Source: Anaeromyxobacteraceae bacterium
GTDB taxonomy: Bacteria > Myxococcota > Myxococcia > Myxococcales > Anaeromyxobacteraceae
Direction of reading: 5' to 3'
Assembly: GCA_047602405.1 (NCBI GenBank)
Contig: JASGHJ010000002.1
Span: 704,001-768,000, forward strand
DNA length: 64,000 bases
The number at the start of each line of letters is the position of its first letter. The stretch's first letter is position 1. The notes under the pieces were generated by a model, which was given only the letters and a program-made list of their open reading frames with translations, was not told the DNA's origin and did not search any database. The position numbers and the translations under genes are program-made. Positions 1 to 64,000 of this stretch are shown here, one piece after another.

Positions 1-2
1 AG

Positions 3-200
3 AACTTCGAGAAGGCGAGCCAGCTCGACCCGCGCCACCTGCAGTCGCTGTTCAACCTGGGCGTCGTCTACGCGTACGACCTCAAGCAGACGGACAAGGC
101 GGTCGCGGCCTGGTCGAGGGTGATCCAGCTCGATCCGAACAGCTCGCAGGCCATCCAGGCCCGCGCCGCGCTGCAGGGGCTCCAGGGCGGGCCGAAGTAG
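3..200 (+). CDS. TPR-repeat protein, 3' end only (5' part outside window)
   Basis: Translated by hand: NFEKASQLDPRHLQSLFNLGVVYAYDLKQTDKAVAAWSRVIQLDPNSSQAIQARAAL...*; two TPR-like helix pairs; TAG at 198-200. Confidence 0.75.
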   Translation, partial: NFEKASQLDPRHLQSLFNLGVVYAYDLKQTDKAVAAWSRVIQLDPNSSQAIQARAALQGLQGGPK

Positions 201-277
201 CGACGGCCCACACCGAAGTGGTCGCAGCCCCAACAGGGGCGTCAGGTCCGTCACCCGGGTCTGCCACCGTGATCGGC

Positions 278-796
278 GTGGAGCTCCTCCTCGTCCGCCA
301 CGCGATCGCCGAGGACGCCGAACGGCCGGGGCCGCGCGCGGACGCCGCGCGGGCCCTGACCGCGGCGGGCCGCGCCCGGATGAAGGAGGGCGCGAAGGGG
401 CTGCGCGAGCTCGTCCCCGCCGTCTCGGCGGTGGTGTCGAGCCCCCTCGTCCGGGCGGAGGAGACCGCCCGCATCGTCGCGGCCGCCTGGCGGGTGGAGG
501 TGGAGCTCCTCCCCGCGCTCGCGCCCGGCCGCGACCCGCGCGCGCTCCTGCGCTGGCTCGCCGCGCGCAAGAACGGGGGCGCGCCGCTCGCGCTCGTCGG
601 GCACGAGCCTTCCCTGTCCACGCTCCTCGCGCTGCTCGTGACGGGCAGGCGGACGCCGTTCCTCGAGCTCAGGAAGGGCGGCGCGTGCCTGCTCGAGCTC
701 GAGCACGCCCCTTCTCCGGCGCGGAAGGCGGGCGTGGCGCGGATCGAGTGGGTCCTCACCGCGCGGGCGCTGCGCCTCCTGTCCGAGGCGCGGTGA
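278..796 (+). CDS. sixA: Histidine phosphatase, SixA family
   Basis: LLLVRHAIAE (RH motif), SSPLVRAEETA, LVGHEP; GTG at 278 is in frame with ORF 218..796. Confidence 0.85.
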   Translation: MELLLVRHAIAEDAERPGPRADAARALTAAGRARMKEGAKGLRELVPAVSAVVSSPLVRAEETARIVAAAWRVEVELLPALAPGRDPRALLRWLAARKNGGAPLALVGHEPSLSTLLALLVTGRRTPFLELRKGGACLLELEHAPSPARKAGVARIEWVLTARALRLLSEAR

Positions 797-1756
797 CGTC
801 GGGGCTCCCGGCGCTCGGCCTGCCGGTCGAGGAGGGCGCGCGCCTCCTCGCGCTCGCCCGGGTGGCCGCCGTCGACGCCGCCTCCGCGCGCCTCTCCGGC
901 GACGCCGACCCGGAGGCGCTCCACGACTTCCGGGTGGAGCTGCGCCGGCTGCGCTCGCTCCTGCGCGCCTTCCGTCCGTGGCTGCGGGCCGGGCCGCGGC
1001 GCCGCCACCTGCGGGCGCTCCGGCGCCTCGCCGCCGGGACGGGCGCGTCGCGCGACGCGGAGGTGCAGCTCGCCGTGCTCGCCGGCGAGCGGGCCCGGAT
1101 CCCGCCCGACCGCCGGGCCGGGCTCGACTGGCTCGTCGCGCGGCTCGAGGCCGCGGCCGAGGCCGGCGCCGGCGACACGGCGCGGGCCGTGCGCCGCTGG
1201 CGGAAGCTCTCGCGCCGGCTCCGGCGGCGGCTCTCGACCTACGAGCGGAGGCTCCGCCCGCTCGAGCTCGAGTCCTTCGGCGGCGTCCTCGCCGCGCTCG
1301 TCGAGGGCCAGCTCGAGGCGTTCCTCGCGGCGCTCGCCGCGGTGGAGGGGGCGGGGGACGTCGCCCGCGCCCACCGCGCGCGCCTCGAGGCGAAGCGGCT
1401 GCGTTACCTCGTCGAGCCGCTCCGGGACGCGCCGGGGCTCGGGGCCCGGACGGCGGTGGAGCGGCTGCAGGGCGTGCAGGACGCCCTCGGGGAGCTCCAC
1501 GACGCGCACGTGCTCGAGGCCGCCGTCGAGGCGGCGCGGCGCGGCGCGGCGCGCGCCGGGGAGGGCAGGGCGCCGGCCCTGTCCCCGGTGACGCGGGTGG
1601 TGCGCGCCCGGCGCGACCGGGCCTACGGCGCGCTCCTGCGCTCGGGGGACGCCCTCGAGGCGCTCTCGGGCGAGCTGAAGCGGCTCGCTCGCGCGGCCGC
1701 CTCGCCGGGATCGACCCTCTGGATCGCGCGCCCCGCGGACGGTATACGAGGGCGCG

Positions 1757-1773
<17 letters not shown>
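793..1773 (+). CDS. CHAD domain protein (polyphosphate-binding)
   Basis: EALHDFRVELRRLRS, RDAEV, HRARLEAKRLRY, QDALGELHDAHV; GTGA overlap with the sixA stop. Confidence 0.85.
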
Positions 1774-2643
<870 letters not shown>

Positions 2644-2647
<4 letters not shown>

Positions 2648-3726
2648 GCCCGGCCGCGCCGTCCTCGTGGCGCATGCCGGCGGAGTGGCTCCGCCACGAC
2701 GCGACCTGGCTCGCCTGGCCGCACAACGTCGCCGACTGGCCCGGGCGCTTCGCGCCAATCCCGTGGGTCTACGCGGAGATCGTCCGCAACGTCGCCGCGG
2801 GCGAGCGGGTGCACCTCCTCGTCGACGGGCCCGCGGGCGAGAAGAAGGCGCGGAGCGTGCTCGCCCGCGCCGAGGTGCCGCTCGAGCGCGTCACCTTCCA
2901 TCGCCAGCGCACCGATCGCATCTGGACCCGCGACACGGGGCCGATCTTCGTGACCGGGGACGGCGCCTCCGGCCAGAAGCGCAAGGCGGTCGCCCGCTTC
3001 CGCTTCAACGCCTGGGCGAAGTACCCGAACTGGAAGAACGACGCGAAGAACCCCGAGCGCGCCGCGAAGGCGCTCAAGGTGCCGCTGTTGCCCGTGGAGC
3101 ACGGCGGGCGCGAGGTGGTGCTCGAGGGCGGCGCCATCGACGTGAACGGGCGCGGGACGATCCTCACCACCGAGGAGTGCCTGCTCGACCCCGCGGTGCA
3201 GGTCCGCAACCCGGGCTTCGCGCGCGAGGACTACGAGGCGGTCTTCGCCGCGGCGCTCGGCGCGCCGAACACCCTCTGGCTGGGCAAGGGCATCGCCGGC
3301 GACGACACCCACGGGCACGTCGACGACCTCGCCCGCTTCGTGAACCCGCGCACGATCGTGATCGCGAGCGAGCCGGACGGCCGGGACCCGAACCACCGGC
3401 CGCTCGCCGAGAACCTGGAGCGCCTGCAGGGCGCGCGCCTCGAGGACGGGAGCCGGCCCGAGGTGGTCGAGCTGCCGATGCCGCGGGCGATCGTCTTCGA
3501 CGGCCAGCGCCTGCCGGCGAGCTACGCCAACTTCTACGTCTGCAACGCCGCGACGCTCGTGCCCACGTTCGACGACCCGCGGGACCGCGTGGCGCTCGGT
3601 ATCCTCGCGGAGCTCCTGCCGGATCGCCCGGTGGTGGGCATCCACGCGCTCGACCTCGTCTGGGGCCTGGGGACGCTCCACTGCCTGTCCCAGCAGGAGC
3701 CTGCGGCCGGCGACGGGGCCCGTTAG
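2644..3726 (+). CDS. aguA: Agmatine deiminase (peptidylarginine deiminase-like family)
   Basis: RMPAEW, WTRDTGP, LEGGAIDVNG, DDTHGHVDD, SYANF, GTLHCLSQQ. Start is TTG 2644 (overlapping aguB stop) or ATG 2674. Confidence 0.85.
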
Positions 3727-3735
3727 CAACAGGGC

Positions 3736-4212
3736 ATGCTCAAGCCCGGCGACGCCGCCCCCCCCTTCAGCGCCACGGATCACCTCGGCAACCCGGTGTC
3801 CCTGGCGGACCTGCACGGCAAGACGGTCGTGCTCTGGTTCTACCCCAAGGCCGACACCCCGGGTTGAACGCGTGAGGGTTGCGGGTTCCGCGACCTCAAG
3901 GCGGAGTTCGACCGCAGGAACGCCGTGATCTACGGCGTGAGCTTCGACACCCCGGAGGAGAACCGCGCGTTCGCGGAGAAGTTCTCCTTCAACTTCCCGC
4001 TCCTCTGCGACGAGGACCGCGCGATGGGCCTCGCCTACGGCGCGGCCGACTCCTCGAACGCGGGGAGCGCGAGGCGGGTGGGCGTCGTCATCGGCCCGGA
4101 CGGGCGGATCGTCGAGTGGCTGCCGAAGGTGGACGCCTCGGCCTATCCGCACGAGGTGCTCGCGCGGCTCCCGGCCGCGAACGCGCTGGACGATCGGCGG
4201 CCGCCGGGGTAG
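3736..4212 (+). CDS. bcp: Peroxiredoxin, BCP/PrxQ family, with selenocysteine at in-frame UGA 3865-3867
   Basis: MLKPGDAAPPFSATDHLGNPVSLADLHGKTVVLWFYPKADTPG-[TGA]-TREGCGFRD...GVSFD...FPLLCD; TGA occupies the peroxidatic Cys position of YPKxxTPGCTxExC; hairpin follows. Confidence 0.85.
3874..3897 (+). promoter_or_regulatory. Bacterial SECIS-like hairpin
   Basis: GAGGGTTGCGG-GTT-CCGCGACCTC folds into a 10-bp stem with one bulged G; its G-first apical loop is about 17 nt after the UGA. Confidence 0.7.
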
Positions 4213-4221
4213 CTCCCTGGC

Positions 4222-5094
4222 ATGACCGGCGCCTCGAAGCGGCTCGCGTTCCTCGGCATGGGCCTCCTCGGCTCGAACTTCGTCCGCGCGCTGCGCGGGC
4301 GAGGCGAGGAGGTCCGGGTCTGGAACCGGTCGCCCGGGAAGGCGCGGGCGGTGGCGGCCGAGACCGGCGCCACCGCCTTCGACGACCCCGCCGAGGCGGT
4401 GCGCGGCGCCGCCCGCGTCCACCTCGCCTTGACCGACGACGCCGCCGTCGACGCGACGCTCGAGGCGGTGCGGGCGGGCCTCGCCCCGAACGTCGCGATC
4501 GTGGACCACACCACGACCTCGCGCGAGGGCGCCATCGCCCGCACCGCGCGCTGCACCGCGCTCGGCTTCGCGTTCCAGCACGCGCCGGTCTTCATGGGCC
4601 CGGGCAACGCGCGCGAGGCGACCGGCATCATGCTGGCGTCCGGCTCCCGGGCGCTCTTCGACCGGCTCGAGCCCGAGCTCGCGAGGATGACCGGGAAGCT
4701 CGTCCACGTCGGCGACGCCCCCGGCCTCGCCGCCGCGTACAAGCTCCTCGGCAACCAGTTCCTCGTCGCGATGACCGCCGGGCTCGCCGACACCTTCGCG
4801 CTCGCGAAGGGGATGGGGCTCTCGACCGCGGACGTGGAGGGGCTGTTCGGCTTCTTCAACCCCGCCTCGTCGCTCGGGCCGCGCATGAAGCGGCTCCTCG
4901 CCGCCGACTACGGCAACCCGAGCTGGGGCCTCGCGATGGCGAGGAAGGACACCCGCCTCATGATCGAGGCCGCGCGCGCCGGCGGGGTGGAGCTCGCGGT
5001 GATGAACGCCATCGCCGCCGAGATGGACCGCTGGATCGCGAAGGGCCACGCCGCCGACGACTGGACGGTCATCGCGAAGGATGCGGTGAGGTAG
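4222..5094 (+). CDS. NAD(P)-dependent oxidoreductase, 3-hydroxyisobutyrate dehydrogenase/tartronate semialdehyde reductase family
   Basis: FLGMGLLG Rossmann motif, VWNRS, DHTTTS, HAPVFMG, KLLGN, KD. Confidence 0.85.
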   Translation: MTGASKRLAFLGMGLLGSNFVRALRGRGEEVRVWNRSPGKARAVAAETGATAFDDPAEAVRGAARVHLALTDDAAVDATLEAVRAGLAPNVAIVDHTTTSREGAIARTARCTALGFAFQHAPVFMGPGNAREATGIMLASGSRALFDRLEPELARMTGKLVHVGDAPGLAAAYKLLGNQFLVAMTAGLADTFALAKGMGLSTADVEGLFGFFNPASSLGPRMKRLLAADYGNPSWGLAMARKDTRLMIEAARAGGVELAVMNAIAAEMDRWIAKGHAADDWTVIAKDAVR

Positions 5095-5210
5095 GGGAGG
5101 CGACGGAGGTGCCGCGCGAAGGTCGGGTCGCGTCTCGGAGCCTTTCTCCGGAGAAGGTCGTGGGGCGACCGGGTTTCAGTGGCAGGTTCTCGCTCCCCGG
5201 CGGCGAGAAG

Positions 5211-5291
5211 TGCTATCAAATGTGATAATCCGCTCCCGGCTGGGCAGGGACGCCCCGGACGGGGCAGGCCGATGCTATCAAATGTGATAGC
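5211..5291. promoter_or_regulatory. Two copies of a palindromic operator, TGCTATCA-AATG-TGATA (5211-5227 and 5273-5289)
   Basis: Exact 17-bp direct repeat, AT-rich in a GC-rich background; the second copy extends to GCTATCA-N4-TGATAGC just upstream of the XRE gene. Confidence 0.75.
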
Positions 5292-5303
5292 GTTTCCCCG
5301 CGC

Positions 5304-5798
5304 GTGAGAAGGACCCCGAAGACCCCGCCTCCCGACGAGTTCTGGCGCGACCGGCGCGGGCTCGACCTCGTCCACGCGGCGCTGCGCCCGGGCGGCAAGG
5401 TGCTGGAGGTCCGGTTCCGGTGGGGGCAGCGGTACGAGGTCGAGATCGAGAACCTCGGCTTCGACAGGCCCCCGCTGCTCGCCACCGTGGGCGACGACCC
5501 GCGCGTCGTGGTGCTGGGCCTGCGGGACGGGTCCATGACCGACGTCCCCGCGACCGCCATCCTCGCGCTCGCCGAGCCCGCCTTCACCGCGAAGGTGACG
5601 GCGAAGGCGGACACCGTCGGCGCCAAGGTCCGTGCGCTGCGGCTCGCCGCGGGGCGGACGGCCTCGGAGGTCGCGGCAGCGTCAGGGATGGCGCGCTCGA
5701 ACTACGCCCGCCTCGAGATGGGCCGCTACGAGCCCCGCCTCGCCACGCTCCGCCGCGTGGCGGAGGCGCTCGGTCAGCCGCTCGAGGCGCTGCTCTGA
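5304..5798 (+). CDS. XRE-family HTH regulator with an extra N-terminal beta-rich domain
   Basis: C-terminus VGAKVRALRLAAGRTASEVAAASGMARSNYARLEMGRYEPRLATLRRVAEALG is a classic HTH_3 domain. Confidence 0.8.
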   Translation: MRRTPKTPPPDEFWRDRRGLDLVHAALRPGGKVLEVRFRWGQRYEVEIENLGFDRPPLLATVGDDPRVVVLGLRDGSMTDVPATAILALAEPAFTAKVTAKADTVGAKVRALRLAAGRTASEVAAASGMARSNYARLEMGRYEPRLATLRRVAEALGQPLEALL

Positions 5799-5828
5799 GG
5801 CTGCGCGCGCCTGAGGCTGGCGGCGAGC

Positions 5829-6860
5829 TCAGCCCGCCCAGTCCAGCACGACCTTGCCGGACTGCCCGCTCCGCATGACGTCGAAGCCCTTCTGGAAGTC
5901 GGCGATGGGGTAGCGGTGCGTGATCACGGGCGAGAGGTCGAGCCCGGACTGCAGCATCGCGACCATCTTGTACCAGGTCTCGAACATCTCCCGGCCGTAG
6001 ATGCCCTTCAGGAAGAGCCCCTTGAAGACGACCTGGCTCCAGTCGATCGCCTCCTGCCCGGGCATGATCCCGAGGAGCGCGATGCGCCCGCCGTGGTTCA
6101 TCACCTCCAGCATCTGCCGGAAGGCGCGGCCGTTGCCGCTCATCTCGAGGCCGACGTCGAACCCCTCCTTCATGCCGAGCTCGGCCATGACCCCGCGCAG
6201 GTCCTCCTTCGCGACGTTCACGGTGCGGGTCGCGCCCATCTCCTTGCCGAGCTTGAGCCGGTAGTCGTTCACGTCGGTGAGCACGACCTGCCGCGCGCCG
6301 ACGTGGCGGGCGATGGCGCAGGCCATCACGCCGATGGGGCCGGCGCCGGTCACGAGCACGTCCTCGCCCACGAGGTCGAAGGAGAGCGCGGTGTGGGTCG
6401 CGTTGCCGTACGGGTCGAAGATCGAGGCGACCTCGTCCGGGATGTCGTCGGGGATCTTGTAGACGTTGACCGCCGGGATGGAGAGGTACTCGGCGAAGGA
6501 GCCGGGGCGGTTCACGCCCACGCCCTTCGTGTTCCGGCAGAGGTGGCGGCGCCCCGCCCGGCAGTTGCGGCAGAAGCCGCAGGTGAGGTGGCCCTCGCCG
6601 CTCACCCGGTCGCCGGGCTCGAAGGCGTCGACCTCGGCGCCCACCCGCTCCACGATCCCGAAGTACTCGTGGCCGACGATCATCGGCACCGGGATGGTGC
6701 GCTGGCTCCACTCGTCCCAGTTGTAGATGTGGACGTCGGTGCCGCAGATGGCGCTCTTGTGGATCTTGATGAGGACGTCGTGGACGCCGATCTCGGGGAC
6801 CGGCGCGTCCTCGATCATCCAGATGCCCGGCTCCTGCCTCGACTTGATGAGCGCTCTCAC
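5829..6860 (-). CDS. tdh: L-threonine 3-dehydrogenase
   Basis: [50 protein letters not shown] start with an AGGAG RBS. Confidence 0.95.
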
Positions 6861-6871
6861 GTTGGAATCTC

Positions 6872-8065
6872 CTAGCGAACCACGCCGAGGGCCTTGCCGA
6901 CCTTCGTGAACGCCGCGACCGCCTGCTCGAGGTCGGCCCGCTCGTGGGCCGCGCTCATCTGCGTGCGGATGCGGGCCTGACCCTTCGGCACCACCGGGAA
7001 GAAGAAGCCGATGGCGTAGACGCCGTCCTCGAGGAGCCGCCGCGCGAACTCCTGCGCGAGCGGCGCCTCGCGGAGCATCACCGGGATGATCGGGTGCTCG
7101 CCGGGGAGGAGCTCGAAGCCGGCCCGGGTCATCTCGGCCCGGAAGAACGTCGCGTTGGCGCGGAGCTTCGCGCGCAGGTCGTCGGCCTGCTCGACGAGGT
7201 CGAGGACCCCGAGCGACACCGCCGCGATGACCGGGGCGAGGGTGTTCGAGAAGAGGTACGGCCGCGCCTTCTGGCGGAGCCACTCGACCATGGGCCCGGA
7301 GCCCGCGACGTAGCCGCCCGACGCGCCGCCGAGGGCCTTCCCGAGCGTGCCGGTGACGAGGTCGACCCGGCCCATCACCCGGTGGTGCTCGTGGGTGCCG
7401 CGCCCCTTCTCGCCGATGAAGCCGACCGCGTGCGAGTCGTCGACCATCACCATCGCCCGGTGCTTCTCGGCGACGTCGCAGATCTGCGGCAGCTTCGCGA
7501 GGTAGCCGTCCATCGAGAAGACGCCGTCGGTCACCACGAGGACGTTCCGGGCGCCCTGCGCGCGGGCGGCCGTGAGCTGGGCGTCGAGGTCCGCGACGTC
7601 GCCGTTCGCGTAGCGGAGCCGCTTCGCCTTGCAGAGCCGGATGCCGTCGATGATCGAGGCGTGGTTGAGCGCGTCGGAGACGATCGCGTCCTCCTCTCCG
7701 AGGAGCGCCTCGAAGACGCCGCCGTTCGCGTCGAAGCACGACGAGAACAGGATCGCATCCTCGAACCCGAGGAAGGCGGCGAGCCGCCGCTCGAGCTCCT
7801 TGTGGATCTCCTGCGTGCCGCAGATGAAGCGGACCGAGGAGAGGCCGAAGCCCCAGCGCGGCAGCGCCTCCTGGGCCGCCTCGACGAGCTCGGGCCGGCC
7901 GGAGAGGCCGAGGTAGTTGTTGGCGCAGAGGTTCACGACCCGCCGGCCGTCCGCCTGGACCCAGGCGCCCTGCGGGGTGGTGATGACGCGCTCCTTCTTG
8001 AGGAGCCCGTCGGCCTCGAGCTGCGCGAGCTGCTGCTTCAGGTGCTCGTCGAAGGCGGCGTGCAT
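6872..8065 (-). CDS. kbl: Glycine C-acetyltransferase (2-amino-3-ketobutyrate CoA ligase)
   Basis: [41 protein letters not shown] (PLP lysine), [11 protein letters not shown]. Confidence 0.95.
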
Positions 8066-8145
8066 GGGGGCACGGTTTAACCCGAATCCCGGCTCCTGGC
8101 GACGGTGGCGCGGCCCGCCCTCCTCGGGGTATGGACAGGTCCCCC

Positions 8146-9741
8146 ATGACGAAGAAGCCCGACCCGCCGCCCGGCAAGGTCTCGATCGGCAACGACGAGA
8201 TCGCGACCGCCCTCGAGGTGCTCGAGCGGGTGGCCTCCGACCGTGGCCTGCTCGCGTCGGTGGACCGGGAGACCCGCGAGCGCCTGCAGAAGCTCGCCGG
8301 CTCGGTCGGCCGGCCGGACGTGATCCAGCGCCGCCGGCTCAGGAAGGCCCTCGGCAAGGCCGAGCGCGACGCCCGGCGCGAGGCGAACCGCGGGCTGCGC
8401 CGCGGCACCGGCATCCGCAAGCTCCGCGAGGACCCCGTCTTCCGCACGCCGCTGCCGCCCGCGCCGGTCGACGAGGCGGCGTCGGCCGAGGCGGAGGGCC
8501 CCGAGCTCACCGACCCGCACCGCTGCTACGTCTGCAAGGCCCGCTACACGCGGCTCCACCCGTTCTACGACCAGCTCTGCCCGGCCTGCGGCGACGCGAA
8601 CTTCGCCCGCCGCAACGCCGCCGTCGACCTCCGCGGGCGCGTCGCGCTCGTCACCGGCGCCCGCGTGAAGATCGGCTACCAGGCCGCGATCATGCTGCTC
8701 CGCGCCGGCTGCACGGTGGTCGCCTGCACGCGCTTCCCGCGCGACGCGGCCGCCCGCTACGCGCGCGAGCCGGACTTCGCCGCCTGGAAGGACCGCCTGC
8801 AGGTGTGGGGCATCGACCTGCGCCACACGCCGTCGGTCGAGCTCCTCTGCCACCGGCTCGACGCCGCGCTGCCCCGGCTCGACTTCCAGGTCCACAACGC
8901 CTGCCAGACCGTGCGCCGCCCGCCCGGCTTCTACGCCCACCTCGTCGAGCGCGAGCTCGGGCCGTGGAGCGGCGTGCCCGGGATGGAGCGGCCGCTGCTC
9001 GAGCGCTACGAGGAGGCGCGCAGCCACGCCTCCGAAGGCGCGCACGGGCTCGCGCGGCCGGCCGCGCTCACCCAGGCCGCCACCGCGGCGGACGCCGTGG
9101 GGGCGGGGACCGCCGACGTGGGCACGGTGCCCGCCGCGCTCCTCCCCGAGGCGGTCCGCCCCGCGGTCGAGCTCTTCCCGCGCGGCGTGCTCGACCAGGA
9201 CCTGCAGCAGGTGGACCTGCGCACCCACAACTCCTGGCGGCTGCGCCTGCACGAGGTGCCGACCCTCGAGCTCCTCGAGGTCATGCTCGTGAACGCCACC
9301 GCGCCGTTCGTGATGGCCGCGCGGCTGAAGCCGCTCATGCTCCGCGTGCCCGGCGCGCCCGCGGGGACCGGGACCTCGCACGACCCCGCCCGCCACGTCG
9401 TGATGGTCTCGGCGATGGAGGGGCAGTTCTACCGGGGCAAGAAGACCGACAAGCACCCGCACACCAACATGGCGAAGGCCGCGCTCAACATGGTGGTGCG
9501 GACGAGCGCGCCCGACTACGCGCGCGACGGCATCTTCCTCAACGCGGTCGACACCGGCTGGGTGACCGACGAGGACCCGGCCCACCTCGCCGAGCGCAAG
9601 GCCGAGGAGCACGGCTTCTCGCCGCCGCTCGACATCGTGGACGGCGCCGCGCGGATCCTCGCCCCCATCTTCGAGGGGTTCACCACGGGGAAGCACCCCT
9701 CGGGCGTCTTCTTCAAGGACTACGCGCCGGCCCCCTGGTAG
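8146..9741 (+). CDS. Extended SDR-family oxidoreductase with N-terminal CxxC...CxxC motif
   Basis: CYVCK...[39 protein letters not shown]; alternative start 8131. Confidence 0.75.
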
Positions 9742-9753
9742 TACACTCCGACC

Positions 9754-10917
9754 GTGCCGGGCCCCCACCACGTGCTGCTGATCCCGGGCTTCTTCGGGTT
9801 CGCGAACCTCAACGACTTCGCGTACTTCGGGCACGTCCGGGACTACCTCGTCGAGATCGGGCCCGGGCACGGCCTCGACGGCGAGATCCGCGTGGTCGAG
9901 ACCCCGCCGACCGCCTCGCTGCGCAAGCGCGCGGCGCGCCTCGCGGAGGCGATCGCGAGGCTCCTCGACGAGAGCCCGCCGAACGCGCGGGTGAGCCTCG
10001 TCGGCCACTCGTCGGGCGGCCTCGACGCGCGGCTCGTCGTCTCGCCGGAGGTGAGCCTCCCGACGTCCGCCGACGTGCGGCGCGCGGCCGCGGCCGTCCC
10101 GGCGGTGGTCTGCGTCTCGACGCCGCACCTCGGCACGCCGCTCGCGCACCTCTTCAACACGCTGCTCGGGCAGCAGCTCCTGCGCGTGCTCTCGGTCGCG
10201 ACGATCTACTCGCTGCGCGCGGGGCGCCTGCCGCTCAAGGTGGTGCTCCGGCTCGCGCGCCTGTTCCAGAAGGCGGACGCGCCGGCCGACGGGATGATCG
10301 AGTCGCTCGCCCGCGACCTCCTCGCCGACTTCTCGAAGCCGCGGCGGCTCGCGATCGAGGAGTTCCTCGAGAACCTCGGCAAGGACCAGGACCTCCTCGG
10401 CCAGATCACGCCGGGCGGGATGGACCTCTTCAACGCCGCCACCGGCGACCGGCCCGGCGTGCGCTACGGCTGCGTCGTGACCCGGGCGCGGGCGCCCGGG
10501 CTGCGCTCCGTCATCGCGGCGGGGCTCGACCCCTACGCGCAGGCCACCCACGCGCTCTTCGTCGCCCTCTACCGGCTGGGCGCCCGCACCCCGCAGGAGC
10601 GGACGCCGCGCCTCGACCGCCAGCAGCTCATCGAGCTCCGCCGCGCGTACGGCCACCGCCCCGACGTCTCGGCGAACGACGGGATGGTCCCGACGCTCTC
10701 GCAGGTGCGCGGCACCGTCGTGCACGCCGTCTGGGCCGACCACCACGACGTGATCGGCCACTTCCACCAGCCGCGCCACGTGCCGCCTCACCTGGACTGG
10801 CTCACGAGCGGGAGCGGCTTCGACCGGGCCGGGTTCGAGGCCACCTGGCAGCGGGTCGTGGCCTGGCTCGCCGCCGCCCCTCCGCGGCAGGAGGCGAGCG
10901 GCGTGGGGCTCGCCTGA
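9754..10917 (+). CDS. Alpha/beta hydrolase, triacylglycerol-lipase-like
   Basis: LIPGFFG oxyanion region, GHSSGG nucleophile elbow, STPHLGTPLA, NDGMVP, DHHDVIG. Confidence 0.8.
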   Translation: MPGPHHVLLIPGFFGFANLNDFAYFGHVRDYLVEIGPGHGLDGEIRVVETPPTASLRKRAARLAEAIARLLDESPPNARVSLVGHSSGGLDARLVVSPEVSLPTSADVRRAAAAVPAVVCVSTPHLGTPLAHLFNTLLGQQLLRVLSVATIYSLRAGRLPLKVVLRLARLFQKADAPADGMIESLARDLLADFSKPRRLAIEEFLENLGKDQDLLGQITPGGMDLFNAATGDRPGVRYGCVVTRARAPGLRSVIAAGLDPYAQATHALFVALYRLGARTPQERTPRLDRQQLIELRRAYGHRPDVSANDGMVPTLSQVRGTVVHAVWADHHDVIGHFHQPRHVPPHLDWLTSGSGFDRAGFEATWQRVVAWLAAAPPRQEASGVGLA

Positions 10918-11011
10918 AACTGCGGGTGTAGACCGCCCGGGATCCGGCCGCGCGCGAGAGGGTGACCCCGGTCGGGGTCGGGGTTGAACCGACCACCCCT
11001 CATCGCGATAC

Positions 11012-11503
11012 ATGGAGCCATCCGTGACCGAGCACCTCTCCCCCGAGCTCAGGGCGTTCGCCGAGTCCGGCGTGTCGATCCACGTCGGCACGGCCGACGC
11101 GCGGCTCGTCCCCGAGGCGGCGCGGGTGATGGGCTGCCGGGTGGAGCCGGGCGGGGACGAGGTGACGCTGTTCGTCCCCCGGGCGGCGGCGGGCCGCACG
11201 CTCGACAACCTCGCGCTGAACGGCCGGGTGGCCGCGGTGTTCGCGCGGCCGCTCGACGATCTCTCGTTCCAGCTGAAGGGCGCGGTCCTCGAGGTGCGGG
11301 ACGCGACCGAGGCCGACCGGCCCATCATCGAGCGCTACCGGCCGCTCCTCTCGGAGATGTTCCAGTTCGTCGGCATCCCGTCGCGCATCACCTTCGCGAT
11401 CGCGGTCTGGCCGGCCGTCGCCGTCCGGTTCCGCGTGGAGAGCATCTTCGTGCAGACGCCGGGGCCGAAGGCGGGCGCGCCGCTCGTGGAGGGCCGCGGG
11501 TGA
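11012..11503 (+). CDS. Pyridoxamine 5'-phosphate oxidase-like FMN-binding protein
   Basis: IHVGTAD, TLDNLALNGRVAAVF, FQLKG, IFVQTPGPKAG split-barrel pattern. Confidence 0.7.
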   Translation: MEPSVTEHLSPELRAFAESGVSIHVGTADARLVPEAARVMGCRVEPGGDEVTLFVPRAAAGRTLDNLALNGRVAAVFARPLDDLSFQLKGAVLEVRDATEADRPIIERYRPLLSEMFQFVGIPSRITFAIAVWPAVAVRFRVESIFVQTPGPKAGAPLVEGRG

Positions 11504-12883
11504 AGCCGAAGCTCTCCGACCTCTTCGACGCCTTCCAGGGCGTCGTCCCGTCGATCATCGCGACCGCCGGCGCCGACGGCACGCCGAACGTCACCTACAA
11601 CTCGCAGGTCTACTTCGTCGACGAGAACCACGTCGCGCTCTCCTGCCAGTTCTTCAACAAGACCCACCGGAACGTGCGCGAGAACCCGGCCGCCACGGTC
11701 GAGGTCTACGAGCCGGTGACGCTGCAGGCGTGGCGCCTGAGGCTCCACTTCGACCACATGGAGACCGAGGGCCCGCTCTTCGACGCGATGGCGCTGCGCA
11801 TCCAGGTGATCGCCTCGCACACCGGCATGTCCGGCGTGTTCAAGCTCCGCTCGGCGGACGTCTACGAGGTGCTGTCGCTCGAGCCGGTGGAGGGGATGTT
11901 CCTGCCCATCGACCCCGGCGCGCCGGTGGCGCTCCCGCTCGGGCCGCTGACCGAGCTCCGGGGCCTCCAGCTCGTCTCGGATCGCATCAACCGCGCGACC
12001 GATCTCGAGGGGCTCCTCGCCGGGGCGCTCGAGTCGCTCGACGAGACCTTCGGCTTCTCGCACGCGATGGTGCTCGTGCCGGAGGAGGCCGACGCGGGCC
12101 ACCTCGTCGCGCTCGCCACCCGCGGCTACGGCGCGGCGGGCGTCGGCGCCGAGGTGCGGCTCGGGGAGGGGATCATCGGCCTCTGCGCCGAGCGCCGGAA
12201 GATCATCCGGCTCGGCGGGATGGGCGGCGAGCTCCGCTACGGCCGGGCGCTCCGGGCCCGCGCCGCCACCGAGGGCGGGAAGCTCGCGCCGGAGGTGCCG
12301 CTCCCCGGGCTCGACCGGCCGCAGGCGCAGCTCGCCATCCCGCTCCAGGTCGGCGGCAGGCTCCTCGGCGTGCTCGCGCTCGAGAGCGAGGATCCGCTCC
12401 GCTTCGACGACTGGGACGAGCCGTACCTCACGGTCGTCGCGAACCAGAATCGCGCTCGGCATGGACCGGATGATGGGCCAGGAGGAGGACCCGGGCCACC
12501 CGCCCGCGCCCGCCCGCCGCGGCGCGGGGAAGCTCACCCCGCCCCCCGCCGCGAAGACCCGGCGCTTCCGCTACTACCTGAACGACGACTGCGTCTTCGT
12601 GGACGGCGAGTACCTCGTCCGGAACGTCCCGGCGAAGATCCTCTGGAAGGTGCTCGGCGAGCACGCGCGCGACGGCCGGCTCGAGTTCACGAACCGCGAG
12701 CTGCGCCTCGATCCGTCGCTGGGGCTGCCGGCCCTGAAGGACAACCTCGAGTCCCGGCTGATCCTCCTGCGCAAGCGGCTCGAGGAGAAGTGCCCCGACG
12801 TGAAGCTCGTGCCCGTCCGCCGCGGCCGCTTCGCCCTCCAGCTCTGCGCCGCCGTGGAGCTGGAGGAGGCGGCGACCGGGTAG
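11500..12883 (+). CDS. PNPOx-like + GAF + winged-helix regulator; +1 frameshift near 12448
   Basis: [17 protein letters not shown] (PNPOx-like); GEGIIG...[19 protein letters not shown] (GAF). Removing one A in CAGAATC gives [12 protein letters not shown], joining ORF 12461..12883 ([18 protein letters not shown]...[12 protein letters not shown]). Confidence 0.75.
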
Positions 12884-12902
12884 TCGCCGCCTCCCGCTCA
12901 CG

Positions 12903-13466
12903 CTACTTCGCCGGCATCGCCGCCGGCGGGATCGGCTCCTGCACCGCGTTCTTCACCGCCGGGATCGACTGGAGGTAGGCGAAGATCGCCTTCAGGTCCT
13001 CGTCGGTGGCCTCGGCGTAGTTCGGCCAGGGCATCGGCGGGAGCAGCGGCCGCCCGTGTCCCATGCGCTTCCCGGTGCGGATCGTCTGGATGAAGTCCTT
13101 CTCGGTCCACCCGCCGGTGCCGGTCTCCTTGTCCGGGGTGAGGTTCCGGGCGAACGACACGCCCCACGGCCCCGCGACGGCGGTGTTGGTCGCGTACCAG
13201 GCCGACATCCACGGCATGCCGAGGGCCGGGGCCGCGTCCACCTTCGCCTCCGCCGGGTGGCCGGAGAGCTGGCGGGTCATGTCCGGCGCGGGGCCGTTCG
13301 GGCCCATCTTCCACGGCGTGTGGCAGTCGTTGCAGCCGCCGAGGGTGACGAGGTACTTGCCGCGCGCGACCTGCTTCGGGTCGGCCTTCGAGGGCGCGGC
13401 GGCGGCGACGCCGACGCAGGCGAGCACGGCGGCGAGGGTGAGGACGGGCTTCACGGAGCGGTTCAT
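12903..13466 (-). CDS. Periplasmic monoheme c-type cytochrome
   Basis: Signal peptide, RGKYLVTLGG-CNDCH-TP, NLTPDKETG, PPMPW (axial Met). Confidence 0.85.
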   Translation of the reverse strand: MNRSVKPVLTLAAVLACVGVAAAAPSKADPKQVARGKYLVTLGGCNDCHTPWKMGPNGPAPDMTRQLSGHPAEAKVDAAPALGMPWMSAWYATNTAVAGPWGVSFARNLTPDKETGTGGWTEKDFIQTIRTGKRMGHGRPLLPPMPWPNYAEATDEDLKAIFAYLQSIPAVKNAVQEPIPPAAMPAK

Positions 13467-13500
13467 TGGTTCTTCCTCTTGGGGTTGGAGCTGCAGGGGG

Positions 13501-14580
13501 TCAGGGGCGCTGCGCGACGCGCCGGCCGGGAGCGTCGAGCTCCTCGACGAACGCGCGGACGAGCTTCACGGCCTCGTCGTCCACGAGGTGGGTGCCCATC
13601 GGCGGCATCTGCGCCGACGGGTTCCGGGAGGAGATGCGGGCGACGAGCGCGCTGCGCTCCGGGTCGCCCGGCGCGATGCGGGGCACGGCCCCGCGGGCGC
13701 CGGCCGGCCGGTACCGGCTCGGCACGTTCACCGCGGTCGCGAGCGGGCCCGCGCCGGGGGTGGGCTCGACCCGCTGGGTGAGGTCGAGGCCGAGCGAGGC
13801 GAGGTCGCCGCGCGCGTCGTGGCAGCTCGCGCAGTTGCCGTGCAGGTAGCCGAGCGCGGCGCGCGCGGTGGGCGTCGGGGCCTCGACCCGCGGCGGGCGC
13901 CGGAGCAGCGCGGGCGGCAGGTCGACGAGGAGCCCCCGCCCGGCGAGCTCGGGCAGGTCCACGTCGCGCGGCGAGCCCGCCTCGCGGTGCGGCGCGTTCG
14001 GATCGCGGTCGGGCGAGAGCTGCAGGGCCGAGAAGCCGAGCACCGGGGTGGGCCCCGCGGTGTGGCAGGAGATGCAGTCGCCCATCGAGGGCAGGTCGTG
14101 GCTCACCGCGGGGGCGCCGGCGCGGGCGGGGCGGAGCTCCGCCGCGGCGAGGACGCCGCGGTTCGGGGCGAGCACGGCGTCCTTGCCGTCCTCCGTCCAG
14201 CGGTAGGTCGCGAAGATCCAGGAGCCGTCCTGCCGCCGCTCCATGTAGCGGGTCTCGACGGCGCGACCGAAGCTGAACTCCTTCCAGAGCTTCGTGCCCA
14301 CCGGGAAGACCCACGCGTCCGGCTCGGTGGCGTCGATGGCCTTGCCGGGCGGGAGCCGCACGAAGCGCCGCTTGGTCGCCCCGTCCGACCAGAGCGGGTA
14401 CTGGGGCGTCCAGGTGAGGACGTCGGCGGCGACGCGGCGCGCGGCGAAGTCGGCGTAGAGGCCGGTCTCCTCGAGGCGGGCGGGCGCCTGGCGCTGCCCG
14501 GGCTCCTCGGCGCGGGCGGCGGAGAGCGCCGCGGCGGCGAGGGCGGCCGCGCAGCCGGCGGCGAGGCGGCGGATCGTCAT
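13501..14580 (-). CDS. Diheme c-type cytochrome, SO2930-like
   Basis: Signal peptide, PLWSDGATKRRF, FPVGTKLWKEF, CISCH, CASCH, QMPPMG; ATGA overlap with the upstream gene. Confidence 0.8.
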   Translation of the reverse strand: MTIRRLAAGCAAALAAAALSAARAEEPGQRQAPARLEETGLYADFAARRVAADVLTWTPQYPLWSDGATKRRFVRLPPGKAIDATEPDAWVFPVGTKLWKEFSFGRAVETRYMERRQDGSWIFATYRWTEDGKDAVLAPNRGVLAAAELRPARAGAPAVSHDLPSMGDCISCHTAGPTPVLGFSALQLSPDRDPNAPHREAGSPRDVDLPELAGRGLLVDLPPALLRRPPRVEAPTPTARAALGYLHGNCASCHDARGDLASLGLDLTQRVEPTPGAGPLATAVNVPSRYRPAGARGAVPRIAPGDPERSALVARISSRNPSAQMPPMGTHLVDDEAVKLVRAFVEELDAPGRRVAQRP

Positions 14581-15152
14581 GGCGTCACCTCCCGCGTCGC
14601 GGCGAGGACGGCGGCGCGCTCCGGGGCGGAGAGGGCGGGGAGGAGGAGCTCGAGCCAGGCCTGGCCGCGCTCGGGCGGGGTGGCGGCGCGGATGCGCGCG
14701 AGGACGCTGCGGAGCTCGTCGTCGGTGCGGTGGGCCCACAGCGCGCGGTTGGCGTCGGCCTCCTCGCTCGCCATGTGCCGGAGCTGCTCGGCGGTGAGCG
14801 CCAGCAGGCGGTCGTGCAGGCGGGCGCCGGCGGCGACCCGCGCGGCGCCGTCCGCGAGGCGCAGCCGCGCCACCCAGCCCCGCACCTCCTGCTGGACGCT
14901 CGACACGCGGCCGTGGTCGGCGGCGACGGCGGCGTGGAGCTCCGGGGCGATGGCGGCGAGCTCGGGCATGATCTGCCGCTCCTCGTGCTCCGCGTGCTCG
15001 TCCAGCCAGCCGAGGAGCGCGTCGGCCGACGCGGCGAGGCGCGCGGCCTCGCCGGCGTCGGCGAAGTCGGTGCGCGCCGCGAGCGCGGCGGTCTCGAAGA
15101 GCAGGGCCCGGAGCGCCTTGTGCGCCAGCCCGTAGACGTCGACCCGGTTCAT
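14577..15152 (-). CDS. Hemerythrin/HHE cation-binding domain protein
   Basis: H-KALR...HAEHEE...DH...HMASEE di-iron ligand pattern; ATG at 15152 with GGAGG RBS. Confidence 0.8.
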   Translation of the reverse strand: MNRVDVYGLAHKALRALLFETAALAARTDFADAGEAARLAASADALLGWLDEHAEHEERQIMPELAAIAPELHAAVAADHGRVSSVQQEVRGWVARLRLADGAARVAAGARLHDRLLALTAEQLRHMASEEADANRALWAHRTDDELRSVLARIRAATPPERGQAWLELLLPALSAPERAAVLAATREVTP

Positions 15153-15207
15153 GCGCGCCTCCGTACGTCGTGCATGACGGGATGATTTCAACTTCCGCGA
15201 GGCGCCG

Positions 15208-15270
15208 TTCCTAAGTGTTCGCTGGGTGGATCGTGAGAGTTCGCTCACGACTTCCTAAGCACTCCCTAAG
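15208..15270. promoter_or_regulatory. Putative operator array: CCTAAG x3 plus inverted repeat TCGTGAG-N6-CTCACGA
   Basis: CCTAAG at 15210, 15254 and 15265 (spacings 44 and 11 bp); palindrome at 15231-15250; lies in a divergent promoter region. Confidence 0.5.
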
Positions 15271-15342
15271 GCCTTCCCGCGCGGGGCGTGGAGGGCGTCC
15301 CCGGCCGCTGGTAGCCTCGACCGGACTCCCCCGGAGGTGCCC

Positions 15343-15783
15343 GTGACGCCGCTCCGAGCCGCCCTCGCCCTGACCGCCCTCGCGCTCGCCACCGCGGCGG
15401 CGCCCGCCCGCGCGGGCACCGCGATCGGCCTGGGCGCCGACTGGTGGACCAATCCCTCGGTCGGCGCGCTCGAGCTGACGCTCGCGGCGGACCGGCCGGT
15501 CGCGCGCGGCCTCGCGATCGGGGGCCGGATCGGCGCGCTGCTCGCCACCGACGGCGTCGGGCCGGGCGTGCCGATCGATCTCAGGCTCCGCCTGCGCGGC
15601 GAGCGGCTCTACGTGGACGGCCTGGTCGGCCCGTGGGTCTTCTTCGACGACGGCGACGCCGTCCGGATGCACGCGGCGATCGGGTTCGGGCTCCTGCAGC
15701 GAGGCGGGCTCTCGGTCGGCCTCGAGGTCGGCTGGGTGAACCCGACGGCGACCGTCGGCATCCGCCTGGCCTGGGCCATCTAA
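15343..15783 (+). CDS. Secreted protein, probable small outer-membrane beta-barrel
   Basis: Signal peptide ending ARA, alternating amphipathic strands, C-terminal VGIRLAWAI; GGAGG RBS. Confidence 0.6.
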   Translation: MTPLRAALALTALALATAAAPARAGTAIGLGADWWTNPSVGALELTLAADRPVARGLAIGGRIGALLATDGVGPGVPIDLRLRLRGERLYVDGLVGPWVFFDDGDAVRMHAAIGFGLLQRGGLSVGLEVGWVNPTATVGIRLAWAI

Positions 15784-16950
15784 CCCTGCTTCCGGAGCCT
15801 CTTCAGCGCCGCCCGCGCGAGGTCGCCGTCGCCGCACCGGCCCGCCGGCCACAGCGCGCGGCCGAGCCGCGCGAGCGCGTCGTGCGGCACCTCGGGCTCG
15901 TCGGCGGCGAGCGCCTCGAGCGGCCCCTGGGCCTCGGGCGAGCCCGAGGCGGCGAGCGCCTTCGCGGCGAGGCGGCGCCGCTCGCAGGCGGGGGAGTGCG
16001 CCTGCCGGGTGAGCCACTCGAGCGCGGTGGGGCTCCCGTCGGCGAGCGCGCGCGACCAGGCCTCGAACGAGGCGACGAGCTCGTGGCCGCCGGTCGGCAC
16101 CCGGGCGGCCTCGAGCTTGCGCTCCGCGGCGCGCACGTCGGCGTCCTCGAGCCCGCGGTCCACCGCCAGCGCGCCGAGGAGCAGCTCGGCCTCCTCGAGC
16201 TTCCCGTCCTGCACGAGCTCGTCGAAGCTCGGGCGGACGTGCTGCCAGACGAGGAGCGCGGTCGCGAGGCCGAGCAGCACGAGGAGCGCCGCGAGCGGCC
16301 AGCGCGGGCGGGTCTCGCGGACCGGCCCGGCGGCGATCCGGCGCGCGAGCTCCTCCGGATCCGGCGGGGCGAGCCCGTTCACGAGCGCGAGCCCCTGGTT
16401 CGCGTAGGGCGGGTCGTCGGGCCGGTCGCGGCGCGCGACGCGGAAGAGCCGCACCGCCTCCGGGAACCCCTTGAGCGAGCGCGAGCCCAGGTCCTCGAGC
16501 TCGACGCGCGAGCGATCCATGACCCACCAGACCGACTCGGAGAGCCAGACCTCGCCCGACTCCGCCTCGCCCTCGATGCGCGAGGCGAGGTTCACCGCCT
16601 CGCCGAAGACGTCGTCCACGCCGGCGGTCCGGACGAGGCGCACCTCGCCGAGCGCGACCGCCACCCGCACCTCGATGCGCTGGCTCTCCGGCACGCGGCG
16701 GGCGTACTCCCAGAGCCGGTCCTGGATCGCCGTGCCGCAGAGGATCGCCTCGGTCGGCGCCTCGAAGAGCACGAGGTAGGAGTCGCCGATGCCTCTTCAC
16801 CCGGCGCCCGCGGAACGCCCGGATCACCGGGGAGAGCAGGGCGTCGTGGAGGGCCAGCATGCGCGCGGTCTCCTCGCGCGTCTGGCGGCTCGTCGCCGCC
16901 GTGAAGCCCTTCATGTCCGTGAGCAGGACGACCCGGTTCTCCGAGAGCAT
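15780..16950 (-). CDS. Membrane-anchored class III adenylate/guanylate cyclase; +1 frameshift near 16792
   Basis: LLTDMKGFT, VK-x-IGDSYLVLF after correction, DVFGEAVNLASRIE, LKGFPE; one TM helix, then a helical C-terminal domain. Confidence 0.8.
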
Positions 16951-16960
16951 GGCGAGCGCC

Positions 16961-18856
16961 TCAGGAGAGCGGCCGGATGAGCGCGGCGCGGTGGACGGGG
17001 ACCCGGGCCCGGGCCGCCTCGCGCGCGCGGCCGACGCCGAAGAGGCCGCGCTCGAGCCAGAGCGGCGGGGTGCGGTGGCTCCAGCCGAAGAAGCGCACCG
17101 CGAGGAGGAGGCCCTGCGTGCCGAGCAGGGCGAGGTCCACGAGGCGGAGGGCGCCGATCGCGAGGGCCGCCCAGGCCACCCGGAAGGTCGCGCGCACGCG
17201 CCCCTCGGCGGCGGCGTCGCCGATGGAGGAGAGCCCGTCGGCGAGCGGGGCGATCGCCCGGGTCACCCGCTCCGACGCCTCCACCCGCTCCGCCTCGCGG
17301 CCGCCGTACGGCCACGGGCCGGCCTGCCGCTCGACGCGGTAGAGGGGCAGCGCCTCCTGGCCCTGCCCGAGCTCGAGCGGCGGCAGGGCCTCGAGGTGGA
17401 CCTCGCCGCGGCTCATCGAGAGGTACACGCTGCGCGTGACCCGGATCTCGCCGGGCTCGGTGAGCCGCCGCACCGCGCCGCCCACCGCGAGCGGCTCGCC
17501 CACGAGGTCGCCCTTCTCCTCGCGCGTCTCGCCCAGGTGCACGGCGACCTTGAGGGCCAGGCGGTCGCCGCCGCCGGCCACGTTCCGCGCGGCGAGGCGG
17601 TCCTGGATCGCCATCGCGCAGAGCACGGCGTTCGTCGGCGAGGGGAACGCCGCGACGAGGGTCTCGTCCTTCGACTTGATCCGGCGCCCGTGGTAGGCGC
17701 GGATGGCCGGGAGGACGAGGTGGTCGTGCTCGGTGAGGAGCCCGGCGACCTCCTCCCTGCCGCGGGTCCTCGAGAGCGTCCCCCAGTCGGCGATCTCGGT
17801 GAGGAGCAGGGTCAGGTTGAGGGCGCGCGGCGCGCTCGAGGAGACCGGGCGGAGCAGGCCGGAGATCGAGGTCTCCCGCGAGGGCGTGCGCTGGAGCGGG
17901 ATCACCGGTCCGCTCTGGGGCTTGCGGCCCGCGCCGCCGGGGCGGCCCTCGAGCACCTCGAGCAGCTCCGCGGCGCTCTGGGCCCGCAGGTTGCGGTCCT
18001 TCTCGCAGGCGCGGTTCACGAAGCGCAGGAGGGCCGGGTGCGCGACGAGCTCGGGCAGCTCGCGGACGGGCGAGGGCACCGGGTCGAACGCGTGCGCGCG
18101 CAGGAGCCCGCGGGCGTCGTTCGTGGGGAAGGGGTGGCGGCCGGTGAGCATCAGGTACGCGATGATGCCGGCGCTGTAGAGGTCCGCCCGGTGGTCGACG
18201 TCGCCGCCCACCGCCTGCTCGGGCGAGAGGTACTGCGGCGTGCCCATCACGAGGCCGGCCTGGGTCCGCTCGGTGCCGCCCATCGGGCCCGAGACCTTCG
18301 CGATGCCGAAGTCGAGGATCTTGAGCCGGAGGCGCCCGTCGTCCGGCACGAGCCACAGGTTCTCCGGCTTGAGATCCCGGTGGACGATGCCGGCCCGGTG
18401 GGCGGCGTCGAGGCCGCGCATGAGCTGGCGCAGGAGCCGCCCCACCTCCTCCGGGACCATCCGGCCCTCGCGGCGCACCCGCTCCTTGAGCGACTCGCCC
18501 TCGAGGAGCTCCATCACGAGGTAGAGCGCGCCGCTCTTCGTCGTCTGGCCGAAGTCGAGGACGTCCACGACGTAGGGCGACTTCAGGCGCACCGCGATCT
18601 GCGCCTCGCGGCGGAAGCGCTCGGTCTCGAGCGGGCTGTGCGAGATCTCCGGGTGCAGGAGCTTCACGGCCACGGCCTTGTGGATGCGCAGGTGGTCCGC
18701 GCGCCACACCGTGCCCATCCCGCCCTCGCCGAGGAGCACGTCGAGCCGGTAGCGGCCCTCGAGCACGTCGCCGGCCCCGAACTTCCCCGGGACGGGCTCG
18801 CCGTCCGGGTCGGTCGTGGGGTCCTCGTCGGCGATGTGGAGGGTCTTGTCGGTCAT
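16961..18856 (-). CDS. Ser/Thr protein kinase fused to a degenerate class III cyclase domain
   Basis: LGEGGMGTVW, VAVK, HRDLKPEN, DFGIAK, GTPQYLSPEQ; the C-terminal cyclase-like domain reads LTEIADW...IKSKDE...DLVGEPLAVGGAV. Confidence 0.85.
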   Translation of the reverse strand: MTDKTLHIADEDPTTDPDGEPVPGKFGAGDVLEGRYRLDVLLGEGGMGTVWRADHLRIHKAVAVKLLHPEISHSPLETERFRREAQIAVRLKSPYVVDVLDFGQTTKSGALYLVMELLEGESLKERVRREGRMVPEEVGRLLRQLMRGLDAAHRAGIVHRDLKPENLWLVPDDGRLRLKILDFGIAKVSGPMGGTERTQAGLVMGTPQYLSPEQAVGGDVDHRADLYSAGIIAYLMLTGRHPFPTNDARGLLRAHAFDPVPSPVRELPELVAHPALLRFVNRACEKDRNLRAQSAAELLEVLEGRPGGAGRKPQSGPVIPLQRTPSRETSISGLLRPVSSSAPRALNLTLLLTEIADWGTLSRTRGREEVAGLLTEHDHLVLPAIRAYHGRRIKSKDETLVAAFPSPTNAVLCAMAIQDRLAARNVAGGGDRLALKVAVHLGETREEKGDLVGEPLAVGGAVRRLTEPGEIRVTRSVYLSMSRGEVHLEALPPLELGQGQEALPLYRVERQAGPWPYGGREAERVEASERVTRAIAPLADGLSSIGDAAAEGRVRATFRVAWAALAIGALRLVDLALLGTQGLLLAVRFFGWSHRTPPLWLERGLFGVGRAREAARARVPVHRAALIRPLS

Positions 18857-18932
18857 CCGCCGCCCGCCCGGCGCACGCCGGACGGGGATGGCTCACAACG
18901 TACCGGAAAGCCCGGGCTCGGGGCTAGTTCGG

Positions 18933-21105
18933 CTACGGAGCAGGCGGAGGCGGCGGCGGTGGCGTCGCGCAGACACCGGACTGACAGACCTTGGCCGGGT
19001 CGCCGATGTCGCAGGCCAGCCCCTCGTTCGTGCCCACGGCTCCGTCGACGCACGCGGGCGCGGTGCCCGCGCAGGAGAATCACGCCCGCGAGGCAGAAGC
19101 TCGGGTTGCCCGTGCAGGGGGTCCCCTCGTTGCAGACGCACGTGCCGGAGCCGTTGCAGGTCGACCCGAGGCCGCAGCTCGTGTCGGCGGCCTTGGGCGC
19201 TCCGTCGACGCAGATGGGCGTGCCGCTTCCGCACTCCCACGCCGCGTCGAGGCAGAGGTTCGGGCTCGTGCAGGCGTCACCCTGCGCGCAGGCGATGCAG
19301 GTGCCGGCGCCGTCGCAGACGTGGCCCGAGCCGCAGGCCGTGCCGCCGGCGCGAGGGGTCGCCGTGTCGGTGCAGACCGGCGCGCCGGAGCCGCACTGCA
19401 CGAACGACTGGAGGCACGCGCTCGGCGCGGGGTTCGTGCAGCCCTCGCCCTGGACGCACGCCACGCAGACGCCCGCCGGAGGGCTGCACACCGACACGCC
19501 GTCGGCGCAGGTCGTGCCGACCTTCACGGTGTCGTCGCGGCAGGTCTGGACGCCGGTCGCGCAGGAGGTCTTGCCGGTGTGGCAAGCCGGGTCGGGGTTG
19601 GTCTGGCAGTCGAGGCCGGCCGCGCACGCCACGCAGGTGCCCGCGGGGCCGCAGACCTGATCGGTGCCGCAGGTCGTCCCGAGCTTCACCGCGCCGTCGA
19701 CGCAGGCCTGGAGGCCGGTCGAGCACGAGGTCACGCCGTCGTGGCAGACCGGGTCCGGGTTGGTCGCGCAGGAGGCGCCGGCGGTGCAGGCGGTGCACGT
19801 GCCCGCGGGGCTGCACACGAGGCCGCCGCCGCACGCCGTGCCCGCGACGAAGGCCGCCCCGTCGACGCAGGCCTGGGCGCCGGTCGCGCAGCTCGTCACG
19901 CCCGCGTGGCAGAGGTTTTCGGGGTTGCTGCCGGTGCAGTCGAGCCCCGCCGTGCAGGCCACGCAGGCGCCGCTGCCGTTGCACACCTGGTTCGTGCCGC
20001 ACGCCTTCCCGGCGGCGCTCGGCGTCGCCGTGTCGGCGCAGACCGGTCTGCCGGTCGCGCAGGAGACGGCGCCCGCCACGCACAGGTTTCCGTTCGTCTG
20101 GCAGGCGACCCCCGGCGTGCACGAGACGAGGTCGAGGTGCATCGAGACCGCGCCCTGCGCGCCGCAGTCGACCTGGTAGGTGCCGAGCACCTGGTCCGCG
20201 GTGATCGTGGGCGTCCCCACCCAGCCGCGCGTGCAGCCGATCCCCGAGACGCCGACGGTGTCGATCGCGAAGGAGGTGGTCGTGCTCGCCACGCTCCCGC
20301 CGGTGCAGGCGAGCTGCCAGAGGCCCGACAGGCCGAGCTCGAGCTTCGTCGGCGACGCCGCGAGCGTCGCGACGTTCGTCTTGAGCGTCCACGTCGGCGC
20401 GATCGCGTTGCAGCTGCCGCCCGCGTACGCGACCGGCTCGGTGAGGAGCAGCGAGCCGCCCCCGAGGTAGTAGGAGAGGGCCGCGTCGCCGCCGGCGTAG
20501 GAGAGCGTCAGGGCGCCGGTCGCGGTGACCGGGATGTCCATCGTGGAGACCACCGTCACGAAGCCGTTGAGGTCGCGCGAGGTCGTCGCGGTCTGCAGCG
20601 CCCAGTCGCTGAAGTGGTCGACCGGCGTCGAGAGGGCGGGCGGGGCGGGGACGCGGGTTGCCCCCGCGGTCCGCAGCCAGTACGCCGCCCCCGTGCCGTC
20701 GCCCTGCGTGGCGATCGCGAGGTCGTTCACCGAGGTGGTGACGGAGGCCGGGACCGCGAAGGTGAGCGTGACCGGCGCCGCGAGCTCGAGCCCGGCCGGC
20801 GCGAGGCGGTAGGCGTTGCCGATGCCGCCCGGGGCGGTGTTGGTGATCTCGGTGATCGTGAAGTCCGTGTCGGCGGCGACGGCGCCGGCGGGGACTTCGA
20901 CCGTGAGCACGCCATCGGGGGAGGTGACCGAACCGCCCGCGGCGCCGATGACGAGGCTCGCGGCCCGCCCGGTGGGGACGCCGCGGGGCGAGGGCTGCGG
21001 TCCGCCGGCGGACGTGGCCTTGCCTCCGCCGCAAGCCGACAGCGTCATCCCCACGACGAGGGAAAGCGCTGCCGCGCAGCGCACCGACGGGCGATACCGG
21101 GTCAT
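18933..21105 (-). CDS. Cys-rich repeat lipoprotein with an N-terminal ZU5-like domain; +1 frameshift near 19078
   Basis: Lipobox LSAC; IGAAGGSVTSPDGVLTVEVPAGA...PVTLTF...DHFS; ~50-aa Cys-rich repeats. Correcting the frame restores ISCAGTAPACVDG...[17 protein letters not shown]. Confidence 0.75.
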
Positions 21106-21209
21106 GAGGACCCGAGGCTAGCACGGGTCACACCTGGGGTGTTCGCAGGTGCCGGCGACGGGTGTGGCGCGTTGTCGCATGCCCGACGACGCGGCGCGCG
21201 GTGGCTGGC

Positions 21210-21671
21210 TCAGGCCACGCCGGCCGCGGCGAGCAGGGCGTCGAGCGACGCGAGGGCGGGGATCGCGTCCTGGGCGTTCAGACCGATGGTGAACTCGAGC
21301 CGGTGGAGCACCGCGTCGGGATCCCGCAGCTCGCAGCGCGCGTCGAGGTGGCCGAAGCCGTCGCCGAAGAGGCGCACCGCGAGCCAGCCGTCCTCGGTCT
21401 CGAGCGCGGCGCGCCCGCGGGGATCGGCGGGGAGCGCGGCGAGGGCCTCGCGGAAGCGGCGCAGCTCGGAGGCGAGGACGCTCGCGGCGGCCTCGGCGCG
21501 GAAGACGCCCGCCGCCACGGCGACGCGCAGCGGCACCCACGGGTCGCCGGGCTCCGGGCCCTCCTCCGCCGGCCCGGCCTCGAGGCGCAGGTGATCGCCC
21601 TCGGGGTCGCCGAGGACGAGGCAGGCGGCGGCGCTTTCATCCTCGACGCGGACCACGGCGCACGTTAACAC
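21210..21671 (-). CDS. Hypothetical protein, WapI-like immunity family by recalled similarity
   Basis: VAAGVFRAE...ELRRFREAL...GRAALETEDGWLAVRLFGDGFGHL...LEF; start uncertain. Confidence 0.5.
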   Translation of the reverse strand: MLTCAVVRVEDESAAACLVLGDPEGDHLRLEAGPAEEGPEPGDPWVPLRVAVAAGVFRAEAAASVLASELRRFREALAALPADPRGRAALETEDGWLAVRLFGDGFGHLDARCELRDPDAVLHRLEFTIGLNAQDAIPALASLDALLAAAGVA

Positions 21672-21697
21672 TCGGAGGCCCTTTCTCGGGAGGAACC

Positions 21698-22183
21698 ATG
21701 ACCAGCGCGCCGTTCGCCGACGTCCTGAAGCGGTTTCCCCTGGGGGTCAGCGTCATGACCGTGGGGCGCGGGGGCGCGGTGAACGCGCTCACCGTGTCCT
21801 GGGCGACCCCCGTCTCGTTCGAGCCCCCGCGCTTCCTCGTGGCGCTCGACCGCCTGCACTACAGCCTCGACTTCCTGCGCTCGACGCGGAACTTCGCGCT
21901 CAACGTGCTGCGCGAGGGGCAGGAGCGGATCGCCGGCCACTTCGCGCGCCAGGCGATGTCGACCGAGGAGAAGCTCGACGACGTGAAGACGCACGAGGCG
22001 ACCACCGGGGCCGCCATCCTCGACGACGCCATCGCCTGGTTCGACTGCGAGGTCGTCTCGCTCCTCGAGTGCGGCGATCACGTGCTCGTCATCGGCGACG
22101 TCGTCGACGCGGGCGCCAAGGGGGACGGGGCGCCGCTCGTCAGCACGGCCGGCGCCGGCCTGCGGTACCTCAAGGCCCGCTGA
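21698..22183 (+). CDS. Flavin reductase-like protein
   Basis: FPLGVSVMT, TVSWATPVSFEPP, FALNVL, GDHVLVIGDV; GGAGG RBS. Confidence 0.9.
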   Translation: MTSAPFADVLKRFPLGVSVMTVGRGGAVNALTVSWATPVSFEPPRFLVALDRLHYSLDFLRSTRNFALNVLREGQERIAGHFARQAMSTEEKLDDVKTHEATTGAAILDDAIAWFDCEVVSLLECGDHVLVIGDVVDAGAKGDGAPLVSTAGAGLRYLKAR

Positions 22184-22282
22184 GACTCCCGGCCCTCGAC
22201 GCTCCGCGCCAATCGAAAACGGACCTTCCGCGGCGGAGGGGGGACTAGACTCACGCCCCTTTTCGAGACGGAGGCGGTCGAG

Positions 22283-27543
<5,261 letters not shown>

Positions 27544-27547
<4 letters not shown>

Positions 27548-27969
27548 CGCAGCGGGCTCGAGGCGAAGGCCGCCACGACGTCGTCGGTGTACGACGACAC
27601 GAGCGCGGCCGCCTCGGGGCCGCAGTCGCCGAGCGCGCGGGCGGAGTCCGCCTCGAGCGCGCACGCGAGCGTGTCGGGCGCCCAGGCGCCGCAGCCGCGC
27701 TCGAGCTCGGGCCGGTGGAGGGCCTTCCACTCCACCGCCCGGGCGCGGGCGCGGGCCTCGGCCGGCGCGGTGCTCGCGCCGTCGCGCGCGGCCGCGTAGC
27801 GGCGCATGCCCTCGAGGTACTCGTCGAGGGCCCGGTCCAGCACGGCCGAGGCGCGCGCAGAGAGCGCCGGGCAGCGCGCGTCGCCGCGCGCCCCCGCGCC
27901 GGCGGGGCGCTGGGCGCCCGCGCAGGCGGCGAGCGCGAGGAGCGCGGCGGCGGGGAGCGCCCGGCGCAT
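27544..27969 (-). CDS. Hypothetical lipoprotein
   Basis: Lipobox LAAC; several Cys; directly downstream of the DUF2059-like gene. Confidence 0.6.
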
Positions 27970-27972
27970 GGG

Positions 27973-28572
27973 CTACTTCTTCGGCGGGGCCGGCTTCTTG
28001 TCGGCCGGGGCGGGCGCGCCGCCCATCGGCGGGTGGCCGGCGGGCATGCCCGGCATGGCCTCCGGCTTCTTCGCGCCCGGGGGCGACTTCGCGAGCGCGC
28101 CGAGCTTCGTCATGATCTCGGGCATCTTCTCGCGCAGCTGCGCCATCGTGGCGGCGTTCGCCTTCTCGGCGACGCTGCCCGAGGTGGCCATCCACTTCGA
28201 GCCGCTCGGCGACTTGAAGAACGCGAGCACGTCCTTGAGCTCGGCGTCGCTGTACGCCGCGGCGAGCTCCTTCGTGTGCAGCGCGACCATCGACTCGTAG
28301 GGGAACGCCTTCTCGACCTCGGCGCGGACCTGCTTCTGGAAGTCGGCGGGCCACTCGAGCTTCGAGCCCGGGTGCGACTGCATCCGGGCCTGCGTGTCCT
28401 GCGCGAGGCCGTCCACCCAGGACGTCCAGAGCTGCTTCGAGATCGTGTGGTGCGCGACCTCGCCGGCGAGCGCCGCGTCGGCGGCGAGCGCGGGCGCGGC
28501 GAACAGCAGGGCGGCGGCGGCGGCGAACGTGCTGAGCTGCTGCGAGACATGCTTCTGCGAAACACGGGTCAC
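27973..28572 (-). CDS. DUF2059-like exported protein
   Basis: Signal peptide; YSDAELKDVLAFFKSPSGSKW matches the DUF2059 pattern; start uncertain. Confidence 0.7.
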   Translation of the reverse strand: MTRVSQKHVSQQLSTFAAAAALLFAAPALAADAALAGEVAHHTISKQLWTSWVDGLAQDTQARMQSHPGSKLEWPADFQKQVRAEVEKAFPYESMVALHTKELAAAYSDAELKDVLAFFKSPSGSKWMATSGSVAEKANAATMAQLREKMPEIMTKLGALAKSPPGAKKPEAMPGMPAGHPPMGGAPAPADKKPAPPKK

Positions 28573-28700
28573 GCGGGTTCTCCCGGAGAAAGGGCGCGCA
28601 ACGTAGCACGGAACGAGGACCCGGTTCCCGCCGGCCCGCGCTGCACTGCGTCGGTCGGTGCCCCTCGCGCACGGGACGCGGATCCGGTACAGATCGTCGC

Positions 28701-29168
28701 ATGCCCTATCTCGTCCGTTTCGCGTCGAGGCCCGAGGACCTCGACAGCGCGTTCGCGCTCCGCCGGCACGTGTTCGAGGTGGAGAAGAGCGTCCCCCGGC
28801 CGATGTTCCCGGACAGCTTCGACAGCATCGCCGACCACGCGGTGGCGTACGGCCCCGACGGCCGCTGCGTCGGCACCGGCCGGGCGTACCGGCTCGACGC
28901 CCGGACCTTCCGGATCGGCCGGCAGGTCGTGGCCCCCGACGTGCGGGGCGCGGGCGTGGGCTCCGCGCTCCTCGAGGCCCTCGAGCGGATCGCCGAGCTG
29001 CGCGGCGTGCGCGAGCTCGTCGTGCACGCGCAGCTCGCCGCCGAGCCCTGGTATGTGAAGCGCGGCTACGAGGCGGAGGGCTCGGTCTTCGACGAGGCCG
29101 GCACGACGCGCCGCCGCCTGCGCAAGGTGATCACCCCGCACCCGCTGGAGTGGGACGGGACGCACTGA
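28701..29168 (+). CDS. GNAT acetyltransferase, ElaA/YjcF-like
   Basis: LRRHVFEVE, RIGRQVV, RGAGVGSALL, HAQ...WYVKRGY. Confidence 0.85.
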   Translation: MPYLVRFASRPEDLDSAFALRRHVFEVEKSVPRPMFPDSFDSIADHAVAYGPDGRCVGTGRAYRLDARTFRIGRQVVAPDVRGAGVGSALLEALERIAELRGVRELVVHAQLAAEPWYVKRGYEAEGSVFDEAGTTRRRLRKVITPHPLEWDGTH

Positions 29169-29907
29169 CCGGGCCCTCCGCGGCGAGCCGGTCCCAGAGG
29201 CGCCGGCGCGCGGCGCCGCGCCGCGCGTGCAGCAGGCCCATCGCCGGGCCGATGAGGCAGTAGACGAGCCCCGCCCACGCGACGCGTGCGCCCGCCGCCA
29301 CCAGCGCGGCCGAGGCGGCGGCGACCGCGACGAGCACGCCCTGCGCGAGCAGCTCGGTCACCGTGTCGTGGCGCTCGAGCGGCGTGAGCGCGAGCACCTC
29401 CGCCTGCCGGAGCGCGTTGGCGTACAGGAGCGCGAACGTGATCGCGATGGCCGCGAACCCGGCCGCGTACACGTACATGAGCGTCGAGAGCTGCCCCGGG
29501 CGGATCACGACGAGGTCCCGCAGCGCGGCGGGGACCACCCCCACGAACTCCCAGCCCAGGAGCGTGAAGAGGAACTTGAGCGGGTAGACGTAGGCGAGCA
29601 CCACGAAGAGCAGGACCGAGTTGAGCAGCACGGTCCAGCCGTCGTCGAGCGCGTAGCGGCGGAAGAACCGGCGGTGCTCGAGCCAGATCTGCAGGAACAG
29701 GGCGAAGCAGATCGCGAACGGCACGAGCCCGCCGAGCGCGTCGGAGAGCTCGTCGAAGGTGCGCGGCGGCTGCAGCGACACCACGAGCAGGGTGAGCGCG
29801 AAGCCGAAGACGGCGTCGCTGAAGCCCTCCAGGCGCGACACCCCGTGGGCGCGCAGGCGGAACGGCGGAGCGGGGACGACGGTCGCGCCCTCGATGTGGC
29901 GTGGCAT
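29131..29907 (-). CDS. TMEM175-family potassium channel
   Basis: [20 protein letters not shown] signature, WLEHRRFF, multiple TM helices; GGAG RBS. Confidence 0.8.
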
Positions 29908-30024
29908 GCGCTCCTCCGGAGGTGGATCTCCCCGTTCATGCCCCGGCCCCGGGCGCCGCGCAACCGCCCGGATTAGGCATCGGGGCGGGCGGCCGTCGCC
30001 GCCAGTTCGGGGAGGTCGATCGCG

Positions 30025-31032
30025 ATGCAGCTCGGGATGGTGGGGCTCGGCCGGATGGGCGGGAACATGGTGCGGCGCCTGCTCGGGGCCGGGGTGTCGT
30101 GCGTGGTCTACGACCCGTCGCCCGAGGCCGCGGCGCCGCTCGTCCGCGCCGGCGCGGCGGCCGCGGGCTCGCCCGCCGAGCTCGCCGCGAAGCTCCCCGC
30201 GCCGCGCGCCATCTGGCTCATGGTGCCCGCCGCGGTGGTCGATCGGAGCATCGCCGAGCTCCTCCCGCACCTCGCGCCCGGCGACGTGCTGATCGACGGC
30301 GGGAACTCCTTCCACGGCGACTCGGCGCGGCGGGCGCGCGAGCTCCTCGCGAAGGGGGTCCGGTTCCTCGACGTCGGCACGAGCGGGGGCGTGTGGGGCC
30401 TCGAGCGCGGCTACTGCCTCATGATCGGCGGCGAGCGCGAGGCCGTGGCGCGGCTCGAGCCGGTGTTCGCGGCGCTCGCGCCGGGCCCCGGCGCGGCGCC
30501 GCCGACGCCCGGGCGCGCGCCGGGCGGCGCGGATCGCGGCTGGCTCCACTGCGGGCCGAGCGGCGCGGGCCACTTCGTGAAGATGGTGCACAACGGGATC
30601 GAGTACGGCCTCATGGCCGCGTACGCCGAGGGGCTGAACCTCCTCCGCCACGCCGGCGCGGGGCGCGAGGCGCGCGCGGCGGACGCCGAGACCGCCCCGC
30701 TCGCCGACGCCCACCGGTACCACTACGACCTCGACGTCGCCGAGGTCGCGGAGCTCTGGCGGCGCGGCAGCGTGGTCGCGTCCTGGCTGCTCGACCTCAC
30801 CGCGGGCGCGCTCGCGGCCGACCCGCGGCTCGACGGCTTCGAGGGGCGGGTGTCGGACTCCGGCGAGGGGCGCTGGACCGTGCAGGCCGCGCTCGACACC
30901 GCGACGCCCACCCCGGTCCTCGCGGCGGCGCTCTTCCAGCGGTTCGCCTCGCGCGGGGAGGGCGACTACGCGGGGAAGGTCCTCTCCGCGATGCGGGCCG
31001 CCTTCGGCGGGCACGCGGAGAAGAAGCCGTGA
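30025..31032 (+). CDS. gnd: 6-phosphogluconate dehydrogenase, decarboxylating (short form)
   Basis: [52 protein letters not shown]. Confidence 0.92.
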
Positions 31033-32432
31033 GCGCCGGGCACGCCGACGCGCTCGTCTTCTACGGTGCCACCGGCGACCTCGCGACGAAGAAGGTGTTC
31101 CCCGCCCTGCAGCGGCTCGTCCTCGCGGGCGAGCTCGCGGGGCCCCTCGTGGGCGTGTCCCGCGGAGGGTGGACCCTCGAGCGGCTCAAGGAGCGCGCCC
31201 GGGAGAGCGTCGAGAAGCACGGCGGGGGCGCCCACCCGGTCGCCTTCCCGAAGCTCCTCTCGATGCTCAGGTACGTCGAGGGCGAGTACGAGTCGCCGGC
31301 CACGTTCGAGGCGCTCCGGCGGGCGCTCGGGGGCGCGGCGCGGCCGGTCCACTACATGGCGATCCCGCAGGACATGTTCGAGGTGGTGGTCCGGGGCATC
31401 GCCGAGAGCGGCTGCGCCCGCGGCGCCCGGCTCGTGCTCGAGAAGCCCTTCGGGCGGGACCTCGCCTCGGCGCGCCGGCTCTCCGAGATCCTCCACCGGC
31501 ACTTCGCGGAGCAGGACGTCTTCCGCATCGACCACTACCTCGGCAAGGAGGCGGTGCAGAACCTGGTCTTCTTCCGGTTCGCGAACACCTTCCTCGAGCC
31601 CATCTGGAACCGCCGCTACGTGGAGTCGGTGCAGATCACCTTCGCCGAGCGGTTCGGCATCGAGGGCCGGGGCGCGTTCTACGACCGCGCGGGCGCGATC
31701 CGCGACGTGGTGCAGAACCACGTGCTCCAGGTGGTCTCGAACGTGGCGATGGAGCCGCCGCCGTCGTCGCACGACACCGAGACCCTGCGCGACGAGAAGG
31801 TGAAGGTGCTGAAGGCGATCCCCCCGCCCGCCCCGGCCGCGGTGGTGCGCGGGCAGTACCGCGGCTACCTCGCCGAGAAGGGCGTCGCGCCCGGCTCGCG
31901 GACCGAGACCTTCGCGGCGATGCGCCTCGAGGTGAACTCCTGGCGCTGGGAGGGCGTGCCGTTCTACGTGCGGGCCGGGAAGTCCCTGCCGGTGAACCGG
32001 ACCGAGGTCATCGCCCGCCTGCGCCGCCCGCCGCCGATCAGCGGCGTCTGCTTCCCGTCGAACCACGTCCGCTTCCGGCTCGGCCCCGAGTTCGTCATCG
32101 GCCTCGGCGCGAACGTGCGCGAGCAGGACGACGCCGACGGCCACGAGCTCGAGCTCCTCGCGGCCCACGATCACGCCGGCGCGGACGCCGACCCGTACGC
32201 CGCGCTCCTCGGCGACGCGCTCCGCGGCGAGACCTACCGCTTCGCGCGGCAGGACTACGTCGAGGAGGCCTGGCGGATCGTCGATCCGATGGTGGCGGCG
32301 GACGGCGCGCCCGCGGTCTACGAGCCCGGCAGCTGGGGCCCCCCGGCCGCCTCGGCGCTCGTGCCGGGTGGCTGGGTGGAGCCGCCACCGGGGGCGGGCA
32401 GCGGCAACCAGGAGCGCGCGGCGGGGATATGA
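31029..32432 (+). CDS. zwf: Glucose-6-phosphate 1-dehydrogenase
   Basis: [41 protein letters not shown]. Confidence 0.95.
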
Positions 32433-33112
32433 ACGTGGACGTGCAGGCGACGCCCGAGGGCGTCTCGCGGCGGGTGGCGGCGGTGGTGGCGGAGGCGGCC
32501 CGCGAGGCGGTCGCGCTGCGCGGGCGGTTCCTGGTCGCGTTCAGCGGCGGGCGCACCCCGGAGCGGATGCTGCGGCGCCTCGCCGACGAGGACGTGCCGT
32601 GGGCGCGGGTGCACGTGTTCCAGGTGGACGAGCGGGTCGCGCCGCCGGGCCACCCCGACCGCAACCTCTCGACGCTGCGCTGGGCGCTCCTCGACCGCGT
32701 CCCGCTCCTCCCCGGCGCGGCGCACCCGATGCCGGTGGAGCGGCTCGACCTCGCGGGCGCGGCCCGACGCTACGCGGAGGCGCTGCGCGGGCTCGCGGGC
32801 GCGCCGCCGGCCCTCGACCTCGTGCACCTCGGGCTCGGCGAGGACGGGCACACCGCGTCGCTCTTCCCCGGCGACGCCGCGCTCGCGGCGGCGGGGGAGG
32901 TCGCGGTCACCGGCGTCCGGAACGGGCGGCGCAGGATGACGCTCACGCGCCCCGTGCTGGACGGGGCGCGCCGGATCGTCTGGGAGGTGGTGGGCGCCGG
33001 GAAGGCGAGGCCGCTCGCGCGGCTCCTCGCCGGGGATCCCGGCATCCCCGCCGGCCGCGTCCGCCGCGAGCGGGCGCTCGTGGTGGCGGACGCGGCGGCG
33101 ATGTCGGGCTAG
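32429..33112 (+). CDS. pgl: 6-phosphogluconolactonase
   Basis: [31 protein letters not shown]; third gene of the gnd-zwf-pgl operon. Confidence 0.9.
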
Positions 33113-33774
33113 TGGCAGCCGAAGCAGCTGGTCTTGAAGCTGGCGGTCACGTCCAGGTTACCGTTCGCGTGCAGCGCGGCGTAGGTCGGGTTGAGCCCCG
33201 TCGCGACACCATTCACGCTGACGGCATCCCTGTGGCAGAGCTCGCACTGGTTCCCGCCGCCGTGGTGGCCGTGCCAGGCAGGCGTGGCCCCGGGCGGGTT
33301 CCCGTGGCAGCCCGAGCAGCTCGCGCCCGTCGCATACCAGGACGGGGTCGTGGCGGCGGCGCCGCCGCCGTACGAGACGGTCTTGAGCTCGGGCTCGCCG
33401 TCGCCGCCGGGGAAGAAGTAGCTGAACGTGCCGGCCGGCACCGAGTGGCAGCCCACGTTGGAGCAGGTCTTGACGGCGGGGTCGAAGGTCGGGGCGGGCT
33501 GCCCGGCCTTGTAGGCCGGACCTGCCTTGTCGAAGGCGAGCTTGCCGGCGACCTTGTGGCAGACCGTGCACGCGTAGCTCCCGTGCTTCGCGTGCGCACC
33601 GGACGGCGCGCAGACGTCGGCGTCCGGACAGTAGTTCGCGGCCTCGAGCGCCTGCCCACCGGAGGCCTTCAGCGCCGCCTGGTCCAGGTTCCCGTTCGCG
33701 TCACAGCCGGTGAAGTAGAGCGACGCCGCGACGAAGGCGACGGCGAGCCCGAAGAGCTTCCGAGATGCGTGCAT
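33109..33774 (-). CDS. Multiheme c-type cytochrome lipoprotein (CxxxxCH/CxxCH type)
   Basis: Lipobox FTGC; CTVCH, CSNVGCH, CSGCH, CELCH, CFGCH. Confidence 0.85.
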   Translation of the reverse strand: MHASRKLFGLAVAFVAASLYFTGCDANGNLDQAALKASGGQALEAANYCPDADVCAPSGAHAKHGSYACTVCHKVAGKLAFDKAGPAYKAGQPAPTFDPAVKTCSNVGCHSVPAGTFSYFFPGGDGEPELKTVSYGGGAAATTPSWYATGASCSGCHGNPPGATPAWHGHHGGGNQCELCHRDAVSVNGVATGLNPTYAALHANGNLDVTASFKTSCFGCH

Positions 33775-33999
33775 GGTGTCGTTCCCCTCCGCTTCGCCCG
33801 CGCGCTCCCGGCGGCTCCCCCTCTGAAGCCGCGTCGACCGCGGGCGAGCGGTCCCTGGCCGCTTGTTTAACACGCAGGAGGTATCGCTGTGGTGTCGGGG
33901 CGCACCTCACCATCACCCACGGTCAAGGGACGGCGGGTCCGGATCGGTTGATCGCGGTCAGGTGCGGGCCGAGGCGCTGCGGCGGATCGCCGCAGCGGC

Positions 34000-34827
34000 T
34001 CACCCGCGGTGCTGCGAGAGCTCGTCCACCTTCCGCTCCAGGCGCGCGAGGTCGCGCTGCAGGGCCTGGATGCCGAGCTCGTTCTTCAGGTTCACGTCGT
34101 AGTCGGCCGCCGCCTGGGCGCGGTCCTTCTCCGCCTGGCGGTTCTGGCTCATCATGATGAACGGCCCCTGCATGGCGGCGGCGATGCCGAGCAGGAGGTT
34201 GAAGAGGATGAAGGGGTAGGGGTCGAGCGGCGCCGAGACGAACGCGTTCGCGAGCATCCACACGCCCGTCGCGGCGAGCAGGCCGATGATGAAGTACCAG
34301 CTGCCGTTCGCCATCGCGATCTTGTCGGCGAGGCGCTGCCCGAAGGTGAGCCGCTCCTCGACCTCGCGGACCGCGTTGCGCGCGGCGTGCTCGCCGATGA
34401 GGGCGGTCGCGCGGCGCAGGCGCTGGGCCATCTCGCCGAGCATCGCCTGGGCCGCGGCGGGCGAGGCGACGAGGTCGTCGAGCACGTCCTCGCGGGAGAG
34501 CTCGGCGACGCGGGTGGTGCCCGCGGCGCGGCCGGTCGCGCTCCGCGGCGCGCCGTCGATGATCGACATCTCGCCGACGTGGCCGCCGGGGCCGACGCGC
34601 GAGAGCACCTGCTCGCGCCCCTTCGAGACGGTGAAGATCTCGAGCTCGCCCTCGAGCACCACGAAGAGCGTGCCGCCGGGATCTCCCTCCCGGAAGAGGA
34701 GCTCGCCGTCGCCGAGGGTCCGCTCCACGAGGCGGCGCGCGACGCGCTCGCGCACCGACGGCTCGAGGCCGAGGAAGAGCGGGATCCCGGCGAGGGGATT
34801 GGCGTCGGTCAACAGGCTGGGCTGCAT
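34000..34827 (-). CDS. Cyclic-nucleotide-binding domain + DUF1003 membrane protein
   Basis: LFREGDPG...GEMSIIDGAPRSAT; TFGQRLADKIA...DPYPFILFNL...IMMSQNRQAEKDR. Confidence 0.88.
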   Translation of the reverse strand: MQPSLLTDANPLAGIPLFLGLEPSVRERVARRLVERTLGDGELLFREGDPGGTLFVVLEGELEIFTVSKGREQVLSRVGPGGHVGEMSIIDGAPRSATGRAAGTTRVAELSREDVLDDLVASPAAAQAMLGEMAQRLRRATALIGEHAARNAVREVEERLTFGQRLADKIAMANGSWYFIIGLLAATGVWMLANAFVSAPLDPYPFILFNLLLGIAAAMQGPFIMMSQNRQAEKDRAQAAADYDVNLKNELGIQALQRDLARLERKVDELSQHRG

Positions 34828-35280
34828 GAGGCCCCGCAATATGCAGAAGGGGTCTGCCGCCAGCAAGCGGGGCGGCACGGGCCCGCGTGCCCGGAGGCGT
34901 CGGGTCCTCCCCCGGAAGCATCAACTGGAGTTCTTTCATGGACGTCCCAGATGGGGTGTGCGTGAGAGGTCAGGTGGTCGAGTTCTGGCCGGATCCCTGA
35001 GAACCGGTCCCGGTTTCACCGGAGGTCCTGCGCGGGAAAGGTCGCGACCCTCTGCAAAATGCAGTGCGTCACCCCGGCGCCTGATGATCCCCCGTCTCTG
35101 AAGCGTCTCGGCGAGCCCTCGCCGTTCGACGAAGCCGGGCCGGGCGCGACAGTGGGCCACACTTCACACACCCTGGGCAGTCCGCTCAGATGTACGCACC
35201 GGCCATCGGTGTCGGACTGGGAACCGCCACCTTCGTCCGCCGGTTTGCAGTGCCGCAGTCCAGCAGGGGGGAAACACCAC

Positions 35281-38109
35281 ATGACGTCATCGTCGATGCG
35301 CGCGCTCTGCGCGTCGCTCGCGCTCTCGTGCGCGGGCGCCGCGAGCGCGCAGCTGCCGTACACACCCGCCGTGCCGTCGAGCGGCGTCAACGCCGCCTTC
35401 CCGGCTCAGAATCCGCTCGGACCGGTCGGCATCGCCAACGGCTCGGTCAACTACCCGTACCCGGGGCAGTGCCTCGCCGACCCGGCGAACCAGGCGCTGT
35501 TCCCGCTCACGCCCGTCTGCGGCGCGCTCGGCAGCTTCGCGGCGCCCTCGCAGCGCACGGCCGGTGGCTGGGCCGACGCCGGCCGCCTCATCCCGCCGGT
35601 GGTGCTCAACCCCATCCTGCCCACGTCGGTGCCGCCCGCGGGCGTCCCGGCCACGCCGAAGTTCGCGTGGAACGTGCTCAACCCGTTCGACTACACGCCG
35701 GACACCACCACCTACCCCGGCGCGGACTACTACGAGATCGGCGTGCACGAGGCCTGGGGCTTCCAGGCGGTGGCCGCCGCCGGCCTCTTCCCGAACCCCG
35801 GCGGCGCCGGCGTGCCGAACGGCATGCAGTGGACCGGCCTCCTCTGCAACCTCGCCGGCGGCTGCACCTGCCCGGCCGACGCGAGCGCCTCGTTCCGCGC
35901 GACGTACTGCACCGCGGGCGGCCGCATCCCGGCCGGCGCGCCGCTCTTCACGCCGATCTCGGGCGTGGGCCAGGTGAACATGGGCGGCGGCCCCGCCACG
36001 CAGGTCCTCGCCGGGGCCGGCCTCTTCGACCCGCTCGCGCAGCCCGCGAGCGCCTGGTCCGCGAACAACTACGTCGCGACCTGGCCGTCGATCAACATCC
36101 GCGCGACGCGCGGCCGCCCGGTCGTCGTGAAGTGGGTCAACGAGTTCCCGAACAACCACGTGCTCTGCCCGCACCCCGACGCGGCCGACTGGCACTGCGG
36201 CATCGACCGCACCTTCATGGGCGTGAAGGCCCGCGTCGACCCGGGCCTCGCGCACACGGCGTCGGTGCCGCCGGACGGCGTCAACCAGTTCGGCTCGCCG
36301 CAGCAGCCCGACAACTCGTGGGTCACGCACCTCCACGGCGGTGAGATCCCGCCGTCGACCGACGGCTTCGCCGAGAAGTGGTTCGGCAACGCCGTCACCT
36401 CCCAGGCCTACGCGAACCTGTTCGTGAACCCGCCGTTCGAGAACCCGTCCTTCATCACGCTGAAGCGCCCGGCCGGCTCGTCCGACGTCTACACGTACCC
36501 GATGGTCCAGGAGGAGGCGACCATCTGGTTCCACGACCACACCCTCGGCAAGACGCACCACAACGTCATCGCCGGCCCCGCGGGCTTCTTCCCGGTGAAG
36601 GAGCCGGCGAAGCACGGCGGCCTCGGCGCCGGCGCGGGCAAGTGCCCGGCGGGCCTCGCGACCTGCACGACCGAGTACACCTGGCTCGACCCGGTGACCG
36701 AGCCGCGCTCGGACCTCCCCGGCGCGCCGGGCGTGGTGCCGAGGTTCGACATGTTCCTCGCCATCCAGGACCGCTCGTTCAACGACGACGGCTCCATCAA
36801 CTTCGCGAACGGCGGCGGCCAGCTCCAGCCGGTCCCCGCGGTGGCCGTGGGCCAGACGCCGGTCACCCCCGGTGCGAACCCGCAGGTCCACCCGACCTGG
36901 GTGCCGGAGTACTTCGGCGACCACGCGCTCGTGAACGGCGTGCTCTGGCCGAAGGCGCCCGTCGCGCCGGGCTGGTACCGGCTCCGCGTGGTGGACGGCT
37001 CCGACTCGCGCTGCTGGACGATCTCGCTCAACAAGGCGATGCCGGCGCCGGGCGCCCGCCCGGGCAACGCCTCCCGCATCCCGTTCTGGGTCCTCGGAAA
37101 CGACCAGGGCTACCTGAAGTCCCCGGTCCCGACGAACCAGTTCACGATGTGCCCCGGCGAGCGCTACGAGCTCCTCGTGAACTTCGGCGCGATCCCGGGC
37201 GTGCGCGCCGGGACGCCGGTGTCGATCTACATGACCAACATCGCGGCCGCGCCGTACCCGGCGGGCGTGACGCCGTTCGCGGCGGGCAGCCCGTACGCCG
37301 AGATGAACACCATCATGCGGTTCGACGTGAACCCCGCGAACGGCGCCGGCGTGAAGAGCTGCGCGGCGGGCGCCCAGGCGAGCTGGGACCCGACCTGGAC
37401 CCAGGCGCAGATGACCGCGGCGATCGTCGCGGGCCAGGCGTGCATGCCGGCGGATCCCGCGCTGCAGGTCGACCCGAACTTCGTCGACCTGCGGCCGGCG
37501 GTGGCGGGCGCGGTGGTGCGCCAGGTCTACCTGAACGAGCGCGTCGACGGGACCACGCTCGCGCCCTTCGGCATGCAGCTGAACGGCGTGCCCTTCGAGT
37601 ACAAGGTCACCGAGACGCCGCGGAAGGGCACGAAGGAGGTCTGGAAGTTCATCAACCTCACCGTCGACGCCCACCCGCTGCACCCGCACCTCGTGAGCCA
37701 CCAGATCGTGGAGCGGCAGACCTTCTCGGTCGGGCGCTACAAGGCGGCGCTGTGCGGCTCGACGACCTGCCAGCCGGGCCCCGTCCCGGGCGGTGAGATG
37801 CAGGTGATCCCGGACGTCACGCCGTTCCTCACGAACGCGCCGGTGCCGGTCACCGCGGCGAGCTTCGAGGGCGGGCGCAAGGACGCGACGCAGGTGCCCC
37901 CGGGCCAGGTCACGACGATCATCGCCGACTGGTCGCCGCGCTGGAAGGACACGGGCGTCGTGAACGCGCCCGGCCAGGGCCCGGTGGACGGCTCGGACGC
38001 CTCCACGTGGACCTACGAGGACGCCACCTCCGGCCCGTACGTGTGGCACTGCCACATCAACTCGCACGAGGACTCGGAGATGATGCGCACGAGCCTCGTG
38101 GTGAAGTAG
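35281..38109 (+). CDS. Large secreted multicopper oxidase, CotA/bilirubin oxidase-like (about 942 aa)
   Basis: Copper motifs THLHG, WFHDH, HPLHPH, WHCHINSHEDSEMM; signal peptide after ATG 35281. Confidence 0.9.
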   Translation: MTSSSMRALCASLALSCAGAASAQLPYTPAVPSSGVNAAFPAQNPLGPVGIANGSVNYPYPGQCLADPANQALFPLTPVCGALGSFAAPSQRTAGGWADAGRLIPPVVLNPILPTSVPPAGVPATPKFAWNVLNPFDYTPDTTTYPGADYYEIGVHEAWGFQAVAAAGLFPNPGGAGVPNGMQWTGLLCNLAGGCTCPADASASFRATYCTAGGRIPAGAPLFTPISGVGQVNMGGGPATQVLAGAGLFDPLAQPASAWSANNYVATWPSINIRATRGRPVVVKWVNEFPNNHVLCPHPDAADWHCGIDRTFMGVKARVDPGLAHTASVPPDGVNQFGSPQQPDNSWVTHLHGGEIPPSTDGFAEKWFGNAVTSQAYANLFVNPPFENPSFITLKRPAGSSDVYTYPMVQEEATIWFHDHTLGKTHHNVIAGPAGFFPVKEPAKHGGLGAGAGKCPAGLATCTTEYTWLDPVTEPRSDLPGAPGVVPRFDMFLAIQDRSFNDDGSINFANGGGQLQPVPAVAVGQTPVTPGANPQVHPTWVPEYFGDHALVNGVLWPKAPVAPGWYRLRVVDGSDSRCWTISLNKAMPAPGARPGNASRIPFWVLGNDQGYLKSPVPTNQFTMCPGERYELLVNFGAIPGVRAGTPVSIYMTNIAAAPYPAGVTPFAAGSPYAEMNTIMRFDVNPANGAGVKSCAAGAQASWDPTWTQAQMTAAIVAGQACMPADPALQVDPNFVDLRPAVAGAVVRQVYLNERVDGTTLAPFGMQLNGVPFEYKVTETPRKGTKEVWKFINLTVDAHPLHPHLVSHQIVERQTFSVGRYKAALCGSTTCQPGPVPGGEMQVIPDVTPFLTNAPVPVTAASFEGGRKDATQVPPGQVTTIIADWSPRWKDTGVVNAPGQGPVDGSDASTWTYEDATSGPYVWHCHINSHEDSEMMRTSLVVK

Positions 38110-38131
38110 CCCGCGGCAGGGCAAGGAAGTG

Positions 38132-38167
38132 ACCGGGGCGGGGCCGAGAGGCCCCGCCCCGGTTCTT
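38132..38167 (+). terminator. Intrinsic terminator hairpin
   Basis: Perfect 14-bp stem ACCGGGGCGGGGCC-GAGA-GGCCCCGCCCCGGT followed by TCTT, downstream of the oxidase stop. Confidence 0.75.
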
Positions 38168-38260
38168 CAGGGGCGCTCGTCCCTCGACTCCGGGCCCGCT
38201 GAAGCGGGCCCTACGCTCGGGATGAATGGATCGCCCCCGCCCTGGCAAGCGGGGTTCCTT

Positions 38261-38914
38261 TCACGGCGTCAGCGTGTAGGGCACCCGGAACCGCTTCCCG
38301 GGCCTCGCCTGCGGCGCCTCCGCGGTCATCCCGCGGAGCACCCGCTGGGTGCAGGAGAAGAGCCCGTCCGCCGCGCCGGCCCGCACGTCCACGGTGGCGT
38401 CCACGATCCGCACGACGCCGGCGCCGGTCTCGAGCTGCAGCATCACGGTGGGGCTCGCGCCGCCCTCCTCGCCGGTCGCGTCACCCGCGACCGACGGCAC
38501 CGCCGCGCCGTGCCGGCTCTGCACGTCGAGGTCGAAGCAGGCCGCGAGGGCGTCGCGGCGCTCCGCGAGGGCGCGCCCGACGGCGCCGCCGAGCGGGCCG
38601 AGGGCGGAGAGCCTGCCGACCGGCGTGACCGCCTCCCAGGAGCCCGGGGCCGGAGGCGGCGGCGCGACGTCCATGATGACCGGCGGCGGCGGGGGCTCGG
38701 TCCGCTGGGATGGGAAGACCGCGGGCCCGGTGGGCGCGAGGACGATGGGCGGAAGCACGTCCGCGCCCGGCGTCACGGGACCCGGGGGCTGGCCCGGCGC
38801 AGGCCCGACGGGCCGGGTCGCCCAGAGCACCACGCCAATCCCCGCGACGAGGAGGGCCCCGATGCCCGCGAGGGCGAGGAGCGGGCCGCGCCCGCCGCCG
38901 CTCGGGGCGCTCAC
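38261..38914 (-). CDS. Membrane-anchored protein with Pro-rich linker and AgmX/PglI-C (TonB-C-like) domain
   Basis: N-terminal TM, Pro-rich linker, LAACF...FSCTQRVL...FRVPYTL; GTGA overlap with the upstream gene. Confidence 0.55.
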   Translation of the reverse strand: MSAPSGGGRGPLLALAGIGALLVAGIGVVLWATRPVGPAPGQPPGPVTPGADVLPPIVLAPTGPAVFPSQRTEPPPPPVIMDVAPPPPAPGSWEAVTPVGRLSALGPLGGAVGRALAERRDALAACFDLDVQSRHGAAVPSVAGDATGEEGGASPTVMLQLETGAGVVRIVDATVDVRAGAADGLFSCTQRVLRGMTAEAPQARPGKRFRVPYTLTP

Positions 38915-39483
38915 GGCGCGGGCTCCTTCTCGCGCGCGGCCCCGGCGATGGCCTTCTCGGCCGCCCCGACCTCCTCCTCGAGCTCGCGGTTCGCCGCGCT
39001 CGCCTTCGCGAGCACGCGGTCGGCCCGCCCCAGGCACTCCTCCAGCGAGGCGCGGGCGGCGCCGACGTCGTAGGTCCGGCGCGGCCCGGGCGCGTCCTGG
39101 AGCGCGCTGTCGTAGAGGAGGTGGTCCTGCCGGCACGCGCGGGTGGGGTCCACGGGCCACTGCGCGCGCATGAGCGCCGCGTTCGCGGTCCAGGCCTCCT
39201 CGAGCTCGTGGCGGAGGTGGCGGGCCTCGGCGGCCGGCAGGCGCCCGGCCCGCGCGAGCCGCTCGAGCTCCGCGAGCGCGACCTTCGCCCGGAGCTGCAG
39301 CTGCGTGGCCGAGGTGCGCACCGTGATGATCCGGTTGTCGGTGTCGTACGCGCGGCGCCAGACCGCCTGCTCCTGCGGCGAGGCCGCCGGGGGCGGCTCC
39401 TCGAGGTCGCGGGGCGCGGAGGGGCCCGCCTGGGCGAGCGCGAGGGCCATCAGCGAGGACGTGAGCAGCGCGGGCGTCATCAT
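38911..39483 (-). CDS. Hypothetical secreted helical protein
   Basis: Signal peptide, coiled-coil-like body, two Cys. Confidence 0.6.
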   Translation of the reverse strand: MMTPALLTSSLMALALAQAGPSAPRDLEEPPPAASPQEQAVWRRAYDTDNRIITVRTSATQLQLRAKVALAELERLARAGRLPAAEARHLRHELEEAWTANAALMRAQWPVDPTRACRQDHLLYDSALQDAPGPRRTYDVGAARASLEECLGRADRVLAKASAANRELEEEVGAAEKAIAGAAREKEPAP

Positions 39484-39542
39484 CGTCGCGCATCATACCC
39501 GCAGCCCCCGCCAGCCGTGGGAGAATGCCCCGGGGGTTCACG

Positions 39543-40091
39543 ATGAGACTCATGCTCGCTCTCCTTCTCGGCGCCGTCCTCGCCGCGCCCGCCGCAGGCC
39601 AGGAGGAGGGCCCGGCCTCCCCCGTGCACGACCTCGGCTGGCGGGGCTCGCGCTGGGGGATGAAGGTCGAGGACGTGGTGGCCGCGTTCCCGGGCGAGGC
39701 CGTGCGGCTCGACCCGGCGCTCCGGCTCGCGGACGGCAACGAGGTCGCGGTGGAGCTCCCGGGGCACCGGCTCGCGGGGGAGCCCCTGCGCGCGCGCTTC
39801 GTGTTCACGCACGGGCGGCTCGTCCTCGTGAGCCTCCGCACGCCGGAGGATCACCACGCCGCCCCCGCGGCCTACGCCGCGGTGCGCGCCGCCCTCGCGT
39901 CCACCTTCGGCTTCCGGGGGGCGGAGTCGAGGGACGACAGCCTCGTCGACCTCCGGCAGACGCGCTGGGTCCTCGGCCAGACCGCGGTCGACCTGCGCTA
40001 CATCCCCGGGGTGGTGTCGGTCGTCTGGTTCCCGTGGCCGCCCCCGGCGGAGATCCAGGCGCAGCCCGAGGCAGGCGAGGCGGCCCGGTAG
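39543..40091 (+). CDS. Hypothetical secreted protein
   Basis: Signal peptide; GWRGSRWGMKVEDVVAAFP. Confidence 0.6.
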   Translation: MRLMLALLLGAVLAAPAAGQEEGPASPVHDLGWRGSRWGMKVEDVVAAFPGEAVRLDPALRLADGNEVAVELPGHRLAGEPLRARFVFTHGRLVLVSLRTPEDHHAAPAAYAAVRAALASTFGFRGAESRDDSLVDLRQTRWVLGQTAVDLRYIPGVVSVVWFPWPPPAEIQAQPEAGEAAR

Positions 40092-40137
40092 ATCCTTCCG
40101 GCGGCCCGTGCGTTCACGGCTTCGAAAGGAGCCGAAC

Positions 40138-40980
40138 ATGCTCGCCGCCCGCCTCGCCGTCCTCGCCGCCGCCCTCTCCGCCTGCGCCACCCCCACCGAG
40201 GCGGCCGCCGCCGATCGCCAGGGGCCCTGGTCGGTCCGCCTCGTCGACGAGGCCGGGCGCACCCTGCCCACGTTCCAGCAGGGGGGCCGCACCTACGTCC
40301 TCGGCACCCTCGGCCGCCGCTACGCGGTGGAGGTCAGGAACGGCTCGCCCCGCCGCGTCGAGGTGGTCGTCTCGGTCGACGGGCGGGACGTCGTGGACGG
40401 CCGTCCGGCGACCCCGGAGCGGCGGGGCTACCTCGTCGAGCCGTGGGGCGAGCTGACCGTCGACGGCTTCCGGGTCTCCGACGCCGAGGTCGCGGCGTTC
40501 CGGTTCTCGAGCGTGCCGCGCTCGTATGCGTCGCGGATGGGGGACGCGCGCGACGTGGGCGTGATCGGCGTCGCGGTCTTCCCGGAGGCCGCGCCCCGGC
40601 CGCCGCCGCCGCCGGTCTACCAGCCGTGGGGCGCCGAGGACGACGGGCGGGTCGGCGCCGGCGCCGCCTCGAAGGCCGCGCCCGAGCCGTCCGCGCCCCG
40701 CTCGGCCGACGCCGGCCCGGCCGAGGCCCGCCGGCGCGACGCCGAGCGCCCCGGCCTCGGCACCGAGTTCGGCGAGCGCCGCGACTCCGAGGTCACGCAC
40801 GTCGCCTTCGAGCGGGCCTCCTCCCGGCCCGCGGCGCTCCTGACGCTCCGCTACGACGACCGCGCCGGCCTCGCCGCGCTCGGCATCGACGTCGACGGCC
40901 GCCGCCCCGACGACGCCTGGCTGCGCGCCACCGCCCGCCCGTTCCGCGGCTACTCGGAGCCGCCCCCCGGCTGGCGGTAG
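40138..40980 (+). CDS. Conserved hypothetical lipoprotein
   Basis: AAGGAG RBS, lipobox LSAC, VSVDGRDVVDG, VGVIGVAVF, LGTEFGE. Confidence 0.7.
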   Translation: MLAARLAVLAAALSACATPTEAAAADRQGPWSVRLVDEAGRTLPTFQQGGRTYVLGTLGRRYAVEVRNGSPRRVEVVVSVDGRDVVDGRPATPERRGYLVEPWGELTVDGFRVSDAEVAAFRFSSVPRSYASRMGDARDVGVIGVAVFPEAAPRPPPPPVYQPWGAEDDGRVGAGAASKAAPEPSAPRSADAGPAEARRRDAERPGLGTEFGERRDSEVTHVAFERASSRPAALLTLRYDDRAGLAALGIDVDGRRPDDAWLRATARPFRGYSEPPPGWR

Positions 40981-40981
40981 G

Positions 40982-41845
40982 ATGGGGTCGATGTCGCGTC
41001 CGCTCCGGATCGCCGTCGTCGGCCACGTCGAGCACGTCACGCTGGGTCGCGTCCCCGCCGTGCCCGGGAAGGGCGACATCGCCCACCTCGGGCAGCCGAG
41101 GTTCCTCCCCGCCGGCGGGGGCGGCCTGGCCTTCGCGCAGCTCGTCCGGAGCCCGGCGGAGGTCCACCTCTTCACCGCGGTGGGCGCCGACGAGGCGGGC
41201 CGCGAGGTCGAGGCGGCGCTCGCCGCCACCGGCGCCCGGATCCACGCCGCCCGCCGCGCCGGGCCCCACACCCGGGACCTCGTGCTGGTGACGCCGGACG
41301 GGGAGCGGACCATCGTGGTCGTGGGCGAGCCGCTCCACCCGCGCCGCGACGACCCGCTCCCCTGGGACCTCCTCGCCACCTGCGACGCCGCCTACTTCAC
41401 CGCCGAGGACCCGGCGGCGCTCGCCGCCGCGCGCGCCGCGCGGGTGCTCGTCGCGACCGCCCGCCGCCGCGAGGCGCTCGCCCGCGCGGGCGTCCGCGTG
41501 GACGTGGCCGTCGGCAGCCGCGCGGATCCCCGCGAGGCCGGCGCGCGCGAGGCCTTCGGTGGCCCGCCCGAGGCGGTCGTGATGACCGAGGGCGCGCGCG
41601 GCGGGACGATCGAGACCGCGGCGGGCACGGCGCGCTTCGCCGCCCCGCCGTCGCCGCCGCCCGGCGGGACCGCCTACGGCGCGGGCGACAGCTTCGCGGG
41701 CGCGCTCACGTTCTTCCTCGCCGCCGGCCTGCCGCTCCCCGAGGCGTGCGCCCGCGCCGGCGTGCACGGCGCCGCGGTGCTGGCCGGCGAGGACCCCATC
41801 TCCGCCCAGCAGCCCCTGACGCTACCCTCGACCCGCTCGCCCTGA
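40982..41845 (+). CDS. PfkB-family carbohydrate kinase
   Basis: VVGHVE, GGGG, DGERTI, TEGARG, GAGDSFAG. Confidence 0.85.
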   Translation: MGSMSRPLRIAVVGHVEHVTLGRVPAVPGKGDIAHLGQPRFLPAGGGGLAFAQLVRSPAEVHLFTAVGADEAGREVEAALAATGARIHAARRAGPHTRDLVLVTPDGERTIVVVGEPLHPRRDDPLPWDLLATCDAAYFTAEDPAALAAARAARVLVATARRREALARAGVRVDVAVGSRADPREAGAREAFGGPPEAVVMTEGARGGTIETAAGTARFAAPPSPPPGGTAYGAGDSFAGALTFFLAAGLPLPEACARAGVHGAAVLAGEDPISAQQPLTLPSTRSP

Positions 41846-41864
41846 GCCTGTCGAAGGGCGGGTC
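41830..41864. repeat. REP-like palindrome between convergent genes
   Basis: GACCCGC-TCGCCCTGAGCCTGTCGAAGG-GCGGGTC; the core CCCTGAGCCTGTCGAAGGG resembles widespread extragenic palindromic repeats; only one copy in the window. Confidence 0.45.
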
Positions 41865-43477
41865 ACGCCGAGAGGATCTCCTCCAGCTGCACGAGGTCCG
41901 GCGGCTTCGCGACGTGGCGGTCGAAGCCCGCCTCGGCCGCGCGGCGGCGGTCCTCGGGCCGCGCGTAGCCGCTCACCGCGACGAGGCGCGCGTGCGCGAG
42001 CCGCGGGTCGGCCCGGAGCGCGCGGGCGACCTCGTACCCGTCCATGCCGGGCAGCCCGATGTCGCAGAGCACGACGTCGGGCGGCCGCGCGCGGGCCCGC
42101 TCGAGCGCGCTCGGCCCGTCGAAGGCGACCTCGGGGTCGTGGCCGAACAGCTCCACCACCTCGGCGAGGCTCTCGGCGGCGTCCCGGTTGTCGTCCACCA
42201 CGAGCACGGCGAGGCCCGGCCGCGCGCGGTCCTCGGGGCGCTCGCGCGCGACGTCGGGCGCAGGCGCAGGTCCCTGGGCGGGCTGCGCAGGGGCAGGCTG
42301 TGCCGGGGTGAGCCGGGCCTGGGCGGGTTGCGCCGGGGCCGGATGAAGCGGGAGGCGGAGCGTGAACTCGGCGCCGCGCCCCGGCCCGTCGCTCGCCGCG
42401 GTGAGCGTGCCCCCGTGCAGCGCGGCGAGGCCGCGCGCGAGCGCGAGGCCGAGGCCGAGGCCGCCGCCGGTGCGCGCGAGCGTGCGGTCGCCCTGCGCGA
42501 AGGGCTGGAAGAGGCTGGGCGCCGAGCTCGGGCGAGAACCCCGCGCCGGTGTCGCGCAGGCGCAGCTCGGCGCGGCCGCCCAGGTCCTCGAGCGCGAGGG
42601 TCACCTCGCCGCCCGACGGCGTGAAGCGCGCCGCGTTCTGCAGGAGGTTCCCGAGGAGCTGGCCGAGGCGGACCGGGTCGCCGTTCACCGGGATGGCGGT
42701 GCGCGGCAGGTGGACGAGCAGCCGGAGGCCCGCGTGCTCGAGGAGCTCCCGGTGATCCTCGGCGGCCCGCCGCGCGACGTCCACGAGATCGAGCGGCTCC
42801 TCGCGCAGCTCGATCTTGCCGCGGGCGATGCGCGTCACGTCGAGGAGGTCGTCGACGAGGCGGGCGAGGTGCGCCACCTGCCGGCCCACGACCTCGCGCG
42901 AACGGCGGGAGGCCTCGCTCCCCGGGGTCGCGTGGTCGAGCACGAAGAGCGCGCTGCGGATGGGCGCGAGCGGGTTGCGCAGCTCGTGCGACAGCACCGC
43001 GAGGAAGTCGTCCTTGCGGCGGTCGGCCTCGCGGAGCGCCTGCTCCGCGCGCACGAGCTCGGTGAGATCCGCCACGAGCACGAGGGCCCCCGCGACGGTG
43101 CCGTCGGGGCCGTGGAGCGGCGTCGCGCTCGTGCGCAGCCGCCGCGTCTCGCCGGAGGGGAGGGTGATGGTGCGCTCGGTCGGCTCGACCACGCGGCCCT
43201 CGAGGGCGTCGAACGCGATCGGCCGGGACGTGGCGCCGTCCTTGCCGCGGGGGTTGAAGCGCCCGTGGAAGGCGTCCACCGGGATGAGGAGCTCCTCGAG
43301 ACGCACGCCGAGCGCGCGCGCGGCCGCCACGTTCGCGAGCACCACCCGGCCGCGCCGGTCCGCGACGAGCGCGCCCTCGACCAGCGCGGCGACGAGGGGC
43401 GCGTGCTCGAGGAGCGCCGCGTCCGCGTCGTCCGCCGCGACGTGAGTCCTCGTCCCGGCTGAAGGCGCGGCCCGCAC
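41863..43477 (-). CDS. Hybrid sensor histidine kinase (PAS, HisKA, HATPase, REC); +1 frameshift near 42523
   Basis: [20 protein letters not shown]. Corrected frame gives LFQPFAQ...GGGLGLGL, running into LVVDDN...[10 protein letters not shown]...KP. Start uncertain. Confidence 0.85.
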
Positions 43478-43526
43478 GGCCTCCCTAGGGTGGGCACGCA
43501 GGGGCCGGGGCGCCGCCGCCGGTCCC

Positions 43527-44333
43527 TCAGCGGGGGGGCGGGCGCCGTGCGCCGGTGGCGGCGACGAGCCAGCCGACCGCGCCGGGGAAGAGCCGCGCGG
43601 CCTGGAGCGCGACGGCGAGGCGCCAGGGCACGACGGCCCGCCGCGCACCCCGCTCCACCGCGGCGAGGAGGCCGGCCGCGGCCTGCTCGGGGGTGAGCCG
43701 GCCGAGCCAGGGGGCGATGCCGGGCAGGCGCTCCTCGGCGCCCGGGTTGTGCGCCCAGTAGCCGGAGCGCACCTCGCCCGGGCAGTAGAGGAGCGTGCGG
43801 ACGCCCGTGCCCCGGAGCTCGGCGCCGAGCGCCTCGTCGAGCCCGCGCACCGCCCAGCGCGCGGCCGCGTACGCCGCCGCGCCCGGCCACGGCGCGAACG
43901 CGGCCGGCGAGGTGACGTTGACGATCGTCCCGGCGCGGCGCGCGAGCATGCCGGGGAGCAGCGCGCGGGTGACGTGGAAGGCCGCGAGGTACGGCGCGCC
44001 GAGCGCCTCCCGCGCGCCGCCCGGCGGCGTCTCCTCGAGGAACCACCAGCGGCCGGCCCCGGCGTTGTTGACGAGCACGTCCGGCGGGCCCGCGGCGGCC
44101 TCGGCCTCCCGGGCGGCCCGGGCCGCGGCCTCCTCGTCGCCGAGGTCGGCGACCACCGGGTGGGCCGCGGCGCCCGCGGTCCGCACGCGGCGTGCGACGT
44201 CCTCGAGGAGCCCCGCGCTCCGGGCGATGAGCACGACCGCCCGCGCGCCGCGCCGCGCCGCGGCGAGCGCGGTCGCCTCGCCGATCCCGCTCGACGCTCC
44301 GGTGACGACCACCACCCGACCTTGCAGGCGCAT
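43527..44333 (-). CDS. SDR-family oxidoreductase
   Basis: TGASSGIG, NNAG, YAAAR (YxxxK variant). Confidence 0.85.
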   Translation of the reverse strand: MRLQGRVVVVTGASSGIGEATALAAARRGARAVVLIARSAGLLEDVARRVRTAGAAAHPVVADLGDEEAAARAAREAEAAAGPPDVLVNNAGAGRWWFLEETPPGGAREALGAPYLAAFHVTRALLPGMLARRAGTIVNVTSPAAFAPWPGAAAYAAARWAVRGLDEALGAELRGTGVRTLLYCPGEVRSGYWAHNPGAEERLPGIAPWLGRLTPEQAAAGLLAAVERGARRAVVPWRLAVALQAARLFPGAVGWLVAATGARRPPPR

Positions 44334-44509
44334 GCCTCTTCTCTGGCCCGCGCGCCCACCGGGCGCAAGCTGCAGGTCGGGGCGCGTCGCACATCCGCGC
44401 AGGACGTCGCCGGTGGGCGGCGACCGGCCGGCGCCCGGAGTTCTCCGCGCGGGCGGCGGGCGCTACACTCGCGGAACCGGCCGCTCCCCTGGCCGACCGG
44501 AGGAACACC

Positions 44510-45014
44510 ATGAAGAAGCTCGCCACCGCGCTCGCCGCCGCCGTCCTCCTCGCCGCCCCGTCCGCCGTGCACGCCGGCGTGGTCTACGAGCTGTCGGCCG
44601 GCTCCGGCGCCCGGATCGACCCGAGCCCCAAGGAGCGGATCCCGACGAACGTGATGCTGGCGTCCGGCTTCAGCTTCGCCGGGATGCTGAAGCTCGAGCT
44701 CGGCCTCGTCGGCAACCTCTCCGACGTGAAGGACTCGAAGTTCGACCTCGCGCTCCGCCCGATGGTCGTCGTCTCCCCGCCGCTCTTCCCCGCTCTACGT
44801 CCGCGGCATCTTCGCGGTGAACGGGCTCGTCGAGGGCCCGACCCGCATCGCCTACGGCGGCGCGCTCGGCCTCTCGTTCGGCCTGTTCGGCATCGGCGTC
44901 TTCCTCGAGGCGGGCTACCTCCCGCAGGACATGGACCTCGTCGACGCGACCGGCAAGAAGGTGAAGACCCGCGTGAAGCTCGTCGAGGGCCGCCTCGGCG
45001 CCTACTGGGACTGA
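44510..45014 (+). CDS. Small outer-membrane beta-barrel-like protein; +1 frameshift in CCCC 44788-44791
   Basis: GGAGG RBS, signal peptide; corrected frame PLFPLYVRGIFAVNG...VFLEAGY...EGRLGAYWD*. Confidence 0.65.
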
Positions 45015-45122
45015 GCCGCGCGGCGGATCCCGAACGGGCCATCGACGCCCGCGGGGTTCCATGAACAGGCTGGGCCTCCTCGCTCCCGGGTCACCCCGGC
45101 GGCACCCCCGAGGAGGCCCGGC

Positions 45123-46561
<1,439 letters not shown>

Positions 46562-46565
<4 letters not shown>

Positions 46566-47890
46566 GCCCGATCGTCCTCGCCTGCCTCCTGGCCCAGACC
46601 GCAGCAGCACCCGCGAAGCCCGCGGCTGCGCCCGACCCCGCCCCCGTGACCGAGGGCGACGTGACCGAGGCGCACGTCGGCGGGATGACCGTCCTCGTGA
46701 AGCGACGCCCCACCGCGGAGCTCGTGGCGGTGCAGCTGCACGTGCTCGGCGGCGCGCGCAACTGGACCGCCGCCGACGCCGGGGTCGAGGCCCTCGCGTT
46801 CCGCGTCGCCGCCACCGGCGGCGCGGGCAAGCTCGACAAGGAGGCGCTCGGGCGGCGGCTCGCCTCCCTGGGCGCGACGCTCCAGGGGTCCACCGGCCGC
46901 GACGACTCGGCGCTCGTGGCGAAGGCGCCCGCCGCCGCGTTCGAGGCGGTCTTCGGCCTCGTGGCCGACGCGTTCCTCGCGCCGGCCCTGCCCGAGGCGG
47001 AGGTGAAGCTCGCGCGCGAGCAGGCGCTCCTCGCGCTGCAGCAGGAGCGGGAGAACCCGGACGGCGCGCTGGGGCTCCTCACCGAACGTGTGCTGCTCGC
47101 GGGAACGCCGTACGCAAATCGCCCGCAGGGCACTCCGGAGACCGTGGCGAAGCTCGGGCGAGACGCCCTCCTCGCCCAGCTCGCGAAGCTGCGGGAGGGC
47201 GCGCGGCTCGTGCTCGTGGTGGTCGGGCCGGTGGCGCCGGAGCGGGTGATCGCGCTCGCCCGCCAGGCGTACGGCGGGCTCCCGCGCGGGAGCTTCGCGC
47301 CGGCGCCGTTCCCGCGCCCGTCCTTCTCCGCGCCCTCGCTCTCGGCCGAGCTCCGCAAGCTCCCCACGAACTACATCGAGGTCATGTTCGCCGCGCCCGG
47401 GCCCGGCGCGCCCGACTACCCGGCGGCCCGGATCGCGTCCTTCGTGCTCAACCAGCGGCTGTTCGAGGAGGTCCGCACGAAGCGGAACCTCTCCTACGCC
47501 CCGGGCGCGCGCTACGACGTCGCGGCGGGCGCCGCGTTCGGCGGGTTCTACGTCACGGCCGTCGATCCCGCCGCCGCGCTGCCGGTGATGGTGGGCGAGC
47601 TCGAGCGCCTCGCGACGCAGCCCGTGCCCGCCGCCGAGCTCGAGGGCGCGAAGTCGACCTACCGGACGGGCTTCCTCATGGCGCAGGAGACCACCGACGC
47701 CCAGGCGGCGAGCCTCGCGCGCGGGCTCGTCCAGGCGGGCGACTGGCGGTACTTCGGGCGGCTGCTCGAGGCGGCCGCGAAGGTGTCGGCGGCCGACGTC
47801 CAGGGCTACGCCGGCCAGTACGGGCGCAACCTGCAGGCCGTGGTCCTCGGGGACCCGGCGAAGGTCGACCCGCAGCTGACGGCGCGGTAG
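46562..47890 (+). CDS. M16-family peptidase-like subunit lacking HxxEH
   Basis: M16 fold motifs (RLFEEVRTKRNLSY); GVEALAFRV sits where HxxEH would be; GTGA overlap. Confidence 0.8.
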
Positions 47891-47992
47891 GCAGGTCCCG
47901 CTGGCGCGGCCCGGCGCAGTGCGGTAAACCGCTCTGCCCCGGGCGGAGCCCTGCCGGGGCCTTCACCACCGCACGGCACCGCTGGAGATCGC

Positions 47993-48715
47993 ATGGGACG
48001 CATCTTCGAGACGCGCAAGGCGACGATGTTCGCCCGCTGGAACAAGATGGCGAAGGCGTTCACGCGCGTCGCCAAGGAAATCACCATCGCGGTGAAGGCG
48101 GGCGGCCCCGACCCGCACACGAACCCGGCGCTCCGCCGCGCGATCCAGAACGCGCGCGGCGTGAACATGCCGAAGGACAAGGTCGACGGCGCCATCAAGC
48201 GCGCGGCCGGCCAGGACCAGGCGAACTACGAGATCGTGATGTACGAGGGCTACGCGCCCCACGGCATCGCGGTCATGGTCGAGACCGCCACCGACAACGT
48301 GGTCCGCACGGTCGCGAACGTGCGGATGCACTTCAAGAACAACGGCGGCTCGATGGGCAACACCGGCTCGGTCGCCTTCCAGTTCCAGAAGATGGGCGTG
48401 TTCCGGCTCGCGCCGGAGGGCATCGACCCGGAGGCGCTCGAGCTCGACCTCATCGACCACGGCCTCGAGGAGATGGGCGAGGGGACCGGCGAGAAGGGCG
48501 AGAAGCAGCTCGTCGTGCGCTGCGCGTTCCAGAGCTTCGGCCAGCTGCAGGCCGCGCTCGAGGAGCGCAAGCTCAACGTCGTCTCGTCGAGCTCCGAGTA
48601 CGTCGCGCAGAACCTCCTCGAGCTCGACGAGGAGAAGGCGAAGGAGGTCCTCAAGCTCGTGGACGACCTCGAGCAGGACGAGGACGTCCAGAACGTGTTC
48701 CACAACCTCGCCTGA
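47993..48715 (+). CDS. yebC: YebC/PmpR family protein
   Basis: [43 protein letters not shown]. Confidence 0.92.
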
Positions 48716-48820
48716 CGTCCACCCCCGGCGCCCGCGCCGGGGGACGACCCGCCCGGGAGGTCGGCGCGCCGGGCGGCCCGCGCTAGAGAGTGCTCTCCAC
48801 CGTTCACCCGGAGACACGCC

Positions 48821-49414
48821 ATGCGCACGCACCTCCTCGCCGCCCTCGCGGCGATCGCCCTCACCACCCCCGCGCTCGCGGGCGACAAGCACCCCGGCGC
48901 CCAGAAGCACCCCGGCGCCCAGAAGCAGCAGAAGCTCACCGTGAAGAGCCCCGAGCTCGCGAGCGGCAAGCTCGCCGACGAGCAGGTCTTCAACGGCTTC
49001 GGCTGCTCGGGCGGCAACGTCTCGCCCGAGCTCTCCTGGACGGGCGCGCCGCAGGACGCGAAGAGCTTCGTCGTCACCGCCTACGACCCCGACGCGCCGA
49101 CCGGCTCCGGGTGGTGGCACTGGGTCGTCTACGACATCCCCGCGGGCACGACCTCGCTCGCGAAGGGCGCGGGCTCAGGCAAGGCCGCGCTCCCCGAGGG
49201 CGCGAAGCAGGGCCGCACCGACTTCGGCGCGCCGGGCTTCGGCGGCGCGTGCCCGCCGCCGGGCAAGCCGCACCGCTACGTCTTCACGGTGTACGCGCTC
49301 AAGGTGGACAGGCTCGAGGTCCCGGCCGACGCCTCCCCGGCGATGATCGGCTTCATGACGCACGGGAACGCGCTCGCGAGCGGGTCGATCACCGCCACCT
49401 ACGGGCGGAAGTAG
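48821..49414 (+). CDS. YbhB/YbcL (PEBP/Raf kinase inhibitor-like) periplasmic protein
   Basis: [47 protein letters not shown] duplicated after the signal peptide. Confidence 0.9.
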
Positions 49415-49509
49415 CCGGCGCCCGCGGCGCGGACCCGGCCGCAGGGTGAAGTTGCGCCGGGGTCCGAAAACGGCCAGACGACGCGCCGCGGGCCGGCTAC
49501 AACCGGCCC

Positions 49510-50976
49510 GTGACGCTCAATCCCGACGCCTGCTTCGAGGCCCTCGCCGCCCGCGACGCGCGGTTCGACGGCCGCTTCTTCGTGGCGGTCCGGACGACCG
49601 GCATCTACTGCCGCCCGGTCTGCCCGGCGCGCACCCCGCGCCGGGACCGGGTGCAGTTCTTCCGGCGCGCGGCGGAGGCGGAGCGGGAGGGCTACCGGGC
49701 CTGCTTCCGCTGCCGCCCCGAGCTCGCGCCGGGCGGCGCCTCCGTGGACGCCCTGCCGCGGCTCGTCGCCTCCGCGGTGGCCCGCATCGACGCGGGCGCG
49801 CTGAACGAGGCCTCGGTCGACGACCTCGCGGCCGGGCTGGGCGTGACCGGCCGCCACCTGCGCCGGGCGATGCTCGCCGAGCTCGGCGTGGGGCCGGTCG
49901 AGCTCGCGCAGTCGCGCCGCCTCGCGCTCGCGAAGGCGCTGCTGCAGGACACCCGCCTGCCGCTCGCCGAGGTGGCGTTCGCCGCGGGCTTCGGCTCGCT
50001 CCGCCGCTTCAACGCGACGTTCCGGGACCGCTTCGGCCGGCCGCCGTCGGCGCTCCGGCGCGAGCACGGCGACGCCGCGGCACCCGCGACGCTCGTGCTC
50101 CGCCTCGACCACCGTCCGCCGCTCGCCTGGGACGAGCTCGCCGGCTTCCTCGCGGCGCGGTGCACGGCGGGCGTCGAGCAGGTGGAGGGCGGGGCCTGGC
50201 GGCGCACGTTCCGGATCGGGCGGCACGCGGGCTGGGTCGCGGTGCGGCCGGACCCGGGCCGCCCGGCGCTCCGCGCGGAGGTCTCGGTGGGGCTCGCGCC
50301 GGTGCTCATGCCGCTCGTCGCGCGGCTGCGCGCGCTCTTCGACCTCGACGCGCGGCCGGACGTCGTCGCGGCCCACCTCCGCGCCGATCCGCTGCTCGCG
50401 CGGTCGGTGCGGCGGCGGCCGGGCCTCCGGGTCGCCGGGGCGCTCGACGGCTTCGACGCCGCGGTGCGGGTGGTCGTGGGGCAGCAGGTGAGCGTGGCCG
50501 CGGCGACCACGATCGCCGGCCGGCTGGCGCGCGCGCTCGGGGAGCCCATCGAGACGCCGTTCCCCGGGCTCGACCGCCTGCCGGCCGCGCCCGCCGCCCT
50601 CGCGGCCGCGGGCGAGGACCGGATCGCCCGGCTCGGCATGCCGGGCGCCCGCGCGAGGACGCTGCTCGCGCTCGCGGGGGAGGTCGCGGCGGGGCGCCTC
50701 GCGCTCGACCGGGGCGGGGACCTCGAGGCGACGCGCGCCGCGCTGCTCGCGCTCCCCGGCGTGGGGCCGTGGACCGCGGAGGTGATCGCGATGCGCGCGC
50801 TCGGGGCGCCGGACGCGTTCCCCGCGGGGGACCTCGGGGTGTGGCAGGCGCTCGGCGTGCGGAGCGCGCGCGAGGCCGAGGCCAGGGCGGAGCGATGGCG
50901 GCCCTGGCGGGCGTACGCGACGGCGCACCTGTGGGCGTCGCTCGCGGATCGGAAGCGGGACGGAGGAGGTGCGTGA
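49510..50976 (+). CDS. alkA: Ada Zn-binding/AraC + AlkA DNA-3-methyladenine glycosylase fusion
   Basis: TTGIYCRPVC, RACFRCRP, GFGSLRRFN, VGQQVS, LPGVGPWTA (HhH), DAFPAGD, WRPWRAYA. Confidence 0.9.
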   Translation: MTLNPDACFEALAARDARFDGRFFVAVRTTGIYCRPVCPARTPRRDRVQFFRRAAEAEREGYRACFRCRPELAPGGASVDALPRLVASAVARIDAGALNEASVDDLAAGLGVTGRHLRRAMLAELGVGPVELAQSRRLALAKALLQDTRLPLAEVAFAAGFGSLRRFNATFRDRFGRPPSALRREHGDAAAPATLVLRLDHRPPLAWDELAGFLAARCTAGVEQVEGGAWRRTFRIGRHAGWVAVRPDPGRPALRAEVSVGLAPVLMPLVARLRALFDLDARPDVVAAHLRADPLLARSVRRRPGLRVAGALDGFDAAVRVVVGQQVSVAAATTIAGRLARALGEPIETPFPGLDRLPAAPAALAAAGEDRIARLGMPGARARTLLALAGEVAAGRLALDRGGDLEATRAALLALPGVGPWTAEVIAMRALGAPDAFPAGDLGVWQALGVRSAREAEARAERWRPWRAYATAHLWASLADRKRDGGGA

Positions 50977-51482
50977 TGGCGGAGACCGGCGCGATGGCGA
51001 AGGCGAGCGAGGCGAGGGTGCCGACCCCGGCGGGCGCGGTGCGGCTCACCGCGGAGGAGGGCCGGATCACGCGGGTGCGCTTCGAGACCGGCGGCGACGG
51101 CCCGCTCGCGGACGCCGGCGGGGCACGGGACGCGGCGGTGCTGCGCGAGGCCGCCGCGCAGCTCCGGGCGTGGGTGGCCGGCGAGCGCGCCGGGTTCGAC
51201 CTGCCGCTCGCCCAGCCGGGCACGCCCTTCCAGCGGGAGGTCTGGGCGGCGCTCGCCGCCATCCCGCCGGGCGAGACGCGCACCTACGGCGCCATCGCGG
51301 CGGCGCTCGGCCGCCCCGGCGCGGCGCGGGCGGTGGGCGCCGCGTGCGGGCGGAACCGGCTCGCGGTCCTCGTGCCCTGCCACCGCGCGGTGGGGGCCGA
51401 CGGGAGCCTCACCGGGTTCGCCTGGGGGGTGGAGCGCAAGCGGTGGCTGCTCGAGCACGAGCGGGGCGCTACAACGCGGTGA
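50976..51482 (+). CDS. ogt: Methylated-DNA-protein-cysteine S-methyltransferase
   Basis: GTPFQREVW, TYGAIA, ARAVGAAC, VPCHRAV, KRWLLEHE. Confidence 0.9.
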   Translation: MAETGAMAKASEARVPTPAGAVRLTAEEGRITRVRFETGGDGPLADAGGARDAAVLREAAAQLRAWVAGERAGFDLPLAQPGTPFQREVWAALAAIPPGETRTYGAIAAALGRPGAARAVGAACGRNRLAVLVPCHRAVGADGSLTGFAWGVERKRWLLEHERGATTR

Positions 51483-52066
51483 TGGACCTCGCCCCCGTGA
51501 CCCTGGCCGGCCGCCACGTGCGGCTCGAGCCGCTCGGACCGCACCACCTCGACGCGCTCTGGGAGGTCGCGCGCGATCCCGAGCTCTACCGGTTCACGCC
51601 GAGCGCGATCGGCACCCGCGACGAGCTCGGCCTCTGGCTCGTCGAGGCGGAGCAGGCGCGGCGGGCCGGCACCGCGCTCGCCTTCGCGACCGTGCTCGCA
51701 CAGGAAGGCCGGCCGGTCGGGAGCACGCGCTTCATGAACGCGAGCCCGAAGGACCGCCGCGTCGAGATCGGCTGGACGTTCGTGGGGCGCCCGTGGCAGC
51801 GCACCGCCGTCAACACCGAGGCGAAGTACCTCATGCTCCGCCACGCCTTCGAGGCCTGGGCGTGCCTGCGGGTGGAGCTCAAGACGAGCCACCGCAACGT
51901 CCAGTCGCAGGAGGCCATCCTGCGGCTCGGCGCGACGCGCGAGGGCGCGCTCCGCCGGCACACGCGCATGCACGACGGCACCTGGCGCGACACCGTCTAC
52001 TTCTCGGTGCTCGACGACGAGTGGCCGCGGGTGAAGGCGGGGCTCGAGGCGAAGCTGGCGCGGTAA
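51482..52066 (+). CDS. GNAT acetyltransferase, RimJ/RimL-like
   Basis: VRLEPL, VEIGWT, NTEAKYLMLRHAFE, RDTVYFSVLDDEWP. Confidence 0.88.
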   Translation: MDLAPVTLAGRHVRLEPLGPHHLDALWEVARDPELYRFTPSAIGTRDELGLWLVEAEQARRAGTALAFATVLAQEGRPVGSTRFMNASPKDRRVEIGWTFVGRPWQRTAVNTEAKYLMLRHAFEAWACLRVELKTSHRNVQSQEAILRLGATREGALRRHTRMHDGTWRDTVYFSVLDDEWPRVKAGLEAKLAR

Positions 52067-52094
52067 GGCCTCCGCCGAACCTCCGCGCCCCGCC

Positions 52095-52437
<343 letters not shown>

Positions 52438-52449
52438 GGTGACCTCGAG

Positions 52450-52466
52450 TGCAGTCGGCGTGCCGG
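52450..52466 (-). promoter_or_regulatory. Possible sigma-54 promoter for the P-II gene
   Basis: Minus strand CCGGCACG-CCGA-CTGCA fits GG-N10-GC; the implied start site is only about 2 nt before the GTG, which weakens the call. Confidence 0.4.
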
Positions 52467-52584
52467 TCTCCGGGTGGCGCGCGGGCGTGATCCGGGGTGG
52501 CGCGCGGGCGCGGATCCGGGCGCGCGCGCGGGCCCCCGCACGGTTTCCGGGCAGCAGGTGCGAGGGAACCGGGCGCCCCGCGCA

Positions 52585-53232
52585 TCAGCCCCGCAGGCCG
52601 AGCCAGGCCACCGCGCAGAGGAGGCACGCCCCGGCGATGCGGTCCTGCCACTGGCCGCGCGCCCCCTCCGGCAACCACCGGCTCCCGCGCTCCGCCGCGA
52701 GCGCGTAGCCGACCAGGATTGGAGTCTCGGTGACGAAGGTCGTGAGCGCGTAGACCCCGATCTGCCCCGCCACGGGCCACGGCGCGGCGGGATCGAGGAA
52801 CGGCGCGAGGAACGCCGCGAAGAAGAGGATCGCCTTCGGGTTCGAGAGCTGGGTCGCCACCGCCTGGGCGAAGAGCGCCCGCGCGCGGCGATCCTCGCTG
52901 CGCGGTACCGTGGAGGAGCCCGTGGAGGGGGAGAGGGCGAACGTCCCCGCGGAGGCGCCGAGGAGCTTCACCGCGGTCCAGGCGAGGTACAGCAGGCCGC
53001 AGGCGCGGAGCGCGAGGAGGAGCCGCGGCGAGGCCGCGAGGAACGCGCCGAGCCCGGCCGCCGAGAGCCCGAAGTAGACGAGGTTCGCGACGCCGATGCC
53101 GAGCGCGCCGTAGCCGGCCCGTCGCCACCCGTGCCGCACGCCCTGGCTCGCGACCGTGAGCACCGCCGGGCCGGGCGTGAGCGAGAGCGTGACCTCGAGG
53201 ACGAGGAAGCCGAGCCAGAGCGAGGGGTTCAT
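52585..53232 (-). CDS. LysE/RhtB-family translocator
   Basis: LSLTPGPAV, GLLYLAWTA, LSNPKAILFFAAFLAPF. Confidence 0.88.
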   Translation of the reverse strand: MNPSLWLGFLVLEVTLSLTPGPAVLTVASQGVRHGWRRAGYGALGIGVANLVYFGLSAAGLGAFLAASPRLLLALRACGLLYLAWTAVKLLGASAGTFALSPSTGSSTVPRSEDRRARALFAQAVATQLSNPKAILFFAAFLAPFLDPAAPWPVAGQIGVYALTTFVTETPILVGYALAAERGSRWLPEGARGQWQDRIAGACLLCAVAWLGLRG

Positions 53233-53357
53233 GACGCACGGGGCCAAAGCAAGGCCCGGTCCAGCCGGGGCGGGGCCGGGCATCCCGGGTGGGTCCGACA
53301 AGAAACTCTGTCTCATGACGGGCCTCGCGGGTGTGTAGGTTTCAGGAGAGCGAGCCC

Positions 53358-53855
53358 ATGACCGGACGTGGCTACCTGTTCGCGCTGGATCCCGCCGAGG
53401 TTCGCCTCGCCCTCGGGTGCATGACGAGCGGCGATCTCGGCGCGCTGCTCGCCGGCTGGCGAGGCGGCGCGCTCACCGCCGAGCTCGACAAGGCCTGGCT
53501 CACGATCGATCGTTGCCTCGGCGCGGGCGGCAAGTCCGGCGCCTCCGCCGCGCTCCTCGGCGGCATCCCCGTCGTGCGCGCCCGCGACGTCATCGCCTCC
53601 CTCATCCCGGCCGATCAGGTCGTCGAGGTCGCGCGGGTGCTCGAGGGCCTGGACCTCGACACCTTCCGTGACTGCTTCGAGGCGTCGCTGACGGGCGAGC
53701 CCGACGGCGAGTCGGAGGAGCTCGACCTCCTCTACGCCTGGGGCTGGTTCCAGCGGCTGCGCGGGCTCTACCGCGCCGCGGCGGCCGCCCGGCGCGCGGT
53801 CCTCTTCGCCGGGGAGCTCCGCCCCGGCTCCTGGCCGAGCAACGCCGCGGCTTAG
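53358..53855 (+). CDS. DUF1877/YfbM-like protein
   Basis: LDKAW...LLGG...PADQVVEVARVL...FQRLRGLYRAAA...VLF; AGGAG upstream. Confidence 0.65.
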   Translation: MTGRGYLFALDPAEVRLALGCMTSGDLGALLAGWRGGALTAELDKAWLTIDRCLGAGGKSGASAALLGGIPVVRARDVIASLIPADQVVEVARVLEGLDLDTFRDCFEASLTGEPDGESEELDLLYAWGWFQRLRGLYRAAAAARRAVLFAGELRPGSWPSNAAA

Positions 53856-54967
53856 GGCGTCGCCTCGGCCGAGGCCTCCTCGCGCGACCCCCTGGCGACG
53901 GGCAGGGCGACGTGGACCGTGGTGCCGTGCCCGACGGTGGAGGTCGCCCAGATCCTCCCGCCGTGTGCCTCGACCAGCAGGCGCGAGATGTAGAGCCCGA
54001 GGCCGAGCCCCTCCTTCTCGCTCGCCCCGCGGGCGCGGAAGTACTTCCGGAAGACGTTCGGGAGCTCGTCGGGGGCGATCCCCGGCCCTTCGTCCGCGAC
54101 GGTGAGCACCACGCCCGAGGGCGCCCGCGCGGCGCGCACCGTGACCGGGGTCGCGGGCGGCGCGTACTTGAGCGCGTTCGAGAGCAGGTTCACGAGCACC
54201 CGCTCGAGCCGGAGGGGGTCGGCCTGCAGGACCGGGAGCCCCGGCGCGAGCTCGAGCCGGACCCGCTCCGGATCCGACGTGCCCGGGAGGCGCTCGCGGA
54301 GGTCGGCGGCGAGGCGCCCGAGATCGACCGGCTCGCGTGCGAGCGCCACGTGGCCGGACTCGAGGCGCGCGACCTCCACGAGGTCCTCGAGCATCGCCGC
54401 CGCCGACCGCACGCTCGCGCCGATCGTGGTCGCCCGCCGCACGACGTCGGGGGCGACGCCGGGGGTCTGCTCCAGCACCCGGGCGCTCATCGCGATCACC
54501 GAGAGCGGAGAGCGCAGGTCGTGCGCGAGCGAGCGCACGAGGTCCTCGCGCTGCTCCTCGGTGCGCTCGAGCTGGATGGCCTGCGCGCGCAGCCGGGCGT
54601 AGGCGCGGCGGAGCGAGCCCCCGATCCACGCGACGAGCACGCCGGTGGCGGTGAACCCCACGAGCCCGGCGAGCTCGTGCGGGTTCGCGATGGCGAAGGA
54701 GCCCCGCGGCGCCAGGTAGTCGTACGCGTACCCCGACCCGAACAGCACCGCCCCGAGCGCGCCGTAGCGGGTCCCGGCGGCGACGGCCGCGCCCGAGATC
54801 GCCACGAACGCGACGAAGTAGTAGGGCCGCCCGAGCCAGGGCTCCAGCCATCCGACCGCCGCCAGCCCGAGCGCCACCAGGAGCGTCGTGAGCGCCGATC
54901 GTCCCACCGCGCGGATCGCGGGCGGCGCACGGTCGAGCGCGAGGAGGGGCCCTGACGAGAGGGGCAC
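53852..54967 (-). CDS. Membrane sensor histidine kinase (DUF4118-like TM region)
   Basis: N-terminal TM helices, LAHDLRSPL, NLLSNALKY, DEGPGI, GLGLGL. Confidence 0.88.
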   Translation of the reverse strand: MPLSSGPLLALDRAPPAIRAVGRSALTTLLVALGLAAVGWLEPWLGRPYYFVAFVAISGAAVAAGTRYGALGAVLFGSGYAYDYLAPRGSFAIANPHELAGLVGFTATGVLVAWIGGSLRRAYARLRAQAIQLERTEEQREDLVRSLAHDLRSPLSVIAMSARVLEQTPGVAPDVVRRATTIGASVRSAAAMLEDLVEVARLESGHVALAREPVDLGRLAADLRERLPGTSDPERVRLELAPGLPVLQADPLRLERVLVNLLSNALKYAPPATPVTVRAARAPSGVVLTVADEGPGIAPDELPNVFRKYFRARGASEKEGLGLGLYISRLLVEAHGGRIWATSTVGHGTTVHVALPVARGSREEASAEATP

Positions 54968-55060
54968 GGCCCAAAATCTACCCGCTCGTCCCGCCGCGTG
55001 TCCCGGTCGTCCGGGGCGTCCCGATCCGTGCCCTCCGATCGTGCACCGATCGTGAGCGGC

Positions 55061-57170
55061 TCAGCGCAGCTTCGACCAGAGGAACGCGTAGGCGAGCGCT
55101 CCCATGTGCGCCGCCTGCCTGTTGTTCGCCGCCCCGCCGTGGCCGCCCTCGACGTTCTCCCAGTAGAGGACGTCGTGCCCGGCCTCGAGCATCCGCGCCG
55201 CCATCTTGCGGGCGTGTCCGGGGTGGACGCGGTCGTCGCGCGTGCTCGTCATGAAGAGCGACCGGCGGGTACCGCACCCCGGGCCGGAGGTTGTGATACG
55301 GCGAGAACGTCCGGATGAAGGTCCACTCCTCCGGCACGTCCGGGTCGCCGTACTCGCCCATCCAGCTCGCGCCGGCGAGGAGGTGCGAGTAGCGCTTCAT
55401 GTCGAGGAGCGGGACCTGGCAGACCACCGCGCCGAAGAGCTCGGGGCGCATCGTCAGCGCGTTGCCGACGAGGAGCCCGCCGTTCGAGCCGCCCTGGATG
55501 CCGAGGTGCGCGGGTGAGGTCACGCCGCGGCGCGCGAGGTCCTCGGCCACCGCGAAGAAGTCCTCGTAGGAGCGGGGGCGGTTGGCCTTCAGCGCGGCCT
55601 GGTGCCAGCGCGGCCCGAACTCGCCGCCGCCCCGGATGTTGGCGACGACGTACACGCCGCCGCGCTCGAGCCAGCTCGCGCCGACGCCGGGCCGGTAGGA
55701 CGGCTGCTCGGGGATCTCGAAGCCGCCGTAGCCGTAGAGCAGGGTGGGGTTCTTGCCGTCGAGGGCGAGCCCCTTCCGCGAGACCTGGAAGTACGGCACC
55801 CGGGTGCCGTCCCTCGAGACCACCTCGTGCTGCGTGACCTCGAGCCCGGCGGTGTCGAAGAAGGCGGGGAGCTGCTTCAGCCGGCCGGCGGGCCCCCGGC
55901 CCGCGGTGCCGCGCGAGAGGGCGGTCGGGGTGAGGAAGTCGGTGACCGTGAGCCAGTAGTCGTCGCTCGTCTCCTCGTCCACCGCCTTCACGCCGATGGC
56001 CGCGAGGCCGGGGAGGCCGGGGAGGGGCGCGCGCCTCCAGGCGCCCTTCCCGGGCGTGAGCACCGTGACCCGGTTGCGCACGTTGTCGAGCTCGGTGACG
56101 AGCACGTGGTGACGGGTGGTCGCGTAGCCGTCGAGCGAGCGCCGCTCCGAGGGCTCGAACAGGACGTCGAGCTTGCGGTCGCCGGCGAGGAACTTCTCGA
56201 GGTCGACGGCGACGAGCGCGCCCGCCGGGTAGGTCCGGCCCCCGGTGGCCCAGTCGTCCCGCAGGGTGAGGAGGAGGCGCTCCCGCCACACGTTCGCGTT
56301 CGCGGAGTCGGGCTTCTCGATCTTCACGAGCTTCTCGCCGCGTACGAGGTACAGCTCGTTCGTGAAGAAGGTGAGCCCGCGCTGCACGAGGTCGCGCTCG
56401 AAGCCCTTCGTGGGATCGTGGAAGCCGCTCACCGAGACGTCGCCGGGCTGGCCCTCGAAGAGCGTCGTGGCGGAGGCGAGCGGCGTGCCGCGCCGCCAGC
56501 GCTTCACGACCCGTGGGTAGCCGGAGCTGGTGAGCGTCCCCGGCCCGAAGTCGGTGCCCACGAGGAGCTCGTCCGGCCCGGCCCAGGCGACGTCGCTCTT
56601 CGCCTCCGGCAGGGCGAACCCGTCCTTCACGAAGGCCTTCGCCACGAGGTCGAACTCGCGCACCACGCTGGCGTCGCCGCCGCCGCGCGAGAGCGAGAGG
56701 AGGCAGCGCCGGAACCCGGGCCGCTGGCAGGTGGCCCCGTGCCAGACCCAGCTCTCCTTCTCCGCGTCGGCGAGCGCGTCGAGGTCGAGCACCGTCTCCC
56801 ACGCCGGGGCCGCCTTCCGGTACTCGGCGAGGGTGGTGCGCCGCCAGAGGCCGCGGGGGTTCCTCGCGTCGCGCCAGAAGTTGTAGAGCCGGTCTCCGAG
56901 CTGCTCGACGGCGGGGATGCGCTCCTTCGAGTCGAGGATCGAGAGGATGCGCGCCTCGCTGGCCGCGAAGTCGCCCTGCTCGAGGACCTTCGCGCTGTCG
57001 GCGTTCCGCGCCTTCACCCACCCGAGCGCGCGGTCGCCGAGCACGTCCTCGAGCCAGAGGTACGGGTCGTCCGGGGCCTGGGCGGGGGCCGGGGTGGCGC
57101 TCGCGGGGGTCGTGGGGGCGGGGTCGGTGGCGGTCACGGCGAGGGCGAGGACCAGGGGCAGGGTGGGCAT
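55061..57170 (-). CDS. Prolyl oligopeptidase, family S9A; +1 frameshift near 55260
   Basis: DPYLWLED, YGYGGF, NIRGGGEFG, GGSNGGLL; corrected frame YPPVLFMTSTRDDRVHPGH...GGHG completes the S-D-H triad. Confidence 0.9.
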
Positions 57171-57265
57171 GAGGGCTCCGGGGACCACGGGGCGGGCATG
57201 CTACCGCGCCGGGCGCCGGTCCGGGGAGTGGCCCTCGCGTGCCGGGTTGGCCAGGGTGCCTCCGC

Positions 57266-60200
57266 ATGCCCCGCCGCCTCGCGCTCCTCCCTCCGCTCCT
57301 CGCCGCCCTCTCCGCCTGCGGCCATGGCGCGGAGAACGCACACGCCGACCGGCGGGCGCGGGACCTCGACGAGCTCTCGGCCCTGTGGAGCTGCTACCGG
57401 TACACGCACCTCGAGGAGGGCCGGGTGGTGGCCCACGACGAGGGCGGCATCACGACGTCCGAGGGGCAGGCGTACGCCATGCTCCGCGCGGTGTGGTCGG
57501 GGGACCGCCCCACCTTCGACGAGGTCTGGCGCTGGACGCGGGAGCACCTGCAGGTGCGCGACGACCACCTCCTGGCCTGGCGCTGGAAGGGGGCCGTGCT
57601 CGACCGGCACGCCGCCACCGACGCCGACCAGGACGCCGCCCTCGCGCTCGTGCTCGCCTCCCGCCGGTTCGGGGAGGCGCGCTACCTCGAGGAGGCGCGT
57701 CGCATCCTCGCGGATTCTCTGGGCCCGCACGGTGGTGTCGGCGGGCGGCCGGCGTCTGCCCACCGGCGGCGACTGGGCCCCGGCGGAGCGCTATCCGACG
57801 GTGCACGTCGCCTACCTCGCGCCCTACGCGTACGAGGTCTTCGCGGAGGTGGATCCCCGTCGTCCGTGGCGCGAGCTCGTCCGCGGGTCGTACGACGTGC
57901 TCCGGTTCCTGTACCTCGAGAAGGGCTACGTGCTCCCGCCCGAGCGGATCTGGGTGGACCCCCGCACGGGCGCGCTCCTCACCGCGCGCCCCGGCTCGGG
58001 CGAGCCCCTGCAGGCCTTCTCCTACGACGCCGTGCCGATCTTCTGGAGGGTCGCGCTCGACGCGCGGTGGTTCGGTCGCCGGGGCGAGGCGGACCTGCGG
58101 GCGCGGATGCTCGCGTTCCCGCGCGAGGCCTTCCGGGACGAGGGGCGGCTGCGGGATCGGTACTCGCCGAACGGGCTGCCCCGCTCCGCGCTGGACGGGC
58201 TGCCGCACCTCGCCTCCGTGCAGGCGCTGGCCGCGGTGGAGGACCCGGCGTTCGCGGCCCGCCTCCGCGAGGCCCGGCTCGACGGGCTGTTCACCGCCGC
58301 GGTCGCGGGAGGGGACACCCCGTACTACCTGCACAACTGGCTCTGGTTCGGCCGGGCGCTGGAGCTCGGGGTCACGCGCCGCTTCGACGAGCGCCTGGGG
58401 TTCCTGACCCTCGCGGACTGGACCCCGCTCCTCGAGGGCCTCCCCTGGGCGGCCTGCGCCGTCGCGCTCGCCCTCCTCCCCTTCGCCCGGCGGTTCGCCC
58501 TCGCCCGCGGGGCGTTCCTCGCCGTCGCGCTCGGCCTCTCGATCCGGTACCTCGCCTGGCGCGCCGCGGAGACCCTGAACTTCGTCGAGCCGCTCGGCCC
58601 GCTCATCAGCCTCGCGCTGCTCGGCGCGGAGCTCTACGCGCTCTCCACCGTGGTGCTCCTCGCCGTCCAGGTCGGGCTCCGGCGCCGCGCCCGGCCCGCT
58701 CCGCCCCCCCTCGCGCCGGACGAGCCGCACCCGACGGTGGACGTGCTCGTCCCGATCTACTCCGAGTCGCTCGAGATCCTGGACCGGACGCTCACCGCGT
58801 GCGCGGCGCTGCGCTGGCCGGCGAAGACGGTCTGGGTGTGCGACGACTCCCACCGCGAGGAGGTCGCCCGGCTCGCCGCGGAGCACGGCGCGCGCTACCT
58901 GCGAGGCCCGAAGCGCCACGCGAAGGCGGGCAACCTGAACGCGGCGCTGCAGGTGACCTCCGGCGAGCTCGTCGCGATCTTCGACACCGACCACGTCCCG
59001 GTCGCGGCCTTCCTCGAGCGGACCGCGCCGCACTTCCGCGACGGGCGGGTGGGCTTCGTCCAGACCCCGCACCACTTCTCGAACCCGGACGTGTTCCAGC
59101 GGGCGCTGGTCGCGCCGGCGGCGGTCCCCAACGAGGCCGACCTCTTCAACCACGCCATCCAGGCCGGGCGGGACCGCTGGGGGGGCGCGTTCTTCGTGGG
59201 GAGCGGCGCGGTCTTCCGCCGGGCCGCGCTCGCGTCGGTCGGCGGGTTCCAGCTCCTCTCGATCACGGAGGACATCCACACGAGCCAGAAGCTGCACGCG
59301 AAGGGCTGGCGGTCGGCCTTCGTGGACGAGGACCTCGCGGTGGGGCTCTCGGCGGAGGGGCTCGCGTCGTACCTCGTGCAGCGCCGCCGGTGGATGCTCG
59401 GCTGCCTCCAGAATCTTCTTCCGCGACAACCCGCTGCTCGAGCGCGGGCTGCCGCTGCGCCACCGGATCGGCTACTTCGCCTCGCTCTGGTACTTCTTCT
59501 TCCCGCTGGCGCGGGTCGTGTTCTTCGCGACGCCGCTCCTCTACCTGTACTTCCACCTCCACCCCATCTTCGCGGACCTCCCGGTCCTGCTCGCCCACCT
59601 GCTCCCGCACCTCGGGGCCTCCGCGCTCGCCGCGAGCGTGCTCGTGCCGGGCTGGCCGCGGGCGCTGTGGGGGTCGCTCTACGAGGCCGCGGTCGCGTTC
59701 CCGCTCGCCCGGGCCACCCTCGACCTCGTCCTGCCGAAGACCCTCGCGTTCAAGGTGACGCCGAAGGGCGTCGTGACCGACCGGCGGCGCTTCGACGTCG
59801 CGTCCTCCCGCCTCACGCTCCTCGCCGCGGCGGTCACGCTGGGCGGGATCCTGAAGGGCGCCTTCGAGCTCGCGGCCTTCGGGATCGAGGTGGAGGCCTA
59901 TGCCTTCAACCTCGCGTGGGCCGGGGCGGGCCTGGCGGGGCTGCTCGGCGCCCTGCTGGTGGCGTGGGAGCGCCCGCAGCGGCGCGCCGACGAGCGGCTC
60001 GCGCGCCGCGTCCGCGTCGTGCTGGAGCACGGCGGCCTCGCGGCGGAGGCCGAGACCGTGGATCTCTCCACGACGGGCGCCCGCGTCGCCCTGCCCGCGG
60101 GGGCCGCGCTCCCGCCGCGCCTCCGGGTGGCCTTCGCGGACGCGCCCGGGCTCCGGATCACGGCGCGGGTCGCCTGGCGGGAGGCGGCGCGCGGCGGGAT

Positions 60201-60669
60201 CGAGGCCGGGCTCGCCTTCGAGGGTGCGGGCGCCGTGGAGCGGCGCGCCCTCGCGCGGCTCGCGTACTCGGCGGACGGCGCGCTCGCGGGTGCGCACGGG
60301 GCGCGCGCGCGCACGCCGCTCGGGATGGCGTGGCACTTCGTGGCCGGCCTCGTGCGGGCGCTCCGGTCCGGCCGCGGGCGGCGGAGGCTGGAGGCGAGGC
60401 GGCTCCGTCCGCGCCTCGCCCGCTGGGTCGGCCCCGGCGGCGCGCGCCGGGTCCTGCTCCTCGACGCCTCGGCGGGCGGCCGCGGCGCGCTCTTCCTCGG
60501 CGGGGCGCCCGCGCCCGGCGAGGCGCTGCCGCTCGTGGAGCGCGCCGGCGTGCGCGCCACCCGCGTCGCGTACGCGCGGCGGCTCCTGCCCGGGCTGTGG
60601 CGGGTGGGGCTCGCCTTCCCGCCCGGTCCGCTCGCGCCCGCCCGGCCGCGTGCCTACGTTGCGGCGTGA
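57266..60669 (+). CDS. bcsA: Lipoprotein GH8 endoglucanase fused to BcsA-type GT2 synthase with two PilZ domains; +1 frameshifts at 57716 and 59412 (about 1133 aa corrected)
   Basis: Lipobox LSAC; GH8 motifs TSEGQAYAML, ATDAD, FSYDAV, YYLHNW; same frame continues to YLAWRAAETL, VDVLVPIYSE, CDD, HAKAGNLN, FDTDH, QTPH, FFVGS, TED, QRRRW; then FKVTPKG, RADER...DLSTTG and RLEAR...DASAGG. Confidence 0.85.
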
Positions 60670-62760
60670 ACCGCTCCACCGCCGCCCGGGCCGTCGTGGT
60701 CGCACTCGTCGTGAGCGGGGCGCCCGCCAGCCCGCGCGCCGGCCTCGCCGAGGGGTGGTACCTCGCGCGGGGCCGCGCCAACCTGGAGATCGCGAACTAC
60801 GCCGCCGCGGTCGAGGCCTTCAAGAAGGCGCTCGAGCACGATCCCGGCAACCGGGAGGCGTCGCGCTCGCTCGGGATCGCCCTGCAGCGCAACGGCGAGA
60901 CCGACGCGGCCGTGGCCCAGTACGGCCGCCACCTGGAGCGCTTCCCGGACGACGCCGAGATCGCGTTCGCCCTCGCGCGGGTGCTGCAGTGGTCCCGCTA
61001 CGCGTACCGGTCGGCCGACGCCGTCCGCTACCTGCGGCTGGGCCTGAGGTCCCGGGAGGACCCCGCCCGGCGGCGCGAGCTCGCGCGCCTGCTCGCCCGG
61101 GACCCCGCCACCCGCGACGAGGCCGTCGAGAGCTACCGGCGGCTCCTCGCGGCGGCCCCGGGGGACGCGGCGCTGCGCGAGGAGTACCTGAAGCTCCTCC
61201 TGTGGGATCGGCGGCGCCGCGGCGAGGCGATCGCCGAGCTGGAGCGCCGCACCGCCGAGGCGCCGGGCGACGAGCGGCTCTCGCGGGAGCTCGCGCGCCT
61301 CCTCGCGGAGGACCCCCGGCGCGCGGACGAGGCGGCGCGGCGCTACGCGGCGCTCGTGGCGGCCCACCCGGACGATCCGGAGCTCCGCCTCGGTCGGGCG
61401 CGCGCGCTCGCGAGGCTCGGCCGGCGCGACGAGGCGCTCGTGGACTACGGCCGGGCGGTCGCCGCGCGGCCGGCGTGGATCGACGCGCGGGTCGAGCAGG
61501 CGGACCTCCTCGCCGCCGAGCCGGAGGGGCGGGAGGCTGCGCGCCGCGCGTACGAGGGCGTGCTCCGGGAGGCCCCCGGCAACCGGCGGGCCCGGGTCGG
61601 GCTCGCGCGGGTCCTCGGCGCGCGCAAGGAGACGGCGCCCGACGCCATCCGCGCCTACGAGGCGGTGCTCCGCGAGGCGCCGCGCGACGCGGAGGCCCAC
61701 GGGGGCCTCGCCCGCGCCTACGCCTGGGAGGGCGACCCGGACCGGGCGCTCGTTCACGCCGCGGCCGCGCGCCGGCTCGGCCCCGACCGGGCGGACCTCG
61801 CGGCCCTGACCCAGGCGCTGCGGGAGGGCCGCGAGCCCGCGCTGGGCGGCGGCGTCCGGGTGCTGTCGCAGCTCGGCGCAGGGGCCTCGGCGCTGGAGCG
61901 CGTGGGGGGGCTCGTCCAGGGCGAGCTCGAGCCGACGCCGTTCACGCGCGCGGAGAGCGAGGTGGGCTGGGCCGAGGCGCGCGGGCCCGCGGGCGCCCGT
62001 GCGGCCGGGGCGATCGCGGCGGGTGCCCTCACCGTCCGGCCCGGGGACGAGGTCCGGCTGCGCCTGGGGCTGTCCTGGGATGGGCTGCGCCTCGGGGGGC
62101 GGCTCGGCGGGGAGGTGGGGCTCGCGCGCCCGCTCGACGCGGGGGAGCTCGCGCTCCGCGCCGTGCGCCAGGCGAGGACCGACTCCTACCGGGCCTACGC
62201 GGGCGAGCGGCTCGCGGGAGGCGGGCTCGCCGGCGGCGCCTCGGAGAGCTACGCGGAGGTGCGCCTGCGTCGAGGGGGTGACGCGACCTTCGAGGTCGCG
62301 GCGCGCGCGGGGGCGATCGACGCCGAGGGTACGCCGGCGACGCTCCTCGCGGGCGCGAGCGCGCGGGCGGGGCGCATCCTCCTGGGAGGGCCCCGGTTCG
62401 GCCTCGGCGTGGCGCTCGCCGGGGTGGCGCTCCACCACGGCCGCCGCCTCGACGCCGGCGCGCTGGACGGGCGCGGCCCCGGGCTCTTCTCGCCACCCGC
62501 TCTTCGGGAGCGCGTCTCCCCGGCTCACGCTCGCGCTCGACGGGGGGACGGCCGGATGGCTCTCGGTCGACGCGGGGCCCTCGGCCCAGTGGACGGCGGG
62601 CCCGGGAGGAGCGGTGCGCCTGGGGGGCGATGCCGCGCTCTCCGGGGCGTGGCGCCTCGCCGGGCCGCTGCGGCTCTCCGGCGCGCTGCGGGCCGAGCGC
62701 GTCGCCGCGGTCTACACCCGGTTCGAGGCGTCGGCCTCGCTGGCGGTGCTGTTCCCGTGA
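60666..62760 (+). CDS. TPR-repeat + C-terminal beta-barrel export protein, BcsC-like; +1 frameshift near 62497
   Basis: Translated by hand from GTG 60666 (GTGA overlap): signal peptide, many TPRs (YAAAVEAFKKALEHDPGN...), beta-rich tail with RTDSYRAYAG, ending YTRFEASASLAVLFP*. Absent from the ORF track because the frame has no stop before the window end. Confidence 0.7.
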
Positions 62761-64000
62761 GCGCGGCCCGGTGCACGACGCTCGCGGCGCTCGTCGCCTC
62801 TCCGCGGCCAGCCGCGGAGGCGCTCGCGATCGGGGCCGCGCTGGCCCGGGCGGTCGAGGAGCTGCACCGCGCCGGCGAGGTCCACGGCGCGCTCCACCCG
62901 GGCGCCGCGGAGCTCGGGGCGGAGGGGGTGGTCGTCCTCGCCGCGGCGCCCGCCGCCGGCGCCCCGCTCGCGCCGGAGCGCGCACCCGCGCTGCCGTTCG
63001 CCGCGCCCGAGGTGCTCCGGGGGAGCCGGCCGGGGAGGCCGGCCGACGTCTTCTCGACGGCCGCCGTCATCCACGCGCTCCTCGCCGGCTCGCCCCCGTT
63101 CGGCGCGGGCGAGCCGCTCGCGATCGTGCACCGGATCCTGTACGGCCGGCCGGTCCGCGCCGGCGCGCTCCCGCCCGGCCCCGATCGCGCGGGACAGGCC
63201 GCGCTCGCGGCGGCCCTGTCTCGGCGCCCGCGCCGGCGCCCGACCGCGCGGGTCCTGGCGGCCGCGCTCGAGCGCGCGCTCGAGTCGGGCGCGCCCCACG
63301 CCGCCGCGCCGCACGCCGCCGCGCCCCACGCCGCCGCGCCCCACGCCGCCGCGCCCCACGCCGCCGCGCCGCACGCCGCGGTGCCGCACGCCGACGCGCC
63401 GGCCGGGAGGCCACGTCGCGCCACCGCGCTCGCGAGGGCCGCCGCGGCCCGCGTGCGCGCGGCGCTCCCGCCGCTCCCTCCCTTCCCGCGGCCCCCCCGC
63501 CTGCGGGCCGCCGGCGCGCTCGGCGTGATCGGCGCGGCCGCGCTGCTCTTCGCGGCGATCGGCGCGTTCGTGCTCGGGGGCGGCATGGGGCTGCGGTCCC
63601 GGGTGGAGGCGCTCGTCGCGCGCGGCGAGCTCGCCCGCGCGCGGCAGCTGCTCGAGGCCGCCGGCCCCGATGACGACCCGGTCGTCGAGAAGCTCCGGGG
63701 AGATCTCGCCTGCGCCGAGGGCCGACCCGCGGACTGCCTGCGCCGCTACCGCGCCGCGCTCGGCGGGAGGCCCGAGCTCCGCGCGGACGGGTTCGTGCGC
63801 GCGAACACCGTCCGGCTGCTGGACGGCGCGCAGCCCTGCGCCGTCCGCCGGGCGGCGGCCCTGCTGCTCGTGGAGGTCCGGGACCCCGCGGCGCTGCCCG
63901 CGCTCGAGCGCGCGCGCCGGTCGGCGGGCCTCCTCGCGATCTTCTGCGAGGGGGACGCCCTCGATCGTGCGCTCGTCGCGACCCGGGCCGAGGCGCGGCA
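62757..64000 (+). CDS. Membrane pseudokinase (Ser/Thr kinase C-lobe only), runs off the window end
   Basis: GTGA overlap; LHRAGEVHGALHPGA (in place of HRDLKPxN), FAAPEVL, ADVFS, LLAGSPPF; repeat linker, TM helix, helical C-terminal domain. Confidence 0.7.
   Translation, partial: MSAARCTTLAALVASPRPAAEALAIGAALARAVEELHRAGEVHGALHPGAAELGAEGVVVLAAAPAAGAPLAPERAPALPFAAPEVLRGSRPGRPADVFSTAAVIHALLAGSPPFGAGEPLAIVHRILYGRPVRAGALPPGPDRAGQAALAAALSRRPRRRPTARVLAAALERALESGAPHAAAPHAAAPHAAAPHAAAPHAAAPHAAVPHADAPAGRPRRATALARAAAARVRAALPPLPPFPRPPRLRAAGALGVIGAAALLFAAIGAFVLGGGMGLRSRVEALVARGELARARQLLEAAGPDDDPVVEKLRGDLACAEGRPADCLRRYRAALGGRPELRADGFVRANTVRLLDGAQPCAVRRAAALLLVEVRDPAALPALERARRSAGLLAIFCEGDALDRALVATRAEAR
63291..63395 (+). 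repeat. 15-bp tandem repeat x7 encoding (APHAA)6-VPHAD
   Basis: GCGCC(C/G)CACGCCGCC units start at 63291, 63306, 63321, 63336, 63351, 63366 and 63381; the last two are imperfect. Confidence 0.9.

Follow-up and report, generated by a model that had tools for sequence, protein, structure and literature searches.

Cellulose synthesis (Bcs) systems of E. coli, R. sphaeroides and Komagataeibacter (PDB 4p00, 9b8v, 3qxf, 9b8a) share with the locus described here a BcsA-type synthase with a gating loop and PilZ domain, a GH8 domain with both catalytic acids, and an exporter made of TPRs and a 16-strand barrel. BcsA, BcsB and BcsC have been called the minimal secretion machinery in a preprint that describes the E. 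coli GH8 enzyme BcsZ as diffusing freely and as not co-localising with BcsA (bioRxiv 10.64898/2026.08.24.745826). Export in E. coli needs cellulase activity, and the periplasm there is spanned by 19 TPRs (about 150 Å) together with BcsB (about 70 Å) (PMC11379886). The fusions named in PMC7112194 are BcsAB and BcsZC. The closest bacterial architecture to the one described below is the GH17-GT2 Orphan/NdvB protein of pseudomonads, for which a signal peptide, a periplasmic glycosyl hydrolase, three TM helices, a cytoplasmic GT2 domain and further TM helices are described, all of which have counterparts here (PMC10237404).

The window, a stretch of 64,000 nucleotides from an Anaeromyxobacteraceae genome (GCA_047602405.1, contig JASGHJ010000002.1, positions 704,001 to 768,000), carries a gene that reads as a GH8-BcsA-PilZ fusion, followed by a gene for a short BcsC-type exporter (Table 1). 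A single polypeptide is supported by many intact homologues: GH8 and GT2 lie in one protein in 119 of the 120 best long homologues, and in 77 of 80 genome loci the end of GH8 and the DD motif of GT2, located by motif, share one stop-free frame, the remaining three loci being single full-length ORFs. In the window, a read-out of the sequence places the GH8-to-GT2 junction inside one stop-free frame of 565 aa (57717-59411). The first-pass annotation was thus right that the junction does not depend on the frameshift corrections on either side of it, and its proposal of one GH8-BcsA-PilZ polypeptide is borne out by the homologues; in related genomes the GH8-GT2-PilZ architecture is commonly fused and not spread over two genes. 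Separate GH8 and synthase genes were considered as the normal state and rejected, short close matches being mostly truncated pieces; two short GH8 matches that were traced proved to be additional free copies behind bcsC rather than split fusions.

Table 1. Features of the fusion gene and its downstream neighbour, in window coordinates
Feature	Position	Strand	Content and basis
Frame 1	57266-57715	+	150 aa, no stop; signal and GH8 N-half, Pfam PF01270 E 2.3e-23
Frame 2	57717-59411	+	565 aa, no stop; GH8 C-half, three TM helices, GT2 core
Frame 3	59413-60669	+	No stop; C-terminal TM helices, PilZ E 1.9e-13
Frameshift 1	57715..57716	+	TT doubled letter, single extra base
Frameshift 2	59412..59413	+	AA doubled letter, single extra base
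Signal peptide with lipobox LSAC, Cys18 (57317-57319)	57266..57319	+	Sequence, homologue N-termini; predicted lipoprotein anchor, lineage-specific
GH8 N-half with catalytic acid Glu66 (57461-57463), ATDAD	57320..57715	+	Pfam PF01270 E 2.3e-23
GH8 C-half with HVAY (NPSY position), base Asp254 (58026-58028), Pro257, YYLHNW end	57717..58382	+	
Short linker and three TM helices, corresponding to BcsA TM2-TM4	58383..58682	+	Hydropathy, model alignment
GT2 core with DD, HAKAG, DxD, QTPH, FFVGS, TED, QRRRW	58728..59411	+	Pfam
C-terminal TM helices and gating loop FKVTPK	59413..59976	+	
PilZ domain 1 (RxxxR, DxSxxG)	59977..60267	+	Pfam PF07238 E 1.9e-13, motif counts
Second PilZ-like domain (RxxxR, DxSxxG)	60373..60627 (about)	+	Motifs; six-strand domain in model
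Short BcsC-type exporter	60666..62760	+	Signal peptide, TPRs (Pfam), C-terminal beta-barrel; one frameshift near 62490

Two single-base insertions interrupt the fusion gene in this assembly, and a third frameshift lies near 62490 in the BcsC-type gene. Both insertions in the fusion gene double an existing base, and the homologue alignment has a gap over the first site in 1 of 120 rows and over the second in none of 120; they are probably assembly errors. It is unlikely that the cassette in this strain is a decaying pseudogene, a reading that would leave the family-level conclusions unaffected. The three frameshifts do fall within two cassette genes, no others among the 14 orthologues examined in this genome are broken, and the cassette is patchy: of 92 genomes from the taxonomic family, 22 have matches of the fusion type; the restriction of the frameshifts to two of 14 genes fits local decay as well. 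However, a scan for frame switches gave 72 candidates in 1.1 Mb of this genome, compared with a single one in the 131 kb of control loci, two of the five candidates at 52.3-62.5 kb of the window sit in unrelated genes, and the fusion gene keeps all of its motifs and has no in-frame stop. The fusion copy of this assembly is thus likely to be intact in the cell. Programmed frameshifting was rejected because five other broken loci are broken elsewhere and most homologues are single ORFs.

The window protein has all of the motifs LSAC, SEGQ, ATDAD, YDA, DD, DxD, TED and QRRRW, and the synthase signature residues (DD, DxD, QTPH, TED, Q/R/R/W and F/T/P/K) are each present in 120 of 120 homologues. 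One homologue, P0001, matches E. coli BcsA with a phmmer E of 7.9e-98. A structure model of the fusion (pLDDT 88.6, pTM 0.77) has BcsA as its top Foldseek matches, and residues 386-1035 of the P0001 model align to R. sphaeroides BcsA 37-726 (5ej1). By its D,D,D,QxxRW core, QTPH, TED and FxVTxK gating loop the protein classes as a BcsA-type synthase, and it carries PilZ with RxxxR and DxSxxG on the C-terminal side as BcsA does. These motifs point to a beta-1,4-glucan made from UDP-glucose under c-di-GMP control as the putative product and regulation; the genome has 11 GGDEF matches above cut-off. The second PilZ-like domain is found in 114 of 120 homologues and is missing in some lineages. The first-pass annotation had passed over this domain, as well as the overlapping BcsC-type gene and the absence of BcsB.

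Three TM helices precede GT2, compared with four in BcsA, TM1 being the one that is missing. Since this number is odd, the GH8 domain is predicted to lie on the periplasmic side. As a point against the two-protein system proposed below, neither the linker nor the first TM helix resembles the BcsB tail at the profile level (hhalign probability 3.7), and the idea that the linker is a captured BcsB tail is unsupported, the hhalign comparison with 44 BcsB tails being negative. The linker likewise has no hhalign similarity to 44 BcsA N-termini or to 21 short N-termini.

The two-gene set of fusion and short BcsC-type partner recurs in several bacterial phyla, and cultured Anaeromyxobacter and Nitrospira moscoviensis carry the fusion. 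In a synthase tree built without mixed-linkage synthases, a branch with support 100 sets the fusions off on a side of their own; their neighbours there are synthases with a short N-terminus, and BcsAB lies apart; in the GH8 tree the fusion branch has support 99. The N-terminal lipoprotein anchor proposed in the earlier annotation is predicted for the window protein (LSAC, Cys18) but does not extend to the whole family: a strict pattern finds the lipobox in 15 of the 20 loci of Myxococcota type, in 2 of the 45 from Nitrospira and in none of the three from Bdellovibrionota, making it, at the level of sequence, a Myxococcota feature. In a published operon survey, four Anaeromyxobacter genomes have no entry other than Pel or PNAG, although the fusion protein is carried by two of the species surveyed. 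A literature search covering mainly freely accessible papers found no description of a GH8-BcsA fusion.

Pfam recognises the N-half of the N-terminal domain as GH8 and gives the C-half no score on its own within the 565-aa piece, so the earlier expectation that the N-terminal domain would score as GH8 holds for its N-half. The C-half is identified through intact homologues, which are 76-78% identical across the whole 565-aa piece and themselves match CelA and CMCax. The best sequence matches of the GH8 domain are CMCax, CelA and BcsZ, and the P0001 model superposes on CelA (1kwf) with Z 40.3 and rmsd 2.2 over 327 residues. The catalytic Glu aligns to CelA Glu95, and both catalytic acids, Glu and Asp, are kept in 119/119 fusions. 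The (alpha/alpha)6 barrel, the acids at CelA E95 and D278, and a -1-subsite Asp and Tyr place the domain in GH8a. Hydrolase activity of the fused domain may accordingly be retained, judging from these residues. The view that the GH8 site is intact holds for the Glu, the Asp, SEGQ and ATDAD but not for two further positions that are changed family-wide: the -1-subsite Arg position is Pro in 119/119 fusions vs Arg in 78/78 free relatives, and the Asn position of NPSY is His in 119/119 fusions vs 0/78 free relatives. In BcsZ, Arg246, three residues past the base, is described as holding the -1 sugar (bioRxiv 10.64898/2026.08.24.745826). A literature search found no paper on the GH8 Arg position. 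The fused domain is the sole GH8 match in its own genome.

The start of the BcsC-type gene overlaps the stop of the fusion (GTGA). Among 67 loci with room, a BcsC-type gene lies directly downstream in 66 by a profile built from 24 of these loci and the window, and in the remaining one by ORF; it is the sole neighbour of the fusion that lineages have in common. Six partner homologues were scanned for BCSC_C, of which three are over the cut-off (best E 4.7e-11), two are weak and one lacks the match. A family search of the own genome gave no BCSC_C match, so the partner barrel is divergent. The partner model has 16 strands and its top Foldseek matches are BcsC (9b8a, 9b8h and 6tzk). With a signal peptide, TPRs and this modelled C-terminal barrel, the partner has the predicted makeup of a BcsC. 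In most loci it measures 520-700 aa. TPRs account for no more than about 190 residues of the Nitrospira partner, and compared with the span in E. coli a continuous conduit looks too short there unless the envelope is narrow. In P0242-P0245, from four separate 50% clusters, the partner is joined to the synthase via a hydrophobic stretch that ends at an AxA-type site. P0042 was rejected as a triple fusion, its junction reading as out-of-frame sequence.

Pfam detected no BcsB in the own genome (0/1, 98% complete) or in 50 further genomes drawn from 50 of the 80 loci, many of which are incomplete and from which a remote BcsB could escape. When the own genome and the fusion loci were searched with a custom profile built on 45 BcsB regions, there was no match, whereas three canonical-operon control loci were hit. 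The canonical bcsA-bcsB tandem occurs in 0 of 51 genomes.

The GH8-BcsA-PilZ-PilZ fusion and the short BcsC are, on balance, probably a two-protein, BcsB-independent system for the synthesis and export of a cellulose-like beta-1,4-glucan. In such a system, c-di-GMP bound by PilZ would open the gating loop, and GT2 would polymerise UDP-glucose and drive the growing chain out through the channel in the membrane. On the periplasmic side the chain would be taken up by the GH8 barrel, held there ahead of TM2, and the short BcsC with its TPRs and barrel would carry it across the outer membrane. The GH8 domain probably serves two functions, as a structural cap and guide in BcsB's place and as a retuned cutter that frees stalled chains or sets chain length. 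A structural role is suggested by one lineage, with two member sequences, in which a dead fused GH8 appears to be kept beside an intact free copy. In P0389 the fused GH8 is full length, its Glu is replaced by Gln and the ATDAD, HVAY and YY motifs are lost, while the GT2 motifs are all intact. P0389 is identical at 792/794 positions to the fusion of locus L091, where the 5' part of the fused GH8 lies outside the data; the L091 operon also encodes, behind bcsC, a free GH8 lipoprotein in which no catalytic residue is missing. Tentatively, the cellulase may have taken over the job of BcsB altogether: the barrel would cap the channel, guide the chain and dock a miniature BcsC by its first TPRs, a pair of genes (in some lineages a self-processed polyprotein) would form a complete c-di-GMP-gated cellulose secretion machine, and the retuned site would set chain length.

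It is improbable that the fusion serves only to keep an ordinary housekeeping cellulase of the BcsZ type close by and expressed 1:1, with a synthase from a lineage that could already do without BcsB and a GH8 domain without structural role. The nearest unfused synthases do lack TM1 as well and start just ahead of TM2, two such short Nitrospira genes lie in loci without a BcsB match, and E. coli BcsZ is non-structural and replaceable by other cellulases (PMC11379886). A simple tether, however, sits poorly with the full-length dead GH8 kept alongside a free, active-looking copy, with the conservation of the domain (97% or more in 90 of its 343 columns), and with fixed active-site changes that free relatives do not have. 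Less probable again is the product proposed by the first-pass annotation, short cello-oligosaccharides cut by the tethered GH8 from the emerging chain for the periplasm or medium. Such oligomers are a less likely product because the constant partner is an outer-membrane pore of the BcsC type, suited to polymer; in addition, every fusion is missing the -1-subsite Arg and one lineage retains the fusion with a dead GH8, even though the catalytic acids are otherwise invariant, the enzyme is held beside the channel, and Orphan/NdvB proteins, which share this topology, are tied to small cyclic glucans (PMC10237404). Least probable is a different beta-glucan, either of mixed linkage or reworked by the altered GH8 in the role of a transfer enzyme: the site is remodelled, the PDB relatives of GH8 include a beta-1,3-1,4-glucanase, xylanases and a chitosanase, and the BcsA-like BgsA is reported to make mixed-linkage glucan (PMC5567048), but the top sequence and structure matches are BcsA, the GH8 matches are CMCax, CelA and BcsZ, the pore is BcsC-like, and GH8 is an inverting family (PMC5407803), which does not favour a transfer role.

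If the two-protein, BcsB-independent system is real, the fusion family is a natural counter-example to the minimal BcsA/BcsB/BcsC machinery and to a freely diffusing BcsZ. One polypeptide would make testable why cellulose export requires a cellulase and what the BcsB tail does for catalysis. The glucan would become a candidate for one of the polymers in the matrix of soil biofilms and nitrifying flocs, and the synthase-exporter pair the simplest cassette for heterologous cellulose production.

The locus differs from the canonical Bcs systems in that GH8 is fused ahead of TM2, TM1 is missing and no BcsB was found by the searches above; the BcsC is short, there are usually two PilZ domains and GH8 carries the Arg to Pro and Asn to His changes. 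BcsZ and CMCax are separate periplasmic proteins, whereas here the fused domain is the only GH8 in the genome. The tunicate synthase, named in the first-pass annotation as the best-known synthase-hydrolase fusion, is comparable, although the nearest bacterial case is Orphan/NdvB. The ascidian hydrolase domain is a GH6 domain in C-terminal position. The ascidian protein thus differs in hydrolase family and position, is eukaryotic and has no PilZ or outer-membrane pore; like the fusion, it is described as joining a synthase and a glycosyl hydrolase domain in one chain (PMC8892547). Orphan/NdvB is described as having a GH17 TIM-barrel transglycosylase acting on beta-1,3-glucan, no RxxxR and a proposed cyclic glucan product (PMC10237404), whereas the window protein combines PilZ domains with a GH8 barrel of the inverting type and is paired with an outer-membrane pore. 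The cyanobacterial XcsA-XcsB-XcsC system is likewise reported to combine a PilZ-bearing synthase without BcsB with an endoglucanase, but it uses an HlyD-like adaptor, a TolC-like exit and a separate endoglucanase (PMC8892547, PMC12430437), whereas the system described here retains BcsC and has its glucanase as part of the synthase chain.

The fusion gene of the window consists of three frames without stops, and the second half of its GH8 domain and its GT2 core both lie within the middle frame. The call of a fusion is thus independent of mending the two flanking frameshifts, as the first-pass annotation had claimed. Translation and domain scoring recovered GH8, GT2/cellulose synthase and PilZ across the three frames. 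A search for longer proteins returned 354 matches; PF01270 and GT2 occur in one chain in 119 of the best 120, and nearly all GH8-GT2 proteins among these are 1,030-1,210 aa in length. Among the homologues, the best share 76-78% identity with the window piece. Homologues are named 'glycosyl hydrolase family 8' or 'cellulose synthase' in their source records, so the architecture is already present in databases. A scan of species genomes gave 187 relatives, 80 of which were retained, originating from Anaeromyxobacter, other Myxococcota, Nitrospira, Bdellovibrionota, KSB1, Elusimicrobia and a spirochaete bin. The end of GH8 and the DD motif of GT2 share one frame in 77/80 loci by motif, the remaining three being whole ORFs. 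The fusion is a real protein family. Matches came from 30 of the 92 genomes in the family to which the window belongs, 22 of fusion type and 8 with the synthase only.

Positions of features in the window and in related loci
Feature	Position	Strand	Basis or remark
GH8-scoring frame	57266-57715	+	domain score
GT2 and cellulose synthase frame	57717-59411	+	domain score
PilZ-scoring frame	59413-60669	+	domain score
Frameshift 1 of fusion	57715-57716	+	extra base doubling a T
Frameshift 2 of fusion	59412-59413	+	extra base doubling an A
Kinase-like ORF	62757-64000	+	weak Pkinase match
Prolyl oligopeptidase gene (Pfam S9)	54978-57170	-	apparent frameshift near 55257
ORF, presumably P-II/GlnB-like	51997-52437	-	apparent frameshift near 52299
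Operon of fusion, longer BcsC (875-905 aa ORFs) and free lipoprotein GH8	L091:2377-6134; L092:1074-4941		metagenome loci
Second, unfused synthase	L067:4136-7080; L059:708-3655	-	Nitrospira genomes

The frameshifts in the cassette (the fusion gene and the BcsC-type exporter gene that follows it) are quite probably assembly errors. Homologue rows have a gap at the first frameshift site of the fusion in 1/120 cases and at the second in 0/120. A codon-bias frame-switch scan, which recovered all three known breaks of the cassette, listed 72 candidates over 1.1 Mb of the window's genome, compared with a single one over 131 kb of control loci; five fall within 52.3-62.5 kb of the window, two of them in unrelated genes. 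The less likely explanation is that this copy is decaying. Only 2 of 14 orthologues checked are broken and both are the cassette genes, which favors decay, but the excess of candidates in the scanned 1.1 Mb argues against it. Further scan candidates in the window lie at 12447, 16791, 42513 and 44787.

Three hydrophobic helices separate GH8 from GT2. An AlphaFold model of the homologue P0001 (pLDDT 88.6, pTM 0.77) matches BcsA and GH8 structures, with residues 386-1035 aligning to residues 37-726 of Rhodobacter sphaeroides BcsA. Together these suggest that TM1 is absent and that GH8 is attached to the periplasmic start of TM2. The nearest unfused synthases likewise start just before TM2. The N-terminal lipobox on which the proposed lipoprotein anchor rests is real in the window but not general: among 72 loci with a readable N-terminus, a lipobox is present in 15/20 Myxococcota-type, 2/45 Nitrospira, 0/3 Bdellovibrionota and 2/4 other loci, and fusions lacking it have ordinary, cleavable-looking signals. 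A signal or lipid anchor may stand in place of TM1. With trimming off, the signal helix of the P0001 model appears to align with the TM1 region of BcsA at low confidence (ranges beginning at residue 1 versus 19 of 4p00; pLDDT about 50).

Glu66 and Asp254 of the fused GH8 align with Glu95 and Asp278 of CelA (residue numbers calculated with the offset of the chain), the latter being the catalytic base (PMC5407803, in part). The catalytic motifs, initially considered intact, are so with respect to both acids (119/119 fusions), but Pro replaces the Arg three residues past the base, and His replaces the NPSY Asn, in every one of the 119. In BcsZ, the Arg three residues past the base (Arg246) holds the -1 sugar (bioRxiv 10.64898/2026.08.24.745826, in part). 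All 78 of the nearest free GH8s (<43% identity) have Arg past the base and Asn or Asp at the NPSY position; 42 closer short matches, distinct from these, are mostly truncated family members. No second GH8 besides the fused domain was found in the window's genome. Behind bcsC, two metagenome loci (L091 and L092) encode a free GH8 lipoprotein that has both catalytic acids and carries the His/Pro signature. P0389, which is identical to the L091 fusion at 792/794 residues, contains a full-length fused GH8 in which Glu is replaced by Gln and three more motifs are lost, and its GT2 motifs are intact. The L091 fused GH8 is judged degenerate from this near-identical protein. We read the L091-type operon, in this one lineage, as duplication and division of labor of GH8. 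Since a degenerate fused GH8 is kept beside a free copy, the fused barrel would be needed as structure in this lineage and cutting would still be needed.

The start of the partner gene overlaps the fusion's stop codon. Partner homologues possess a signal peptide, TPRs and a barrel scoring as BCSC_C; the partner model has 16 strands and BcsC structures as its best matches. The partner follows the fusion in 66/67 loci with room by profile, and in the last one by ORF, while no other neighbor common across lineages was found. Synthase and exporter form a single ORF with an internal signal-like stretch in four separate clusters. These triple fusions (P0242-P0245; GH8-BcsA-PilZ-BcsC, four separate 50% clusters), whose hydrophobic joint ends in an AxA-type site, are likely cleaved by signal peptidase. 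BcsB was not found in the window's genome (98% complete) or in the 50 genomes that carry 50 of the 80 retained loci. A profile made from 45 BcsB regions, which picked up three control operons, did not find it either. No trace was found in the fusion's linker of the BcsB tail, which is needed for catalysis in Escherichia coli and R. sphaeroides (PMC8892547, in part). The many invariant columns in the partner's N-terminal TPRs would fit a putative binding site. A continuous conduit is geometrically difficult with so short a TPR arm. The kinase-like ORF, whose start overlaps the bcsC stop, has a Pkinase match below the cut-off (E 3.7e-5) and a short tandem PHAAA-type repeat, and is not among the neighbors common across lineages.

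The synthase tree was built from 20 selected fusions, 31 synthases with a short N-terminus, 18 of 45 BcsAB and 22 of 40 others (91 rows). A branch with support 100 sets off the fusions, together with two members that are probably truncated; they fall among the short-N-terminus synthases, away from BcsAB. For GH8, a tree separates 22 fused from 37 free domains with support 99, the free set being every second free match that is 350-460 aa long and has a motif of NPSY type. Both are quick trees with an untested root, and both may be compatible with a single origin of the fusion.

Most likely, a synthase predicted to be gated by c-di-GMP makes a cellulose-like chain, which the fused GH8 would receive, guide and sometimes cut, and which the short BcsC would export. 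The window's genome has 11 GGDEF matches above the cut-off. According to the available portions of PMC11379886, the first TPR of E. coli BcsC binds BcsB, contact between BcsZ and BcsC was not detected, and export requires cellulase activity. E. coli BcsZ is not co-localized with BcsA in the available portion of bioRxiv 10.64898/2026.08.24.745826.

Other synthase loci include canonical-type operons with BcsB, long BcsC, BcsQ or free GH8 in other members of the same family (L087, L089 and L090), and L088, where a BcsG gene adjoins a synthase. The unfused synthases of two Nitrospira genomes (756 aa, tandem PilZ, without TM1) lie a few kb from the cassette, and a BcsS-like gene comes after each (PF17036, E 7.6e-8 in L067). 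No paper on a GH8-BcsA fusion was found in the literature searched; the 2015 Romling-Galperin review may mention it. The operon survey PMC7112194, as far as its available text goes, presupposes bcsA plus bcsB and places Anaeromyxobacter only under Pel and PNAG. Fusions already described, in sources available in part, are BcsAB, BcsZC, the ascidian synthase-hydrolase and the GH17-GT2 Orphan proteins (PMC8892547, PMC9693552, 10.1101/814665, PMC7112194, PMC10237404), and BcsB-less cyanobacterial systems are also described (PMC8892547, PMC12430437, likewise in part). Beside these, the GH8-BcsA fusion family is a real and conserved variant of the Bcs system, apparently not described before.
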